Sequence record: NC_047742.1
DNA from: Enterobacteria phage IME_EC2
Strand: one strand, 5' to 3'
Length of the DNA stretch: 41,510 nt
Shown: piece after piece, positions 1 through 41,510 of the stretch
How the letters are laid out: each line of letters starts with the position of its first letter
Position numbering within the stretch: the first letter of the stretch is position 1
The notes under the pieces: generated by a model
What the model was told of the DNA's origin: nothing
What the model saw: only the letters and a program-made list of their open reading frames with translations
Databases searched by the model: none
Position numbers and translations under genes: made by a program

Positions 1-58
1 TACCCGATCGGGCCGGACTCGGACCTGGTGGCCCGGTTGAGTGAATATCTTTACCCGG

Positions 59-103
59 ATAGCACGAATTGCTAAAAGCGATTTATCAAATGTTGTTATA
101 GTT
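59..103 (+). promoter_or_regulatory. Promoter-like cassette copy 1: dyad ATAGCACGAATTGCTAAAA, 22-bp spacer, TATAGT
   Basis: Read directly; same dyad recurs 6 times, always upstream of the first ORF of a gene block and in the same orientation relative to it. Confidence 0.5.
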
Positions 104-148
104 CTTTCACCGGGCGGCAATGGGTCGCCCACTACCGGAGAGATAACG

Positions 149-397
149 ATGGCAAACTTAACAATCATGGTAAAAGGCGATCAAGAGCGCGGGCGTCAGT
201 GGTCACGTAACTTTAAAAACCTGCTCCCGGCGTTCGTGAAAACTGGCACAGTTAAGCGCTATCTCTCATGGAAAGCGCCGGAGTTAACAGGCGAGGAGCC
301 GGAACTGGAGGAGCGCGTGGACGAGTTCATGACTCGCGGCGAGTTCGAACTGAATCGCCTGATCCACCGTAACAAGATCCGCGCCGACGAGTATTAA
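149..397 (+). CDS. hypothetical protein (83 aa)
   Basis: ORF 41..397 trimmed to ATG at 149 preceded by GGAGAGA; first gene after promoter cassette copy 1. Confidence 0.55.
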   Translation: MANLTIMVKGDQERGRQWSRNFKNLLPAFVKTGTVKRYLSWKAPELTGEEPELEERVDEFMTRGEFELNRLIHRNKIRADEY

Positions 398-403
398 CAG
401 CCC

Positions 404-438
404 GGCCCCTTCGGGGGCCATCCACCCAGGAGTCGAAG
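404..438 (+). promoter_or_regulatory. GC stem-loop with UUCG tetraloop (GGCCCC-TTCG-GGGGCC) fused to ATCCACCCAGGAG Shine-Dalgarno context
   Basis: Perfect 6-bp stem read directly, no U-tract; near-identical element at 12911-12946. Confidence 0.5.
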
Positions 439-816
439 ATGTCGAAAGTCACAGTAGTAACACGCTGGCCCACAGTAGCCGACGCACAGCAGGACGCGGA
501 GCGCGTGGCCTCACTCATTCGCGCACAGTCCAGCGTCCAGTCCATGCCGATCCGCGTTAACACATACCAGCGCGAGGAGAAGCTGGGCGGCGGGTTCGGC
601 TACGTGCTGGAATGCGGTCCAGTCTCGATCGTCTGCCGTAGCATCACCCGTTACACGGCTTGTTATTCGCTGCCGGAAGGTCCACGCGGGAACCATCGCG
701 ACGAGTTCGAAGCGGTCACGGCGGAGGCTGCGATCGAGGAGATGCGGGAATTTCTGGAGAGCCGGATCAAACACGCCCGCCTCGCGCTGGCTGTCCTGTC
801 CGGTCCTGCGGGATGA
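439..816 (+). CDS. hypothetical protein (125 aa)
   Basis: ORF track; ATG 15 nt after CCCAGGAG; stop overlaps next start (ATGA). Confidence 0.6.
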   Translation: MSKVTVVTRWPTVADAQQDAERVASLIRAQSSVQSMPIRVNTYQREEKLGGGFGYVLECGPVSIVCRSITRYTACYSLPEGPRGNHRDEFEAVTAEAAIEEMREFLESRIKHARLALAVLSGPAG

Positions 817-1049
817 TCCCGGAGAAGGTCCAGCGGAAGGCCGACGAGATTCTGGCCCGCTACTACGCGAAGGAGATCGCGCCTAAGCGGTTGAAGGGGT
901 TCGGCAAGGTATCAGCGTTCAACGTGGGCTATAGCTGGCGGCTCGTGACGTGGGACGAGGGGGAGACGTGGGATCTACTGTCCCACGAGGAGTACAACAA
1001 CAAAACGCGGGGCCGTCGTCAGCGGCTCCAGGTCAAAGGCAAGAGGTAA
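813..1049 (+). CDS. hypothetical protein (78 aa, basic)
   Basis: In-frame ATG inside ORF 660..1049 overlapping upstream stop as ATGA, suggesting translational coupling. Confidence 0.5.
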   Translation: MIPEKVQRKADEILARYYAKEIAPKRLKGFGKVSAFNVGYSWRLVTWDEGETWDLLSHEEYNNKTRGRRQRLQVKGKR

Positions 1050-1054
1050 ATATT

Positions 1055-1366
1055 ATGGAACGTTTCGCACATGTTTTTGAAGCACACGATCGCCAGGTTC
1101 TGGTCCGCCGTGGCGTTGACTCGGACGAGCATCCGGCGATCAATCTGATCACTGAGATCGACGGCGCGGAGTTGTCGTTTAACCTGGTGTTCCACCCGGA
1201 CGATCAGGAGGAGGATCGAGAGTTCTCCTACGAGAAAGCGGAAGCGGCCCGCGATCGCGCATTCCTGGACGTGGACACGCTGCGCAAGGCTGCGGAGGGC
1301 TTCGCCAAACAGTTAGAAGGCGCGGAATCGCCTATGGACGCCTTACGCCTTCTTTCCGGCAAATAA
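1055..1366 (+). CDS. hypothetical protein (103 aa)
   Basis: ATG at 1055 preceded by AAGAGG; internal Met of ORF 950..1366. Confidence 0.55.
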   Translation: MERFAHVFEAHDRQVLVRRGVDSDEHPAINLITEIDGAELSFNLVFHPDDQEEDREFSYEKAEAARDRAFLDVDTLRKAAEGFAKQLEGAESPMDALRLLSGK

Positions 1367-1388
1367 CAATAAGTTAACAATCAATCAT

Positions 1389-1416
1389 AAAAGGGCCTTT
1401 GCGGCCCTTTCTTTTT
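1389..1416 (+). terminator. intrinsic terminator (AAGGGCC-TTTGC-GGCCCTT + T-run)
   Basis: GC stem followed by CTTTTTTC, directly after stop of ORF 1055..1366. Confidence 0.7.
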
Positions 1417-1464
1417 TCATTTACCCTTTTAGCGTTCACTCACTTGTTAAAAGGGATCCCTCCA

Positions 1465-1818
1465 ATGTCTGAGCATACGACGCTATGGCAATTGTTCCAG
1501 CTATACCGCGTTGAGTTGGGTTATTCATTCATCGCGGCATCGGTGGCGGTGTTCCGTCACTGGCAATTGCGCCACCCGTTCCGCGATATCGTCAGCGGCG
1601 GGGCGATCTGCGCTGCCGTCGCGTTCGGGATGAATAATATTTTATCATTCTTCGGGGTCGATCATGGTACGTGGGGTTATCTCGCTTCCGTGTTCCTGGG
1701 CTATGTTGGCGTAGAGACTGCGCTCGACTGGGCCAGCGAAAAGATCCCATTTCTTAAAAAGATCCGCGCTACTCCGGCGCACACTAACCACGAGGATCAG
1801 ACCGATGGCAAAATTTGA
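1465..1818 (+). CDS. holin, lambda S-like (class I, 3 TM segments)
   Basis: Three hydrophobic segments plus charged C-terminal tail; C-terminal region resembles lambda S; immediately upstream of endolysin with overlapping ends. Confidence 0.75.
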   Translation: MSEHTTLWQLFQLYRVELGYSFIAASVAVFRHWQLRHPFRDIVSGGAICAAVAFGMNNILSFFGVDHGTWGYLASVFLGYVGVETALDWASEKIPFLKKIRATPAHTNHEDQTDGKI

Positions 1819-2284
1819 AGTCACGCCACAGCGCAAGGCGTTTCTGGACGCGATCGCGGTAGGAGAGGGAACAGACAACGGTCGCCAGCAGACCAAAAAT
1901 CACGGCTACGACGTGATCGTGGGCGGCTCGCTGTTCTCCGACTATTCGAAGCATCCGGGGCGGCTGGTGAAGCTGCCGAAGCTCGGCATTAACTCCACGG
2001 CGGCGGGCCGCTATCAGGTGCTTAAGAAGTATGCGGAGCATTACATCGACCAGCTAAACCTCCCCGACTTCTCCCCAGCGTCACAGGACCAGATCGCCCT
2101 CCAGCAGATCAGCGAGCGTAAAGCGCTGGCGGATATTGACGCGGGCCGGATCCGCGAAGCCGTGGCAAAGGTCAATAACATCTGGGCCTCCCTGCCGGGT
2201 TCGAAGTATGGACAACGGACGGAGACGATCGACGACTTCCTGAAATATTTCCGCGCTGCTGGCGGTAAGGTAGCCGGAGAATGA
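1805..2284 (+). CDS. endolysin, lambda R-like lytic transglycosylase
   Basis: Aligns by eye along its length with lambda R (QRKAFLD, EGTDNGRQ, NHGYDVIVGG, DYSKHP, AGRYQ, NIWASLPG, YGQ). Confidence 0.9.
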   Translation: MAKFEVTPQRKAFLDAIAVGEGTDNGRQQTKNHGYDVIVGGSLFSDYSKHPGRLVKLPKLGINSTAAGRYQVLKKYAEHYIDQLNLPDFSPASQDQIALQQISERKALADIDAGRIREAVAKVNNIWASLPGSKYGQRTETIDDFLKYFRAAGGKVAGE

Positions 2285-2802
2285 TCGCCGCCCTCCGGTT
2301 GTTCCTCTCGACTCACTGGCGATCGCTGCTGCTCGTCGTTGTCGTGCTGCTGGCGCTGGGGGGATCTTTCTGGGCTGGCTCGGCCTGGACGGACCGGGGC
2401 TGGACCGCTCGCGACAATGCCAGGATCGCGAAGGAATCCACCCAGGAAGCGAACGCACAAGCCGCCGCCCGTATCATTGAACAAGGCCGGGCCATTGCCC
2501 GCGAGGAGTCCGTAAAATATGCGAACGAACAAGCCGCAAAAGCTCGCGCCGCTGCTGCTACTGCTGGCGCTTCCCTTGATCGGTTGCTCGAACGAGCCGC
2601 AAAGGAAGCCGCACGACGCGACGCCGCTGATCAGACCGCTGCCCTCGGAAGGGCGTCAGGGGAAAAGACCGCCAGAATGTACGCCGACCTGTTACGACGG
2701 ACTGGCGAAGTCGCTGGACGGTATGCTGATATAGCGGAGAAGGCGATCACCGCCGGGGAGGTATGCGAAAGGAATTACGACGCCGTGGAGCGTCAGCAAT
2801 AA
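2281..2802 (+). CDS. Rz: i-spanin (Rz-like)
   Basis: N-terminal TM anchor then Ala/Arg/Glu-rich coiled-coil-like periplasmic region; follows endolysin with ATGA overlap; contains embedded +1-frame lipoprotein ORF. Confidence 0.8.
   Translation: MIAALRLFLSTHWRSLLLVVVVLLALGGSFWAGSAWTDRGWTARDNARIAKESTQEANAQAAARIIEQGRAIAREESVKYANEQAAKARAAAATAGASLDRLLERAAKEAARRDAADQTAALGRASGEKTARMYADLLRRTGEVAGRYADIAEKAITAGEVCERNYDAVERQQ
2519..2734 (+). CDS. Rz1: o-spanin (Rz1-like lipoprotein) embedded in Rz
   Basis: Signal peptide with lipobox LIGC, proline-rich mature part, fully inside Rz in the +1 frame. Confidence 0.75.
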   Translation: MRTNKPQKLAPLLLLLALPLIGCSNEPQRKPHDATPLIRPLPSEGRQGKRPPECTPTCYDGLAKSLDGMLI

Positions 2803-2805
2803 ATC

Positions 2806-2830
2806 GGGGGCCAGTTGGCCCCCTTTTTTA
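2806..2830. terminator. intrinsic terminator between convergent genes (GGGGGCC-AGTT-GGCCCCC + T-run)
   Basis: Stem-loop with T-run on plus strand; sits at the convergence of Rz (+) and the Ig-like gene (-). Confidence 0.7.
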
Positions 2831-3616
2831 TGCCGGGTTTACCGTGACCGTACAAGCGATCGAGGTGACGGTGTTCGGCGGGACGGTGTTCGAACTGGTG
2901 GCAATACAGCGGTATTGACCAGCGTCCCCAGCCTGCGGCGTGGCAATGTTCAGCGTTGCGGCGGTTGCTCCAGTGATGCCACCTGCGCCTCCGTTGGCGA
3001 CGTTGCTCCAGGAGGTCCCGCCGTTCGTGGACTTCTGCCACTGGTAGGAGTACGGAGCGAGGCCCGTCGCCGCGTTGACCACGACCGCCAGCGAGTCCGC
3101 GACGTCTACCGTCCAGGTATCGGTCGCCGGGAGGTTGGTCGATAGGGCGATCGCCTGTTTCGTGCGCTCGCGCAAGGACTCCACCATCTGGCCCGTTGCG
3201 TCGGTTACTCTCACGAAGTAATCCCCGTTATTATTAGCCGCTGAGTAAGAGGCGATCGTGTAGCTGTCCTGATCGGCCCCCACTGGGTTGTCGGTGCTGG
3301 AGGCACGACGGAACCAGGCGAACGAGTAAGGAGCCACGCCGCCCTCCATCTCCACGGAGAACTCCTTCGAAGCGCCCCCGGTGACGTAGGTCGCGCCCGC
3401 GTCGGTTGCGTTGTTGCCCGGAAGGTTGACGGCGAACGTCAGCGCCGGGACAAGGTTCGGATCGTACTCCATGTAAAACATCCCAGTAGGATCCAGACCT
3501 TCGGGATCTGCGTCCAGCCAGATCACATCTTTCTGGGGAACCGTGACCGGATCAAGGATTCGCGTCACTTTCCACCCGAACATATCCGGGCGGTAGTACC
3601 GATGCCAAAAAGCCAT
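2828..3616 (-). CDS. Ig-like (Big/Hoc-type) domain protein
   Basis: Two Ig-like repeats (PYSFAWFRR, PYSYQWQKS, GQYRC); ORF trimmed to second ATG (MAFWH) with GAGGA upstream. Confidence 0.65.
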   Translation of the reverse strand: MAFWHRYYRPDMFGWKVTRILDPVTVPQKDVIWLDADPEGLDPTGMFYMEYDPNLVPALTFAVNLPGNNATDAGATYVTGGASKEFSVEMEGGVAPYSFAWFRRASSTDNPVGADQDSYTIASYSAANNNGDYFVRVTDATGQMVESLRERTKQAIALSTNLPATDTWTVDVADSLAVVVNAATGLAPYSYQWQKSTNGGTSWSNVANGGAGGITGATAATLNIATPQAGDAGQYRCIATSSNTVPPNTVTSIACTVTVNPA

Positions 3617-3688
3617 AATTTTGTCCTCGTGAAATTGTGCGGTATACTGCCCCGGCATTGTAGATCATCTCTGGCGTTAAAACGAAAG

Positions 3689-3718
3689 GAGCCGCTTTTT
3701 AAGCGGCCCTTTTTTTTA
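3689..3718. terminator. intrinsic terminator (GAGCCGC-TTTTTAA-GCGGCCC + T8)
   Basis: Stem-loop flanked by T-run on plus side and U-rich on minus side. Confidence 0.65.
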
Positions 3719-3817
3719 GAGTACCATCGACACGCCGAAACCGATTAAAGCCCACAGCGCGGCGCTTGCTGCGATTACGCCCCATATAACGTATTTGTGT
3801 CCGCGTAAGTTGTTCAT
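3716..3817 (-). CDS. small hydrophobic protein (33 aa, one TM)
   Basis: ATG with strong SD (AGAGGGGAA), overlaps upstream stop as ATGA; short, so uncertain. Confidence 0.45.
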   Translation of the reverse strand: MNNLRGHKYVIWGVIAASAALWALIGFGVSMVL

Positions 3818-4206
3818 GCGATTTTCCCCTCTTTCTTGAATTTTGCCAGGCGTCCGCGAATTGAAGGACGCGATTTGTTGAGCCAGTTCGCGACGTGCGC
3901 GTGAGTGAGTTCGGTCGGCACTATCACCCGGCGACCAGTGGCGATCACCAGTTCGTCCAGATCCTCGTCGGTCAGAAGTCCCTCCCAGAAGCGGACCAGC
4001 TTCCGGTCCTCCTCCGTCGTCCATTGCGTGTACGTCCGGTTATACGCCAGGGAGAGGCCCAGCTTAGAGGCCCGGACCTGCATCTGGCGGAAGTTGCGAC
4101 CGATGCGCTTCGCCAGTTCGTGCGGCGGCATGGTCGCGGCGAGGCGGGTCAGTTCCGCGTCCTGCTCGTCAGTCCACCCGATAATCTGCGCTGTTACTTT
4201 ACCCAC
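3814..4206 (-). CDS. putative DNA-binding protein with two GcrA/Myb-like WT-x-EED repeats
   Basis: GTG start with AGGAGG 7 nt upstream; GWTDEQDAEL...ASKLGLS and QWTTEEDRKL repeats resemble the GcrA N-terminal domain. Confidence 0.55.
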   Translation of the reverse strand: MGKVTAQIIGWTDEQDAELTRLAATMPPHELAKRIGRNFRQMQVRASKLGLSLAYNRTYTQWTTEEDRKLVRFWEGLLTDEDLDELVIATGRRVIVPTELTHAHVANWLNKSRPSIRGRLAKFKKEGKIA

Positions 4207-4477
4207 GAGATCCTCCTTTGAGGTGCTTCCGGTTTTTGGTTGAGTCCAGCGCCCGCTTAAGGTCGCCCTTCTCGCTTTTGGTTCCCGGCACGACTCGGAA
4301 GTGGTGCGGGTCTGGTTGGTTCAGGTACATCTCGCCGTCCGGCGTCTCGATCGATATGTCGGCGATCGCCTCCTTGCCGAACACGCGAGAGACTGCGCTG
4401 ATCATGCCGTCCAGTTCGGCGGCTTGCGCCGCCTCCCACAGTTCCCGGCGCGTTGCCTTAGTGGGCCGGGTAGCCAT
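4199..4477 (-). CDS. hypothetical protein (92 aa)
   Basis: ORF track; tightly packed in minus-strand operon. Confidence 0.5.
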   Translation of the reverse strand: MATRPTKATRRELWEAAQAAELDGMISAVSRVFGKEAIADISIETPDGEMYLNQPDPHHFRVVPGTKSEKGDLKRALDSTKNRKHLKGGSRG

Positions 4478-4685
4478 ACGCCCCCCGGATAAGTTCGCGG
4501 GCGTCGTTCTCCGCCTGGACCGCTTCGCGGGTAAGTGCTGCCTTTGCCAGTGGCCCCGCCGCGTACATCTTGAGGCGGTTGCGGAGGATCATCGCTGTCT
4601 CGATCAGGATATGCGCCTGTTTCAGTAACAGCGGGTTCACGATCTGAGCCTTGTTTGTTTTGGTGTGGAGTAATGTCTGTTTCAT
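4458..4685 (-). CDS. hypothetical protein (75 aa)
   Basis: ORF 4458..4748 trimmed to ATG (MKQTLL) with GAGGA upstream; first gene after promoter copy 2. Confidence 0.5.
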   Translation of the reverse strand: MKQTLLHTKTNKAQIVNPLLLKQAHILIETAMILRNRLKMYAAGPLAKAALTREAVQAENDARELIRGAYGYPAH

Positions 4686-4740
4686 TGCTTCGTCCTCGTG
4701 TTGGTGTGAAAGAATAATAACAAAGGATAAGCGGCATTGC

Positions 4741-4758
4741 TTTAGCAAAAAGTGCTAT
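4741..4758 (-). promoter_or_regulatory. Promoter-like dyad copy 2 (ATAGCACTTTTTGCTAAA on minus strand), -10-like TATTAT 22-23 bp downstream
   Basis: Read directly; lies between a terminator and the next minus-strand gene. Confidence 0.5.
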
Positions 4759-4762
4759 ACGC

Positions 4763-4786
4763 AAAAAAGGCCCCGGAGGGCCTTGT
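4763..4786 (-). terminator. intrinsic terminator for minus-strand operon (AAGGCCC-TCCG-GGGCCTT + U-run)
   Basis: GC hairpin followed on minus strand by TTTTTTG, directly after stop of ORF 4788..5528. Confidence 0.6.
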
Positions 4787-4787
4787 G

Positions 4788-5528
4788 TCAGAATGGAGCG
4801 TTTTCGATGTAGACCGCGACGGCGAAGCCTTCGGGCGTGGCGCTTCGGATGTTCTTCGTTCGTGTGCTGGATCCGCCCAGTCTCGACCAGCCCGGATTAT
4901 CCTTAACAGCCGGGACGCTCTGGAATGCCGGGAAGCGGAAGCCGCCACCGCACCAGATCCCCGTCTGCTTCGGGTACGCGTCCCGCGCCGGATAGATCTC
5001 CGGGTAGAGGCTATGCTGGTGATCCTCCGGCAAGTAGCCGCCGAAGTTGTAGGGGTGGAACCAGTGATCGCAAGGTCGCCACATCGTGGAGAGCCGGGAG
5101 ATCTTCGGATTCTCCAGCATCCAGGGGACCAGCGTTTTGTCCTCATAGTCGCCGTTTTCGTACCCGGCAAACGTAGCCACCTGCTCGACCATCTTCGCCA
5201 GCGCGACGGCCTTCTCCTGGAAGCGTGGATCCTTCTTGCGCTTCGCTTCCCACCATCTGGCCCCGGTACAGGTTAGATCGGTGCATTCAGCAAAGGAGGC
5301 CACGAAGATCACGCCCGGCCCGACTTCATCGGCGATTCTGAGCGCTTCTACTTCCGTGTTGTCTGCGTCGAACATCCGGCCCACACGGATCAGGTTCGGC
5401 TCGTCGGCGTCTGGGTGGATCCCTGGCTCGTGCTGCCCGTCATACATCCAGCATTCCACGCCAGCCTCCAGCCACTTGTCCACCATGATCCGGGTCAGGT
5501 TAAACAGGAAAATCGCCTTATGCTTCAC
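4788..5528 (-). CDS. hypothetical protein (246 aa) in Dam/clamp-like operon
   Basis: ORF 4788..5561 trimmed to GTG (VKHKAIF) with AGGA upstream; start is uncertain (an ATG 14 codons downstream is an alternative); no family recognised. Confidence 0.55.
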   Translation of the reverse strand: MKHKAIFLFNLTRIMVDKWLEAGVECWMYDGQHEPGIHPDADEPNLIRVGRMFDADNTEVEALRIADEVGPGVIFVASFAECTDLTCTGARWWEAKRKKDPRFQEKAVALAKMVEQVATFAGYENGDYEDKTLVPWMLENPKISRLSTMWRPCDHWFHPYNFGGYLPEDHQHSLYPEIYPARDAYPKQTGIWCGGGFRFPAFQSVPAVKDNPGWSRLGGSSTRTKNIRSATPEGFAVAVYIENAPF

Positions 5529-5751
5529 GGTTCTGATCCTTCTCGTACTCGTCGGCGTCACGCTTGATCAGCGCGTCCCACTGGTCCATATGTACCGGGT
5601 TATAGTCCTGCTCGAAAGAGAGATCGAGCGCCTCGGCGAAGTGCTCGGCCTCCTCACGGGAGGCCACCAGCTTACGCGCCATTAACTCGTCCGCGACCTT
5701 CTCCTGGAAGATGGCCCAGCGGCTATTAGTGTGACCGTCGTTATATTTCAT
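5518..5751 (-). CDS. hypothetical protein (77 aa, acidic)
   Basis: ORF track. Confidence 0.5.
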   Translation of the reverse strand: MKYNDGHTNSRWAIFQEKVADELMARKLVASREEAEHFAEALDLSFEQDYNPVHMDQWDALIKRDADEYEKDQNREA

Positions 5752-5754
5752 TGC

Positions 5755-6336
5755 TTACACTCTCGCGGGCATAATGATCAGGGTTGCCTCGCCGTCCGGC
5801 GTGGTCAGGTTCACGCGGATCGGCTCCGCTGCGCCGTTAAAGTTCAGTTTCGCAAAAGGCATCTTGATCCCGAACTTCTTCGCCAGCCTCTCGACCATTC
5901 CGAGGTAAGGCGTCGCCACGCCGATCTCGTGGACGGCCTTCGAGTTCTCGCGGGCCTTGTTCAGTAACGCGTCCACGTTCGGATAATTGGCCTCCACAAT
6001 GTCCACGGTCCCCACAGCGACGCGGGCCTTTTTGTGGTCCACTTCTTCGAGGTCCTTCGGCTTGTCTGCCGGAATGTCCAGCCAGTACACGATCCCCGCT
6101 TCGGTATCGATCACGGCGGAGAAGATCCGCCCAGTCGGTGGCGTGGAGATTGAGAGGATAATCCCCTCCTCCGGCGCGTTTACCAGCTTATGGGTACTTT
6201 CCATGCAAACATGACCGTTAGACGTGCGGATCCGGTTCCCGATGAAGTGGAGCGCGTTCAGGTAGTAGCGGACGTCCTGCTGGCCTTTGGTGAGTTGGTG
6301 AGCGCGTAAGGCGCTTACTGGTGCATAAATAATCAT
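5755..6336 (-). CDS. DnaN-like beta sliding-clamp homolog, truncated (about two domains)
   Basis: QQDVRYYLNALHF matches DnaN QDVRYYLNGMLFE (start of domain II); C-terminus EATLIIMPARV matches DnaN C-terminus AAYVVMPMRL; 193 aa versus 366 aa for E. coli DnaN. Confidence 0.55.
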   Translation of the reverse strand: MIIYAPVSALRAHQLTKGQQDVRYYLNALHFIGNRIRTSNGHVCMESTHKLVNAPEEGIILSISTPPTGRIFSAVIDTEAGIVYWLDIPADKPKDLEEVDHKKARVAVGTVDIVEANYPNVDALLNKARENSKAVHEIGVATPYLGMVERLAKKFGIKMPFAKLNFNGAAEPIRVNLTTPDGEATLIIMPARV

Positions 6337-6352
6337 CTCTGGGTCCTCTCGG

Positions 6353-6994
6353 TTAAATCATCGTTTTGCCTTCGAACATCATTTCCGCCTGGGTCAGATA
6401 TTCAGTCTTGATCGGTCCGCGCTTCTTCGGCTTGATAACGAACATCACGGACGGCTTGCTGTTTTTCTTGCCCGCGACTTCGGTCCCTGCCTTCACGAAC
6501 GCCACGCGCCCGGAGTTCTCTCCGTCGCTGGTGATGTGAATTACCAGGCTCCCGGCGTCCAGCGCCTTCTTAAACCACGCCGTGGACGCGTCGGAGTTCA
6601 GGAGGAAAACGGTCGTAACGTCGCGATCCTTCGCTTGCTGGATGGCCTTCACGATCCACGGAAGCGGCTCGGCGTAAGGAGGATTGCACCAGGCCAGCCC
6701 GCCCTCCGCGCCCCAGTCTACGCCGTCCTTGAGGGCGTCCGTTTTCTCGTCCAGATAGACGTCACAAAGCGCGTTTGCTTTCTCCGCTGCGACGTCGATC
6801 CCGAACTGCCCGAAGCGCTTCACAGCCCAGTCGAACAGCCAGCGCGGGGTCTGCCACTTCTGACGGATAGCGTCCGGCGTCTTGGACTTGTTGAAGCGGC
6901 GACCGCTAACAGTGGTCACGTCTGCCGCTGCGCGTTCCGCTTCGGTCATGCCGTCCACATGGTCGATCGTGGTGGTGTCTTTCTCGTCTTTCAT
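6353..6994 (-). CDS. phage N6-adenine DNA methyltransferase (Dam family)
   Basis: WQTPRWLFDW near N-terminus and catalytic-type motif NPPY (LAWCNPPYAE), typical of phage N6A-MTases. Confidence 0.8.
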   Translation of the reverse strand: MKDEKDTTTIDHVDGMTEAERAAADVTTVSGRRFNKSKTPDAIRQKWQTPRWLFDWAVKRFGQFGIDVAAEKANALCDVYLDEKTDALKDGVDWGAEGGLAWCNPPYAEPLPWIVKAIQQAKDRDVTTVFLLNSDASTAWFKKALDAGSLVIHITSDGENSGRVAFVKAGTEVAGKKNSKPSVMFVIKPKKRGPIKTEYLTQAEMMFEGKTMI

Positions 6995-7049
6995 CTGCTG
7001 CCCTTTTTTGGTTGGTGGTGACTAACGATAATTGATTAACTGTTTTGTG

Positions 7050-7068
7050 TTTTAGCAAAAAGTGCTAT
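7050..7068 (-). promoter_or_regulatory. Promoter-like dyad copy 3 (ATAGCACTTTTTGCTAAAA on minus strand), TATCGT 22 bp downstream
   Basis: Read directly; about 58 bp upstream of the Dam start codon. Confidence 0.5.
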
Positions 7069-7125
7069 TTATGGCTTCTCACGTTTCCCTGTAGCAACAT
7101 TAGCGCCGCTGGTATCGACGCATTA

Positions 7126-7151
7126 AGCCCCCGCGCCGGGGCTTTTTTTTT
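7126..7151 (+). terminator. terminator-like hairpin (AGCCCC-CGCGCC-GGGGCT + T9), plus-strand polarity
   Basis: Strong hairpin plus T9 on the plus strand, abutting the stop of the minus-strand primase gene; minus-strand side has only an A-run upstream. Confidence 0.5.
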
Positions 7152-7968
7152 ACCCGAACGCCCCCGCAAGATGCCCGCCGACGCATGGCCTCCCCGTCCT
7201 CTCGTAGCCGTACAGGAAAACCTCGTCCGGGTCAGTGTAGACGAACCGGATCTCCCGATCGCCATCGTAGATCGCCGACGCCTGGATCGCGTTCATAGGC
7301 CGGAACGTCAGCCAGACCTCCGCCTCCCCTCGCGCCGCCACGTTCACGGCATGGACCGGATCCGCCACCAGATACACCGGAGCGTCCGGCGCTGGGTGGA
7401 TCAGCCCTACCGCGCCCCACGTCGGGCCACCAGCGGCAAACACCACAGACCTGTCGGAGCCGATCTTCGCCACGTTGCACCACGGCCCCAGCGATCCCCC
7501 CAGTGGACGAGCGCATGGAACATACAGGAAGCCGTCGCGCATTGCGCCTTTGCTCATGACCTTTTCCACGTCCTCCGGGGTCAGCTCCCAGTCCTGCGCG
7601 GGCTTGTCCTGCTGGCGGGCATACTTGCGGGCCTCTTTGACGATCGTTTCCCGCTTCTCCGGGGTGAGTCCGCCTATCCAGTCGCCCAGGTCGTTGATCG
7701 CTTCGTTGAATGGCTGCGATCTGCTGGTCATAAACCAAAACATGCCATCACGAGCGCCACCGCACGAGCCGGAACAGTACCCGAAGCCCTCGGCCTTCTT
7801 CGTCTGCTGCTTATGGCCCCAGCGAAAGCGATCCGTCCCGCCGCATATCGGGCAAGGCTGGTGATTGCCGTTAAACGCCTTGCGGTCCCAGCCGCACAGA
7901 TCGAGGAGCGCCTGTTCCCACTTGCCGGGCATCGCGGCGAGAACGTCCTCTTTTTTATAAATTGCCAT
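7150..7968 (-). CDS. putative DNA primase (P4-type Zn-ribbon plus TOPRIM-like region)
   Basis: HQPCPICGGTDRFRW zinc-binding motif typical of phage/plasmid primases; AGGAGG SD. Confidence 0.55.
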   Translation of the reverse strand: MAIYKKEDVLAAMPGKWEQALLDLCGWDRKAFNGNHQPCPICGGTDRFRWGHKQQTKKAEGFGYCSGSCGGARDGMFWFMTSRSQPFNEAINDLGDWIGGLTPEKRETIVKEARKYARQQDKPAQDWELTPEDVEKVMSKGAMRDGFLYVPCARPLGGSLGPWCNVAKIGSDRSVVFAAGGPTWGAVGLIHPAPDAPVYLVADPVHAVNVAARGEAEVWLTFRPMNAIQASAIYDGDREIRFVYTDPDEVFLYGYERTGRPCVGGHLAGAFG

Positions 7969-8030
7969 CTTGCCCTCCTGAGTTTTCCCGGTTACTATAA
8001 ATCACGCTTTAATGATATTACAAGGAATAA

Positions 8031-10073
8031 ATGGAAATGGTCGAGACATTAGAAAGGCAGATCGCGGCCCTCGATCGCGACGCCATTCTCCGCGCCCTCG
8101 GTGATATGCCCGTAACGCCATACGATCACCAGTTCGTCGCATATGAGGCTTGCGCGAAGGCTATCCGTAAATATCCGGGGCCTGTCATTGTGGACGCCGC
8201 CGTGAGCGCCGGGAAAACCATCATGATCTCCATGCTGGCCCGCCGGATCAGGGATATGGGATTCCCCGCCATGATCCTGTCCCGCCAGGGTGAGATCATC
8301 GATCAGGACTTCGAGGAGTTGCGGAACTTCGGCGTAAACTCCTCGATCTACTGCGCCAGCTTAGGCCGCAAGTCTGCACACTTCCCGATCGTCGTCGGCT
8401 CCGAGGGTACAGTGATCGGAGGGATCCGCCCAGGCCAGCCCCTCGCCCATTACGCGCCGTTGTTCCTGCTGATCGATGAATGCCATCACGTCAACATTGA
8501 GGACCTGATCCGCTCGGAGGAGCGCGTGGTCCCGGAGTACCTGCGGGACGATAACGGGACCGTTATCCTCGACGGCTTCGGGGATCCGACCATTATCGGC
8601 GAGCATAAGGGCGAGACATACGAGGAGATGATCGAGGCGGGTCGCTCCAGTTATACGATCATCATCCGAACGTTACAGGCCCGCGCCCGGTCAGTGTACG
8701 GGAAGGAACTCCGCATTATCGGCTACACTGGGACGCCTTACAGGGGCGTGGAGTCCATCATCCAGCCAGACCTCGAACAGCCCGGATTCTGGCGTGAAAA
8801 GGTCTGCGAGATCTCGACGGAATACCTCGTCAGCGTTGGCGCTGTCGTTCCGACTCACTTCGGGATCTCCAATCTCCACTACAACCTCGACCAGTGGCGA
8901 TCGACGGGTGAGGACGGCATTAAGGAGTTCACGGACTCCGACATGGACGCCATGCAAAAGGCGATCCTGAAAGAGAAAAAGCTCACTCATGAGATCATGG
9001 CGGAGGTCTACGCCATCGCCCAGCACAGGAACGGCGTGTTAGTGACGTGTGCGGGCGTGAGACACTGCAAACAGGCGGCGGAGGCCCTTCCCCCTGGTAC
9101 GCCTTACGCCATCATTACGGACGACACGACGGGCAAGAAGCGCATGGACATTTTGCGCCGCGCCAATACCGGGGAGATCAAGTTCATTTTCCAGGTTAAC
9201 GCCCTAACGACTGGCGTTAACGTCCCGTTCTGGGACACGTCCGTGATCCTGCGGAAGATCGGCTCCCTCACGCTCCTAACCCAGCTTTTAGGCCGTGGGA
9301 TGCGAATCCTTAAGCCGTTCCACATCGCCGCCGGGGTGACGAAAGAGGATCACCTGGTTCTCGACTACGCCGGGACGCTGGACGAACTCGGATCCCTGTA
9401 CTTCTCCCCGCTGCTGGAGGCATATCAGCACAGCGCCGACGAGAGCAAAGGAGAATTAGAGTTAGACTGTCCGAAGTGTCGCAAGGCGGGCCATCCTACG
9501 CTCAACGGCAAACACGCCCGACGCTGCCGCTACGTGGACGAGAACGGCGATCGCTGCGAACACTTTTTCCAGTTCATCACCTGCGACGACTGGAAGGACG
9601 CCAGCGGGCGGAAAGTGGTCCAAAAGGGATGCGGGGCGCAAAACGACATAGTAGCCAGGATCTGCCGCTGCTGCGGGAACTCGCTCGTAGATCCGAACAA
9701 GAACTTAAGCCGGACCACGTACAGCCGCGACGACTACGCGACCGTGAGAGGGTTCAGAATTGAATTAGCGCGAGGGACTGGGGGGATCGCCTTCCGGTAC
9801 GAACTGGAGAAGGACGGGGACCAGTTTGTGGCCTGGCAAGTATTTTGGCCCGGTAGCGACTCGCCAGCGGCGAAAAAGGAATGGGTCCATAATGGCATCC
9901 TTAAGCACGTCCTGGACGGCAAAATGAGGGCCACGATCAAGAAATGCCGGACGCCCCAGCAGGTATTAGAGTTCGCCCCGTACTTCATGGCCCCGCTTAA
10001 GGTCAGCCACCGGAAGATCGGCAAGGGTAAAGACGTTATCACTAACAAAATTTTCATGAATGAGGAGTTTTAA
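8031..10073 (+). CDS. SF2 DNA helicase (DExH box) with C-terminal Cys-rich zinc-finger region
   Basis: Motif I AAVSAGKT, motif II DECHH, motif VI QLLGRGMR; C-terminal CPKC...CRY...C...CRCC. Confidence 0.8.
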   Translation: MEMVETLERQIAALDRDAILRALGDMPVTPYDHQFVAYEACAKAIRKYPGPVIVDAAVSAGKTIMISMLARRIRDMGFPAMILSRQGEIIDQDFEELRNFGVNSSIYCASLGRKSAHFPIVVGSEGTVIGGIRPGQPLAHYAPLFLLIDECHHVNIEDLIRSEERVVPEYLRDDNGTVILDGFGDPTIIGEHKGETYEEMIEAGRSSYTIIIRTLQARARSVYGKELRIIGYTGTPYRGVESIIQPDLEQPGFWREKVCEISTEYLVSVGAVVPTHFGISNLHYNLDQWRSTGEDGIKEFTDSDMDAMQKAILKEKKLTHEIMAEVYAIAQHRNGVLVTCAGVRHCKQAAEALPPGTPYAIITDDTTGKKRMDILRRANTGEIKFIFQVNALTTGVNVPFWDTSVILRKIGSLTLLTQLLGRGMRILKPFHIAAGVTKEDHLVLDYAGTLDELGSLYFSPLLEAYQHSADESKGELELDCPKCRKAGHPTLNGKHARRCRYVDENGDRCEHFFQFITCDDWKDASGRKVVQKGCGAQNDIVARICRCCGNSLVDPNKNLSRTTYSRDDYATVRGFRIELARGTGGIAFRYELEKDGDQFVAWQVFWPGSDSPAAKKEWVHNGILKHVLDGKMRATIKKCRTPQQVLEFAPYFMAPLKVSHRKIGKGKDVITNKIFMNEEF

Positions 10074-10541
10074 ATGTCCGTACTGAATAAAAAGACTGAG
10101 TTCTGGCGCGAGTTCTATCTGGACCATATCCCGACCTACTCGCCACACGAGGACGTCGAACAGCAAAACATGGCGAGCAACATCCGGGAGATCTACGGCG
10201 ATCCCCTCACTGATCCCGACGCGCTGCTGGCGTTCCACCCAGTAAACGAGAGCGGCGGCTCCAGCGATCCCCGCTACGGGGCGAAGTTGAACGCGCTCGG
10301 ACGACTGGCGGGGATCTCGGACTGGGTGATCCTTGAGCCTCGCGGTGGCTATGGCTTCGCGCTGATCGAGTTGAAGCGGAACAGCCGGAGCAAATCACGG
10401 CTTAAGCCGGAGCAAAAGGAGATCCTCGAACGGGCGCGGGCGCGTGGTGGCTGGACTGCTGTCGCGTGGGGCTGCGAGGCTGGCCTGGCTGCTCTCGAAT
10501 ATTATCTTAAATTACCCGTTGCAAACATCACGAAAGAATGA
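10074..10541 (+). CDS. VRR-NUC domain nuclease
   Basis: DWVILEP...GFALIELKR...LKPEQKEILERARARGGWTAVAW pattern of VRR-NUC PD-(D/E)xK nucleases; start overlaps helicase stop. Confidence 0.7.
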   Translation: MSVLNKKTEFWREFYLDHIPTYSPHEDVEQQNMASNIREIYGDPLTDPDALLAFHPVNESGGSSDPRYGAKLNALGRLAGISDWVILEPRGGYGFALIELKRNSRSKSRLKPEQKEILERARARGGWTAVAWGCEAGLAALEYYLKLPVANITKE

Positions 10542-10580
10542 TTTAATCTTTCTCACACCAACAACGTGAGAGAGAACAAA

Positions 10581-11624
10581 ATGGAAACAGCATTCGACCT
10601 TATCCCGGCGCTGCCATCGTTCGACGTTGGCGCGTCGCTTTTCGTTAGCGCTCGCGACGCCGATCAGTTGACTAACGAACAGTACCACGAGGACGAGATC
10701 TACATTACCGGGTCGAGCCTCTGGACCATTTACAGCAAATGCCCCGCCGCGTGGCGCTTCCAGAAGGCACAGGAAGCGAAAGCGAAAAAACTCAATTCCG
10801 CCCAGAAGCCGCTCACATTCGGGACCACTTCCCACACGATGTTACTTGAGCCGGATCGCTTCGCTCGTGAGTTCTTCCGTCTGCCTAACCCGGACGACTT
10901 CCCGGACCTGATCACCTCTGTAGCGAAGATGCAAAGCTGGTTAAAGGATCGAGGCCAGAAGGGCTACTCCAACAAAACCGCCGAAGAACTGATCGCGATG
11001 TGTCGCGCTGTCCAGGCCCCGGACGAAGTGCTCCACATCTGGCACGAGATCGAGGCGAACGCCATCAAAGAGGCGAACGGTCGCGAGATCGTCCCGGCGA
11101 AGGACTGGGACCGCGTTCACTCAATGCGCGACGTTCTGCTGGCTAACCACAATTACCGCCGGATCATTGAGACGGGGGTCCCGGAGTTGTCGCTGTTCTG
11201 TATTATCGACGGCGTTCCCGTTAAGGTCCGACTCGACCGCGTGACGGACGTCGGGGAGATTATCGACTTTAAGACGACGCAAAGCGCGGAGCCGGAGAAG
11301 TTCGGGCGACTGGCCCACGATCTCGGCTACTGGTGCAAAATGGCTTTACAACATGATTGTTTCAAGTTGGCCTACCAGCAGGATCCGAACGGTACGAAGT
11401 TACTCGTACAGGAAAAAGACGAGCCGTGGCTGGCCCTCATGAATCGCTTAACGCCGGAACAGTTGCTCGTCGGTCGCGGTCAGTACAAGACGGCGCTCCA
11501 GGTCCTCAAACACTGCCGCGAGCGTGACGTGTGGCCCGCCTATGCGAACGGGCAAGAGGAGATCGCGCTTTCTACTCCGGCATACTTACAACAACGTTAC
11601 AAAGAATATTTTAAAGAGGTGTAA
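10581..11624 (+). CDS. PD-(D/E)xK family exonuclease (recombination exonuclease-like)
   Basis: IIDFKTTQ...HDLGYWCKMALQ nuclease-type motifs; sits directly upstream of ERF and SSB; trimmed to ATG with GAGAGA SD. Confidence 0.55.
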   Translation: METAFDLIPALPSFDVGASLFVSARDADQLTNEQYHEDEIYITGSSLWTIYSKCPAAWRFQKAQEAKAKKLNSAQKPLTFGTTSHTMLLEPDRFAREFFRLPNPDDFPDLITSVAKMQSWLKDRGQKGYSNKTAEELIAMCRAVQAPDEVLHIWHEIEANAIKEANGREIVPAKDWDRVHSMRDVLLANHNYRRIIETGVPELSLFCIIDGVPVKVRLDRVTDVGEIIDFKTTQSAEPEKFGRLAHDLGYWCKMALQHDCFKLAYQQDPNGTKLLVQEKDEPWLALMNRLTPEQLLVGRGQYKTALQVLKHCRERDVWPAYANGQEEIALSTPAYLQQRYKEYFKEV

Positions 11625-11626
11625 TC

Positions 11627-12349
11627 ATGGAATTTTCAACCGATAAGAATCAGATCGTAGTCGCAATGGTTAAGGCTCGCGCCGCCATGATGTCAGAAGC
11701 GAAAAAGAACACGCAAAATAATCACCTCCATAACTGGTACGCGGATTTAGGATCCTTCCTGGCGACCGTTCGCCCTGCTCTGGAGTCGAACGGGCTGATC
11801 GTCATTCAGTCCCCACTCCCGGCGGTGGAAAAAGGCGGGATGCTCGTCCTACCGCTGGAGACGATGATCCTCCACGAGTCCGGCGAGTTCATGAGCGCCG
11901 TTATGGAGATGCCGCTGGCGTTTAACCCCAAAAGCGCCCCGGCTCACGCTGTCGGCTCGGCGATCACCTATGCCCGACGCTATCACCTGGCGGCTCTGTT
12001 CGGCATCACCCAGGCAGACGACGACGGCAACGCGACGAAGAAAACCGCCCGTCAGTGGATCGAGGACCTGAAAGGGATCGAGGACGTCGAGAAGCTGGAC
12101 GAAGCCGTGGGCCGTATTGTCCACAATCTGGCAGACGATAAGGCGAGCGTGAAGGTCGTCCGTGACTGGCACATTTCCCGCAAAGCGGAACTTCGCGCCA
12201 GCGAGTCGAAAGGATTTAATCCGGCCTCGGTTGTCCAGAAGAAAAAAGCCGCCGATAATGCCCCGGCAAAAGAACAGCCCGCCGCCCCGGTAGAACCACA
12301 GCAGGAAGCGCCAGCGGCGGACGATAAACCGAACATTGAGGAGTTCTAA
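11627..12349 (+). CDS. erf: ERF-family single-strand annealing protein
   Basis: [16 protein letters not shown] resembles the conserved ERF core; gene order exo-ERF-SSB. Confidence 0.7.
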
Positions 12350-12351
12350 AC

Positions 12352-12903
12352 ATGGCATCACGCGGCGTTAACAAGGTGATTCTGGTCGGCAATCTGGGCC
12401 AGGATCCCGAAGTGCGTTATATGCCGTCGGGTGGAGCGGTGGCGAACATTACGATCGCCACCTCTGAATCCTGGCGCGACAAGCAGACGGGCGAACAGAA
12501 AGAACAGACGGAATGGCATCGCGTCGTATTGTTCGGCAAGCTGGCGGAGGTCGCCGGGGAGTATCTGCGCAAGGGTTCACAGGTTTACATTGAGGGCCAG
12601 CTTAGGACGCGCAAATGGACGGACCAAAGCGGCGCGGAGAAGTACACGACGGAGGTCGTCGTGAACGTCGGCGGCACTATGCAAATGCTCGGCGGGAAGA
12701 AAGAGGGAGGCCAGTCTGGGGGGAATGGACCTACCCACTCCGGCGGCGGTGGCAATTCTCGCAATTCTCCGGGCCGTGGCGCGTCTAATTCGCAAAATCC
12801 GGGCAAGGGTAGCGGGTCGGGTCCTGCGTCGTCTGGAGGCGCTTCTGGGGCCTCTAATGGCGGGGAGCCTCCGATGGACTTTGACGACGATATACCGTTT
12901 TAA
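12352..12903 (+). CDS. ssb: single-stranded DNA-binding protein
   Basis: OB-fold SSB N-terminus ([36 protein letters not shown]), Gly-rich linker, acidic tail DDDIPF. Confidence 0.9.
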
Positions 12904-12910
12904 CGGGTGA

Positions 12911-12946
12911 GGCCCTTCGGGGCCGATCCTCCCAGGAGCCGACGAG
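12911..12946 (+). promoter_or_regulatory. UUCG-tetraloop hairpin (GGCCC-TTCG-GGGCC) fused to GATCCTCCCAGGAG SD context, copy 2
   Basis: Near-identical to element at 404-438; directly precedes the HNH start codon. Confidence 0.5.
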
Positions 12947-13387
12947 ATGAAACAATGCGCCATCTGTCACGAATCGAAGCCGCTGGAGGAGTTCCACAGG
13001 AACAAGAGCAAGAAGGACGGGAGGGACTCGCGCTGTCGCCAGTGTAAGAGCGGGCTTTATAAGAGTTACTACCACGGCGATCCAGCCCGAAAGGAGCGGA
13101 TCATCGAAAACGTTAAAACGTACCAGGCCGGACCGGGGCGAGAGAAGGCGAACGCCACAAAGTCCAGCTATCACACAAAACATCCAAAGAAGCGCCGCGC
13201 CCATAATCTGGTTTATAACGCGATACGGCGCGGAGAGCTAACGAGGGGGCCGTGTGAGGTCTGCGGAGCGGAGAAGGTAGTGGGACACCATGACGACTAC
13301 GATCGCCCGTTAGAGGTCCGCTGGCTCTGCGAGAGGCATCATAAAGAGTGGCATCTGGTTAACGGTGAAGCGCTTAACCCAGATTGA
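12947..13387 (+). CDS. HNH endonuclease
   Basis: N-terminal Cys cluster (CAICH...CRQCK) and C-terminal HNH-type motif (VVGHHDDYDRPLEVRWLCERHHKEWH). Confidence 0.8.
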   Translation: MKQCAICHESKPLEEFHRNKSKKDGRDSRCRQCKSGLYKSYYHGDPARKERIIENVKTYQAGPGREKANATKSSYHTKHPKKRRAHNLVYNAIRRGELTRGPCEVCGAEKVVGHHDDYDRPLEVRWLCERHHKEWHLVNGEALNPD

Positions 13388-13444
13388 TTTAGATAACGGT
13401 TTAATGAATAATCACGGAGACGTTAACCAATGAAGGAGCCGATC

Positions 13445-13663
13445 ATGGCAACATTAAAGCCCGTTTGCCTCGTGAAGCAGGTCCGAGAGGCGAAAGGCAT
13501 CCAGCAAAAAGATCTGGCGGAACGCGTAGGCATGATCGCCCACCAGTTGAGCCGATACGAGAACGGGCACGAGTTGCCACATATTACTAACCTCTGCCGA
13601 CTCGCTGCCGCCCTGGACGTGTCGATCGCAGACCTGATCGAGTATGGAGTGAATCATGATTAA
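13445..13663 (+). CDS. XRE-family HTH transcriptional regulator (Cro/CI-like)
   Basis: KGIQQKDLAERVGMIAHQLSRYENG HTH signature; second ATG chosen because AAGGAG lies 6 nt upstream (ORF track start 13430 is an alternative). Confidence 0.75.
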   Translation: MATLKPVCLVKQVREAKGIQQKDLAERVGMIAHQLSRYENGHELPHITNLCRLAAALDVSIADLIEYGVNHD

Positions 13664-13940
13664 GTCCGGCCTTAGCTTTAGCGAAGCTCTGATCGCAGTG
13701 AAGGAAGGTTATAAAATTGCCCGCGCTGGATGGAATGGCGCTAATCAATTCGTGATCAAGGCTGGCGGGTATACCGTAAACGAGCCGCGACCGGGTAGTG
13801 ATTATGCAAAGGCCGGGATCACTGGCGAATTTACGATCGCCCCGCATCTTGATCTTAAAAATGCGCAAGGCGTAATGCAACCGGGTTGGGTCCCATCACA
13901 GGGCGACCTGTTCGCCAATGACTGGACGATCTTACGCTGA
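13656..13940 (+). CDS. DUF2829-like protein (Tad2-type fold candidate)
   Basis: FSEALIAVKEGYKIARAGWNG near N-terminus and C-terminal DLFANDWTIL resemble the DUF2829 pattern; overlaps HTH stop. Confidence 0.5.
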   Translation: MIKSGLSFSEALIAVKEGYKIARAGWNGANQFVIKAGGYTVNEPRPGSDYAKAGITGEFTIAPHLDLKNAQGVMQPGWVPSQGDLFANDWTILR

Positions 13941-13967
13941 TTGTTAACGCGGAATCGAGAGAAGAAG

Positions 13968-13994
13968 AAGGGGCCAATTAAGGCCCCTTTTTTT
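13968..13994. terminator. bidirectional intrinsic terminator (GGGGCC-AATTAA-GGCCCC + T7)
   Basis: Hairpin with T-run on plus side and U-rich on minus side, at convergence of the plus-strand operon and tailspike gene. Confidence 0.7.
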
Positions 13995-16233
13995 ATGCCG
14001 GAGTTCGGAAGGAGATCGGCTTCGTTGCCGCCAGTTGAACGCCCGCCACGGTTGCCGTCACGATAGCGTCCGCAATGTCGATCCTGATCTCTGCGGTCGG
14101 GTTGCTTGGGTTGGTGCTGTACGGTGCGCGAGTGATCACCGTGTTAAGCGGAGCGCCGCCAGCCCCGGCTCCGGGGATCGTGACGCGGGTCCCCTGCGTA
14201 AGCGGGGTCTTATAAAACCAGACCTGATCCGACTTGTTGCCAGCCATCGCGTAATTTTGCGCGAGGTAGGTCTGGCCCGCTGCCGTCGCTTTAATCTGCA
14301 ATTCTGCGACCGCCGGGAGGTATGCGCCGGACGTCTCGACGGCAAAGATCTTGCCATCGTTGCGGACCAGGAGATCGCCCTCCATGAACTCGCGCCCGGT
14401 CGGGAACGCGTTACCATCCCAGATCCCTACGCCGTCCATCTGGTCAGGAGTCGGGATCAGGTAAGTATGGTTAGAGGGCTGCATTTCAGCGCCTACGCCG
14501 CCGTTAGTCCCCGAACGAGGGTACGGACGGGCGAACACGTTCGAATTAACGCAATCAATCTGGCTGTATGCGCAACGGCTCCAGCCCTGATCCGGGTACG
14601 CGCCGAAGTTAACATTATTCATGCGTAACACGGTGCGACCGCCAGCGATATAACCATTCGAAGGCGTCCCGCCGCTGGAATCATCCCCGATCGCGTCGAA
14701 GATATCGCCGGAGATATCGTTTAAATCCAGTTCGGTAGCCACGCCGAAAACGGAGAATTTAGCCACGTTGATGTTACTGAATCGGCAACGGTTGGTTGCT
14801 CCGGCCTTTTCCGTACCCACGCCAGCGTAAAAGCGCCCGGTCTTGGAATAGACGTTCCTCACGGTCATGTCCTGGCAAGGACCACGAGCGCCCACTCCGG
14901 CGTTAGTCCCCCACTCCAGCATAACCACGCGGACGTCGGAGGCCAGGGTCCCGGAGGTCACGATCGGCTCCCCGCGAACGCCATCGATCGACACGCGGCG
15001 CGAGCCATAACAGAGGACCGTCGCCAGCGTCAGGCCGGAGCCGTTAGACACGTTCTGATCCGGGTCGCCGTTGATGTTCTCGATCACGGAGTCGCGGACC
15101 ATTTCGAAGTGAACAAGCTGGCGGACGCCGACGCCCGTCACGTTGCGGATCGTGATGTTCTTCGCAAAGTTCTCGTCAGGCGTGTCGATACCATACGGAG
15201 ATTGACCAGCGACGCCGATCCCGATCCCCCAGTTGGACGGGTTGATCGGAGCCTGTCCGGTGGAGTCGATGTTCTCCAGGTAGATATTTTCGATCACGCA
15301 ACCGTCGTCATAGTGGCGCTGCACCACGTTAAGCTCGATCCCGTCGCCGCCCATGTCGTAAAACGACAAGTTACGATACAGGCCACGCGTGACGAGTTCC
15401 CCGGTCCCCTGCTGCAAGATGCCGTAAAGGCCATTGCGGAACTCGCTCTCCGTGACTTCCACAGTCGCGTTTTTCGGTAGGGCTTGCATCATTACGCTTG
15501 CGACCTTGCTCGTGGTCGGCTTGCCGTCAAACAGGCAATCCCGGATCCTTACGTCGCCGCCCCATACGCGAATACGGGCGTTTTTAATGGTCGCGCCTTT
15601 CAGCGTGGAATTGTCCATGAAAAAGTCCGGCGTACCTTTCCACGTTCCCCCCATGATGAGGATATCCGTCGCGGTCACGTTGCCGTCCAGCGTTCCCTCC
15701 CAGCCAATGGCCCAGACCGCCAGCTTTTGGGCCTGAGCCGTGTCAAACATGGTCTGGATGGCTGCGGACACGCTGGTGAATGGCGCTTTCCCGACGAACT
15801 GAAAAGGAGTGATCCAGCCCTGAATCGACTCTTTCAAAACGCCGTAATTCGTCCCCACGTACTCCCAGCCCGTCGGCGAGGTGAGAAGGTTCCACATCTG
15901 GACCGGATCATATTTGAACAGGTTCCCGAAATAGAATTGCTGGACGTCGTTCGCGTCCATCACCTTCATGGATGATTCGATCTTGGTGATCAGTTTGACT
16001 ACTTGACCGTTCCAGACCGGATAGCCGGAGACGTTGGTCCGTACTGGCTGCGGGATTGGCGTCAGCGTTCCGTCCTCGTCCTCGACAAAGACCTGGGTCT
16101 GGTTCGCTGGGTTCAGCGGGTCGGTATCTTTCACGCCTACGTAGATCTTCCCGTTGACCAGCGCCGCGAAGCGGTCCAGACGTAGGAAAGGCGTCGAAGG
16201 CATACCAATATCAGCGTATACGTCGCGGGCCAT
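13993..16233 (-). CDS. tailspike protein (P22-type N-terminal head-binding domain, distinct beta-helix receptor-binding domain)
   Basis: N-terminus ALVNGKIYVGVKDTDPLNPANQTQVFVEDEDG aligns with P22 gp9 [32 protein letters not shown]; remainder unlike P22; trimmed to ATG (MARDV) with GGAGAA SD. Confidence 0.85.
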   Translation of the reverse strand: MARDVYADIGMPSTPFLRLDRFAALVNGKIYVGVKDTDPLNPANQTQVFVEDEDGTLTPIPQPVRTNVSGYPVWNGQVVKLITKIESSMKVMDANDVQQFYFGNLFKYDPVQMWNLLTSPTGWEYVGTNYGVLKESIQGWITPFQFVGKAPFTSVSAAIQTMFDTAQAQKLAVWAIGWEGTLDGNVTATDILIMGGTWKGTPDFFMDNSTLKGATIKNARIRVWGGDVRIRDCLFDGKPTTSKVASVMMQALPKNATVEVTESEFRNGLYGILQQGTGELVTRGLYRNLSFYDMGGDGIELNVVQRHYDDGCVIENIYLENIDSTGQAPINPSNWGIGIGVAGQSPYGIDTPDENFAKNITIRNVTGVGVRQLVHFEMVRDSVIENINGDPDQNVSNGSGLTLATVLCYGSRRVSIDGVRGEPIVTSGTLASDVRVVMLEWGTNAGVGARGPCQDMTVRNVYSKTGRFYAGVGTEKAGATNRCRFSNINVAKFSVFGVATELDLNDISGDIFDAIGDDSSGGTPSNGYIAGGRTVLRMNNVNFGAYPDQGWSRCAYSQIDCVNSNVFARPYPRSGTNGGVGAEMQPSNHTYLIPTPDQMDGVGIWDGNAFPTGREFMEGDLLVRNDGKIFAVETSGAYLPAVAELQIKATAAGQTYLAQNYAMAGNKSDQVWFYKTPLTQGTRVTIPGAGAGGAPLNTVITRAPYSTNPSNPTAEIRIDIADAIVTATVAGVQLAATKPISFRTPA

Positions 16234-16272
16234 TGTGTTCTCCATGAGAAAGGGGGCTTATCGCCCCCGTTG

Positions 16273-19200
16273 TTATTGTTGCTGCTGGTCGCTTGCTGCC
16301 GCTTGCCCGCCAGTACCGGAAAGGAATCCGACGATCCCGGCGCGGTTAATGGCTGCTTTCTCCTCCGGGGTCATGGCCTCGATCAAGGCTTTCCACTCCG
16401 GCGAGTTTGCCGCCGCTTCCTCGGCCTCTCGGACGAACGTCCGGCCCGCTGGGGTCAGCTTCCCGGAACTCTGCGCGGCTGCGGCTTGTAACAGTTTATT
16501 GAAGTTTTCACCAGAAAGCACGTTGTCCGCAAGAACAGATCGCGGAACACGAGTCGCTCGCCCTGCTGCCTGAGCCGCTGCGAGCGCTGCATTACCCGCC
16601 GGGCCTAACGTGTAGAGCGCTGCGGCATGTTTACCCAGCCAGCCCGCCGCGCCGTATAGCTTCGACATAACGCCACCAGCGCCCGGATCGTCGAATCGCT
16701 TCACGAAGTCGGAGATCGATCCCGTCGTCGTGGTAAAGCGTTTCGCCCGGTCGATCCCGTTCGCCACGCGGTAGATCTGCATGAGGCGCTGGCGCTGCTG
16801 GCGCGGTAGGTGCTGCATGACGTTTCCTAACGTCCCGTTAGCCTGGGCGGTCTTGTACCAGTCCACGAAGCCGGGGATCGCGAAGGTATCGCGGGCGCTA
16901 CGTGCGCCCAGGGTACGCTCCAGCGCGTTAGCCACTACGTCGGACTTGAGGCTGTCCGGGGTTGCGGCCATCAGCTTGTCCCAGTCCCTCGCGCTGCCGC
17001 CCTTCTTGCCCAGGTTCAGGATCGCACTCTGCACTTTCCCGGTGATCGAGTTGTCGAGGTTTTTCCCCAGGACTTCGAGGGCCTGAGTCTCCAGGTCCTT
17101 ACGGCGTTTAACAAGCTGTTTCCCCACATTCCAGTCGTCCGCCGCGCCATACTGGGCCGCGACTCGCTCCTGGTCGTCAGTCAGGCGGGCATAAAGCTGT
17201 TTAAGCTGCGCCGGGACTTCATCCTTAAACGGGCCGTTTTTCTTGTTCAGCGCCTCGCCGACCTGCTTCCGAAGGGTGTCCAGTCGGGCGTAAGTCGGGA
17301 TCGTCGAAACACTCTGATCAGGGAGTCCCGTCACTGGGTCCACCTTCCCAGGCTTCGGAGCCATCCAGTCGAGCGCCTTTTTCTCTGCTGCGGAAAGGTA
17401 CTCGTCCCCGCCTAACTCGTCAGCCTTCGCCGTCAGATAATCCACGGTGCTGTCCGGCCTTACTTCGGCGTTGCGGGGGATCTTGGCGCTCACGGCGTTA
17501 TAAGCCTTTTCCGCCTCGTCGCCCAGGCCGTCGATAATGGCGCGGGTACGGGCGGCAAACGCCTGATCGATGGTCTGCGCGTTCATGCTGGTCATGCTGT
17601 CGATCAGCTCGTCGGCCTTCTCACCTAAGCGAGAGATCCCGTTAATCTGCTGAGTTTCCAGGTTGGAACTTTTCCGGCTTACAAGCTGCTGGAGCGTGGT
17701 CCTAAACTGCGTATCACGCGCATAAGCCGCCGGGGTCAGTTGATCCTCCATCCCCAGATCGCGGGCGGTTTTCATCAGCTTTTTGTCCACGTCCGCCATG
17801 TTCGCGAGGTCGATCATCTCGTCAGAAGCGCGGAGGGTTTCACCGTTCGCGCCCTGTACGGTCTGATCTGGCGTCAGTCGGAACTTGCTCGCATCACGAG
17901 CCACAGCGTCGGAGATTCCCGCCTCGGTCGCCTGGGTGGATCGGGTTGCGTCCGCTGCTGCGTCTGCTGCGCCACCTGCGGCCCCCTCGCCGCCCCTGAG
18001 CGCATTCCACAGCCTACCAGCGCCACCGATAACAGCGCGGCCCACAGCCTCGCCAGCGGGCGCTAGTGCGATATTCGTCAGCGTCTCCTCCGGGTCCCCA
18101 CGACCAGCGGCGATCGCGCCCGGCACAGCACGAGCCGCCGGAGCCGCGATCCAGTTCTGGGTCATATCGGCGAGACGGGTCGCGAAGCTGGTCGCGTCCG
18201 GCGCTTCACGAACCAGTCCGAGGAGTTCGGTCGCCGCCTGAGCCTTACGCGGGCCAGGTAGCGGCGCGAGCATATCGCCGATCAGGGTCCCGATCTGCGC
18301 GTATTTGTCAGTAGGGGCCAGACCAGGGATCCCCCCAGGCGTGATGGTTGGCGCTTGGGTGCTTTCATCCACCAGCCCGACGCCCTTCCCGGCATCGGTC
18401 ACGGCTTGGGAGATCATGTTCGCCAGGGAGATCGGCGTGTTCAGCAGGTCGATCCCCGTCTGAGCCACGCCGCGAGCGCCCTGATCCAGCGAGTGGAGGA
18501 CGGTCTGGCCTAACTTTTCCCAGTTTCGGGCGGCTTCTTCGTTTGGATCGGTTTGTCCGGGCTGATTAGCTCCGCCCTGCTCTCCGTTACCGTTCGGCGC
18601 TGCCGCCCCTTGTGCGCCATCAGATCCCGCTTGATTAAGTGCATTGCCAGCGGAGACGGCTGGGACTTGTTGATCGGCTCCGGTTGCTCCGGCTCCGTCT
18701 GCGGCTGCTGGTGCCTGGTAGTCTCCGAACTGGTCGAAAACATTACCGCCAGCGCTCGGAGATCGTGCGCTGGTTGCGTATTGAGTAGGTTCGCCGCTGC
18801 CATCGCTGCCAGCGCCTCGCCCAGTCCATTGATTAAACCGATCATCCACATATTGACGCCCCTCCGGGCCTGGGGTTGCCTGGCCCGCCAGTTGTTTGTC
18901 TACGTTGCCGGGGCCGTCGTGGTAAGCCTGGAGAGCCGTCCCCCAATCTCCGTAGCGCTGATACATGCGGGAAAGATACTGCGCCCCCGCGTCCGCTTGC
19001 ATTGCCGGATCCTGCGCCAGTTGCGCCGGGTCGTAGCCCATATCGCGGGCCGTTCCCGGCATCACCTGAGTAAGCCCCATTGCGCCCTTGCTGGAGGTCG
19101 CAGTGGGATCGCCGCTGGATTCTTTACCCATTAACTGAGTCATGAGGCCAGCAGGGATCCCCCACTTGGCCCCGGCGCTCTCCACCAGATCAGCATAACC

Positions 19201-19296
19201 TCCGCCAGTGGATCCCGCTTGCTGCGGGATCTGATTTGGGAGCGCTTCCGCACTTTCCGGCATATTCTGATCAAACTGGTCGAAGATGTTCGCCAT
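16273..19296 (-). CDS. internal virion/ejection protein (gp16 position) with N-terminal lytic transglycosylase (SLT) domain
   Basis: SLT motifs GKESSGDP...KGAMGLTQVMP...ALQAYHDGPGNV; 1007 aa, Ala/Gly-rich; last gene before tailspike. Confidence 0.7.
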   Translation of the reverse strand: MANIFDQFDQNMPESAEALPNQIPQQAGSTGGGYADLVESAGAKWGIPAGLMTQLMGKESSGDPTATSSKGAMGLTQVMPGTARDMGYDPAQLAQDPAMQADAGAQYLSRMYQRYGDWGTALQAYHDGPGNVDKQLAGQATPGPEGRQYVDDRFNQWTGRGAGSDGSGEPTQYATSARSPSAGGNVFDQFGDYQAPAAADGAGATGADQQVPAVSAGNALNQAGSDGAQGAAAPNGNGEQGGANQPGQTDPNEEAARNWEKLGQTVLHSLDQGARGVAQTGIDLLNTPISLANMISQAVTDAGKGVGLVDESTQAPTITPGGIPGLAPTDKYAQIGTLIGDMLAPLPGPRKAQAATELLGLVREAPDATSFATRLADMTQNWIAAPAARAVPGAIAAGRGDPEETLTNIALAPAGEAVGRAVIGGAGRLWNALRGGEGAAGGAADAAADATRSTQATEAGISDAVARDASKFRLTPDQTVQGANGETLRASDEMIDLANMADVDKKLMKTARDLGMEDQLTPAAYARDTQFRTTLQQLVSRKSSNLETQQINGISRLGEKADELIDSMTSMNAQTIDQAFAARTRAIIDGLGDEAEKAYNAVSAKIPRNAEVRPDSTVDYLTAKADELGGDEYLSAAEKKALDWMAPKPGKVDPVTGLPDQSVSTIPTYARLDTLRKQVGEALNKKNGPFKDEVPAQLKQLYARLTDDQERVAAQYGAADDWNVGKQLVKRRKDLETQALEVLGKNLDNSITGKVQSAILNLGKKGGSARDWDKLMAATPDSLKSDVVANALERTLGARSARDTFAIPGFVDWYKTAQANGTLGNVMQHLPRQQRQRLMQIYRVANGIDRAKRFTTTTGSISDFVKRFDDPGAGGVMSKLYGAAGWLGKHAAALYTLGPAGNAALAAAQAAGRATRVPRSVLADNVLSGENFNKLLQAAAAQSSGKLTPAGRTFVREAEEAAANSPEWKALIEAMTPEEKAAINRAGIVGFLSGTGGQAAASDQQQQ

Positions 19297-20621
19297 TTAT
19301 AGCCCCTCCGGTAGAAAACCGTATTTTTCCTGAAATTGAGCCTTAACGCTAGGGGTAGGGTTCTGCATCAGGTAATTAATCGCGGCTTGCGCGTTCTGCT
19401 GCGGAATCCCCCCAGCGCTGAGGCGTCCGACGGCTTCCTGTTTCGCGTCGTCCTGCTTGATCTCGCGACGGTAGGACTCCACGCGCCCGCCCTGCGACTT
19501 CTCGATCGCGTCCTTGCCCTTGCTGAGTGCGTTCACGTAGCGCGTCATAACGTCCTTAAGCTGCTGCTCGCTCATGGTGCGCGGGTCTGCGTTGATCAGC
19601 GCCTGAGCGGCTGCGCGGCCCTCCTGCTCGGTCACTGGACCAGTACCACGCAAAGACTGAATACCCGCGACGCGGGCCTGGTCTTTAAGCTGGTTAAACT
19701 GGTTCATGATCTCCGCCGTGGCATCGCCGCCACCAGTAACCCACGACGCGCCCCTGTTAATCGCGCCCAGGTTGCCCGTCACGTAGGCCAGATCCTTACG
19801 CTGGAGGAGTCGCTGGGCCTGATCGATCGCCGTGGTGATCGGGGCGAGTTGCGTCTCGTAGGTCTGGAGAAAATCGCGCTTCGTGTTGAGGCTGTCGGCT
19901 TGCATTTTTGCTGCTGCTGCACGTACTTCTGTCGCTCAATATCGTTCTTTTCCTGCGCGATCCTCGTGTTGAGTCGCTCGGTCTGGAGTCCGATATATTT
20001 CAGATTTCGGTCTGCCGCGTTGCTCGCTGCGGTGACGTCCTGCCCCCTGATTACGGTCTGGTTCTTCATGTACTCTTTCGCGTAGTCCAGTTGGTCCTTG
20101 CTGGTATTGCTCGCCAGGTGGAGCGCCTGGACTGAGCGCTTGAACGCTTCCGGGTCCTGCGCTGCCGCCTGGTAGGCCACCTGCGGATCGATTCCCAGCG
20201 CCTGGAGCGCCGGGGCGTTCTGCTGGACGAATTGCTGGGCCATCTTCGGCCCCTGCGAGATCGCGACGTCGGCCTGGCTTGCAAGCTGGGATCCCTGCTG
20301 GCGTCGAATATCATCCACCAGTCCGAGGCGCTTCTGGAGCGCTTCGATCTGGGTAGGGTATTTGTAGGCCAGTTCGGAGATCTTGGACGGGTCGCCCGCT
20401 GCTGCTTGCCAGTCCTGATTGAACTGGGCCATTTGCGCCTGATTAGCTTGCGCCGCCTGAGTGGCGAGGCCCTGCTGGCGGTTCGCGATCTGCTGCGCCG
20501 TGTTGTTCTGAATCTGCCCGATATTGGCGAGGGTGTTAGTCCCCGCCGCCTGGATGTTCTGGAGGTTGTTCCACAGATCGCCCGGATCTGCGCCACCGCC
20601 ACCGCCTAGTAATTGCGCCAT
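19297..20621 (-). CDS. ejection protein (gp20 position), reading frame interrupted near 19905-19912
   Basis: Two ORFs (19779..20621 and 19297..19905) overlap in different frames; both Gln/Ala-rich; the upstream ORF becomes junk-like after an A5 run where the downstream frame opens. Confidence 0.45.
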
Positions 20622-21283
20622 TAGATCATGCTCCCGAACATGCCGCCGAACATGGACGTAAACGTGTTAGCGTCCTGCGCTGCGCCTTGTGCCATTTGAT
20701 TGTTAGCCGTTGCTGCGGTATTCCACGGCAAGGCCGCTTTTTGTCCCAGGATCTGGCCCTTCTGGCCCGCGAGTGCGGTCAGTGCGTTGGTGGTCCCGGT
20801 AGCCGCTGCGGACTGAGCGCCAGCGCCAGATAAGCCGACGTTAGTCAGGCCCAAAAGCTGGTTAAACATGTCTTGCTGCTGCGCTTGCATCGCGTTCAGA
20901 TAGTTCTGGCCCAGCGTAGGCGCGATCGACGCGAGGCTGTTCTGGGTAGCCGTGGATCCGAGTCCGCCCGTCGCTTCTGCGCTGGCAAGCTGGGAACGTC
21001 GAGCCGCTTCCTCGTTCATGGCGAACTCCTGCCCGCCGTAGTAGTCGGAAAGTAGCTGCTCGCGGTCAATCGGCTGGCCCGCGATCGCAGTCAGGCCGGG
21101 GATAGCGTTCGTCCCTGCCTCACGGAACGGGCTTAACCATTCCGCTTGTTGCGCCTGGAGTTCGCGCTGGTAGTCCATCTGTTTATCGGTCGCTTTCTGC
21201 TGCTGCTTGAGCGCCTTCCTCGTACCGATCCCGCCTAAAACGGACGAGACGGCCCCACCGATCCCGCTAATTGCTCCGCCCAT
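20621..21283 (-). CDS. ejection protein (gp7 position), Gly/Ala/Gln-rich
   Basis: Gly-rich N-terminus and Q/A-rich body; assigned by position in P22 gene order. Confidence 0.5.
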   Translation of the reverse strand: MGGAISGIGGAVSSVLGGIGTRKALKQQQKATDKQMDYQRELQAQQAEWLSPFREAGTNAIPGLTAIAGQPIDREQLLSDYYGGQEFAMNEEAARRSQLASAEATGGLGSTATQNSLASIAPTLGQNYLNAMQAQQQDMFNQLLGLTNVGLSGAGAQSAAATGTTNALTALAGQKGQILGQKAALPWNTAATANNQMAQGAAQDANTFTSMFGGMFGSMI

Positions 21284-21668
21284 TTGGTCCTCTCCTCAAG
21301 AAAATAATTTCCGCCTCTCTGCCGTCCACCAATTGTACAAGCTGGGGAGGGCTTTCAACAAATCCGACTTTTCGGACCACGTTCCGGGCGTGTTTGTGAC
21401 TCATAAGGACCGGAACGCGGATCGCATAGTGGCCCCAGTGGTAGAGAAAAGCCAGACAAGCCTCGCGTGACCGTCTGCGCCTGGGTGGATCCATCGCCAT
21501 ATGACCATCGATCCCGCCTTCATCGTTCGCCATGATGGCAAACACGCAACAACGATCCCACAGGAAATATTTTGCGACGGCCTGGCGAGGCCACTCCGGC
21601 AAGCCCCAGGCGTGGAGGAGGTCCACGCCGGAGTCTGGCACGAGTTCGATCATCTCTTTTTGTTCCAT
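21267..21668 (-). CDS. hypothetical protein (133 aa) in gp14 position
   Basis: ORF track; no confident family; weak GNAT-like C-terminal resemblance not relied on. Confidence 0.45.
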   Translation of the reverse strand: MEQKEMIELVPDSGVDLLHAWGLPEWPRQAVAKYFLWDRCCVFAIMANDEGGIDGHMAMDPPRRRRSREACLAFLYHWGHYAIRVPVLMSHKHARNVVRKVGFVESPPQLVQLVDGREAEIIFLRRGPNGRSN

Positions 21669-21677
21669 GCGGTCCCC

Positions 21678-22448
21678 TTACTGCGTCGCGATTAGTTTGA
21701 TCTGGGTAGCAGTGAACGCGGAGCCGTTCGCCTGGATCGTCATGTTGATCCCTGGGCTGGTAATGTCGTCCCCCTCCTCCACGGAGAAAAAGGTGTTGAA
21801 CAATAAGTTATCCGTAGGGGTTGCCGGGTTGCGACTCACCACGAGAGTGTCGGGGACGACGGTCCCGAAAGTGATCTCCATCGACCTGTTAGTGGCCCCG
21901 CTCGCGAACGATCCCACCAGGCTGATTTTGAGTTTAAGATCCTTGTTCTTATTCAGCGCCACGAGTCGCCCGGTCGCCATGTTGAAGAACGGGGCCAGAC
22001 TGCCGGACGTCGGGGTGAGGGCGGCGAGGAGCGTCAGGAGGTTGGAGGGCGTCGTGGGGATGTTAAGCGAGATCCCGCTGTAGACGACCTCGGATTTCTG
22101 GCGGGTCATGTACACGCGCCAGTCCTCCAGATCCTCGATCCGCGTCTCCAGATCGATCACCTTGTCCAGCAGGTAGTCCACATCGTCCTCTAACAGCGTG
22201 AGGCGGTTCTCTGCGCTGTCGAGTCGCTGATCGTGGAGGGCCAGCGTCACGTCCTGCTGGTCGTTTCGGATGCGCTGGGCCTCGGCGATCTCCTTCGCCT
22301 CGTCTGCGGTGGACTCCGCTCCGTCTGCGACGTCCCCCGTCTCCTTCGTGACTCCGTTCAGCCTCACCAGCCAGTCCCGGAAAGCGATCGACGTTCCCGG
22401 CGGTAGGCTGCTGGTGTTTAGCTGCTGAATCTTCTGTTTAACTGGCAT
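21678..22448 (-). CDS. tail needle protein (gp26 position) with coiled-coil N-terminal half and C-terminal knob
   Basis: Heptad-like coiled-coil region (LEDDVDYLLDKVIDLETRIEDLED) followed by a beta-rich C-terminal domain. Confidence 0.55.
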   Translation of the reverse strand: MPVKQKIQQLNTSSLPPGTSIAFRDWLVRLNGVTKETGDVADGAESTADEAKEIAEAQRIRNDQQDVTLALHDQRLDSAENRLTLLEDDVDYLLDKVIDLETRIEDLEDWRVYMTRQKSEVVYSGISLNIPTTPSNLLTLLAALTPTSGSLAPFFNMATGRLVALNKNKDLKLKISLVGSFASGATNRSMEITFGTVVPDTLVVSRNPATPTDNLLFNTFFSVEEGDDITSPGINMTIQANGSAFTATQIKLIATQ

Positions 22449-22463
22449 GATCCCCCCAGTGGA

Positions 22464-23903
22464 TTAGGTCACACGGACACGCGCCCGCGAGAGAGTCGCC
22501 GGGGTTGCGCCTACGGTGCGGATTTTAAAGCCGATAGCGGAACGGACGCGGCCTACTACGCGTAAGATAACGTTCTGTAGCCACTGGTACGGGGTATTGT
22601 AGGCGATGCTTTTCTCCTGCCCGTACACGATCCCGTCCTCGGTCGCGGAGAGCCAGATCCGGCTCGCTACTGAGTCGCCCCCGGTGCTGGCATCCATGCG
22701 GAAGTCTGCAAGGATCGCATTCTCGGCCCACAGTAGCGGCGTATACAGGACGATCTCCTGGTCCTCGCCATACTGGGCCGACGTGGTGTTATCCATTTTC
22801 CCCAGATACGGATCCAGCTTGTCGCCACAGGTGATCACGCGGCCCTCGTTCACGAAGTCCACGGCGCGGTAAGGTCCGATCCCGTTGATGCCCGTCTTAA
22901 TGTACGACCAGACCGGGACGCCCTGCGCCTGGCTTACTGGGTGATCGTAAACCAGCGTTTTGTCCGGCAAGTGGACGATCAGAAGTTTGTGAGTCTCAAA
23001 ACTGAGCGACTCCAGACGGACGTCGGCGAGGTCTGCCACGTCATAGTCCGCCAGAATCTTCTTGATCTCCGCGCTGGCGATCTCGTTCCACGTACCGCCG
23101 CCGGGGTTCATCATGGCGATCGTTAAATCGCCGGAGAATGGCGACGTAAGAAAGGCGAAAGTCTCCATATATTCGCAGACACTTTCACGCCCGATCGTCC
23201 CGGCTTCGACGGTGTAGGACGGCTGGCTGGCGTAGACGTTCTGATCGTCCCCGGTCAGGCCGAAGAACTCGATCGAGGCGGTCCCAAAACAAACGACATA
23301 ATCACGCCACGCCCTGATCGCCACAATGCCGTCCGGCATGGTTTCGGCGCGGTAGGCCGGGGCGGTCTTGTCCGGCTTCGTCTCGTCCAGCAGGTCGGAG
23401 ATCCAGAAGGTGTCCGAGTTCTTCGTGGAGAAGATAAAGCGCTGGCGGAGGTGGCACACGTCGTTAATGTCGCCCCAGTCATACGTCGGATCATCTTCCC
23501 CGGTCCAGTTGGAGAAGCTGTTCCGGCTCCCGTCGTAGCCGATCATGATCATGGCGTTCTGGGACACAATGGCGACGCGGTTCCGGCTATGAGCCATAGG
23601 AGTACGGTCCACGCCGGAGATGGTCGCCACGGACTCCCCGGAGAGGTACAGCTGATCACCCATCACGCGGTAAGTCGCATTTTTGACCGTGTTCCAGTCT
23701 GCGCCGCGAGAGACGCCCGCCACGTCCTTGTCCTTCACGATCCCCGGCATCATGCGCATGTAGCCGTTGCCGCCCTTAATGGTGCGGGCGACCGCCAGCA
23801 TGTTCTCCGGTAGCCGGGTTGACCAGTCGAGCGTCGTCGATCGGCGACCATCGCCATATAACAGCGGGATCGTGATCTCCTGCCCGCGTTCTGGGTTGCG
23901 CAT
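22464..23903 (-). CDS. tail accessory factor (gp10 position)
   Basis: 479 aa versus about 472 aa for P22 gp10; assigned by position and size only. Confidence 0.5.
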   Translation of the reverse strand: MRNPERGQEITIPLLYGDGRRSTTLDWSTRLPENMLAVARTIKGGNGYMRMMPGIVKDKDVAGVSRGADWNTVKNATYRVMGDQLYLSGESVATISGVDRTPMAHSRNRVAIVSQNAMIMIGYDGSRNSFSNWTGEDDPTYDWGDINDVCHLRQRFIFSTKNSDTFWISDLLDETKPDKTAPAYRAETMPDGIVAIRAWRDYVVCFGTASIEFFGLTGDDQNVYASQPSYTVEAGTIGRESVCEYMETFAFLTSPFSGDLTIAMMNPGGGTWNEIASAEIKKILADYDVADLADVRLESLSFETHKLLIVHLPDKTLVYDHPVSQAQGVPVWSYIKTGINGIGPYRAVDFVNEGRVITCGDKLDPYLGKMDNTTSAQYGEDQEIVLYTPLLWAENAILADFRMDASTGGDSVASRIWLSATEDGIVYGQEKSIAYNTPYQWLQNVILRVVGRVRSAIGFKIRTVGATPATLSRARVRVT

Positions 23904-23983
23904 CAGTAGCCCCCTTTAGCCTTAGCTGGTTTCTTCGGCTTCTTGCTGCCCTGCGGCTTCTTTTTGCCTTTGGTCGGTTTCAT
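23903..23983 (-). CDS. possible small Lys-rich protein (26 aa, MKPTKGKKKPQGSKKPKKPAKAKGGY)
   Basis: ATG overlaps upstream stop (ATGA) and its stop overlaps the downstream ATG (TGATG); GGGAG SD; below ORF-track size cut-off. Confidence 0.3.
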   Translation of the reverse strand: MKPTKGKKKPQGSKKPKKPAKAKGGY

Positions 23984-24435
23984 TTGTCGCTCCCGTCATA
24001 GTAGAAACGGTCCTCCGGGAAGAACGGACGATTACCCGCCCCCGTAGGCATATCGTTACGCTGTTTCAGGCTTGGGACCGTGTAGAACTGGATCTTAATA
24101 ATGTCCCATTGCTCCTTTAAAACTGCGTTCATTTCAGGCGTTAAATCGCGCTGCATATCCAGGAGGATCCGCTGGGCCAGCTTGAGGGCGATCCCCTCTT
24201 TGGTCCACAGGTCCAGCCCGGAGTCCTCGTTCCCGTCCGGTACGCCGTCGGCGTTGGTCGTGAAGATGTAGGGTAAGGCCACGCCGTCCTGAATCACCGT
24301 AGCCATTAATCCCTCCAGATCCTCCAGCGCGTCGGCTAACTGCTGGGGATCTGGCATCATGAGAACAGCAGACGACGCCAGCCCGCCACGGCGTAACGCC
24401 AGGTTAACGATCTGGATCTTCTGCAAAGTCGCCAT
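23980..24435 (-). CDS. head completion / tail accessory protein (gp4-like)
   Basis: Aligns by eye with P22 gp4 (ALRRGG.ASSA, DLEGLMA..QDG, MPTGAGN versus MPTGSGN). Confidence 0.65.
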   Translation of the reverse strand: MATLQKIQIVNLALRRGGLASSAVLMMPDPQQLADALEDLEGLMATVIQDGVALPYIFTTNADGVPDGNEDSGLDLWTKEGIALKLAQRILLDMQRDLTPEMNAVLKEQWDIIKIQFYTVPSLKQRNDMPTGAGNRPFFPEDRFYYDGSDK

Positions 24436-24437
24436 AA

Positions 24438-24968
24438 TTATTTCTTAGCCTTCTTGTCGGTCGGAACTTTCGCGCCGTCTACCTTCTCGCCGTCTTTCGG
24501 CTTGGATTCGTCGGCCTTCGCTTCCTGGGTGGATTCCTGAGCCTCTGCGCCGCTCTCTGGCTCGTTCTTCACTTCTTCGGCCTTCGGTGCGTCTTTCGAC
24601 TCGGAGGCCGTAGCGGTCGATTCTGGGGCCTTATTTTGGGCCTCTGCGTCCTGCTTCTCTTTCAGGCGGGCGGCTTCTTCGTCGTCTGCCTCCTGCTTGT
24701 CCTTTTTGGCCTCCTTCTCCGCTGCCTCGGCGATCGCGGCATCCAGCGCCGGGAGTTTGTTCGGATGATCCACCCAGAAGCCAGACTCAAGACGCTCGGC
24801 GGCTTCTTGCTCCGGGAAGATGGCGCGGACGTAGGGGCCGTCAGTGTGCGGGCGGCGCATGGTTTCCAGTCCGGCGATGCGTTCACGTCCCAGAATAGCG
24901 GGGCGGGAGTAAAGCATTACGGTTAAAACTGCGGCGATGGCGGTTTTTGAATAGGAGCGCTGGTTCAT
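24438..24968 (-). CDS. membrane-anchored protein with Lys/Glu/Ala-rich low-complexity C-terminal tail
   Basis: N-terminal hydrophobic segment (TAIAAVLTVMLY) then long charged KE-rich region; AGAGGA SD; lies between the coat terminator and the gp4-like gene. Confidence 0.5.
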   Translation of the reverse strand: MNQRSYSKTAIAAVLTVMLYSRPAILGRERIAGLETMRRPHTDGPYVRAIFPEQEAAERLESGFWVDHPNKLPALDAAIAEAAEKEAKKDKQEADDEEAARLKEKQDAEAQNKAPESTATASESKDAPKAEEVKNEPESGAEAQESTQEAKADESKPKDGEKVDGAKVPTDKKAKK

Positions 24969-25012
24969 TGTAAATCCTCTTTGTGTGATGTTTCCCGGCT
25001 AGTATATGCCAT

Positions 25013-25038
25013 AAAAAAAGAGGAGCCAATGGCTCCCC
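25013..25038 (-). terminator. intrinsic terminator after coat gene (GGAGCC-AAT-GGCTCC + U7)
   Basis: Hairpin followed on minus strand by CTTTTTTTAT, directly after the coat stop. Confidence 0.75.
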
Positions 25039-25057
25039 TTTTGTATTGCTGCGCGTC

Positions 25058-26317
25058 TTACTGCTGGTTAGGCAGTACCAGGCCCACGTATTCCGGCACG
25101 AGGACGGAGCAACCGTAAAGCGTGGTGTAACGGCAGGTGGTCACGCCCGCGATGTGATCGAACGCGTAGGACATGATCAGAGTCGCGCCCTGTTTGGTGG
25201 TGGCTCGCATTACTTGCGGACCTTGACCAGTAGGGAACGCCAGATTACCGAACATCAGTTCCACGGAGCCGTCGGCCCACAGGATGTTAGCATTAGATGC
25301 CGTGTTGTTGATAACGGTCAGTTCCGCGCCGTTGGCGGCGTTCGCGTCCACGTTCGCGTAAGGGCGAGACGGCAGATCGGCGTTGTCCGGCGGCAGGATC
25401 TGAGGGGTGATCGTGATGTTGTTACCAGACACTCCCAGGACGCGGAACACTTGAGGGGTGTCCGTGGTGTCCTTGCTGATCATATGGACCATGTTCACGC
25501 CCGCGATGGTGAAGGCATCACCAGCGACCAGGCCGTGGGCTGCGGACACGGTGATCACGCCCTGGCGGTTATCGACCGGGAGATCGTTCGCGTCTTTCGC
25601 TTCGACTTTGTGAGCCGGAGCCGCTGCCAGGGTGATCGCTGCTGCGGAGCCAGCGCCCAGACGTGCGGAAATATCCGTCTCAAAGGACATGAAGCGAGCC
25701 ACGTCCGGGATCTGCGCCTTTTCGTATGCGGTCAGGGTTGCGCCCTGAGCATATGCGCGGGATCCGAGTTCTTTCGCCAGGAACTTGTTAGAGAACGAGT
25801 TCCAGAAGGCTTTTTTATTCGTACCCTGCGGGATGCCGATCGCGGTCATTTGTGCGCCGATCTGCGCTGCTGCGTCCCACAGGTCGCCGCCTAGCGTTCC
25901 GGTGCTGTTGTCGCCAGTGGTGGCGACGTGGGTCGCGTAACGCGCTGCGGTAGCGATCAGATCGGAGTCGATCTTCGCGGCTACGCGCTGGCCCGCTGCT
26001 CGGCCCATCTCTTTACGCTGCTCTGGGTCGCGCATTTCGCGAGCGTCCAGCTTAAAGAGAACGTTCTGAGGTTCTTTGAACACGGAAGGGACGAGGCGCT
26101 GGACGATATCGGTCCCGGCTTGTCCGGTCAGATCCAGACCTTCGATGATATCAGCGTGGTAACGCTGCGGACGGTGGATCACGTCCCCGGCGCGTTGCAT
26201 CGTCTGATCACCGGGGCGGAACTTCGCCGCGTTCTTCGACACGACGCAAGACGCCTCGAAGCTCTCCACATATTCCTCGAAAGCAATTTCGAGATCCTTC
26301 GCTAACTGGTTAGCCAT
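25058..26317 (-). CDS. major capsid (coat) protein, P22 gp5-like
   Basis: Aligns by eye with P22 coat (MQRAGDVIHRP versus MQRSSNTIWMP; YANVDANA...ILWADGSVEL versus YANVNTSL...NVFWADDAIRI); followed by strong terminator. Confidence 0.9.
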   Translation of the reverse strand: MANQLAKDLEIAFEEYVESFEASCVVSKNAAKFRPGDQTMQRAGDVIHRPQRYHADIIEGLDLTGQAGTDIVQRLVPSVFKEPQNVLFKLDAREMRDPEQRKEMGRAAGQRVAAKIDSDLIATAARYATHVATTGDNSTGTLGGDLWDAAAQIGAQMTAIGIPQGTNKKAFWNSFSNKFLAKELGSRAYAQGATLTAYEKAQIPDVARFMSFETDISARLGAGSAAAITLAAAPAHKVEAKDANDLPVDNRQGVITVSAAHGLVAGDAFTIAGVNMVHMISKDTTDTPQVFRVLGVSGNNITITPQILPPDNADLPSRPYANVDANAANGAELTVINNTASNANILWADGSVELMFGNLAFPTGQGPQVMRATTKQGATLIMSYAFDHIAGVTTCRYTTLYGCSVLVPEYVGLVLPNQQ

Positions 26318-26351
26318 TATCCTATCTCCACCGATGAGTGATTAATTTAGT

Positions 26352-27347
26352 TTACTTCTTTTCCCGCTTCTCTTTCGCCGCGAAGTATGCCGTATAATCC
26401 CCGGTTTCTTCGGCCTTCTTGCGAAGGGCTTCGAGTTGGCCCACGTTAGCGACTCCATTCTGGCCCTTAACGTCCGGCGTTTTGTTAAGCTGCTGCTTCG
26501 CCTTCGGTGCGGATCCCGCTCGGCTTTCAATATCGCGGATAAGATAGCCCAGCGCAATGTGATCGTTATTGTAAGCGTCCTCGACCTGTTTACGCAAATC
26601 AGCATTGCGTCCCAGTGCCATCACGAGCGCCGTCGGGTTCTGGCTGGTGATCATCAGGCCCGCCTGGAGTGGCTCCGGCAGTTCTGCGATCGCCGCTTCG
26701 GCCTTCTCAAATCCTGCGTACTTCTTGATCGCCTTTGCGCGTTCCGTCTGGTAGCGCGTCTGGCCTTCCTGGAATTTCTTCCCGAACGCTTCGCGCTTCG
26801 CTTCCTGCGCCGCCTGGTGCTGCTGGAAAGCTGCCTTATCCTCGGTCCACTTGTCCAGCGCTTCGGCGTACTTCTCCGGGTCCCAGTCGATCCCCTCGTC
26901 GCCCATTTCCGGCTTACGCGGCATGTCGGCGGGGATTTCCTGCGGATCCTTCTTCTGGGTGGATCCCTTAATCTGTTTTTTCTGCTCGCGAAGTTGAGCG
27001 CGGAGACGTTTCACCAGTTCGGTGTCGCCTTCCTGGTCGTCCTCGTCGGTCGGTTCAACGGTCACGGCTTTACCATCGAACAGGAACTCCTCCTCCTGAT
27101 CGTCGTCCTCGCCGTTCTCGCCTTCCTTCGTCTTAGGCTCGCCGTTTTCGTCCAGGTCCTGCTCGTCCGGGTCGGTGTCCGCGTTGCCGGGATCCTTCTC
27201 GTCCGGGTCGGTGTCTGGATTGTCGTCGGCGTTGTCGCCCTGCTGCCCTTGTTGAGCCTCATACGCCGCTGCGCCGCCGTCGCCGCCTCCCTGAGATCCG
27301 TCGTCGTGCTCTGCGTAATATTTCAAAAACATATTTCGGAATTTCAT
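26352..27347 (-). CDS. scaffolding protein (gp8 position)
   Basis: Immediately upstream of coat; highly acidic low-complexity N-terminal half and helical charged C-terminal half. Confidence 0.6.
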   Translation of the reverse strand: MKFRNMFLKYYAEHDDGSQGGGDGGAAAYEAQQGQQGDNADDNPDTDPDEKDPGNADTDPDEQDLDENGEPKTKEGENGEDDDQEEEFLFDGKAVTVEPTDEDDQEGDTELVKRLRAQLREQKKQIKGSTQKKDPQEIPADMPRKPEMGDEGIDWDPEKYAEALDKWTEDKAAFQQHQAAQEAKREAFGKKFQEGQTRYQTERAKAIKKYAGFEKAEAAIAELPEPLQAGLMITSQNPTALVMALGRNADLRKQVEDAYNNDHIALGYLIRDIESRAGSAPKAKQQLNKTPDVKGQNGVANVGQLEALRKKAEETGDYTAYFAAKEKREKK

Positions 27348-27473
27348 TGTAGATCCTCGTTTGTTGCATACGCGATGTTTTCGCCCATCGGTGGCGGGTG
27401 TAAGTTTAAGCGAGGACGGCGGGAAAATGCAAACAGGGGAGATCGCGATTAACGATCCCCCCAGTGTGGCGGG

Positions 27474-27740
27474 TTATTTCGTGGCGGCTCTTACGACCTG
27501 CTGGGAGAGGTAGAGCGCCTCGTGATGCGGTGGAACCGAAGCGGGGATCACGTAGTACAGCGCGACGTCTCCCCCGTCCTTCTCGAAGCCGTGGATCCTC
27601 TCACTGGCTACGATTCGCCAGCGGTTCCCCTCTGGCCCGGTCAGGAAGCCGTCCAGGTCGTGGAGTTCCGTCTCCACCTGGGCCAGCTTCGCGAGGGATG
27701 CGACTCCCCCGCTCGGAAAGGCTAAATAGTGATGTTTCAT
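27474..27740 (-). CDS. hypothetical protein (88 aa)
   Basis: ORF track; ATGA overlap with upstream gene. Confidence 0.5.
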   Translation of the reverse strand: MKHHYLAFPSGGVASLAKLAQVETELHDLDGFLTGPEGNRWRIVASERIHGFEKDGGDVALYYVIPASVPPHHEALYLSQQVVRAATK

Positions 27741-28173
27741 ACGATCTCGGCGTCCTCCACGTCGTCGTCTTTGCGCGGGTTGACTTCTTTCGCGCTGTCG
27801 GCTGCTGCCACGTAGTCGCCCTCGATCGGGCCTTTGTAGGTCAGTTGTTTGATGCTCGCGATATCGGCGAGGAGTTTCTGTTCCTGCATGTAGAAGTTAG
27901 CGCGGAGTGACTGGAGGCCAGTCTCCAGCAGTGGGAGAGCCAGTTCCGCGATGCGCTCGGCGGTCGGCTCGGTGTAGACGATCTCGATCTCACGAGTTTC
28001 TAACAGGACCATAGCCGGGTCCGTGTTGTCCTTGATGTGCTTCTCCACGCTGTACAGGTCGCCCAGGTCGTGGTCGGAGACGTAAGTCTCCCCGCGCTTG
28101 TAGAAGCTGGAGCGTGTACCGTCCGCGACGCACAGGCAAATGAATTGTTTTTGATGTAAGTTTTAGTAGTCAT
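27737..28173 (-). CDS. hypothetical protein, apparent frame change near 28140 (A5 run)
   Basis: ATG at 28173 with SD opens a frame (MTTKTYIKN) that turns junk-like; the -1 frame is protein-like and continues into ORF 27737..28048, which has no good start of its own. Confidence 0.4.
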
Positions 28174-28248
28174 TTTGTAGTCTCTCTGGTCAGTGGCGGG
28201 GACCATTCCCCGCCGACACAATCAATATAACATTTGATAATCTGGGCG

Positions 28249-28267
28249 TTTTAGCAATTCGTGCTAT
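28249..28267 (-). promoter_or_regulatory. Promoter-like dyad copy 4 (ATAGCACGAATTGCTAAAA on minus strand), TATATT 22 bp downstream
   Basis: Read directly; followed by conserved leader hairpin GGCGGGG-AATGGT-CCCCGCC and SD. Confidence 0.5.
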
Positions 28268-28680
28268 TTGGCGCGAGCGCCGATCATGGCTTGCCAGGTA
28301 AACACGACCGTATCGGAAAGAAGCTCGTCCACGCCTTCCTCCGCCATCTGCTCGTAAAGTCCATCGAGAGCGCCGGGGATCTGTTCCCAAAGGGCTTTAC
28401 GTCCGGCCTCGATCTGCTCCGCCGTCGGCTGGAGTTCCACCTCGATCGGAGCGGGTTCGACCTCTCCCGCCTTCACCTGCGGCTCCGCGTTGGTCATGAG
28501 TTCCGAAGCGCGAGCGCCGACCAGCGCCAGCGCCAGGCCATACGCCGCCAGATCCTCCTCGGTCGGCTGCTGGATGAAGCGAGCCGCCAGACGCGCCTCG
28601 TGTGCCTTCACTTTGTCGAGGATCCCCATCTCGTCGGCCTGAGCCAGAAGAACGGCGCGGATTACTTTTTCCTGGTTCAT
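28264..28680 (-). CDS. hypothetical protein (138 aa, acidic)
   Basis: ORF track. Confidence 0.5.
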   Translation of the reverse strand: MNQEKVIRAVLLAQADEMGILDKVKAHEARLAARFIQQPTEEDLAAYGLALALVGARASELMTNAEPQVKAGEVEPAPIEVELQPTAEQIEAGRKALWEQIPGALDGLYEQMAEEGVDELLSDTVVFTWQAMIGARAK

Positions 28681-28898
28681 GCGTAAGCCCCTTCGAATTG
28701 TGCGATCGACATTGGCGAGTAATACAGATTTAACTCGTACCCACAGATCCGCCCGTCTGGGCCGTTGATCGGCTCGCGGACTTTGACCTCCACGCGGCGC
28801 TCGTTGTCCGGGAACTCCGTCACGCTCACGATGTTACGGACCGGGAGGAGATACTTTTCCCCGGCGGCGTCTTTGACTGCTATCAGTGATCGGGCCAT
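28677..28898 (-). CDS. hypothetical protein (73 aa)
   Basis: ORF track; ATGA overlap with next gene. Confidence 0.5.
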   Translation of the reverse strand: MARSLIAVKDAAGEKYLLPVRNIVSVTEFPDNERRVEVKVREPINGPDGRICGYELNLYYSPMSIAQFEGAYA

Positions 28899-28993
28899 TC
28901 AAAACTCCTTTGTAATGGTTTAGTGATGTGTCGAGGCAAAGAATAGCCCGGACTTGCCGGGCTTGTCTTTAGCTTTTCGTGCGGTCCGACCAG

Positions 28994-31231
28994 TTACAGG
29001 CCAGCGAGTCCTAACTGGCGATCGGCGGACTGCTGCGCCTGGCGTTCTGCCATCTCGCGAGCGTTCCGATCCTCCTGCTGGTTGTGGCCTTGCCCCTGAG
29101 CCTTGAGGAACAGATCCGCCTGTTTGTGGGCGTCGCTGTTCTGCTGGCTCACGTACTTCTGGAGGACGGCGATCGCGTTCATTAGCTGATCCTGCGGGAT
29201 AGCCGCCGCCTCTGCCATCGTCTTGACCGTCTGCGCCTGTTTCAGATTGCCGTCGGACGCGGTGCTCTGCGCCTTGAGTTGCAATTCTAAGCGCTTGTTC
29301 TCCTGCTCCATCACTGCGGCCTGTCCCTGCTGCGCTACGCCCTGAGCGGCTACCATCTCCGGGTTTTCCTGCTGCTGGGCCGCTTGCTGGGCCTGTTGAA
29401 CAAGGGCTTTTTCTTCGTCCGTCTGCGGCTTAATGATGCCATTCAGGAGAAGCTGGCGGCGGCTGTACTCTTTGAAGTCCTGCAAGCCTTCGCCGTCCAT
29501 GTTCATGATGATCAGGCCCATGACTACGGCGGCGTTCGGGTCGCCTGGTGCCATCGACTGGAGGAGCGTCGTCAGGCTGCGGACGGTTGCGGTCCGTTTG
29601 GTGCTGCTGGACTCACCCACATCGGCCTCGACCTCATATTTCCCGCGTTTCAGGTCGTTAATCGCGATCGCCTCGTCCGTGTCGCGGTCGATCACTTTCC
29701 CGGTCATTAACACGAGATCGTCGGTCCCGTCCTCGTTCTTGATTCGGACGTAGTTCTCCGAGCCGTAGACCTTGCGGGCCGCGCTGAGGTAAACACGCCC
29801 GCAATGGCGGAGGGTTTTCCCCAGGTTGTCCATGTAGAGAGCGCCCTGTCCGTCCATACGGGCGAAAATGGCCTCCACGGTTTCGGTCGCAAGGTTCGAC
29901 GGAAGGGCCTCGACCTGGGAGGATCCGACGATCTGCTGGATAGTGCTCCCGGTGTACTGAAGGACCGCCGCCAGCGCTGGAGAGAGCGGAGTCGATGGCG
30001 TGTAACCCAGTGGCCCGGCTTGCTGCACGACCTCACCAGCGGCATTACGGAGCGATTTCGCGGGCAAGTATGCCGGGCGTTTCGTGTTACGTTCCCCCCA
30101 GGCGTCCGCCAGCTTGCCGGGAATCATGTCGATATCCATGATCGGGATGTTATCGCCGCCAGACTGCGCGGCCTGGTCCGCCATCATGGACACGATCAGG
30201 TTTTCCAGACGTTGCGCGTCGAGGGCCTGGGTCGCGTGACCGCTTACGCGCTCCATGTTGTCGATAAACGAGCGGCGGGCGTTGAACACGAAGATCGGGA
30301 TCCATTCGAACGGGATCAGCTTCGGCTCCTCGATCCATTCACCGCCGGACATAAGGCCGCAATAGACCTTACGGCGTTTCACTTTGCGGTCCTTCTGGCG
30401 CTCCCAGCCTCCGGCCTTAAGCTCGTCCTCGATCTGCTCGATCTCGTCCTCGTCGTACACCTCCACGTCCCCGGTGAGTGGGTTCTTATAGGAGATCACG
30501 GTGGTGTCCTCGATCTTCACCTCGTAGTAACGCGCCAGGTAGATCGCGTCCTTCGTGGCCCAGTCGAATTGTTTCCCGGTGTCCATCGCCAGCAGGTCCT
30601 CCGGGGCGAGCGCGTCGGGATATTTCTCCTCGTACTTGTCCGGGGTCATGCTGAATAGCTCCGCCATCCACATGGCATCCGAACGATCGTACATTTTGGA
30701 GTCCTGATCGATAAACAGGCACGAGGCCGGATCATAGATCGGATAAAAGACAATATGCCGGGCCTCGTTGTCCGGGTCGAACTCGTCCTCCAGTTCGGTG
30801 TCCATGCGGAAAGCGCCCATTCCGCCCGTCACGCCGTCGTCGTAGGTATTGTCCACGGACTCCGGCCCGTTCGACTCCTGGAAGTCGGCGCGGAACTTGC
30901 CGTTTAACTTGTCCGCCAGTTCTTCGGAGGCCTGGGTGTCCTTCGGGCGGAAAGTAACATTGATGCGGTTCAGTCGGTAGTCGGTGATAATGCGATCCAC
31001 CTCGCGCCCGACCTTGTTAAGCTCGAATCGAGGGTATTTCTGGAATCGTTCATCATCCATCGCAAAGCCGGAGTTCGTCGATCCTTCCCATTGTGCGCCC
31101 GGAATGCGGACGAAACGGGCCGTTTCGATCATCTTCTTACGACTGGACTCCTCGCTCCCGATCGCGGCGCTTAACTTATTACGTGCGCATTCCTGCCAGT
31201 TCTGCGCCTTCTTCGTTGCTCGTGCCATCAT
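28994..31231 (-). CDS. portal protein, P22 gp1-like
   Basis: Aligns by eye with P22 portal (YYEV, VKRRKVY versus IKRRRVY, PEMVAAQGVAQQGQAAV versus PAMVQAQGVLLQGQAEL); Gln-rich C-terminal barrel region. Confidence 0.9.
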   Translation of the reverse strand: MMARATKKAQNWQECARNKLSAAIGSEESSRKKMIETARFVRIPGAQWEGSTNSGFAMDDERFQKYPRFELNKVGREVDRIITDYRLNRINVTFRPKDTQASEELADKLNGKFRADFQESNGPESVDNTYDDGVTGGMGAFRMDTELEDEFDPDNEARHIVFYPIYDPASCLFIDQDSKMYDRSDAMWMAELFSMTPDKYEEKYPDALAPEDLLAMDTGKQFDWATKDAIYLARYYEVKIEDTTVISYKNPLTGDVEVYDEDEIEQIEDELKAGGWERQKDRKVKRRKVYCGLMSGGEWIEEPKLIPFEWIPIFVFNARRSFIDNMERVSGHATQALDAQRLENLIVSMMADQAAQSGGDNIPIMDIDMIPGKLADAWGERNTKRPAYLPAKSLRNAAGEVVQQAGPLGYTPSTPLSPALAAVLQYTGSTIQQIVGSSQVEALPSNLATETVEAIFARMDGQGALYMDNLGKTLRHCGRVYLSAARKVYGSENYVRIKNEDGTDDLVLMTGKVIDRDTDEAIAINDLKRGKYEVEADVGESSSTKRTATVRSLTTLLQSMAPGDPNAAVVMGLIIMNMDGEGLQDFKEYSRRQLLLNGIIKPQTDEEKALVQQAQQAAQQQENPEMVAAQGVAQQGQAAVMEQENKRLELQLKAQSTASDGNLKQAQTVKTMAEAAAIPQDQLMNAIAVLQKYVSQQNSDAHKQADLFLKAQGQGHNQQEDRNAREMAERQAQQSADRQLGLAGL

Positions 31232-31246
31232 AATCTCCGGTATGGG

Positions 31247-32869
31247 TTAGCGGTTGCTCGGCACATTATAGCCGGAATAATCTTCATCTTTCGAGCGCTC
31301 CGGCGGTTGCATCAGCATACACAATACATCAGCCATGCCCGGAGACTTCATTTTCAGCTTAGTGCGCATCTGCGGCTTAGGCATACGCGCAAATTTCCCG
31401 TTGGTGTTGTAAATACGCGGAATGCGGCACACTTCGGCGCGGAGTTTGGCCATATGCTCCCCGATCCCCTCGCTGTCCAGGCTGATCAGGTCGTCCGGGT
31501 TGTGATAGACGCCCTTCACCACGGCCTCGTAAGTCCTTTCGAAGCGCTTCCGTAACAGGTAGATATCCTGGGAGCCACGGTTCGCGAAAGCGTCGATATT
31601 CTTCTGAATGTTGTCGCCCTTCGCCTTGTTGTTGAGCCAGTGATCCAGCTCCACAGGGTTGTCCGGGAACTTCACGCCGTCCCCGGCGTTGTAGCCATCT
31701 ACGAGGACGTTCGTCCCGGCGTATGAGTCCGTAACCTGGCGGCGGAGGCCAGCGCCCAGTCCGGCGCGGTCCCACACGAACGCCTCGATCCCGTGGTCCT
31801 TCGCCGTGTTGATCGCCTTGTCTACGGAGTCGTTCGCGTCCCCTTCGAACCATTCCTCCATATGGGTGACGACGGAGCCGAAGCGCTCGCCATATGCCTT
31901 GTTATCCGCCCCGACGTCCGCCGGGTCGAGTGCGCCGATCCTCATGCCGGACGGCTTGAATCCGAGTTTCTTGTGGGCGTCGATCGCCGCGTCGAACCAT
32001 TCCGCCGGGATAATCGCATCCGGTACGGAGTCGTTAAACATCCCGCCCCATACGTGATCAAACAGCGCTTTCGAGAGGGTTACGCGGTCGAACTCCATCT
32101 CCGATCGAAGCTCTGGGGGGAACCACGGATTATCTTCCCAGTTCACGCGGATAATCAGGTGGAGATCGTCCTCGTAAATGCCGTCCCGCTGGAGATCCTC
32201 CCAGAATGGAATGAGAAAACGCTGAGAAAACGCATCCTCCGAGGAGCCGGGGTTCGCGGTGAATAGCATCATGCCGCCCGTTTCGCGCATGGTCGGCGTA
32301 AGCTGGCGGAGAGACTCGGCGGAAAAGGTCTGCGCCTCCTCGCCCCAGAAGCGACGGAAGCCGAACGCGGACTTAACGCCCGCCGGGTCCCTGGCCATCC
32401 CCTTAAATCGGATGATCGCGCCGTTGGAGTGGCGGATCTCCTTCTCCAGTACCTCGAAGCCGTCCAGCCCGTAAGCCTCGATCCGGTTGACGAGGAGCGG
32501 GTGGACTGAATCCTTGATCGATGCCTGATACTCACGGAGACACATCGCGCTCGCTGCCTCGTCGTGGGCGTCCGCGTCGATGATCCCGCCGACGGTGAGC
32601 GACTTCCCGGAGCCACGGCCCCCGACCAGGATAATAAAGCGCTTAGGACGGAGGAGGATCGGGGTCAGACACTCCGCGATCGTAATGTCGTGCGGCTCGG
32701 AGGTGTAGATCCACTCTCCGTTAACCTTCTTCATGTTGTAGCAGTGCTTGGCGCTGGTCCCGTCCGGCTCATAGACGCCATAGACCAGCCCGCCGTCTCG
32801 TGCGACGTAAGCGGCCCGCCCCTCCAGGCGAGCCAGTCGATCGAGGTTATCCTTTCGATTTTTTGCCAT
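31247..32869 (-). CDS. terL: terminase large subunit
   Basis: Walker A VGGRGSGKS; position directly upstream of portal; N-terminal 45 aa may be an extension (start uncertain). Confidence 0.85.
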   Translation of the reverse strand: MAKNRKDNLDRLARLEGRAAYVARDGGLVYGVYEPDGTSAKHCYNMKKVNGEWIYTSEPHDITIAECLTPILLRPKRFIILVGGRGSGKSLTVGGIIDADAHDEAASAMCLREYQASIKDSVHPLLVNRIEAYGLDGFEVLEKEIRHSNGAIIRFKGMARDPAGVKSAFGFRRFWGEEAQTFSAESLRQLTPTMRETGGMMLFTANPGSSEDAFSQRFLIPFWEDLQRDGIYEDDLHLIIRVNWEDNPWFPPELRSEMEFDRVTLSKALFDHVWGGMFNDSVPDAIIPAEWFDAAIDAHKKLGFKPSGMRIGALDPADVGADNKAYGERFGSVVTHMEEWFEGDANDSVDKAINTAKDHGIEAFVWDRAGLGAGLRRQVTDSYAGTNVLVDGYNAGDGVKFPDNPVELDHWLNNKAKGDNIQKNIDAFANRGSQDIYLLRKRFERTYEAVVKGVYHNPDDLISLDSEGIGEHMAKLRAEVCRIPRIYNTNGKFARMPKPQMRTKLKMKSPGMADVLCMLMQPPERSKDEDYSGYNVPSNR

Positions 32870-33278
32870 AGCCCAGATCCCCGAAGGTCTGCTCCATCAT
32901 GTTAAACAGCCAGCCCACGAAGTACGCCTCCGGCTCGTCGTTGTTCGGGTCCCACTCGATCCCCAGCGTGTCGCCGATGTAGTTCTTAACGTGGACGATC
33001 TCGTGTGCGATCGTGGTCCGCCAGTATTGGCCCCGGCGGACGCCCACGAACACCAGCTTAACGTCGGCGGCGTGGTACTCAATGGCGACGCCCTGCTGGA
33101 TCTCCTTCTCCCGGCTCCAGTCGGGGAAGCATTCGCCCAGCTTCGCCACCATCTCCTCGTCCTGCGGGTCAAAGCACACGATAAAGTAAGGGTAAGGGGA
33201 CGCCGTGAACCATTTCAGGCCCAGCGCCTCCAGTCTGCCGTAAGTGTCCGGCGGTAGCTTATTCTTTTGATTCGCCAT
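32847..33278 (-). CDS. HExxH-motif protein (putative zinc metallopeptidase-like), 143 aa
   Basis: TIAHEIVHVKNY contains HExxH; GGAGG SD; overlaps both flanking terminase genes by about 20 nt. Confidence 0.5.
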   Translation of the reverse strand: MANQKNKLPPDTYGRLEALGLKWFTASPYPYFIVCFDPQDEEMVAKLGECFPDWSREKEIQQGVAIEYHAADVKLVFVGVRRGQYWRTTIAHEIVHVKNYIGDTLGIEWDPNNDEPEAYFVGWLFNMMEQTFGDLGYGKKSKG

Positions 33279-33810
33279 TCAGTCGGGCCTCCAGTGCGTC
33301 CAGACGTTTGACCATCTCGGACATTTCGAACACTTCCGCGCCGTGGCGGATCATCTTCACCATTGCCTCCGCCGCGTCGAACGGTAGCTCCCCATTCGCC
33401 ACCAGGTCCTCGATCTCGGTGATGCGCTCGGACGGGGTTGATCCGGTCAGTTCAAAGCAATAGGTCGGGCTGGTGGGCTTCGTGTAGGGAATGAGTCGGC
33501 TCATGATATCGCGCATCATTCCGCCGTCTACGAGGGCCATCTGGATCGCCCGCTGGATAAACATTTCCTCCGTGAGCGGGACCTCCACATATTCGTCCAC
33601 CATGATCGGCTCGCCCGTTTCGCTGTTCAGCTTCACCTCGCCAGTGTCGGGATCGATATCCTCAATTCTGCGCCCGGTCGCTTCCTTAACGCGTACTTTT
33701 CGGAGGGCTTCGAGGAGTAAGGTCCGGTTCTGCTTGGCCCTCCCGCGTCGCTCTGGCTGGTTGTCTTTGGAGAACTTGTTCCCCTTTTTTAAATTCTGCT
33801 CGTTAGCCAC
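33259..33810 (-). CDS. terS: terminase small subunit (by position)
   Basis: Basic N-terminus, acidic C-terminus; directly upstream of terL; GTG start with GGAGGA SD; no sequence match to P22 gp3 recognised. Confidence 0.5.
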   Translation of the reverse strand: MANEQNLKKGNKFSKDNQPERRGRAKQNRTLLLEALRKVRVKEATGRRIEDIDPDTGEVKLNSETGEPIMVDEYVEVPLTEEMFIQRAIQMALVDGGMMRDIMSRLIPYTKPTSPTYCFELTGSTPSERITEIEDLVANGELPFDAAEAMVKMIRHGAEVFEMSEMVKRLDALEARLNGESKE

Positions 33811-33814
33811 AAAA

Positions 33815-33860
33815 AATCCTCCGGTTATCGCCTGAGTGTCACAGGGTTACGCGGAGGATT
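33815..33860 (-). promoter_or_regulatory. SD-sequestering stem-loop upstream of terS (AAUCCUCCG ... CGGAGGAUU followed by U6)
   Basis: 9-bp inverted repeat whose 3' arm contains the terS GGAGGA SD; U-run between hairpin and GTG start. Confidence 0.45.
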
Positions 33861-33882
33861 ATCGGCGGTTACGGAAGCGTGA

Positions 33883-34173
33883 TCAAGTCCGCTTAAACGA
33901 GAGATCCGGGCATAGGTGCATATTCTCGGCGGTGATAGGCCAGGGGCTTACGGGATGGTTAAACGCCTGGACGTCGCGCTTTTTGGCGATGTAGCCCCGG
34001 CTCTTGCCCTTCGGCTCCGTCAGGCTGGCGCACATGATGCAAGCGCCGTTTGACGTGTACCGGGTGAAGTTGCCCGCGTGGATCTTGCACTCCGGGCCGC
34101 GATACAGTTTAGCCTTTATCAGCCGGGCCTCCGCCTTGCTGCGGGCGACGGTGCGCCCCTTGTCGATCGCCAT
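33883..34173 (-). CDS. Cys-containing small protein (96 aa, C-x2-H ... C-x2-C)
   Basis: ORF track; possible zinc ribbon. Confidence 0.45.
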   Translation of the reverse strand: MAIDKGRTVARSKAEARLIKAKLYRGPECKIHAGNFTRYTSNGACIMCASLTEPKGKSRGYIAKKRDVQAFNHPVSPWPITAENMHLCPDLSFKRT

Positions 34174-34643
34174 CAGTCACAGCCCCCGGACGAGTAGCTG
34201 GAGGAGTCGCTCCCGCTGTCGTAGCTGCTGCTGGACTCATAGCCGGAGGAGTGGCTGGTGTGGCGGCTGCTGTCGTCGCACACGCTGGAGACGCTGCTCG
34301 CTTCATACTGGCGGTGGCTGCTGCTGTCCCAGTCGTTCAGCGGGTTAAGAGGCGACACTGGGGAGATCGGGTTTAACGGGTTGAGGATGTGCATCGGGTC
34401 CGACGTCGGATCCTGCTGCGTACCGCGAGCCGCCGGGCGTTTGTCCTGCGCCATAGCGCGGGCCATTGCTGCGGCGTGGCTCTTGTTCGCCATGCTGCGC
34501 GGTGCGGTCAGTGTCCGATATCCCAGGACCTCGCCTACGGTCTTGTTACGGCACACGCTACAGATAAACTCTTTCTCCTCGGTCCATCCTCTCGGCTCCG
34601 TCGCGCCACAGGTGCGGCATTCTTTCGTTCTGGTGATTGACAT
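34173..34643 (-). CDS. zinc-ribbon protein with Ser-rich low-complexity C-terminal tail
   Basis: CRTC-x16-CSVC motif; LNPLNPISPVSPLNPLN and Ser-rich tail; trimmed to ATG (MSITRT). Confidence 0.5.
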   Translation of the reverse strand: MSITRTKECRTCGATEPRGWTEEKEFICSVCRNKTVGEVLGYRTLTAPRSMANKSHAAAMARAMAQDKRPAARGTQQDPTSDPMHILNPLNPISPVSPLNPLNDWDSSSHRQYEASSVSSVCDDSSRHTSHSSGYESSSSYDSGSDSSSYSSGGCD

Positions 34644-34709
34644 TGTTCGATCTCTCTCGTTGGGTGGAATTGGCCCCAGCATATCGCCGGGGCGCACATC
34701 ATGCAAGCG

Positions 34710-34892
34710 TTATCTAATGAAGGTATCGAAGAACCACAGCAGACCACAGACGCACAGGAACAGCGTCACGCCTCGCCATGCCAGATCGAGCCAGTCGATC
34801 GAGGTGTCCGGCTCTGCTGGTTTTATTACCCAGCCCGCCGCGATCTCGCGCTTCGTTGCTTCGAATTGTGCCAGCGTTACCGGGGGACGCAT
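34710..34892 (-). CDS. possible small membrane protein (60 aa)
   Basis: C-terminal hydrophobic segment LFLCVCGLLWFF; start uncertain, no clear SD. Confidence 0.3.
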   Translation of the reverse strand: MRPPVTLAQFEATKREIAAGWVIKPAEPDTSIDWLDLAWRGVTLFLCVCGLLWFFDTFIR

Positions 34893-34933
34893 GACGAAAA
34901 AGGGGGCGTTCCGATCCCCCCAGTCGCTGGCCC

Positions 34934-35893
34934 TCACTTTACGCGGCGATACTTCTCGACGTCGGACCATTCGACCACGCCAGCCTCCAGGATGTTCTCC
35001 CCGCCGCCATAGGTGCGGATCTCCACCACTTGATCGTCAGGGAGATCGTTCGGCTTGTACTGCCATTCCCACACGATCCAGTCCCCGACGGGTTGCCAGT
35101 CCTTCGACTGCTCGCCAGTCTGCGGACGGTCCAGCAGGGCGTCCAGCAGTTTCCCCGCCGTGTCGGCCCCGAAGCGCGTCCCGGTGAGTTGCTCGATCAG
35201 TTTGCGGCACTTCTCGGCGTTGCGAGCGTGCCAGCGGAGGCTCTGCTCCGTGTCCTGCTTGCTGCGGTTCTCCGACCACACGATCCGCTCGTGGTCCGTC
35301 TCGCAGTTGGTGATCTTCTCCTGCTGGCTATGCCACCAGACCAGATCGCGGAGTGCTCCGGTCCCCATCCTGAATACGTTCCAGTTATACGGGAGGCGCT
35401 TGTCGTCGCACTCCTTCACGTAGCGCTCCAGCAGTTCCACGCGCTGCTCTGCGTCCACTGCTGCGCGACGGTTGCGATCGCTGTCGTCTGCCTTCTTGAC
35501 CAGCTCGCGGGCCTTCTGCTCGGTCCATGCGATATGTTTCGGGTTGCCATCGATCGGGCGGAAGTGGGTCGGCACGTCCAGCGCGTCCAGGATGCCGCGA
35601 AGGTTCACGTAATACCCGTTCAGCTTCTCGTCCGCGTCGATCAGCGTCTGGATCCTTGCTTCCAGCGCCCGCTCGTGGGACTTGTCGCGCCACTTCTCGG
35701 ACTCCTTGAAAACGCGTTCCAGCGCGTCGTCGGAGAGGAGCGGAAGGTGGCACGGAGCCAGGTCCGGCTCGGCCTTAAAGCCCTGTTGAATCGCGTCCGT
35801 AACGTCGGCGATCCAGTTGGCCCGGTACTGGATGCGCTGGCGGGCTTCGGTGGAGTTGAGCGCGTAGGCCACGCCCTTGTCGTGTGAGTTCAT
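34934..35893 (-). CDS. hypothetical protein (319 aa)
   Basis: ORF track; long, diverse composition; no family recognised. Confidence 0.6.
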   Translation of the reverse strand: MNSHDKGVAYALNSTEARQRIQYRANWIADVTDAIQQGFKAEPDLAPCHLPLLSDDALERVFKESEKWRDKSHERALEARIQTLIDADEKLNGYYVNLRGILDALDVPTHFRPIDGNPKHIAWTEQKARELVKKADDSDRNRRAAVDAEQRVELLERYVKECDDKRLPYNWNVFRMGTGALRDLVWWHSQQEKITNCETDHERIVWSENRSKQDTEQSLRWHARNAEKCRKLIEQLTGTRFGADTAGKLLDALLDRPQTGEQSKDWQPVGDWIVWEWQYKPNDLPDDQVVEIRTYGGGENILEAGVVEWSDVEKYRRVK

Positions 35894-35939
35894 GCTGTAG
35901 ATCCTCTGGTTGGTTGCCCCGTTGCCGGGGCTGGTGGAG

Positions 35940-36140
35940 TTAAAAGCCGTCGTAGTAGCCAGGCAGTGCGCGGAGAGCCGCTTCGTCGTCGATCAGGTCC
36001 CACTCGGTCGGCTCAATGTCTGCCGCCTCTGCCATCTCGTGGGCGATGATACCAGCCACCAGCGGGGAGACGTTGCCCGTCGCTTTCTGGCGCTCGATCT
36101 CTGCCTGAATATCTGCGAGTGTATCGGATAATGATTTCAT
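35940..36140 (-). CDS. hypothetical protein (66 aa, acidic)
   Basis: ATG with GGGAGA SD; first gene after promoter cassette copy 5. Confidence 0.55.
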   Translation of the reverse strand: MKSLSDTLADIQAEIERQKATGNVSPLVAGIIAHEMAEAADIEPTEWDLIDDEAALRALPGYYDGF

Positions 36141-36211
36141 GATGTTCTCCCGGTCAGTGGCGGGACCATTTCCCGCCGTCAGAAGAACTATAACAACATT
36201 TGATAAGTGCG

Positions 36212-36230
36212 TTTTAGCAATTCGTGCTAT
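36212..36230 (-). promoter_or_regulatory. Promoter-like dyad copy 5 (ATAGCACGAATTGCTAAAA on minus strand), TATAGT 22 bp downstream
   Basis: Read directly; flanking about 90 bp nearly identical to copy 1 (inverted) and copy 4. Confidence 0.5.
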
Positions 36231-36499
36231 TCGATGCCGTCATAACGCCCGGCCTTGAACAGTGTCCCGTTTCGCCAGTCGTTCCACGCGAAGTAGGGCC
36301 AGATCACCAGCGTAACAGCCAGCACGAGGACCGCCAGCAATGCCACGATGAAGGCGACGAGAGGGATCAGGGAGGGAGGGATGGCCCTCACCTCCTCCGC
36401 CATCTTGCGGCCCAGGTAGGCCGCTGCTCCCGCCCTGCATTCCATGATGATATAAGCGACGCCCAGCATCAGGAAAGAGGCGATCAGTTCGTAGATCAT
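36227..36499 (-). CDS. small membrane protein (90 aa, 2-3 TM)
   Basis: Hydrophobic segments IASFLMLGVAYIIM and LIPLVAFIVALLAVLVLAVTLVIW. Confidence 0.55.
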   Translation of the reverse strand: MIYELIASFLMLGVAYIIMECRAGAAAYLGRKMAEEVRAIPPSLIPLVAFIVALLAVLVLAVTLVIWPYFAWNDWRNGTLFKAGRYDGIE

Positions 36500-36856
36500 T
36501 CAGTACATCCCATTAGTGAGTAAGTATAAACGACGGTTCCGCATGGAGCGGACCATCTGCGAGGATCCCCAGCCACCAGGCACACGGAACATCAGCCCGG
36601 AGCCAGCGGCCCGGCAATAAAGGCGGTTGCGGTCGCGGAAGTCGCGAAGCTGTCGCCCGGTCTGCGTCCCCTTCGGGTCCACCAGCAGACAAAACACTGG
36701 CGGCTCGCCGTAGCGATCCCGGAGGTCGGCGAGGTGCTTCTCCACCATCTCCGCCACGGCGTTCTCCGCTGCCTCCTTCGCGCAATCATCGCACATCCCG
36801 CCCTCCCTTCCCGACGGGATCGGGAGGTGGCAACGTTTGCAGTAATCAAAGACCAT
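36500..36856 (-). CDS. Cys-rich protein (118 aa; CKRCH ... CDDC)
   Basis: ORF track; possible zinc finger; two overlapping alternative-frame ORFs judged spurious. Confidence 0.5.
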   Translation of the reverse strand: MVFDYCKRCHLPIPSGREGGMCDDCAKEAAENAVAEMVEKHLADLRDRYGEPPVFCLLVDPKGTQTGRQLRDFRDRNRLYCRAAGSGLMFRVPGGWGSSQMVRSMRNRRLYLLTNGMY

Positions 36857-37127
36857 CAGATAATCCCTCGCTCATGTTGTCGGCGACCTGCTGCATGTAG
36901 ATCGCGTAAAGGTTCTGGCCTATCGCCAGGATATCCTCCGGGCGGAGGATGGCCCGCGCCGTGTGGACGTTGGAGAGCGCCGCCACCAGGACGTCGCGCT
37001 GTACGTGGTTAAGCCGGAGTTCGCCCCACGCCGGGGAGTCTGCCCGGTGGATCACCTGCTCGATCTTGAGGTGGTCGAACCACACGAGGATCTCGCGCTC
37101 GTCTGGCTTTTCGGTTGCGTCTGTCAT
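36846..37127 (-). CDS. hypothetical protein (93 aa)
   Basis: ORF track. Confidence 0.5.
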   Translation of the reverse strand: MTDATEKPDEREILVWFDHLKIEQVIHRADSPAWGELRLNHVQRDVLVAALSNVHTARAILRPEDILAIGQNLYAIYMQQVADNMSEGLSDGL

Positions 37128-37170
37128 TGGATCCTCCCAGGATGCCCGGCTCTCGACCGGGCGGTGGTTG

Positions 37171-37389
37171 TCAGATGTTCGCGGCGATGAATGCCAGGAC
37201 TTCGCGGAGGTGCTTCTCGTCGCGGATAGTGGCTGGCAATTCCTCTTTCACGCTGCTGTCGAGGTAGATATTGCCATTCCATGTATAAGAGCCGTTAGGG
37301 TTGACCAGATAGGAGAACATCCACTCACAATCATTGTCAGCTTCCCACACGCACAGCAGGATCTTTCCGTCGTCGTTGATATCTTCCAT
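37171..37389 (-). CDS. hypothetical protein (72 aa)
   Basis: ORF track; preferred over overlapping low-complexity ORF 37248..37511. Confidence 0.5.
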   Translation of the reverse strand: MEDINDDGKILLCVWEADNDCEWMFSYLVNPNGSYTWNGNIYLDSSVKEELPATIRDEKHLREVLAFIAANI

Positions 37390-37518
37390 CGTAACGTCCA
37401 GGCCGCGCTTAACTGCGTATTTTTGGTGGTTGCGTTGACTGCTGTCATGGTCTTGCCCTCTGAGTTGGTGGGCGTCTCGTCGCCCGGTGAAAACATATTA
37501 TCAATTATCACCGGGGAC

Positions 37519-37537
37519 GTTTTAGCAATTCGTGCTA
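37519..37537 (-). promoter_or_regulatory. Promoter-like dyad copy 6 (ATAGCACGAATTGCTAAAA on minus strand), TAATAT 22 bp downstream
   Basis: Read directly; overlaps the stop of the upstream small ORF. Confidence 0.5.
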
Positions 37538-37717
37538 TTTATCCTTTCTCATTCGACGGAGTGATCGGACCAGATCGACGACGGCCCAGCCAGACGCCAG
37601 CAGGAACGGCGCGAGGACCGCCAGCTTTTCCCAGTTGGTCAGGATCGCGTCGGTCCCTCTGGTCATGCCGATCCAGGCTATCACCAGGACCTCGTAAGCG
37701 AAGGCGAGCCAGATCAT
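37535..37717 (-). CDS. small membrane protein (60 aa)
   Basis: Two hydrophobic segments; ORF track. Confidence 0.45.
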   Translation of the reverse strand: MIWLAFAYEVLVIAWIGMTRGTDAILTNWEKLAVLAPFLLASGWAVVDLVRSLRRMRKDK

Positions 37718-37947
37718 TTCCCCAGCCTCACCTTGCGGACGATCGTAGCTGCGGTGTCGTAGGCGTCGCGCTGCCGGGGTGAGACGCTGCTCTCCCGGAG
37801 TTCGACCAGACCACGCTCCAGGACTTCCAGCGCGGCCCAGCGCCCGGACAAGTCCATGATCACCTCCTCGGCGTCGCGGTCGATCTTGCCTGGCGGGTGT
37901 CCCTCCGCCATCAGCTTGATCTCCTCGGTGGTCATTGGCTTACGCAT
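37714..37947 (-). CDS. hypothetical protein (77 aa)
   Basis: ORF track; ATGA overlap. Confidence 0.5.
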   Translation of the reverse strand: MRKPMTTEEIKLMAEGHPPGKIDRDAEEVIMDLSGRWAALEVLERGLVELRESSVSPRQRDAYDTAATIVRKVRLGK

Positions 37948-38236
37948 CAGCGCCCCCTTTCGGTCCCAGCTCCTGGTCGATAAAGTCCTGCGCCATGCGG
38001 TCGGCGTCCTCTGCGTTCGCGTTCTGGATGGCCTCCAGTTGCTTCTTGCGGTGGTCGTGGAGGAAGCTCTCGACGGCCTGGTGTGCGAGCGCCGTCGCCT
38101 GGTTGTGGGTGTAGCCCTTGCGCTTAAACTGGGCGTAAGCGTTATCGAGCAACGTCTGGCGCTGGTGTGGGCCTACATACATACGCGAGATATCCGCGAC
38201 GCCTGATTTCTGCCCTGCATTGTCTTTCATCATCAT
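37940..38236 (-). CDS. hypothetical protein (98 aa)
   Basis: ORF track. Confidence 0.5.
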   Translation of the reverse strand: MMMKDNAGQKSGVADISRMYVGPHQRQTLLDNAYAQFKRKGYTHNQATALAHQAVESFLHDHRKKQLEAIQNANAEDADRMAQDFIDQELGPKGGADA

Positions 38237-38266
38237 CTCCTCGTTTCCTCGTCGTCGTGACGGGCC

Positions 38267-38455
38267 TCACATCAGGCCCAGCATGTTAAACACGATCGCC
38301 GCCAGTCCGACCACGATCGCGCCGATGGTTGTCGCCACCATCAGGAAGTAATTCCACAATCCGAACCGTTCGATCCAGTGGTTCGATCGTGCTGGTTCAA
38401 CCTGTCCGACTGCTGTCCGTCGGGGGAATAAAATCACGTTGTTATCGTCGCTCAT
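38267..38455 (-). CDS. small membrane protein (62 aa)
   Basis: C-terminal TM segment LMVATTIGAIVVGLAAIVF. Confidence 0.45.
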   Translation of the reverse strand: MSDDNNVILFPRRTAVGQVEPARSNHWIERFGLWNYFLMVATTIGAIVVGLAAIVFNMLGLM

Positions 38456-38640
38456 TTCGCATCACTTATCAATGATTATTTAAGCGGGGATTTTTCGGGG
38501 GTGGCCCCCGATTTTTACCCCCTGATTTCCGCATTAACGATTTGCCATAAACCTGTTAACACTTCTCTTGTAACTTCATGAATCTGTTATGTTAATTTTC
38601 AGTTCATAGTTAACGTTGTTTAGACTTTCCGGCATATGTT

Positions 38641-38692
38641 GTTAACGTTACGCGTTTATCCCTCTCTCTATAAGAGAGGGGATAACGTTAAC
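38641..38692. repeat. 52-bp imperfect palindrome (GTTAACGTTA ... TAACGTTAAC outer arms) in AT-rich iteron-like region
   Basis: Outer 10-bp arms are exact reverse complements; inner arms TATCCCTCTCTC / GAGAGGGGATA nearly so; further GTTAAC(GTT) copies nearby. Confidence 0.6.
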
Positions 38693-38848
38693 GGAACACA
38701 ACGCCCCGTTAAAAGTCACTCAGATCGTCGGATCCTTCGGTCGGTTTCCAGTCGGTCGGGAGTGGCTTCTGATCCCGGATTCCACCCAGGAGCGGAGCCG
38801 CTTCGGTTGAGGCGGTCAGCGTTTCGTCCCCTGCCATTTTGATGATCA

Positions 38849-40396
38849 TCATTTTTTGGTCGCATGTTCGAAGGCGTGGAAAAAGTCCGTCCGCTTAATC
38901 GGCGGCTCTGCGAAGTTGCGGAAGTGATCGGATAACATGCCTTTGGTCAGCTTCGGCAAGCGGTAGCCCTTGTCCTTGCGCTGCTGCGAGTATTCCACGA
39001 CGTAGGCCAGCAGTCGGATCGCCTGTTCCTCCTTCTTGCTGCGCTTGCGCGTGTCCTCCGGCTTCTCGCCCTCGTCCTTCTCGGCTGGCACTGCCTCCAG
39101 CGCGTTAATGACGACCAGCGTCCCCAGGTTGTCGCCGATCTCCCACGCCGCCGGGTTGGCCTTCGCCTCCGGGCGTACAGGCTGCATCCTCGCCAGCGCC
39201 TCGCGCTTCATCTTCACCAGGTCAGGCGGTAACTTCGCGGACTTCGTGCGCATGGCTCGCGCCGGGAGAAGCGCACAGCCTTTGGCCTTCGTGTGCTCAA
39301 TCACAAAAAGCTCTTTGTCCTTGCACTTCTTCACCATGATCTCGAATCCGGCGTTTGCCCTGAGCGTTGACGCGCCACGAGCGCCGCGCTCGGTGTCCTT
39401 CCCGGTGTGGTGGATGATCATCACGGCACAGTTAAGCCATTCAGCCAGTAACGCCGCGTTACGCATCAGGATCGCCGCCACGTTGTTGTCGTTCTCGTTG
39501 AAGTCGGTCCCGCCCTCCCAGCGGTCCGGCTCGTCGCCCTTGCCTGGGATCATGCGCTCGCCCACTTTCTGGCCCGCGCTGTTGGCGCTGTAGGTATCGA
39601 TCACGATCAGGGAAAGCGGGTTCAGGCCGAAGAATGGGGACGCCTTGATGGTTGCCGCGAACGTCTGGAGTTCGCTCTCGCGGTGTAGTGGGACCTGCTG
39701 GGACAATACCCAAAAGTTGGGTAACGGCTCGTTCTTGTTCTGCGTGTACTTCCATCCCGCGTAACGTTCACGGACGCCGCTCGCATCCTCCGGCGCGAAG
39801 TACATCACGGATCCCTGTCGGACTGGCAAGCCGCCGAAGTCGATCCCGGTGGCGACACAAATCGCCATTTGTAACGCTGCGAACGTTTTCTTTGCGCCGG
39901 ACTCGCCGACCAGGAAGCCCACGGAGCGCTCCGGGATCAGCGACTGGATCACATAGTTAACGGGCTTGATCTCGTTCGACTTGTTCAGGCTGGCGATCAG
40001 CGGGTCGTCCATTGCCTCGACCGCCAGCGCCTCGTCGATCTTCTTGCGCTGCTTCTCGCGCTGCTTCGCGAGGAGTTCCTGGCGACGTGCTTCGTCCTTC
40101 TCCTCGTCGGTGAGGTCTGACGTCTTGACGATCGTCGGCTTGTCGTTGCGGACGGTTGCCGTCCACTCTGCGGCCTCGTGCTCGTCGAAGTCGAAGAACG
40201 CCCCGGCATCCTGGGCGGATTCTGCTTCTCTCGCCGCGTACAGGCTGGCCTGTTCCTCGTAGAACTCCATAGGAGCCTCTGGCACGTCGTCAGCAGGTGG
40301 AGGCGTTACCGGGCCGGAGAACTCGCCCCGGACCATCTCGATCAGCTCCTCCTCGCTGCGCTCTGGTGTCGGCATTACTTCATCATAATCAGTCAT
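38849..40396 (-). CDS. RepA-like RecA-fold AAA ATPase (putative replicative helicase)
   Basis: Walker A GESGAKKT, Walker B-like LIVIDTYS, IIHHTGKD; acidic disordered N-terminal region. Confidence 0.7.
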   Translation of the reverse strand: MTDYDEVMPTPERSEEELIEMVRGEFSGPVTPPPADDVPEAPMEFYEEQASLYAAREAESAQDAGAFFDFDEHEAAEWTATVRNDKPTIVKTSDLTDEEKDEARRQELLAKQREKQRKKIDEALAVEAMDDPLIASLNKSNEIKPVNYVIQSLIPERSVGFLVGESGAKKTFAALQMAICVATGIDFGGLPVRQGSVMYFAPEDASGVRERYAGWKYTQNKNEPLPNFWVLSQQVPLHRESELQTFAATIKASPFFGLNPLSLIVIDTYSANSAGQKVGERMIPGKGDEPDRWEGGTDFNENDNNVAAILMRNAALLAEWLNCAVMIIHHTGKDTERGARGASTLRANAGFEIMVKKCKDKELFVIEHTKAKGCALLPARAMRTKSAKLPPDLVKMKREALARMQPVRPEAKANPAAWEIGDNLGTLVVINALEAVPAEKDEGEKPEDTRKRSKKEEQAIRLLAYVVEYSQQRKDKGYRLPKLTKGMLSDHFRNFAEPPIKRTDFFHAFEHATKK

Positions 40397-40536
40397 TGTC
40401 TTTTCCCTGCTGCGTTAATAAAGTGTTCATAACTTAACAGTGATTCATAACGCCGTCAATCCGCACCAGTAAAGAAAACTCTTTACATCACTGTTACGTC
40501 ATGTATGCTTAAAGACGAACAACAACGGAGGCGAAC

Positions 40537-40980
40537 GTGGACTTATTCAAACAGAAGCGAACTACGGCCCCGGCTACCGCCGGAGCGCCGCGCAAGACGG
40601 CGGCGGAGAAGCGCCAGGAGATACTCGACAAGATAGCGCCCACTGATCTGTCGGTGCTGGACGCTATCGACAAGGGGCTGATCGATCCGTTTGTACCCAC
40701 GGACGAGACTCGGAAGGCGTTCTCCATGCTCAAGCCGTCGGAGCAATTGTTCGCCGCGTTCTTCGAATGCCCCGGCGTTGACCAGCGGAAGCTCTCCGCG
40801 CTCTGCCGTCACACGGCAAAGATGGAACGCGCCGGACTGCTGCGTGATCTGCGCGTTGACCGTTCGAAGCTGGCCCCGCCAGTGTCGGATCCGATGGAGT
40901 TCCCCCCAGGCGTCGAGATTGGCCCGGAGTTGGCCCTCGCTGCCTTACAATGTAAACAAGCCATGAGGAAAGAGAGATGA
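40537..40980 (+). CDS. hypothetical protein (147 aa)
   Basis: GTG start with GGAGG SD; divergent from the AAA ATPase gene. Confidence 0.5.
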   Translation: MDLFKQKRTTAPATAGAPRKTAAEKRQEILDKIAPTDLSVLDAIDKGLIDPFVPTDETRKAFSMLKPSEQLFAAFFECPGVDQRKLSALCRHTAKMERAGLLRDLRVDRSKLAPPVSDPMEFPPGVEIGPELALAALQCKQAMRKER

Positions 40981-41510
40981 TCAGATATATCGCAGTAGGT
41001 GAGCCGGAATTTAATTGCGAGTGGTTCCTGAGTATCGCCGCGATCAATTCGTTCAGCCTGGACGAAAAGACCGGACGCGCCCGGCTCCACTACACGCTCC
41101 CCGACACGGAGGAGGGAACGATGGAGGATTGTCTGAGCGTGGAGCCGTTCGAAAAGGTTCGCCCGCTGCTGCTGGGTCTGCCGCCTGATCCGCTTATCCT
41201 GGATCTGAGTAAGGCCGAACAGGACAAGATCCGCCGGACGTTAAACGCCACCCAGCAGACGCTCGACGAACTCCAGCCACGGCTCCAGCCTGGCCCTACT
41301 GTCGGCCTCGACTCGGACGTGTGGGCCGTGGTCAAACTGCTGGAGTCTCGCGAGTGGGCCGAACACTGCACGACGACCGAACTCGGCGGACGACTGGAGG
41401 CTGAGATCACGAAGCTGATCGGGCATGATAACGCGGCGACGAACAAGCTCCAGCGGGCGGAGCAATTGCTGGCTGAGATCCATCACGCGGTAAACAACGA
41501 CGGCGGGCTG
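40977..41510 (+). CDS. hypothetical protein, 3' partial (runs off window end)
   Basis: ATG overlapping upstream stop (ATGA); 178 codons open to the last base; absent from ORF track because no stop is reached. Confidence 0.5.
   Translation, partial: MIRYIAVGEPEFNCEWFLSIAAINSFSLDEKTGRARLHYTLPDTEEGTMEDCLSVEPFEKVRPLLLGLPPDPLILDLSKAEQDKIRRTLNATQQTLDELQPRLQPGPTVGLDSDVWAVVKLLESREWAEHCTTTELGGRLEAEITKLIGHDNAATNKLQRAEQLLAEIHHAVNNDGGL

Follow-up and report, generated by a model that had tools for sequence, protein, structure and literature searches.

A predicted minimal zincin gene between the terS candidate and terL of Enterobacteria phage IME_EC2, apparently carried as an exchangeable accessory cassette

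The gluzincin spacing is HEXXH-X18-E in M1 aminopeptidases (LTA4 hydrolase) and X19-E in thermolysin (M4). Very small members reportedly exist: the minigluzincins proabylysin and projannalysin, which Lopez-Pelegrin et al. are said to have presented in 2013, are soluble zincins of ~100 aa related to M48/M56. As for gene exchange, modular evolution, reportedly formulated by Botstein in 1980, would have phage cassettes exchanged between conserved 'linker' sequences at their junctions. MPTase domains with a zincin-like core have been described in polyvalent proteins of phages and plasmids (Iyer, Burroughs, Anand, de Souza and Aravind 2017; PMC5512222), and the same work proposes that they process head-packaged polyvalent proteins.

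Here we analyse the whole 41,510-nt stretch of IME_EC2 DNA (NC_047742.1, called the window below), in which a HExxH-containing ORF, designated the Zn ORF, lies among the packaging genes. Like the MPTase-PolyVal domains, its family is found in phages, often in the neighbourhood of head or packaging genes, and one BFVD neighbour of the Zn protein is labelled 'PolyVal Metallopeptidase superfamily domain'. MPTase-PolyVal are domains of polyvalent proteins, whereas the Zn family is free-standing (~110-145 aa) and has its own fixed signature, HExxHxxN-x13-NDExxAY; MPTase-PolyVal is not among the Pfam families listed for 80 members at E<=0.1. The X18-E spacing is common to M1 aminopeptidases and the Zn family, but the M1 catalytic-domain architecture is absent from this 143-aa protein, and no Peptidase_M1 Pfam match was obtained for the window protein or the 80 members. 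SprT-like/Wss1/Spartan proteins are also small phage HExxH zincins, but differ by a His third ligand and a Zn-ribbon/DNA-binding tail. Closer in size and plan are the minigluzincins, with a comparable minimal length and succession of sheet, backing helix, active-site helix and glutamate helix; an 80-sequence profile searched against PDB returned only an M48 HtpX homologue, in the HExxH region and at a non-significant E of 1.2. The best reading of sequence and model is a new family within the known zincin superfamily.

A conserved HExxH gene between the terS candidate and terL

IME_EC2 belongs to Murrayvirus; this lytic podovirus shares 96.7% identity with phage sortsyn. An earlier annotation made from the DNA letters (the sequence-only reading) had compared it with P22-like phages; its portal is of the P22 type, but strictly speaking the phage is not P22-like. 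The same reading had noticed a 143-aa ORF with a single HExxH motif between the small and large terminase genes, overlapping both by about 20 nt; ORF, motif and overlaps were all recovered, on the minus strand, and the overlaps are consistent with translational coupling (Table 1). The portal gene is the next one downstream of terL, in the same operon as the Zn ORF. Calling the upstream gene a small terminase is supported by its position and by homologues in 129 phage records, which immediately precede terL or the Zn ORF where checked; on the other side, phrog_9747 is annotated 'unknown function' and no match was found in Pfam or PDB. We therefore refer to it as the terS candidate.

Table 1. 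Features of the terS candidate-Zn ORF-terL-portal region (positions in the window unless given as aa)
Feature	Position	Strand	Basis or remark
terS candidate, 183 aa, phrog_9747	33259..33810	-	assigned by position only
GGAGG, Shine-Dalgarno-like	33288..33292	-	9 nt before the Zn ORF ATG, within the terS-candidate CDS
Overlap of terS-candidate 3′ end and Zn ORF 5′ end, 20 nt	33259..33278	-	ORF coordinates
Zn ORF, 143 aa, ATG start	32847..33278	-	ORF call
phrog_1365 assignment of the Zn ORF	aa 5-141		E 1.8e-19; phrog_1365 labelled 'unknown function'
HEIVH, aa 92-96	32991..33005	-	predicted Zn ligands H92 and H96, predicted general base E93
NDEPEAY, aa 113-119	32922..32942	-	E115, predicted third Zn ligand
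Overlap of Zn ORF 3′ end and terL 5′ end, 23 nt	32847..32869	-	encodes the conserved GKKS(KG) tail
terL, 540 aa, Terminase_3	31247..32869	-	PF04466, E 1.6e-31
Portal protein, 745 aa, P22_portal	28994..31231	-	PF16510, E 3.5e-156

The Zn ORF is a real, conserved gene, since its dN/dS against orthologues is 0.21-0.38 (0.11-0.20 for terL) and it matches phrog_1365. The computed pI of its product is 5.0, with a net charge of about -6. The Zn ORF protein has a single HExxH, the sole one in any real reading frame of the window; when stop-free segments of 100 aa or more were scanned (29,180 aa in total), one further occurrence came up, antisense to a long structural-module ORF. Fusion of the Zn ORF to terS or terL by frameshifting would need a +1 shift at both junctions, and no classical slippery heptamer is found at either. 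Searches of Pfam, NCBIfam and PADLOC with the Zn ORF protein gave no meaningful match, and neither did a PDB sequence search with the single sequence. No PADLOC-DB model reached E<=1, which says little on an anti-defence role because PADLOC covers host defence and not phage counter-defence.

Family signature and predicted metal site

The family comprises at least 459 clusters at 50% identity (E<=1e-3), nearly all of 105-165 aa. A HExxH alone is weak evidence; here it is strengthened by its presence in all 197 retrieved members, 195 of which keep the exact HExxH-x18-E spacing. In a diverse alignment, H92, E93, H96 and E115 are invariant (80/80), E115 standing exactly 18 residues past H96, and Y29, G106, N113, D114, A118 and Y119 are conserved in at least 90% of the 80 members. 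Overall identity among nearly 200 members is only 20-30% while the H/E/H/E spacing is fixed, as expected of a catalytic metal site.

The AF2 model of the protein (pLDDT 91.8, pTM 0.85) predicts a helix, two strands (22-25, 31-36), a helix (41-50), two strands (63-69, 74-80), a helix carrying HExxH (86-105) and a last helix (115-134). The predicted sheet and its backing helix, which precede the active-site helix in the chain, match the zincin-like core (PMC5512222). HEIVH falls inside helix 86-105, H96 being 9 residues short of its end, and E115 lies at the extreme N-terminus of helix 115-134; E115 can consequently reach the metal only if the 9-residue loop between the two helices folds back. 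The suggestion that the ORF encodes a zinc metallopeptidase is upheld as the best reading, at the level of prediction, because HExxH is invariant family-wide and is accompanied by an equally invariant candidate third ligand, E115, at x18. Overall, then, the ORF is conserved and has a candidate third ligand, the reverse of what would have spoken against such an enzyme.

All slot occupants tested (IME279, C130_2, Skarpretter and Kc259) match phrog_1365, and so do the copies in ESCO47 and Flavobacterium phage 1/32. Carriers include crAss-like, jumbo, Bacteroidota-infecting and enterobacterial phages, and one T4-like phage, ESCO47, the sole one of its kind in the database with a family copy. A scan of 185,579 species genomes for NDE[PA]EAY[LF], one variant of the motif present in about one third of retrieved members, gave three matches, all in MAG contigs; one of these contigs is that of a Sortsne-like phage. 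With a single variant scanned, restriction to phage sequences is a strong tendency in these data rather than a proof. Members are free-standing, with no fused form among the profile matches; three giant-protein matches were spurious, being cadherin-repeat or PAS-repeat proteins. The family is currently without Pfam entry or assigned function, and a literature search on phrog_1365, phage zincin anti-defence and HExxH at terminases found no paper on it.

Exchange and loss of the gene in the slot

The order terS candidate-Zn ORF-terL is kept in five podovirus lineages (Murrayvirus, Sortsnevirus, Hungariovirus, Skarprettervirus and Kosakonia phage Kc259), the slot being occupied in KMB41, Sortsne, sortkaff, IME279, C130_2, Skarpretter and Kc259. 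A sixth genome, that of Stutzerimonas phage STP9, which carries no annotation, has a copy in the slot judging by tblastn position. Between sortkaff and IME279, terL is 100% and terS 99% identical in amino acids, but the Zn ORF only 28%; nucleotide identity of 98-99% ends at the terS stop and is back at the terL start, so that the boundaries of the swap are exactly the gene junctions. These two otherwise near-identical phages infect different hosts, sortkaff being an E. coli phage and IME279 a Klebsiella phage. The Zn allele of the window is 84% identical to that of Sortsne vs 73% to that of its congener KMB41, the reverse of what is seen for terS and terL. In phage Lumpael the Zn gene carries a frameshifting deletion of 263 nt, which could be an assembly error. 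In Vibrio phage H2, a terS candidate of the same family overlaps terL directly, without Zn ORF.

The idea that the ORF encodes a packaging accessory factor, raised by the sequence-only reading, is contradicted by the allele swap, the Lumpael deletion and the Vibrio phage H2 layout. On the same three grounds the Zn ORF is apparently not part of the packaging motor, but an exchangeable, dispensable accessory cassette; co-conservation and co-evolution with terS and terL, and indispensability, which would characterise a core packaging gene, are not what the genomes display. It resembles moron-like cassettes in having an allele replaced between 98-99% identical flanks, with breakpoints in the short junction overlaps, a sporadic spread and a natural loss, but differs from them in that it lacks its own promoter and terminator and is embedded by overlapping stop and start codons in an essential late operon.

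Taken with the family data, we consider it rather probable that the Zn ORF encodes a stand-alone zincin, borne on an accessory exchangeable cassette, which is not a part of the packaging machinery and probably has a host-side substrate. The protein would be a cytoplasmic minimal zincin, a gluzincin-type Zn metallopeptidase whose zinc would be held by H92, H96 and E115, with water activated by E93; transition-state stabilisation could come from a nearly invariant tyrosine (Y29 or Y119), and the small N-terminal β-sheet may bind the substrate strand. We infer zinc binding and peptidase activity from the invariant residues and the model. The start/stop overlaps of ~20 nt with both neighbours suggest that the enzyme is made late, coupled in translation to the packaging proteins, and the same conserved junctions may act as recombination linkers for the cassette. 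More speculatively, its cleavage target would most likely be a host protein or host defence protein and not a conserved phage protein.

Possible substrates and alternative readings

The strongest competitor, which we find rather unlikely, is a morphogenetic or packaging protease whose task during head assembly would be to trim the portal, an ejection or internal protein, the scaffold, the terminase itself or some such phage protein. It is favoured by the coupling of the Zn gene within the terS-terL-portal operon, by the processing roles proposed for phage MPTases (PMC5512222) and by the position of several family copies: twice immediately 3′ of an SPP1-type portal gene, once ~600 nt behind such a portal and in a further case ~1.3 kb past a portal, directly 3′ of terL in Flavobacterium phage 1/32, and two genes upstream of the major capsid gene in a crAss phage. 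Such copies beside portal, terL and major capsid genes leave room for a morphogenetic substrate. Copies outside the slot occur in early, replication or head modules, and against this rival most members are surrounded by small early-type ORFs or by replication genes. In IMG/VR, no clear enrichment of terL was detected near family members: it is within 3.5 kb in ~5-6 of 25 non-redundant lineages, which by rough estimate is near chance for a 7-kb window in genomes of 40-100 kb. Alleles with 28% identity are moreover tolerated beside 99-100% identical terS and terL, Lumpael has no functional copy, and relatives with the same terS family do without the Zn gene.

No conserved partner gene was found around the family copies examined (a 26-sequence subset of the family alignment served for the search of related loci), the neighbours being mostly unrelated small ORFs. 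GroEL/GroES genes are present near some copies; the three GroEL cases resemble one another in layout, and in contig size as well (two are ~94-96 kb), and this neighbourhood possibly reflects shared ancestry and not a general link.

The accessory zincin cassette could be taken further, to a family of phage-restricted minimal zincins acting as exchangeable counter-defence or host-range cassettes that cleave immune sensors or another host factor; in this full form we judge the proposal improbable and offer it tentatively. Terminase and portal are recognised by several bacterial immune sensors, for example Avs/AVAST, and a protease co-translated with both proteins could cleave such sensors as their triggers appear. 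The N-terminal halves, in which the alleles diverge, would set target specificity, and allele-specific targets would explain the swap between the E. coli phage sortkaff and the Klebsiella phage IME279.

The remaining possibilities concern the enzyme class. None of the profiles of the SprT-like, ImmA/IrrE and DUF4157 families, to which the sequence-only reading had pointed, matched the window protein, and matches among the 80 members were few and sub-threshold; DUF4157/eCIS_core (PF13699), for instance, matched one of the 80 at E 0.056. A SprT/Wss1-like DNA-protein crosslink protease, which would free phage DNA of covalently trapped proteins ahead of replication or packaging, is very unlikely. 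SprT-like Pfam matches do occur in 7 of the 80 members, weakly (best E 5e-4, the gathering score of PF10263 not being reached), some BFVD neighbours are labelled 'SprT-like', and copies adjoin DNA-handling genes (terL, DNA pol I, exonuclease, nrd genes, primase-helicase); but the window protein has no SprT-like match even at E<=1, its third ligand is predicted to be Glu, no third His and no Cys cluster is conserved across the 80 members, and the acidic protein has neither Zn-ribbon nor basic DNA-binding region.

We give still less credence to a non-enzymatic product (structural adaptor, pseudo-enzyme or HNH-like packaging nuclease) in which HExxH would be incidental; against it, nearly 200 divergent sequences share an unvarying H/E/H/E set at fixed spacing. 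For an HNH-type packaging nuclease, no invariant His, Asn or Cys was found in β-strands and no HNH Pfam match was obtained. Least probable of all is an ImmA/IrrE (M78)-type regulatory protease cleaving a cognate repressor or antitoxin, given that Peptidase_M78 (PF06114) has one match among the 80 members (E 0.064), the spacing is fixed at x18, no HTH or Xre-type partner sits beside copies in the contexts examined, and carriers are lytic phages, the single-variant motif scan having found no copy in bacterial chromosomes or prophages.

With this work the widespread phrog_1365 family gains a defined signature, a high-confidence structural model and a genetic framework of natural variants, in which the sortkaff/IME279 swap and the Lumpael deletion offer ready isogenic comparisons for the search of a substrate. 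Should the target turn out to be a factor in host defence or host range, these small protease genes would form a new counter-defence class. The locus also indicates that overlapping codons do not prevent a gene inside an essential packaging operon from behaving like a mobile cassette, which matters for annotation because genes intervening between terS and terL tend to be taken as packaging factors.

The HExxH gene within the late operon

The IME_EC2 genome is that of a Murrayvirus-type lytic podovirus (taxonomy of the group according to sequence records and PMC7552041). Across the terS-terL region its identity is 96.7% with Escherichia phage sortsyn and 81–93% with ST231, sortregn, KMB41 and Sortsne. 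Its minus-strand late operon carries four ORFs, encoding a terS candidate, the 143-aa HExxH protein (Zn ORF), terL and the portal. The sequence-only reading was correct in noticing an HExxH ORF between the terS candidate and terL: the ORF, its overlaps with both neighbours and the motif were all found, and HEIVH (residues 92–96) is the sole HExxH in any genuine reading frame of the window. The ORF starts with an ATG preceded, 9 nt upstream, by GGAGG. Likeness to P22 is limited to the portal.

Coordinates of the late-operon ORFs, their junctions and the variable segments (window positions)
Feature	Position	Strand	Description
terS candidate	33259..33810	-	183 aa; phrog_9747, PHROG label 'unknown function'
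Junction terS candidate/Zn ORF	33259..33278		A-rich overlap, 20 nt
Zn ORF	32847..33278	-	143 aa; phrog_1365
Junction Zn ORF/terL	32847..32869		A-rich overlap, 23 nt
terL	31247..32869	-	Terminase_3, E 1.6e-31
P22-type portal	28994..31231	-	E 3.5e-156
Swapped cassette	32870..33258		sortkaff locus L005, nt 511-900, versus IME279 locus L006, reverse strand
Lumpael deletion	about 33006..33268		Lumpael locus L105 (MK125141.1), nt 1-165

The three proteins preceding the portal share a start MA(N/K) followed by a Lys/Asn/Arg-rich stretch with A-rich codons (MANEQNLKK for the terS candidate, MANQKNK for the Zn ORF, MAKNRKD for terL). Just upstream of the terS candidate, two further minus-strand ORFs (33883..34173 and 34173..34706) carry zinc-ribbon-looking Cys pairs, CKIH...CIMC and CRTCG...CSVCRNK; the second has in addition a long Ser-rich low-complexity tail.

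The name terS is positional only: the 183-aa protein had no hit in Pfam or PDB, and thus matched no terS model there. Homologues were found in 129 phage records, from phages of Vibrio, Salmonella, Klebsiella, Streptomyces and Pseudomonas, and those checked lie directly upstream of terL or of a Zn ORF. Annotations of these relatives vary ('DNA gyrase subunit A', 'putative recombinase', 'coil containing protein').

A family of small zincin-like proteins

The Zn ORF protein matched phrog_1365, labelled 'unknown function' (E 1.8e-19). Pfam returned zero matches even at E<=1, and no meaningful match was obtained in NCBIfam, PADLOC or PDB sequences. An HMM built from eight close homologues was then used in an exhaustive search of 1.84 billion representative proteins, giving 459 clusters at E<=1e-3, nearly all of 105–165 aa. 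Three giant proteins among the matches were discarded as spurious repeat matches. Four residues (H92, E93, H96 and E115) do not vary in an alignment of 80 diverse members that share 20–35% identity with the query, and Y29, G106, N113, D114, A118 and Y119 are conserved in at least 90% (numbering of the IME_EC2 protein). All 197 small members retrieved carry HExxH, 195 of them as exact HExxH-x18-E, and the family signature is HExxH[IVA]xN-x13-NDExxAY. HEXXH-X18-E is the classical gluzincin spacing of M1 peptidases, and the Zn ORF has the same x18 spacing. When the Zn ORF was compared pairwise with its orthologues in KMB41, Sortsne and sortkaff, dN/dS was 0.21–0.38; terL gave 0.11–0.20 and the terS candidate 0.16–0.35. 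The Zn ORF is a genuine conserved gene and belongs to a large uncharacterised family.

An AlphaFold2 model computed from the 80-sequence alignment is confident (pLDDT 91.8, pTM 0.85). It comprises helix 12–19, strands 22–25 and 31–36, helix 41–50, strands 63–69 and 74–80, then a long helix 86–105 bearing HExxH, a 9-residue conserved loop and helix 115–134, whose first residue is E115. H92, H96 and E115 are predicted to converge on one metal site. The elements follow one another as in the zincin-like metallopeptidase core, which combines a small sheet and an N-terminal helix with two C-terminal helices, the first bearing HExxH and the second a Glu (Iyer et al. 2017, PMC5512222). The model matched 28 predicted viral structures (BFVD) at E<=1e-3. 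Small phage proteins of the uncharacterised kind make up almost all of them; the few named neighbours are 'SprT-like family protein', 'Metalloprotease', 'PolyVal Metallopeptidase superfamily domain' and 'SprT-like' (E 3.7e-5 to 4.5e-3). The protein is probably a metal-dependent hydrolase of the zincin type.

Synteny, allele exchange and deletion in the terS-terL slot

The order terS candidate/Zn ORF/terL with overlapping junctions is found in Murrayvirus (IME_EC2, sortsyn, sortregn, ST231, KMB41), Sortsnevirus (Sortsne, sortkaff, IME279), Hungariovirus C130_2, Skarpretter, Kosakonia phage Kc259 and, in a MAG bin, a Sortsne-like phage contig. In the unannotated Stutzerimonas phage STP9, tblastn places the terS candidate and Zn ORF adjacent in a like arrangement. 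Slot occupants share as little as 21–30% identity, and every one tested matched phrog_1365 and kept the signature. In Vibrio phage H2, a terS of the same family overlaps terL directly, with nothing between. The slot is conserved yet lineage-specific. The H2 overlap is 20 nt long and similar in kind to the IME_EC2 junctions.

Phages sortkaff and IME279, isolated on E. coli and Klebsiella respectively, have identical terL proteins (100%) and terS candidates at 99% identity, whereas their Zn ORF proteins share only 28%. Their DNA keeps 98.2% identity until terS ends (sortkaff locus nt 510); from the very start of terL (nt 901) it is again 99.2% identical, with no alignable nucleotide similarity in between. 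The breakpoints thus lie in the short (~20-nt) overlaps at both gene junctions, which also accounts for the conservation of MS(R/K)KNK at the N-terminus and GKKS at the C-terminus. The IME_EC2 Zn allele is 84% identical to that of Sortsne and 73% to that of its congener KMB41, while the pattern is reversed for terS (62% and 88%) and terL (85% and 95%).

Salmonella phage Lumpael (Murrayvirus) has a 263-nt deletion that takes out Zn ORF codons ~4–91 and frameshifts the remainder. The terS frame consequently runs on into 36 out-of-frame residues, and the 217-aa fusion product is annotated 'putative recombinase'. The ends of this record fall within the Zn ORF remnant. If the record is accurate, Lumpael would be a plaque-forming phage without the gene and, together with the direct terS/terL overlap of Vibrio phage H2, would rule out an obligatory packaging role. 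These two cases and the sortkaff/IME279 swap speak against the packaging accessory factor proposed from the sequence. They fit a cassette that can be exchanged or lost and is useful under some conditions, a gene which we consider probably accessory rather than core.

Genomic contexts elsewhere and proposed role

Outside this slot, family genes turn up in varied places. One follows DNA polymerase I in a Guernseyvirinae phage. Of two Flavobacterium phages, FpV9 has its copy in a replication region and 1/32 immediately behind terL. The environmental phage contig L009 has the gene ~1.3 kb downstream of that for the portal, in crAss it lies two genes upstream of the major capsid gene, and in phage contigs of 70–126 kb it belongs to arrays of small ORFs. 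The sole T4-like phage with a member in the phage database is Escherichia phage ESCO47 (Mosigvirus; locus L001, nt 5001-5411), where the gene lies in the nrd/early region, with a glutaredoxin gene on one side and the gp55 region on the other. It matches Murrayvirus alleles best (~36% identity), which suggests lateral acquisition among coliphages.

The 76 IMG/VR loci fall into 25 clusters at 70% identity, and the ORFs immediately flanking the family gene are mostly 50–120 aa long and on its strand. The large ones tested include ThyX, a primase-helicase, three SPP1-type portals (two abutting, one ~600 nt off) and GroEL (two, with a further locus arranged alike). The chaperonin cases are large-phage contigs with the family gene 250–325 nt upstream of a GroEL-like gene (Pfam-confirmed in loci L085 and L093, inferred from layout in L101); in ENA contig k141_149123 (L010) it lies ~2 kb upstream of a GroES (Cpn10) gene. 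This proximity may stem from synteny within a single lineage or may reflect a functional link. Within 3.5 kb of the family gene, the 25 lineages have 37 ORFs of at least 250 aa, of which four matched Terminase_3 and two Terminase_6N. By rough estimate this is about the chance catch of a 7-kb interval in 40–100 kb genomes, so that terminase linkage is not a general feature of the family.

A motif scan of one genome for each of 185,579 bacterial and archaeal species gave three confirmed matches, all in MAG contigs, one being the Sortsne-like phage contig. As the scanned pattern is carried by about one third of retrieved members, phage restriction is a strong tendency, not a proven rule.

Taken as a whole, we favour with moderate confidence a Zn-dependent minimal gluzincin peptidase, which would be made late via translational coupling inside the packaging operon and would act on something other than a conserved packaging protein. 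A host or host-defence protein is a possible substrate, proposed tentatively. The main rival, a protease of morphogenesis that would process a head or ejection protein of the phage, could draw on the recurrence of portal, terL and capsid neighbourhoods, but the many copies in early or replication contexts, the allele swap and the Lumpael deletion make it less likely. A SprT-type DNA-dependent protease is unlikely: the structural neighbours include SprT-like names, but the protein is acidic (pI 5.0, charge about -6), its predicted third ligand is a Glu, no conserved Cys cluster exists in the 80-member alignment and neither a signal peptide nor a hydrophobic N-terminus was seen by eye. The SprT-like, ImmA/IrrE and DUF4157 profiles suggested by the sequence-only reading gave no Pfam match for the IME_EC2 protein and, across the 80 members, only sub-threshold HExxH-anchored matches, as did DUF5700 (SprT-like in seven, best E 5e-4; DUF5700 in seven, best E 8e-4; M78 and eCIS_core/DUF4157 in one each). 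ImmA/IrrE-like, HNH-like and non-enzymatic readings are likewise unlikely.

None of this is new in category, because phages commonly encode small zincins and the superfamily to which these belong is well known. Literature searches returned no paper on the family, which is itself new, being without Pfam model, solved relative or assigned function. That it behaves as a cassette swapped into an essential operon of overlapping genes is a neat observation, open to testing.

Follow-up and report, generated by a model that had tools for sequence, protein, structure and literature searches.

The 41,510-bp stretch of DNA analysed here in its entirety (hereafter, the window) carries a family of oriented and asymmetric 20-bp boxes, each located at a nearly constant distance upstream of a -10 hexamer. 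These boxes are identical to the repeats of T1-like phages and agree with the binding site (marbox) of the host activators MarA, SoxS and Rob in their sequence, direction and spacing, while no MarA homologue was found in the phages searched. The best explanation, which we hold with moderate confidence from sequence comparisons, is that the boxes belong to class II promoters of sigma-70 at which Rob, MarA or SoxS of the host acts as the activator. The fit to the marbox in these three respects makes it probable that a host activator has been borrowed, rather than a factor of the phage's own being used.

Seven sites and their predicted promoters in the window

A search for the dyad TAGCA-N5-TGCTA gave exactly six occurrences in the window and none in 100 shuffled sequences. 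The 19-mer around it, ATAGCACNNNTTGCTAAAA, is located at 59-77 on the plus strand (copy 1) and at 4740-4758, 7050-7068, 28249-28267, 36212-36230 and 37520-37538 on the minus strand (copies 2 to 6, respectively). These are the six copies reported in the initial annotation of this DNA, whose coordinates agree with ours to 1 nt or better. The centre of the motif is of the GAA type in four copies and of the TTT type in the two others. A seventh, degenerate copy, ACCGCACGAAAAGCTAAAG, which had been missed, was found at 28967-28985 on the minus strand (20-bp box at 28966-28985).

Every motif copy has one and the same orientation relative to its downstream gene, as the initial annotation had stated. 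The statement that every copy is intergenic does not hold strictly, since the stop codon of the upstream gene falls within the motif in four of the six copies; this stop is the TAG of aTAGcac in copies 4, 5 and 6 and the TAA of gcTAAaa in copy 1. The gene located 5' of copy 1 crosses the end of the window, which indicates that the window holds a complete genome in circularly permuted form. Two copies had been described as lying directly after intrinsic terminators; this is the case for copy 2 (terminator at 4784-4767, minus strand), whereas the hairpin near copy 3 is 57 nt away and is without a T-tail on that strand. The distance from the end of the motif to the likely start codon is 54-75 nt, and from the start of the box it is 73-95 nt, all copies being co-oriented with the downstream gene. 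The two larger values within the range of about 55-125 bp given previously are explained by what appear to be frameshifts in the genes immediately downstream.

The hexamers TATAGT, TATTAT, TATCGT, TATATT, TATAGT and TAATAT begin 22-23 nt past TTGCTA in copies 1 to 6, respectively, which confirms the -10-like hexamer described for each of the six. The hexamer is preceded by TGn, forming an extended -10, in five of the six copies, and a C-A or a purine is found 7 nt downstream of the hexamers. The gap between the box and the hexamer is 18 bp at five sites, 19 bp at copy 2 and 20 bp at site 7. When these hexamers are taken as true -10 elements, the centre of the dyad falls at about -41/-42, in agreement with the class II geometry (a centre near -42) that had been proposed. 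TTGCTA was rejected as a -35, as it had been before, since the 22-bp spacer that separates it from the -10 is too long, and no usable -35 is present at the sites. Other hexamer pairings taken as -35/-10 (TAGCAC/TTATCA and similar) gave poor matches, and a generic sigma-70 scan called none of the seven sites. The hexamers with TGn and the fixed spacing support the earlier view that the motif copies are promoter-associated elements, with starts that are predicted.

Mapping of the genes showed that the boxes head, or sit inside, non-early gene blocks. The early divergent operons at 40396-40537 have canonical sigma-70 promoters (TTGACG-17-TAAGTT and TTTACA-16-TATGCT), and the primase/helicase region has its own ordinary -35/-10 promoter(s) at 7968-8031. 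Box 1 (ATAGCACGAATTGCTAAAAG, 20 bp, 59..78, plus strand), which contains at 73-75 the TAA stop of the upstream wrap-around gene, precedes a block of small genes that reaches the lysis cassette. Its promoter has an extended -10, TGT-TATAGT, at 94..102 (plus strand), a predicted start at A109 and a first ATG at 149; the 5'UTR contains the hairpin GGGCGGC-AATGG-GTCGCCC at 112..130 (plus strand), with a value of -13.6 kcal/mol for the 40-nt UTR.

The six other boxes and all of their promoter elements are on the minus strand. Box 2 (ATAGCACTTTTTGCTAAAGC, 4739..4758) adjoins the intrinsic terminator at 4784-4767 and precedes genes for small proteins, a Myb-like regulator and a decoration protein; its extended -10, TGT-TATTAT (4714..4722), is 19 bp from the box, the predicted start is A4707 and the ATG is at 4685. 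Box 3 (ATAGCACTTTTTGCTAAAAC, 7049..7068) is located 5' of a block encoding a Dam methylase, a RusA-like protein and a Dcm methylase, and is followed by the -10 TATCGT without TG (7025..7030), a predicted start near 7018-7019 and an ATG at 6994.

Boxes 6, 5, 7 and 4 punctuate a 26-kb leftward unit of terminase, portal, head, tail and tailspike genes. Box 6 (ATAGCACGAATTGCTAAAAC, 37519..37538) contains the TAG stop of the upstream early gene; its extended -10, TGA-TAATAT (37495..37503), has a flanking inverted repeat, CCGGTGA/TCACCGG, and the predicted start is A37488, followed by a UTR hairpin at 37485-37470 and an ATG at 37448. Box 5 (ATAGCACGAATTGCTAAAAC, 36211..36230), the copy that lies within the coordinates of the initial annotation itself, also has a TAG stop inside and heads the block that extends to the terminase and portal genes. 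Its extended -10 is TGT-TATAGT (36187..36195), its predicted start is G36180, its UTR hairpin, as folded, is GGCGGGA-AATGG-TCCCGCC (36177-36159) and its ATG is at 36140. The degenerate box 7 (ACCGCACGAAAAGCTAAAGA, 28966..28985) is just past the portal gene; the -10 TATTCT (28940..28945) is 20 bp from the box, with a spacer hairpin at 28963-28945, a predicted start at about 28933 and an ATG at 28898. Box 4 (ATAGCACGAATTGCTAAAAC, 28248..28267), in which the TAG of the upstream gene is included, heads the scaffold, capsid and tail block; it is followed by the extended -10 TGT-TATATT (28224..28232), a predicted start at G28217, a UTR hairpin at 28214-28195 and a likely ATG at 28173. An Rfam scan of the whole window gave zero matches.

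Identity with the T1-family repeat and asymmetry of the box

A scan of IMG/VR with ANNGCACGAANNGCTAAA gave at least 120 stretches and, among the matches listed, nearly all were in 46-53-kb contigs of T1-like Drexlerviridae, such as IME347. Phage T1 has about 20 copies of the box ATAGCAC-NNN-TTG(C/T)TAAAAC at the same distance from TGnTATAAT. In 401 distinct contexts from T1-like contigs, the box consensus was aATAGCAC-GAA/TTT-TTG-C/T-TAAAAC, and the fixed positions were TG at 36-37, TATAAT at 39-44 and CA at 50-51 (box numbering), which is the architecture seen in the window; identical box strings are present in the window, T1, IME347 and others. Low-copy boxes with the correct geometry were found in contigs of a few other enterobacterial phage lineages, and the records that match the box are those of phages of Escherichia, Klebsiella, Shigella, Salmonella, Citrobacter and Enterobacter. 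The box moves between unrelated enterobacterial phage lineages. The description of these elements as a phage-specific promoter class is not supported, since the identical box with its geometry is the repeat of T1-like Drexlerviridae and is also found in a few other lineages.

The genome paper on phage TLS, published in 2024, described a 21-nt direct repeat, aaATAGCACnnnTTGnTAAAA, present in 21 copies and found also in T1, Rtp and Rogue1, and left its function open between a stoperator, an enhancer site and a UP-like element (PMC11447400). Comparison of the box of the window with the TLS/T1 repeat showed the same consensus, including the GAA and TTT subgroups. The repeat of the T1 family has conserved ATAGCAC and TAAAA ends on either side of a GAA, TTT or AAA centre, and is oriented along transcription, between genes, at about 76 nt 5' of the starts; the copies of the window conform on both counts, with 73-95 nt. 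The window differs in being a P22-like Murrayvirus podovirus with only seven copies, and has the replication and recombination module alone in common with T1. The published account of the TLS repeat makes no link to the marbox (PMC11447400), and a literature search for the motif string, for a link between phages and the marbox and for transcription starts in Drexlerviridae returned nothing beyond the TLS paper. The Murrayvirus element is thus a new member of the T1-family repeat, the function of which is left open in the one published description found.

For the symmetry test, sites were chosen by the palindromic core alone (n = 258 contexts). In 231 of these 258 dyad-selected contexts, A1, C7 and A17A18 were all present when the site was read one way and all absent when it was read the other way, and the orientation so defined agreed with the side on which the -10 is located in 206 cases versus 25. 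The box is intrinsically asymmetric and oriented, which argues against a symmetric dimer. The operator of such a dimer is expected to be conserved with two-fold symmetry and to work in either orientation; the conservation observed is confined to one orientation, which is tied to the -10. The dyad bound by a dimeric factor, as the initial annotation had it, is thus not supported, in view of the one-way contexts and of conserved variants that break the dyad and keep GCAC and AAA.

Fit to host marboxes and candidate binders

The consensus of the marbox/soxbox/robbox is AYnGCACnnWnnRYYAAAY and is explicitly asymmetric (PMC3709825). All seven sites of the window agree with it at 13 of the 14 specified positions, the sole misfit being position 19, at which the phage boxes have an A or a G instead of Y; an A is also found there in micF. 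When one mismatch at most was allowed, the marbox pattern found seven sites in the window, namely the six copies and the degenerate site, whereas 0.19 were expected, and GCAC...AAA reads along the transcription of the downstream gene (forward orientation) at all seven. Only two of the five dyad pairs are left at site 7, and all of its marbox positions are intact.

Comparison with micF of E. coli K-12 showed a closely similar arrangement, in which ACAGCACTGAATGTCAAAAC is in forward orientation and is followed by 18 bp and TAGAAT, with a centre at -41.5 and an annotated start 8 nt past the hexamer. The phage box is identical to the micF box at 14 of 20 positions, with A19 and C20 in common, and the 18-bp gap is equal. 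The structure of the class II complex at micF has been solved, with the site at about -41 (PMC8811837). The marO marbox of E. coli K-12, read as its reverse complement ATGCCACGTTTTGCTAAAT, is identical to copy 3 at 15 of 19 positions and has the same right half, TTTTGCTAAA. In class II marbox promoters, the box is forward and overlaps the -35 position, and no -35 is recognisable (PMC12052159, PMC6900184, PMC10268841); the sites of the window have the consensus, the forward orientation, a distance of 18-20 bp to the -10 and a sigma-70 -10 with no -35.

MarA recognises CGTG through its helix 3 and, at a distance of seven bases, TTT through its helix 6 (PMC12052159, PMC8811837, PMC6900184, PMC10268841), and the phage core CAC(G/T)-N7-AAA fits this two-helix spacing. 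The phage box is, like that of class II marbox promoters such as micF, a 20-bp asymmetric box with GCAC and AAA seven bp apart. The marbox 15-mers predicted by the Grainger laboratory appear, in our own reading of the table and not as a consensus of the authors, to share GCA-N5-TG-N2-AAA, every base of which is carried by the phage core GCACGAATTGCTAAA. The phage boxes differ from host marboxes in that they occur as many near-identical copies, closer to the consensus than natural host sites, and they differ from the marbox consensus in that the free positions are conserved too. Positions A3, T11, T12, A19 and C20, which are free in the consensus, are 60-95% conserved in the phage box of the 401 T1-like contexts.

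The window is the genome of a lytic podovirus of the genus Murrayvirus, with structural genes like those of P22 and 59% G+C, and is 96.5% identical to Escherichia phage sortsyn across the 12 kb compared. The motif search, run on the window and on related phages, gave the six copies plus one, with orthologues across Murrayvirus; site 7 (28967-28985) is kept in six of six genomes of this genus. The exact marbox 18-mer (0 mismatches) was found at 4-7 sites per genome in the five Murrayvirus genomes fetched, the lowest count of 4 sites being that of sortregn, a short 38.2-kb record, and at zero sites in four Sortsnevirus genomes. The marbox pattern finds orthologous sites that the dyad pattern overlooks, namely ATCGCACGAAAAGCTAAAA in ST231, ATCGCACGAATTGCTAAAA in Lumpael and ...TTGTTAAAA in KMB41, Lumpael and sortregn. 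The positions that vary among the Murrayvirus orthologues (2, 3, 8-12, 14 and 19) are either free in the marbox consensus or changed within their class (Y to Y, W to W), except for position 19, which fits the consensus in no copy. The eight exactly specified positions of the consensus are invariant across these orthologues; the dyad is reduced to as few as two of five pairs in the orthologous variants, while GCAC and AAA are never altered.

The orthologous promoters of Sortsnevirus, which is the sister genus of Murrayvirus, keep the -10, the start region and the same 5'UTR hairpin, and have in place of the box the -35-like hexamers TTGCAT, TGGACA, TTGCGG and TTACAG at 16-17 bp, which supports a substitution of the box for a -35. 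Sortsnevirus also shows that the box arrangement is not obligatory for this genome type.

In the mechanism that we propose, each copy would be the upstream half of a sigma-70 class II activator-dependent promoter. The 20-bp asymmetric box, A-Y-n-GCAC-nnW-nn-G-Y-T-AAA-A-C, would occupy positions from about -50 to -31 and replace the -35 hexamer, the putative -10, usually of the extended TGn-TATAGT type, would follow 18 bp downstream, and transcription is predicted from the CA or purine located 7 nt past the hexamer. The box would act as a near-consensus forward marbox for a monomer of a host activator of the MarA/SoxS/Rob family, which would insert its two helix-turn-helix units at GCAC and AAA and recruit RNA polymerase. 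Rob, which is made constitutively and is the tightest binder of the family (PMC10268841), is the candidate member in this respect, and RamA would serve too in Salmonella and Klebsiella. The seven predicted promoters would head or punctuate the non-early blocks for lysis, methylases, small proteins, terminase and portal, and head and tail. Both their activity from the predicted starts and the binding of a marbox protein of the host are inferred.

A phage-encoded binder was also searched for. A Pfam scan of 30 proteins of the window found no AraC-type domain among them; the only HTH matches were one protein of the HTH_3 type (13445-13663) and, in a Myb-like regulator of 130 aa (3814-4206) that is a 'transcriptional regulator' in PHROG, a weak Crp-type HTH, and both of these proteins are conserved in the box-less Sortsnevirus. 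A phmmer --max search with MarA, run on all six-frame ORFs from the window, from nine relatives, from T1 and from 118 Drexlerviridae loci, gave a best E of 0.46. The only proteins common to the window and T1 are Dam, primase, helicase, a VRR-NUC-like nuclease, RecE and Erf, to which an iterative profile search of the window versus T1 added only an acidic 77-aa protein and a 92-aa protein, the latter being present in Sortsnevirus as well. Three proteins were rejected as binders: that of 5518-5751, which is acidic (pI 4.6, 77 aa), has the T1 homologue ST19 and is itself under a box promoter; that of 4199-4477, which is present in the box-less Sortsnevirus too; and that of 37714-37947 (77 aa, early and Murrayvirus-specific), of which T1-like phages have no homologue. 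Conversely, the window encodes no homologue of ST23, a regulator of T1. As judged from these searches, no candidate regulator of the phage appears to track the box, nor does any MarA homologue appear in the phages searched. A box shared by unrelated phages without a cognate regulator is the pattern expected of a host-factor-dependent promoter.

Some observations weigh on the other side. Under standard growth, MarA and SoxS are kept repressed and most of the Rob protein is in aggregates (PMC10268841), yet these phages were isolated on, and plaque on, K-12 (PMC7552041), which counts against activation by a host protein. The main text of a genome-wide study of 1,050 screens, with 64 T1-like phages, makes no mention of rob, marA or soxS; redundancy of the three factors or basal activity of the extended -10 could explain their absence from the screens. 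The tight conservation of the free positions could mean that the binder is more specific and that the box is not optimised for a host protein, and the canonical early promoters would fit a phage-timed switch equally well.

Alternative explanations and implications

An activator encoded by the phage, dimeric or not, could be made from the early operons, bind the box and turn on the middle and late promoters, like Mor/C of Mu or Ogr of P2. The use of canonical sigma-70 promoters for the early divergent operons and of box promoters for the rest is in keeping with such a switch, as are several early proteins without known function and the 77-aa early protein of 37714-37947, which is specific to Murrayvirus, and the box is conserved more tightly than the degenerate marbox consensus demands. 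We consider it rather unlikely, since T1-like phages have the identical box and no candidate regulator in common with the window, ST23 of T1 is without a homologue in the window, and the HTH_3 and 130-aa Myb-like proteins are kept in the box-less Sortsnevirus. The asymmetry of the box also speaks against a symmetric dimer. In the Mor/C promoters of Mu, the Ogr/Delta late promoters of P2/P4 and the MotA/AsiA middle promoters of T4, a good -10 is present without a -35, and a temporal class is defined by an activator site that lies upstream or overlaps; Mor/C and Ogr are phage-encoded activators with dyad sites, while T4 combines a -30 MotA box with sigma appropriation. The phage box shares with these promoters the good -10, the lack of a -35 and the layout of the activator site, and differs from them in its asymmetric site and in that our searches found no homologous or analogous phage protein.

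It is improbable that RNA polymerase itself reads the box, as a UP-like element or a displaced -35, in constitutive extended -10 promoters with no activator. The TGn of five of the six copies would allow these promoters to work without a -35, but UP elements are A/T tracts, to which the invariant GCAC and the GC of the box are ill-suited, TTGCTA at 22 bp from the -10 is too distant for a -35, and the very high conservation of an asymmetric 20 bp points to a sequence-specific protein. UP-like enhancement was raised by the authors of the TLS paper, who also suggested, from intergenic repeats oriented with transcription, that the repeats may be stoperators (PMC11447400). That the repeats are stoperators or repressor operators which block transcription, and not parts of promoters, is very unlikely in our opinion, since the fixed 18 bp to TGnTATAAT and the CA start in 401 contexts form a promoter geometry that is needless for a stoperator, and these are virulent phages in whose annotations no integrase or immunity repressor module was identified. 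There is similarly little to be said for a host dyad-binding protein, such as Lrp, recognising TAGCA-N5-TGCTA. The SELEX consensus of Lrp is YAGHAWATTWTDCTR, with which the TTT-type 15-mer TAGCACTTTTTGCTA shares 13 of its 15 positions and the GAA-type 15-mer 11; however, the flanks show strong asymmetry and a definite orientation, 29% of T1-family sites have a dyad-breaking T14, and site 7, with its two of five dyad pairs, is still conserved in six genomes. Activation from a lone Lrp site at -41 is not known to be common.

For activation by host Rob, MarA or SoxS, a broader proposal to which we give an even chance is that T1-like siphoviruses and Murrayvirus podoviruses express the majority of their genes through class II marboxes that have been optimised, thereby depending on these host proteins or gauging them. 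If so, the T1-family repeats, which are unexplained in the T1-family genome literature reached, would be host-activator-dependent promoters, and phage expression would be wired to the host response to antibiotics, oxidative stress and bile salts. The box is among the most abundant regulatory sequences of enterobacterial phages, with about 20 copies per T1-like genome, and its identification as a host marbox would reveal the main promoter class of T1-like phages and provide a clear case of a virulent phage that relies on a stress-response activator of its host and not on its own. Exposure to salicylate, redox agents or bile salts, as well as resistance mutations in mar/sox/rob, should then shift phage expression and yield, a dependence that would bear on phage therapy combined with antibiotics and on the control of T1 contamination. 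The same box would offer a compact, portable and strong activator-dependent promoter for engineering.

Several other identities were considered for the motif and rejected. Sigma-54 promoters have TGGCAC-N5-TTGC, with GG at -24 and GC at -12. The likeness of TAGCAC...TTGC to TGGCAC...TTGC is superficial only, as the motif has AG for GG, its TAGCAC-N3-TTGC spacer is 2 nt shorter and a conserved -10 is located 18 bp downstream. The consensus sequences of sigma-28, sigma-32 and sigma-E promoters do not fit the motif, nor do those of IHF and Fis. In Sortsnevirus, PWM matches of the type ATATCACGAAAnnnTTAA were rejected as a diverged box and correspond to a different dyad, of the ATCAC-N6-GTGAT type, which both genera have in the spacers of their canonical early promoters.

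Structures around and downstream of the box promoters

Many of the box promoters (a 20-bp marbox-like motif followed by a -10 hexamer) of the T1-like contigs L060, L023 and L019 carry an inverted repeat around the -10 hexamer; the sequence of the repeat varies, one example being GGGGCT-atgccataat-AGCCCC. At 37479-37509 of the window, the -10 of copy 6 is enclosed by CCGGTGA...TCACCGG. The stems vary in sequence yet stay complementary, suggesting a structure at the DNA level.

GC-rich hairpins with AATGG-like loops were found in the 5'UTRs of box promoters 1, 4, 5 and 6 of the window, at 112-130(+), 28195-28214(-), 36159-36177(-) and 37470-37485(-), respectively, 3 nt downstream of the predicted starts and with a stability of about -14 kcal/mol. 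The 5'UTR hairpin is also retained in the orthologue of Sortsnevirus, the sister genus without the box, and Rfam contained nothing matching these hairpins. They could serve in mRNA stabilisation, or as antitermination or processing elements.

A box-like string at position 40308 of phage T1 falls inside an unannotated ORF (about 40236-40508(+)) and is probably not a promoter. This ORF is homologous to the 92-aa protein encoded at 4199-4477 of the window, and its homologues are also present as ORFs in 29 Drexlerviridae loci.

Candidate regulators and early-promoter dyads

The 130-aa basic protein encoded at 3814-4206(-), behind predicted box promoter 2, was assigned to PHROG_323 ("transcriptional regulator, D5-like"). 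Its sequence contains a C-terminal HTH as well as two WT(D/T)E(Q/E)D Myb/SANT-like repeats; the protein is conserved in Murrayvirus and Sortsnevirus and may be a late regulator.

Dyads of the ATCAC-N6-GTGAT type (ATCACGCTTTAATGAT, ATCACGAAAGAATGAT) are located within spacers of canonical early promoters: at about 7990-8025, upstream of positions 8031 and 7968, and at about 10545-10575, upstream of 10584. They are also kept in Sortsnevirus, where a perfect ATCACG-N4-CGTGAT is found. The 72-aa HTH_3 protein (gene 13445-13663) plausibly uses these dyads as its operator.

The first genes downstream of boxes 4 and 6, at 27737-28206(-) and 37171-37448(-), showed apparent frameshifts relative to their homologues in the related phage sortsyn (156 aa and 92 aa), which could be sequencing errors or genuine disruptions.

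Repeats and other genes of the window

The 11-mer CTGGGNGGATC, which contains a GATC site, occurs at 20 sites on both strands of the window, versus 0.13 expected, and its copies are chiefly intragenic (for example 2356-2366(+), 7493-7503(-), 22449-22459(-) and 37130-37140(-)). All the Murrayvirus and Sortsnevirus genomes compared carry 12-21 copies; T1 and the 14.4-kb IME347 stretch (L060) carry none. A junction cassette, made of an intercistronic GC hairpin without a T-tail, then ATCCnCCCAGGAG and a start codon, recurs before the ATGs at 439, 12947, 34934 and 36846, and overlaps the CTGGGNGGATC motif family.

Among the relatives compared, only the window phage and sortsyn have a Tad2-like anti-Thoeris protein (13656-13940(+); Pfam E = 2e-22). 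A ParE-like toxin-domain protein (813-1049(+); E = 5e-18) is encoded in the block preceding the lysis genes.

Follow-up and report, generated by a model that had tools for sequence, protein, structure and literature searches.

The region at 36,141-36,230 raises the question of why one promoter-leader segment of about 90 bp recurs in front of unrelated genes, and which factor would read it. The DNA analysed (the window, 41.5 kb) represents, essentially in full, the genome of a virulent Murrayvirus podophage with P22-like structural genes. Identity is 97% with Escherichia phage sortsyn and 84-88% with KMB41, ST231 and Lumpael. Its gene map, derived from annotated relatives, is included in Table 1. 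Some features of the map are described here in their own right. A 94-aa ORF (13656-13940, +) encodes a Thoeris anti-defence Tad2-like domain (PF11195, E = 2e-22), and among nine relatives only sortsyn has a copy. A non-coding stretch of ~390 nt (38456-38848) is rich in GTTAAC motifs and also has a long palindrome (GGGATAAC..tatccctctctctataagagaggggata), and an intergenic inverted repeat (TTAACAGTGAT / ATCACTGTTA, 40397-40536) adjoins the gene for a 515-aa AAA-ATPase/RepA-like protein. Either region may be an origin or hold early promoters.

A preliminary description had listed five copies of a dyad and suggested that, around three of them, a cassette of promoter and leader had been duplicated onto different operons. 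The three cassettes were indeed found, at 59-151 (+), 28171-28267 (-) and 36138-36230 (-), and measure 93, 97 and 93 nt, respectively, from the first base of a conserved 20-mer through the ATG. Pairwise alignment gave 75-81% gapped identity. This similarity extends beyond a short shared motif, with 68-76% identity when the 20-mer is left out (z = 6.6-10.4 compared to shuffles), and a repeat search groups the three as one family plus one pair. All parts that had been noticed are present in each cassette: the 20-mer, the 10-mer TTATCAAATG, which has no other exact matches in the window, a -10-like box (TGnTATAGT/TATATT), a hairpin with a G+C stem of 7-8 bp and loop AATGG, followed by CACTGACC/CACTACC, an SD and the ATG. 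The genes that come first behind the cassettes are mutually unrelated (blastp E > 10). The sequence comparisons support reading the cassettes as promoters with leaders, placed before unrelated genes.

The count of dyad copies had to be revised to six exact 20-mers (also indexed at 62+, 4755-, 7065-, 28264-, 36227- and 37535-) and one degenerate copy, and the three cassettes are part of a set of six or seven promoters in the genome. A fourth module, at promoter 37538, has the same architecture of -10, hairpin, SD and ATG with ~67% identity. An inverted repeat flanks its -10 (CCCGGTGA..TAATAT..TCACCGGG, 37508-37515 / 37483-37490). The 4758 and 7068 copies have TTT in place of GAA at the centre of the 20-mer. 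Promoter 7068 drives the Dam methylase operon; promoter 4758 has an extended -10, TGtTATTAT (hexamer 4714-4719), with a terminator directly upstream. In the first gene behind P28267 an A-run (28148-28152, -) is A5 in the window and A6 in sortsyn, which shifts the frame after 7 codons relative to the 156-aa sortsyn_51; the cause may be an error of sequencing or a genuine disruption.

The 20-mer itself, ATAGCAC(GAA/TTT)TTGCTAAAAC, had been called a dyad, and its core is a perfect 5-bp inverted repeat, TAGCA-N5-TGCTA, in all exact copies. Nevertheless, a symmetric operator is not borne out. Conservation around the palindromic core is asymmetric, with ATAGCAC and TTGCTAAAA(C/G) invariant, and the invariant 3' AAA(A) flank has no matching 5' TTT. 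Variants found in orthologs alter one half-site only, by which the dyad is broken and the marbox consensus discussed below is still kept. Furthermore, the 20-mer is co-oriented with the downstream gene in all six window copies and in all exact copies of five other Murrayvirus genomes. The asymmetric flank, the one-half-site variants and the strict orientation argue against a symmetric dimer operator of the Cro/cI type; the 20-mer behaves as an oriented, asymmetric site.

Comparison with sites of host regulators gave a close match. The 20-bp MarA/SoxS/Rob consensus (marbox), AYNGCACNNWNNRYYAAAYN (PMC2064960, PMC3709825), agrees with each of the six window copies at 19 of 20 positions, these copies being paralogs and not independent matches; the sole mismatch, an A at position 19, is shared by micF. 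The 15-mer consensus derived for MarA by ChIP, gcannwwntgnnaaa (PMC12052159), matches the window exactly six times, compared to an expectation of 0.13 from shuffles, and every match is one of the paralogous promoter copies. To the reverse complement of the high-affinity mar marbox GATTTAGCAAAACGTGGCAT (PMC11633057), the phage element is identical at 15-16 of 20 positions. Paralogs and orthologs vary at positions 3, 8-10, 11-12, 14 and 20, where the consensus has N, W or Y and the changes are permitted, and one variant breaks Y2. All six N positions vary within the window's family, while GCAC, G13 and TAAA are constant. In 81 distinct phage sites, a set that is partly biased since its IMG/VR loci were partly picked with the phage's own consensus, G4, C5, A6, G13 and A17 are nearly invariant and have the highest information content; they lie within RE1 and RE2, the recognition elements contacted by MarA. 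Position 10 is A/T and position 14 is C/T, each in 95% of these sites, and positions 8, 9 and 20 are unconstrained. Compared with host marboxes the phage sites vary less, A3, T11, T12 and A19 being conserved, which could mean that a different, more specific protein is involved. The degenerate copy past the portal gene, with a terminator-like hairpin (28945-28963) and TATTCT behind it, is kept in all Murrayviruses, and related IMG/VR contigs (L086, L103) have a perfect marbox there.

Table 1. Coordinates of transcription units and promoter-leader features in the window.
Feature	Position	Strand	Remarks
Rightward operon	from ~149	+	small ORFs, then holin, endolysin, spanin (operon of P1)
Leftward operons	from 4685 and 6994	-	methylases, RusA-like, others
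Replication/recombination block	8031-13940		rightward
Long leftward series	~38.4 kb to 14 kb		small ORFs, terminase, portal, scaffold, capsid, tail, tailspike
P1 marbox-like 20-mer, ATAGCACGAATTGCTAAAAG	59-78	+	exact gcannwwntgnnaaa; 19/20 to AYNGCACNNWNNRYYAAAYN
P1 18-nt spacer and -10	79-102	+	TTATCAAATG 83-92; extended -10 TGtTATAGT, hexamer 97-102; no -35 hexamer
P1 leader hairpin GGGCGGC-AATGG-GTCGCCC	112-130	+	begins 9 nt past -10
P1 SD GGAGAG and ATG	137-151 (ATG 149-151)	+	82-aa ORF, phrog_33147
P36230 marbox-like 20-mer	36211-36230	-	operon: small ORFs, terminase, portal
P36230 18-nt spacer and -10	36187-36210	-	TTATCAAATG 36197-36206; TATAGT 36187-36192 after TGt
P36230 leader hairpin GGCGGGA-AATGG-TCCCGCC	36159-36177	-	
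P36230 ACTGACC, SD GGGAGA and ATG	36138-36158 (ATG 36138-36140)	-	66-aa ORF, phrog_34680
P28267 marbox-like 20-mer	28248-28267	-	operon: scaffold, capsid, tail and ejection proteins
P28267 18-nt spacer and -10	28224-28247	-	TTATCAAATG 28231-28240; TATATT 28224-28229 after TGt
P28267 leader hairpin GGCGGGGA-ATGG-TCCCCGCC	28195-28214	-	
P28267 ACTGACC, SD AGAGAGA and ATG	28171-28194 (ATG 28171-28173)	-	
Fourth module	37446-37538	-	marbox 37519-37538; -10 TAATAT 37495-37500; ATG 37446-37448
Fourth-module hairpin GGGCG-ACGAGA-CGCCC	37470-37485	-	
TTT-variant promoter without hairpin (7068)	6992-7068	-	marbox 7049-7068; -10 TATCGT 7025-7030; ATG 6992-6994
TTT-variant promoter without hairpin (4758)	4683-4758	-	marbox 4739-4758; 19-nt spacer; ATG 4683-4685
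Seventh, degenerate marbox ACCGCACGAAAAGCTAAAGA	28966-28985	-	downstream of portal gene

Several other assignments were considered and rejected. In comparison to the sigma-54 pattern TGGCAC-N5-TTGC, the phage sequence TAGCAC-N3-TTGC has a spacing that is 2 nt short and AG for GG. Taking TTGCTA as a -35 box would imply a spacer of 22 nt. The 10-mer TTATCAAATG is not an IHF site, as the TTR part of WATCAANNNNTTR is absent, and a TGCTT-like sequence resembling a MotA box is at the wrong distance from the -10.

The arrangement of the 20-mer relative to the -10 should be considered as well. All window copies are intergenic, with 73-94 nt from the first base to the ATG. The gap to the -10 hexamer is 18 nt in five of the six promoters (TATAGT, TATATT, TAATAT or TATCGT) and 19 nt at the 4758 junction (TATTAT), and exact copies in the other five Murrayvirus genomes keep this spacing. 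A TGn extension precedes the hexamer in four to five of the six copies; promoter 7068 has neither this extension nor a -35. In none of the six window promoters was a -35 box found, the hexamer at that position being AAAACG or AAAAGC (2/6). If transcription starts 7-8 nt past the -10, the predicted centre of the site is at about -41.5 (about -51 to -32). The E. coli micF promoter, read from the chromosome, consists of ACAGCACTGAATGTCAAAAC, 18 nt, TAGAAT, 7 nt and +1, and thus has the same gap as five of the six phage promoters. RamA and MarA bind at about -41 on micF and act as class II activators (PMC8811837), and genome-wide the class II marbox promoters are forward, clustered near -41 and without a -35 (PMC10268841). 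In sequence, orientation, spacing and the absent -35, the phage promoters thus agree with the definition of class II marbox promoters, and as candidates they show every sequence-level feature of a class II MarA/SoxS/Rob promoter.

The known class II promoters of E. coli and Salmonella that are activated by MarA, SoxS, Rob or RamA (micF, lpxC P2, lpxL P1, rfaY P1) share with the phage promoters the forward site, 18 bp to the -10, the missing -35 and sometimes an extended -10, and the phage sites agree with both marbox consensus sequences. They differ from the host sites in that they occur in a virulent genome, stand at most transcription units and are far less degenerate, and the activator role at the phage sites is putative. 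Replacement of the -35 by an activator box is also found in T4 middle promoters (MotA box plus AsiA) and in Mu middle and late promoters (Mor, C). These promoters follow the same principle, in which a good -10 lacking a -35 is combined with a conserved box, set at a fixed distance, through which host RNA polymerase is recruited. However, the T4 and Mu activators are phage-encoded and their boxes have other positions and sequences (the MotA box is near -30), whereas the window yielded no activator of the phage's own and its box agrees with the site of a host factor.

The element is not restricted to podoviruses. A scan of IMG/VR for ATAGCACNNNTTGCTAAA gave more than 119 loci, and those with 2-5 copies belong to ~50-kb Webervirus/T1-like phages of Klebsiella, E. 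coli and Shigella. Phage T1 has ~17 copies, many of them in the early region; in T1, as in many of the Webervirus/T1-like contigs, the copies are located 18 nt before a -10 hexamer. In phage TLS a 21-nt intergenic direct repeat was described with the consensus aaATAGCACnnnTTGnTAAAA and sub-types AAA, TTT and GAA, co-directional with transcription and ~76 nt ahead of the start codon; it also occurs in T1, Rtp and Rogue1, and only three ordinary sigma-70 promoters were found in TLS (PMC11447400). The four GAA and two TTT copies of the window match the TLS consensus exactly. The sequence, the intergenic position and the co-orientation are the same, but TLS, T1, Rtp and Rogue1 are ~50-kb siphoviruses (Drexlerviridae), in contrast to the 41.5-kb P22-like Murrayvirus podovirus, and most T1-like copies have a covarying inverted repeat around the -10 and no 5' AATGG hairpin. 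These flanking arms of 6-8 bp differ in sequence from promoter to promoter, as in GGGGTA..TATAGT.TACCCC, GGGGCT..CATAAT.AGCCCC and AGGCCA..TATAGT.GGCCTT (loci L134 of T1, e.g. 1480-1505, L015, L089 and L094), and their covariation suggests a structure rather than a protein site. No link between the phage repeat and the marbox was found in the literature searched, the TLS paper (PMC11447400) included. The element belongs to a described, unexplained phage repeat family, now in a new phage genus, and as far as found its assignment as a marbox is new.

The TLS authors considered stoperator-like, enhancer-binding and UP-element roles and left the function open (PMC11447400), and the promoter geometry bears on these proposals. 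As an operator or stoperator, the element would be a negative site next to a self-sufficient TG-extended -10, and the extension in four to five of the six copies would allow these to work without a -35. However, a position upstream of the -10 is the place of a class II activator and not the transcribed region where stoperators act, the strict phasing of 18-19 bp and the single orientation correspond to an activation geometry, and promoter 7068 lacks both TG and -35. We consider a negative role very unlikely. Still more improbable is an intrinsic DNA feature that requires no dedicated protein, for example a UP element, with which the alpha subunit makes contact. Such a role would be in keeping with the location from -32 to -51 and with the A-tract at the 3' end, but the invariant positions are GCAC and G13 instead of A/T tracts, and conservation is lowest in the central A/T triplet.

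In view of the above, we propose, at somewhat better than even confidence, that the cassettes are sigma-70 promoters of class II which depend on host MarA, SoxS or Rob as activator and are provided with a 5' stabilising stem-loop. The 20-mer would be a marbox, an asymmetric site occupied by a monomer of a host AraC-family activator, with MarA, SoxS and Rob, or RamA in Salmonella and Klebsiella, as the candidates. Located 18-19 bp upstream of the -10, it would stand in for the missing -35, with the activator contacting sigma region 4 and the alpha-CTD, by which host RNA polymerase would be recruited. The extended -10 (TGn) present in most copies would add strength. Transcription would start 7-8 nt past the -10, leaving 1-3 nt of RNA before a stem-loop that shields the transcript from 5'-end-dependent decay, and the CA-rich spacer, SD and AUG would stay unpaired for translation.

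A host factor is the simplest explanation because two unrelated virion types share one oriented site and geometry. The shared site is confined to phages of Enterobacteriaceae hosts and stands before early genes too. A search for MarA/SoxS/Rob homologs among 819 stop-to-stop ORFs of the window (hmmsearch and phmmer, with MarA, SoxS and Rob queries) gave nothing significant, the best hit (E = 0.02) being a 146-aa ORF annotated as endonuclease. The phage has HTH candidates of its own: a 77-aa XRE protein (13430-13663, +) and a 130-aa multi-HTH-like protein (3814-4206), which is phrog_323, "transcriptional regulator, D5-like". Such a phage-encoded protein, or one delivered with the virion, could use the element as its own activator site, occupied either by a dimer on the TAGCA-N5-TGCTA dyad or by a monomer with two HTHs, in which case the likeness to a marbox would be coincidence or mimicry. 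This would account for the perfect inverted repeat in every exact copy and for the high conservation of positions that are left free in host marboxes. Yet both candidates are 70-75% conserved in the sister genus Sortsnevirus, which is without the element, and the XRE protein more plausibly targets a separate class of operators, ATCA-N8-TGAT. Variants that spoil the dyad and keep the marbox also argue against this explanation. The T1-like phages share the element, but no common regulator is detectable by BLAST: the only proteins that T1 has in common with the window are Dam, primase, helicase, VRR-NUC, exonuclease VIII and Erf, tblastn revealed no small regulator common to both, and the 130-aa protein gave E = 49 in BLASTP against T1 ST23. 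Moreover, the T1 element precedes early-region genes, for which the factor would have to be present at injection. Regulation by a phage-specified protein is in our judgement rather unlikely.

For the proposed use of host activators, the amounts of these proteins are a concern. Rob is constitutive and the tightest binder of marboxes but largely sequestered, and MarA and SoxS are scarce in unstressed cells (PMC10268841). Such low levels raise doubt about their driving the main promoters of a fast lytic phage. Expression of soxS is strongly induced by several phage infections (PMC12795941). The putative marbox-driven operons also contain strong intrinsic terminators, at ~1390-1420 (+), ~25005-25040 (-) and ~3660-3700 (-), located ahead of the lysis genes, after the major capsid gene and ahead of a decoration/tail gene; these imply that read-through or unrecognised internal promoters must exist.

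The leader hairpin begins 9-10 nt past the -10 in every hairpin-bearing copy of both genera, which places it at a predicted 1-3 nt from the mRNA 5' end. The stems (GGGCGGC/GTCGCCC, GCCGGGG/CCCCGGC, GGCGGGA/TCCCGCC, GGCGGGG/CCCCGCC) show two-sided changes in four of seven pairs with 100% of the cells paired, and slid controls collapse. The P36230 hairpin is identical in KMB41 and Sortsne and has a compensated G-C pair in ST231. Structure prediction for the leaders returned the hairpin as the MFE structure, with SD and AUG single-stranded. The case for a structure rests on covariation, since single-sequence folding gave energy z-scores of only -0.7 and -1.0 for two of the four hairpins, which is unconvincing. 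An intrinsic terminator or attenuator was rejected, as ACTGACC or ACTACC instead of a U-run follows the hairpin and a terminator scan omits it. No Rfam match was obtained at gathering thresholds for the whole window.

In the ompA paradigm a 5'-terminal stem-loop shields an mRNA from 5'-end-dependent decay. The known requirement for such protection, reportedly described by Emory, Bouvet and Belasco in 1992, is a position right at the 5' end. By analogy, a 5' stabiliser against this type of decay is most likely the function of the phage hairpin, and it is the simplest one. The ompA 5' UTR and the nut boxB of lambda and P22 share with it a short G+C stem, the lack of a U-run, compensatory changes, and a 5-nt loop near the promoter. 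The conserved loop AAUGG goes beyond what a simple stabiliser hairpin needs, and it is kept across paralogs and two genera while the stem covaries. This could point to a regulatory RNA, such as a boxB/nut- or put-like antitermination element, a site for a translational regulator, or a uORF device. Antitermination would have targets in the strong internal terminators, for example those before the lysis genes and after the capsid gene, and a uORF device would fit the AUG of the loop, which either shares the frame of the main ATG or opens a short frame that ends there or directly beside it. However, the loop is unlike the GNRA-like boxB loops of lambda and P22, there is no boxA-like partner, a scan of ten small ORFs revealed no N-like protein, and an upstream boxA is improbable because only 1-3 nt of RNA would precede the hairpin at the predicted start. 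Furthermore, one paralog has the loop ACGAGA and one ortholog AACGG, two marbox promoters have no hairpin, Rfam gave no match, and the location right at the 5' end fits the requirement for stem-loop protection. A regulatory RNA is to us a doubtful option, at a low level of belief. The loop AUGs are at 120-122, 28202-28204 and 36166-36168. In the 36230 leader and in Sortsne the frame closes at a TGA overlapping the main ATG (ATGA), and in the leader at 59 it closes at a TAA 2 nt before the ATG. At 28267 and Sortsne P1 the loop AUG and the main ATG share one frame; the annotation of sortsyn_51 begins at the loop AUG.

Comparison with related genomes bears on how the cassettes came to their places. 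The element is present at the same junctions in all six Murrayvirus genomes examined. At these junctions Sortsnevirus has the same leader hairpin combined with an ordinary -35 and a different operator: no marbox was found in four genomes, the ortholog promoters are TTGCAT-17-TATATT and TTGTGA-17-TAGTAT, and an operator-like motif ATCACGA, related to ATCA-N8-TGAT, occurs in or near the spacers and marks nearly all Sortsnevirus promoters. Since the junctions are conserved across the genus and its sister genus, the promoter sites are old and the cassettes were not recently inserted. The proposal of duplication onto different operons thus holds for the unrelated downstream genes but not for a recent drop-in before new operons. 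Judged from this comparison, the difference between the genera is one of control regions swapped at fixed operon junctions with the 5' hairpin leader kept.

The extra identity among the three cassettes looks like concerted evolution. A 24-nt stretch of spacer and -10 is common to the copies at 59 and 36230 within the sortsyn-like lineage, and in KMB41, Lumpael and ST231 the promoter orthologous to 36230 has TTATCAAATG inverted (CATTTGATAA) with the 18-nt gap kept (L001 36100-36137, L002 3000-3035, L005 2177-2215; window counterpart 36193-36210). The shared stretch and the inverted 10-mer point to gene conversion among promoter copies. The ATCA-N8-TGAT operators form a second class and are found at 8001-8016 (+), 10527-10542 (+) and 38461-38476, in the spacers of ordinary sigma-70 promoters of replication and recombination genes, e.g. 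TTGCAA-17-TTTAAT at ~10515-10545. They are likely the target of the conserved 77-aa XRE-family protein.

More broadly, we see an even chance that T1-like siphoviruses and Murrayvirus podoviruses rely on class II marbox promoters for most of their transcription units, via Rob, MarA, SoxS or RamA. T1 and TLS show very few ordinary sigma-70 promoters, and the marbox reading would offer a concrete mechanism for recruiting host RNA polymerase without a phage-encoded polymerase or sigma factor. The cassettes would also provide a compact set of strong, putatively activator-dependent promoter-leader modules for engineering. If the reading is true, phage productivity would be tied to regulators that raise efflux-mediated antibiotic resistance, which would bear on phage-antibiotic synergy and on the choice of therapeutic phages against marR, ramR and soxR mutants, and resistance to the phage could arise through loss of rob, marA or soxS. 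Phage gene expression would then be coupled to the mar/sox/rob state of the host, as set by bile salts, redox stress or marR/ramR mutations, and the soxS induction caused by infection itself (PMC12795941) could also feed phage expression.

Follow-up and report, generated by a model that had tools for sequence, protein, structure and literature searches.

Helicases of the RepA/DnaB type normally need a separate initiator or loader, and in the IncQ plasmids a separate initiator, RepC, binds 20-bp tandem direct repeats. Initiator and helicase are combined in satellite phage P4, where gp-alpha has a C-terminal winged-helix origin-binding domain that reads octamer iterons (TGTTCACC) in both orientations. 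In the SV40 core origin, inverted pentanucleotide pairs form a central palindrome, which is joined by an AT tract and serves the origin-binding domain of large T and a head-to-head double hexamer. Short repeated words together with an IHF site are also found near a genome end, in P1 pac and lambda cosB. In the SaPI/PICI elements, the C-terminal winged helix of a helicase-initiator binds 6–12 penta- or hexanucleotide iterons situated immediately 3' of its own gene, with at least two iterons per side in opposite orientations, and this arrangement is a proven ori (PMC9371898; PMC6092414). Among the candidates for phage therapy are the Murrayvirus and Sortsnevirus phages, for which limited literature searches found no work on replication and no mapped replication system. 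The window analyzed here is the whole 41,510-bp genome of one of them, Enterobacteria phage IME_EC2 (NC_047742.1), and the locus compared with the systems above is the gap that follows its replicative helicase gene.

Results

IME_EC2, a Murrayvirus, is a lytic coliphage and P22-like podovirus with a GC content of 59%; over the 2.5 kb compared, it is 99.4% identical to Escherichia phage sortsyn (Murrayvirus EC2). The replication and recombination genes that it carries encode a helicase, a DnaG-type primase, an SSB, an ERF recombinase, an exonuclease, a SNF2-type helicase, and a Dam methylase, and among the ORFs of IME_EC2 that were screened no DNA polymerase, RNA polymerase, or separate initiator was recognized. 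Because no DNA polymerase gene was recognized in this screen, it is proposed that the phage is replicated by the polymerase of its host.

A first, sequence-only reading of the window had pointed to a 390-bp non-coding region, the longest in the genome, directly downstream of a replication ATPase gene. The location is correct, since an AAA_25 helicase gene lies immediately upstream, but the extent is not: only 253 bp are non-coding, and 38709–38848 belongs to the C terminus of the helicase. The last 47 residues of the protein are encoded by 38709–38852 on the minus strand and are conserved in every relative. In the shorter form the claim of greatest length holds, as the 253-bp gap is the largest genuine intergenic gap when the annotation of sortsyn is used. 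A run of six A residues at 38852–38857 in IME_EC2, compared with seven in sortsyn, splits the ORF and leaves the C terminus out of frame, and there is no homopolymer at this position in the relatives other than sortsyn. As IME_EC2 was sequenced on Ion Torrent (PMC3896407), the loss of one base is probably a homopolymer sequencing error. The gap lies between two genes on the same strand (Table 1). The product of the second of these is probably a small membrane protein, as judged by eye from its sequence, and has no match in Pfam or PHROG searches; its gene is outside the proposed origin.

Table 1. Features of the gap and of associated genes in IME_EC2 (positions in NC_047742.1)
Feature	Position	Strand	Description
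Separate DnaG-type primase gene	7150–7968	minus	
Next gene downstream of the gap	38267–38455	minus	Conserved protein of 62 aa; hydrophobic stretch at the C terminus
Intergenic region, proposed origin	38456–38708		253 bp
Conserved box ATCATTGATAAGTGATG	38460–38476	minus	Just upstream of the next gene
G/C-run and A/T-tract block	38483–38527		Includes the hairpin at 38495–38511
Dispersed iterons	38532–38617		At 38608–38615, 38554–38561, and 38532–38539, plus degenerate copies
IHF-like site ATTCATGAAGTTA	38572–38584	minus	Invariant TCA-N5-TTA core
Imperfect dyad, 52 bp	38641–38692		Inverted iterons GTTAACGTTA / TAACGTTAAC around the core
Replicative helicase gene	38709–40396	minus	562 aa once the A run is corrected
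C-terminal winged-helix coding sequence	38808–39043	minus	aa ~452–530 (predicted)
Putative recognition helix H3 TDFFHAFEHATKK	38852–38893	minus	aa 502–515

The corrected helicase protein matches only AAA_25 in Pfam (E=9.5e-23) and is assigned to PHROG phrog_2850, “unknown function”; one record annotates the family as a metal-resistance protein. An acidic and variable N terminus (residues 1–135) is followed by the AAA_25 RecA-fold core (residues ~136–432), by the predicted winged helix, and by a conserved acidic tail. Among solved structures, the AF2 (AlphaFold) model, which has a mean pLDDT of 73, is closest to 1g8y, the hexameric helicase RepA of RSF1010 (Foldseek E=3.6e-10); 1g8y, 1nlf, and 1olo are the top matches, with DnaB and RecA/Rad51-type proteins coming after RepA, whereas the sequence match to 1g8y is weak (E=0.041). 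The C-terminal domain, with the order helix-helix-helix-strand-strand, matches winged-helix DNA binders, including ORC/Cdc6, MCM6, MarR, and RTP. When 1.84 billion representative proteins were searched with a profile of this domain, relatives were confined to the phage group, and its alignment with distant AAA_25 proteins by hhalign gave no match. Pfam indicates no primase domain in the helicase protein, the primase being the product of a separate gene.

The region is AT-rich, as had been claimed: the stretches of 100, 150, and 250 bp with the lowest GC content in the whole genome are all located in it, the minimum being 31% at 38523–38622 compared with ∼59% overall, and the 100-bp duplex of lowest stability in the genome lies here too. 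The site map shows ∼11 7-mers of the CGTTAAC type in the gap, as inverted sets around the dyad and as dispersed copies, covering ∼160 bp; the dispersed copies lie inside the AT-rich, least stable stretch, a putative unwinding region. The repeat GTTAACGTT, for which at least three copies had been reported, occurs exactly three times in 41.5 kb, each time in this region (38609 and 38641 on the plus strand and 38684 on the minus strand). Several further GTTAAC sites had also been reported, and there are four in the region (38555, 38609, 38641, and 38687), compared with 0.08 per 253 bp expected from the density outside (Poisson P = 1.6e-6). Between 38532 and 38731 (200 bp), 12 positions are within one mismatch of CGTTAAC, while the next best 200 bp has 6, and no second iteron cluster was found elsewhere in the 41.5-kb genome, so that the gap is its only strong cluster.

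GTTAAC is in excess over the genome as well, with 13 sites outside the gap compared with ∼4.5 expected. These sites were considered as additional binding sites for the helicase and set aside: an equal excess is found in the relative ST231, whose repeat word is different, which indicates that the excess is a separate, generic feature. The GTTAAC pair at 9195/9216 is identical in ST231.

The 52-bp imperfect palindrome of the sequence-only reading is present, and its core, at 38660–38681, consists of a pyrimidine run, TATAA, and a purine run (CCCTCTCTC-TATAA-GAGAGGGG). Its outer arms are complementary at 10 of 10 positions, and its inner arms (38653–38667 / 38673–38687) at 80%; the energy of the hairpin, calculated with DNA parameters, is −11.5 kcal/mol, compared with −2.9 ± 1.7 kcal/mol for shuffled sequences. 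The consensus for IHF is WATCARNNNNTTR, and the TCA-N5-TTA element within the gap resembles its core, making this a putative IHF site. Inspection of the IME_EC2 gap by eye found no DnaA box within two mismatches. The cumulative GC skew does not switch at the gap and has its minimum ∼2 kb away; it should be noted that the skew tracks gene orientation in this genome, so that it is confounded and uninformative as an indicator of an origin.

The reported GC hairpin was also found, as CGGGGGTGGCCCCCG, with ATTTTT on both sides; it is terminator-like on the plus strand only. In view of this hairpin, the gap might encode a small structured RNA, for example a plus-strand transcript ending at the hairpin and T run (38495–38516), or an antisense RNA, and it is consistent with this that both strands fold better than shuffled sequences (z = −4.6 and −3.8). 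The folding signal is, however, explained by the DNA dyads, being equal on the two strands, and the best Rfam match has a score of 18.3 bits compared with a gathering score of 94, no family coming near its threshold. The promoter scan found none for such an RNA. Primary sequence varies between lineages, with the layout alone being conserved, and ST231, KMB41, and L017 have unrelated sequence in place of the hairpin block. The suggestion of a small RNA in the sequence-only reading is therefore unsupported and scarcely credible.

The comparison was extended to 17 Murrayvirus and Sortsnevirus loci, from 4 GenBank Murrayviruses, 5 IMG/VR contigs (including the Sortsnevirus phages Sortsne and IME279 and leaving out L006, a duplicate of Lumpael), and 8 Logan contigs with helicases that are 51–99% identical to the IME_EC2 query. 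Nucleotide sequences can be aligned between lineages only over ∼75 bp beside the downstream gene, but the gap has the same layout in all 17 loci while the repeat word differs. In the sense of the helicase gene, two to three copies of a 6–7-bp word precede a dyad with a core in which TATA or TAAA separates a pyrimidine run from a purine run; two to three copies in reversed orientation follow, and then about five more at conserved positions in an AT-rich stretch, the invariant TCA-N5-TTA, G/C runs alternating with A/T tracts, and, just before the next gene, an invariant ATCATTGA box. The word is CGTTAAC in IME_EC2, L012, L015, and L016, GGTAACA in Lumpael, L019, and the IME279 group, ATAACAT in ST231 and L013, GGTTACA in KMB41, L007, and L011, and CGTTACA in L017. 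Other words occur as well. Most have a GTTAC core in common, and specificity therefore differs only modestly between lineages, except in the CGTTAAC and ATAACAT classes.

The individual elements of the layout vary to different degrees. The stems of the dyad differ by lineage (CCCTCTCTC, CCCCCCC, CTCCCTG, CTCTCTC, ATACCCCC, and others) and are all complementary, with hairpin energies of −10.8 to −14.9 kcal/mol in each of the 14 lineages tested, compared with about −3 kcal/mol for shuffled sequences. The pyrimidine-run/TATA/purine-run form of the central dyad is kept across the whole helicase clade. At the IHF-like position, TCA and TTA are retained in 15 of 15 aligned lineages, and the sites of Lumpael and L011 match the IHF consensus exactly. 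The G/C-run block has analogues of different sequence in most relatives, such as three copies of GCGGCATTTTT in L015. In the conserved box, ATCATTG is invariant in all 15 lineages, as is the TTGA within ATCATTGA, and the box at 38460–38476 may be the −35 element (TTGAnA) of a promoter.

This conservation, together with the position of the gap between two genes on one strand, could be taken to mean that the gap marks a boundary between transcripts or acts as a regulatory hub, with no origin function; the dyad would terminate or attenuate transcription, the repeats would be operators, possibly for autoregulation of the helicase, and the box would be the promoter of the downstream genes. In IME279, the dyad is terminator-like in both directions and TTGAAA-17-TACTAT is present at the conserved box, and IME_EC2, with no RNA polymerase recognized among its screened ORFs, would have to use host promoters. 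However, a scan of the IME_EC2 gap returned no σ70-like promoter that passes, and its sole match to an intrinsic terminator is the hairpin on the non-coding plus strand, opposite in sense to all neighboring genes; only the Sortsnevirus relatives have an acceptable intrinsic terminator. There are no T runs after the dyads of IME_EC2 or of most distant relatives, and an array of ∼11 repeats, some in each orientation, spread across 160 bp of the DNA with the lowest stability does not have the layout of operators. Moreover, the repeats co-vary with a replicative helicase rather than with a regulator, and the same module of dyad and inverted repeats follows helicase genes in unrelated gene contexts (both described below). 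A transcription boundary in place of an origin is thus unlikely, although a promoter or terminator role may coexist with origin function, and a promoter for the downstream genes is probably also present at the gene-proximal end of the gap, where it would be compatible with an origin and no substitute for one. The regulatory hub of the sequence-only reading may accordingly survive at this end, with its invariant TTGA-containing box, but as an account of the whole gap it is rated below an origin.

In the winged-helix fold, DNA is usually recognized by the third helix, and the repeat word tracks this putative recognition helix, H3, of the helicase and not its ATPase core. The H3 sequence is TDFFHAFEHAT with the word CGTTAAC, HQFARAFKYAT with GGTAACA, MKMTRAFDHAT with ATAACAT, and TAFRRAFLHAT with GGTTACA. 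Over 15 lineages, the k-mer similarity of the repeats is correlated with identity in the H3 region (Mantel r=0.53, p=2e-4), and the correlation is retained when it is conditioned on the ATPase core (partial r=0.51, p=2e-4), whereas the correlations of word similarity with the ATPase core (r=0.19) and the N terminus (r=0.21) are weak. Two comparisons are particularly informative. In ST231, the N terminus and ATPase core are 96–99% identical to those of IME_EC2, but H3 and the word differ; the C-domain of P0003, a close ST231-like protein, is only 39% identical to that of IME_EC2, and the locally divergent block of DNA is exactly the gap plus the coding sequence of the C-domain (38450–39100). 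L015 and L016, conversely, are only 21–24% identical to IME_EC2 in the N terminus and 72–74% in the ATPase domain but have the same H3 and the same CGTTAAC word.

It should be recognized that the gap and the C-domain coding sequence are physically adjacent and are thus coupled by recombination regardless of function; the comparison with L015 and L016 is the main, and only, argument against mere linkage. The view that gap and C-domain constitute the sole difference between IME_EC2 and ST231 holds locally and fails genome-wide, since there are several further divergent regions, encoding small proteins of no known function, and some other DNA-binding protein encoded elsewhere in the genome may co-vary with the word.

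The co-variation also bears on a role in packaging. The combination of repeats with an IHF-like core is reminiscent of P1 pac and cosB, and the gap could be a pac site in which both are bound by the small terminase and the DNA is cut at a nearby fixed end. Terminus mapping of IME_EC2 gave one fixed end and a terminal redundancy of ∼300 bp (PMC3896407). The published end reads map exactly to the genome, the fixed-end read at 38180–38209 on the minus strand, ∼250 bp from the gap, and the redundancy at 37910–38209. The cut is, however, 320–480 bp from the repeats, outside the array and inside an ORF (37940–38236), and the repeats have no GATC, which distinguishes the locus from P1 pac and cosB; the cut beside the repeats and the match with the small terminase that would be expected of a headful pac site (P1/P22/SPP1) are not found. 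The word is not tracked by either of the two proteins whose genes immediately precede that of the large terminase, since in both sortsyn and ST231 they are 95–98% identical to those of IME_EC2 although the word of ST231 is different, and the repeats co-vary with the C terminus of the helicase instead. Furthermore, the module also follows AAA_25 genes in islands and bacterial genomes. A pac site is therefore very unlikely. The high DNA identity between lineages at 38200–38450 was considered as evidence on this point and discarded, the genomes being mosaic with many islands at 90–100% identity.

In bacterial genomes and islands, relatives of the AAA_25 helicase at roughly 22–37% identity likewise have inverted repeats flanking a C-run/TATA/G-run dyad directly after the gene. 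Where the helicase is only ∼30% identical to that of IME_EC2, the module contains short repeats along with the inverted repeats and a C-run/TTATA/G-run dyad. Two of these distant loci are int-AlpA islands: a metagenomic one has GGACA repeats around GGACATCCCCCTTATAGGGGTGTCC, and one from Pseudomonas fluorescens, encoding a PriCT/Toprim/AAA_25 protein, has ∼13 CGTTAC words around GTTACACATACCCCCCTATAAGGGGGTATGTAAC. In a further contig, GCGTGAC repeats surround AAAAATCCCCCCCC-TGTAA-GGGGGGATTTT. In a scan of one bacterial genome per species, 68 loci encode relatives, of which 62 have enough downstream sequence; a strict dyad, defined as C4+/AT-loop/G4+ within 450 nt after the stop codon, is present in 19 of the 62, and others have relaxed versions. 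There were 20 strict-dyad matches in 28.3 kb of downstream sequence compared with 9 in 355 kb elsewhere, an enrichment that may in part reflect the contrast between intergenic and coding DNA. As judged by eye, most strict dyads are flanked by inverted, lineage-specific words, and the presence of these flanking repeats and the absence of T runs argue against ordinary terminators.

Discussion

The sequence-only reading proposed an origin of replication beside a RepA-like ATPase, and the comparative evidence supports this: with a probability of about 0.7, the gap is a replication origin and the cognate site of a self-loading initiator-helicase encoded immediately upstream. The origin is favored because the layout is kept in 17 loci while the word changes, because the word co-varies with the C-terminal winged helix of the helicase, and because the layout recurs 3' of distant AAA_25 genes in genomes and integrative islands. 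Several observations count against it. The center of the dyad is G/C-clamped, unlike the AT-rich centers of SaPI origins; no good DnaA box was seen by eye in the gap, and the GC skew does not switch there; the virion DNA has a fixed packaging end at 38209, ∼250 bp away; and in the Sortsnevirus relatives terminator scoring picks out the dyad, in both directions, and promoter scoring the conserved box.

In the mechanism suggested by this anatomy, the winged helix would read the 7-bp CGTTAAC iterons, and the inverted iteron sets beside the central dyad would place two helicase assemblies face to face. The further iterons and the bend at the IHF-like site would wrap the adjacent 110-bp AT-rich stretch, which would melt (38523–38640); extrusion of the dyad as a cruciform is also possible. 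The helicase would load itself with no separate loader, the DnaG-type primase would prime, and the host polymerase would then replicate the DNA.

More tentatively, and with the odds somewhat against it, the locus may represent a widespread class of origins in which AAA_25 (RepA/SF4-like) helicases are their own initiators and loaders. In such a class, a swappable C-terminal domain would read lineage-specific iterons of 5–8 bp, and the near-universal C-run/TATA/G-run dyad, placed between the inverted iteron sets, would be a structure-specific, cruciform-prone loading or melting point recognized by the conserved core of the helicase. Lytic coliphages would belong to this class together with int-AlpA islands and further mobile elements from Proteobacteria, Verrucomicrobiota, and Spirochaetia. 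Neither an origin class of this kind nor the combination of AAA_25 with iterons turned up in limited literature searches.

If the origin assignment is correct, the Murrayvirus and Sortsnevirus phages gain an origin and an initiator, and the combination of a self-loading helicase with downstream iterons, known from the SF3 helicases of SaPIs, PICIs, and P4, will have been built also on a RecA-fold helicase of the RepA/DnaB type. Origins of many uncharacterized mobile elements could then be sought by a simple signature directly 3' of an AAA_25 gene, namely short inverted repeats on the two sides of a C-run/TATA/G-run dyad, and the natural module swaps between IME_EC2 and ST231 and between IME_EC2 and L015 provide ready-made comparisons of specificity.

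Of the described systems, the SV40 origin resembles the locus in its logic only, since it belongs to a eukaryotic virus and the proteins are unrelated (SF3 AAA+). RSF1010 and the IncQ plasmids have the closest solved counterpart of the helicase fold, the RepA-type hexameric helicase 1g8y, and, as is proposed for IME_EC2, combine their own helicase and primase (RepB' in IncQ) with the host polymerase and an origin made up of repeats, an AT-rich stretch, and palindromes. However, the repeats of IME_EC2 are dispersed 7-bp words in both orientations rather than the ∼17–22-bp tandem repeats of RSF1010 oriV, no separate initiator was found among the screened genes, and the DNA-binding domain is fused to the helicase. 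P4 is similar in that its replication protein has several functions and ends in a winged helix (predicted in IME_EC2) and in that short iterons are present in both orientations. The alpha protein differs in being a primase fused to an SF3 helicase, whereas the primase of IME_EC2 is separately encoded; P4 also requires a second cis element, crr, to which no counterpart was found in IME_EC2, and sequence relatives of the IME_EC2 winged helix were detected only within the phage group.

The SaPI/PICI elements match the locus in logic, but two defining points, helicase superfamily and origin center, place it outside that family. The core of the IME_EC2 helicase is a RecA-fold AAA_25 (RepA/SF4-like) domain, whereas that of the SaPI/PICI proteins is of the SF3/AAA+ D5 type, and the center of the IME_EC2 site is a G/C-clamped dyad with a TATA core, the AT-rich stretch (38523–38622) being to one side, whereas the SaPI/PICI center is an AT-rich spacer; IME_EC2 is, in addition, a lytic podovirus and not a satellite. 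The E. coli PICI EcCICFT073, which has a proven origin, was considered as a member of the same helicase family and rejected on these grounds: its D5-like Pri-Rep matches D5_N, DUF5906, and Pox_D5, and its origin has TGTCTACC iterons around an AT-rich stretch with no such central dyad. The PICMI satellites were likewise rejected, as their primases are of a different family. The features that the IME_EC2 locus appears to share with the SaPI/PICI origins are a replicative helicase that doubles as initiator through a C-terminal winged helix (predicted in IME_EC2), an element-specific iteron word, independence of a separate loader, a primase that is either separate or fused, and 6–12 short (5–7 bp) iterons immediately 3' of the ORF with at least two per side in opposite orientations, an arrangement seen in all 17 site maps.

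Proposed origin and genome end

Directly after distant AAA_25 helicase genes, whether these lie in int-AlpA islands or in genomes from many bacterial phyla, short repeats in inverted orientation flank a dyad composed of a C-run, TATA, and a G-run (see table), and this arrangement is possibly a general signature of an origin linked to AAA_25 genes. Limited literature searches found no published description of such a signature. Among the related loci of Murrayvirus and Sortsnevirus, the box preceding the downstream gene is unchanged and the remainder of the intergenic region that forms the proposed origin diverges; the box may serve as a −35 element, form an operator hairpin for translational control, or be the site to which a conserved protein binds.

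Outside this region, GTTAAC occurs at 13 sites in the whole window versus about 4.5 expected, an approximately 3-fold over-representation. It is also over-represented in the related phage ST231, and the excess therefore has no relation to the iterons. One of the sites, at 12367, falls within the conserved N terminus of the SSB (MASRGVNKV).

Window positions coincide with the published coordinates of IME_EC2. The dominant reverse end-read published for this phage (PMC3896407) maps to window positions 38180-38209 on the minus strand, which gives a fixed packaging start at 38209 with a direction toward lower coordinates; the proposed origin would therefore lie, together with the helicase gene, in the part of the genome packaged last. 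Forward end-reads from the same study begin at about 37910, giving a terminal redundancy of about 300 bp. Two islands of identity with the related phage Lumpael bracket this redundancy; the islands (37200-37400, 37800-37999, and 38200-38450) have 90-100% nucleotide identity, against a background of about 70%, and they demonstrate strong mosaicism among these phages.

Coordinates of features in the window and in related loci
Feature	Position	Remarks
Helicase gene	38709-40396	contains A-run 38852-38857 (minus strand)
Helicase C-terminal tail	38709-38760	acidic, conserved; ...PLPTDWKPTEGSDDLSDF
Box ATCATTGAnnnGTGATG	38460-38476	invariant; found at the corresponding place in every related locus
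Terminal redundancy	37910-38209	published end-reads mapped
GTTAAC outside the proposed origin (examples)	283, 556, 9195, 9216, 12367, 13358, 13422	
Repeats and dyads after distant AAA_25 genes	L022 3795-4181; L023 2169-2327; L024 4559-4766; genome loci L025-L092	
Examples of these dyads		CCCCCTTATAGGGG; CCCCCCTATAAGGGGG; CCCCCTAAAGGGGG

Helicase gene and its product

The A-run in the helicase gene is A6 in the window versus A7 in the close relative sortsyn, a one-base deletion that breaks the reading frame into pieces of 515 and 47 residues; at this position the frame is uninterrupted in relatives. A −1 slip on AAA AAA TGA would produce the same protein, but there is no sign that such a slip is programmed, and A6 is likely to be a homopolymer error because IME_EC2 was sequenced on Ion Torrent.

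The helicase of the related phage KMB41 (L005, OR539216.1, 2806-4461) is labelled "cobalt-zinc-cadmium resistance protein," and a 183-residue protein, whose gene is the second one upstream of that for the large terminase, is a "putative recombinase" in Lumpael (L002, MK125141.1, 25-675), whereas the KMB41 record names it "DNA gyrase subunit A." These labels in public records are probably misannotations; the PHROG to which the 183-residue protein belongs is one of unknown function.

The acidic tail of the helicase ends in D-F and has TDW within it. It resembles the acidic tails at the C termini of T7 gp4, T7 gp2.5, and bacterial SSB, through which polymerase or partner proteins are recruited; since no phage polymerase gene was recognised among the ORFs screened, the helicase tail may recruit replication proteins of the host.
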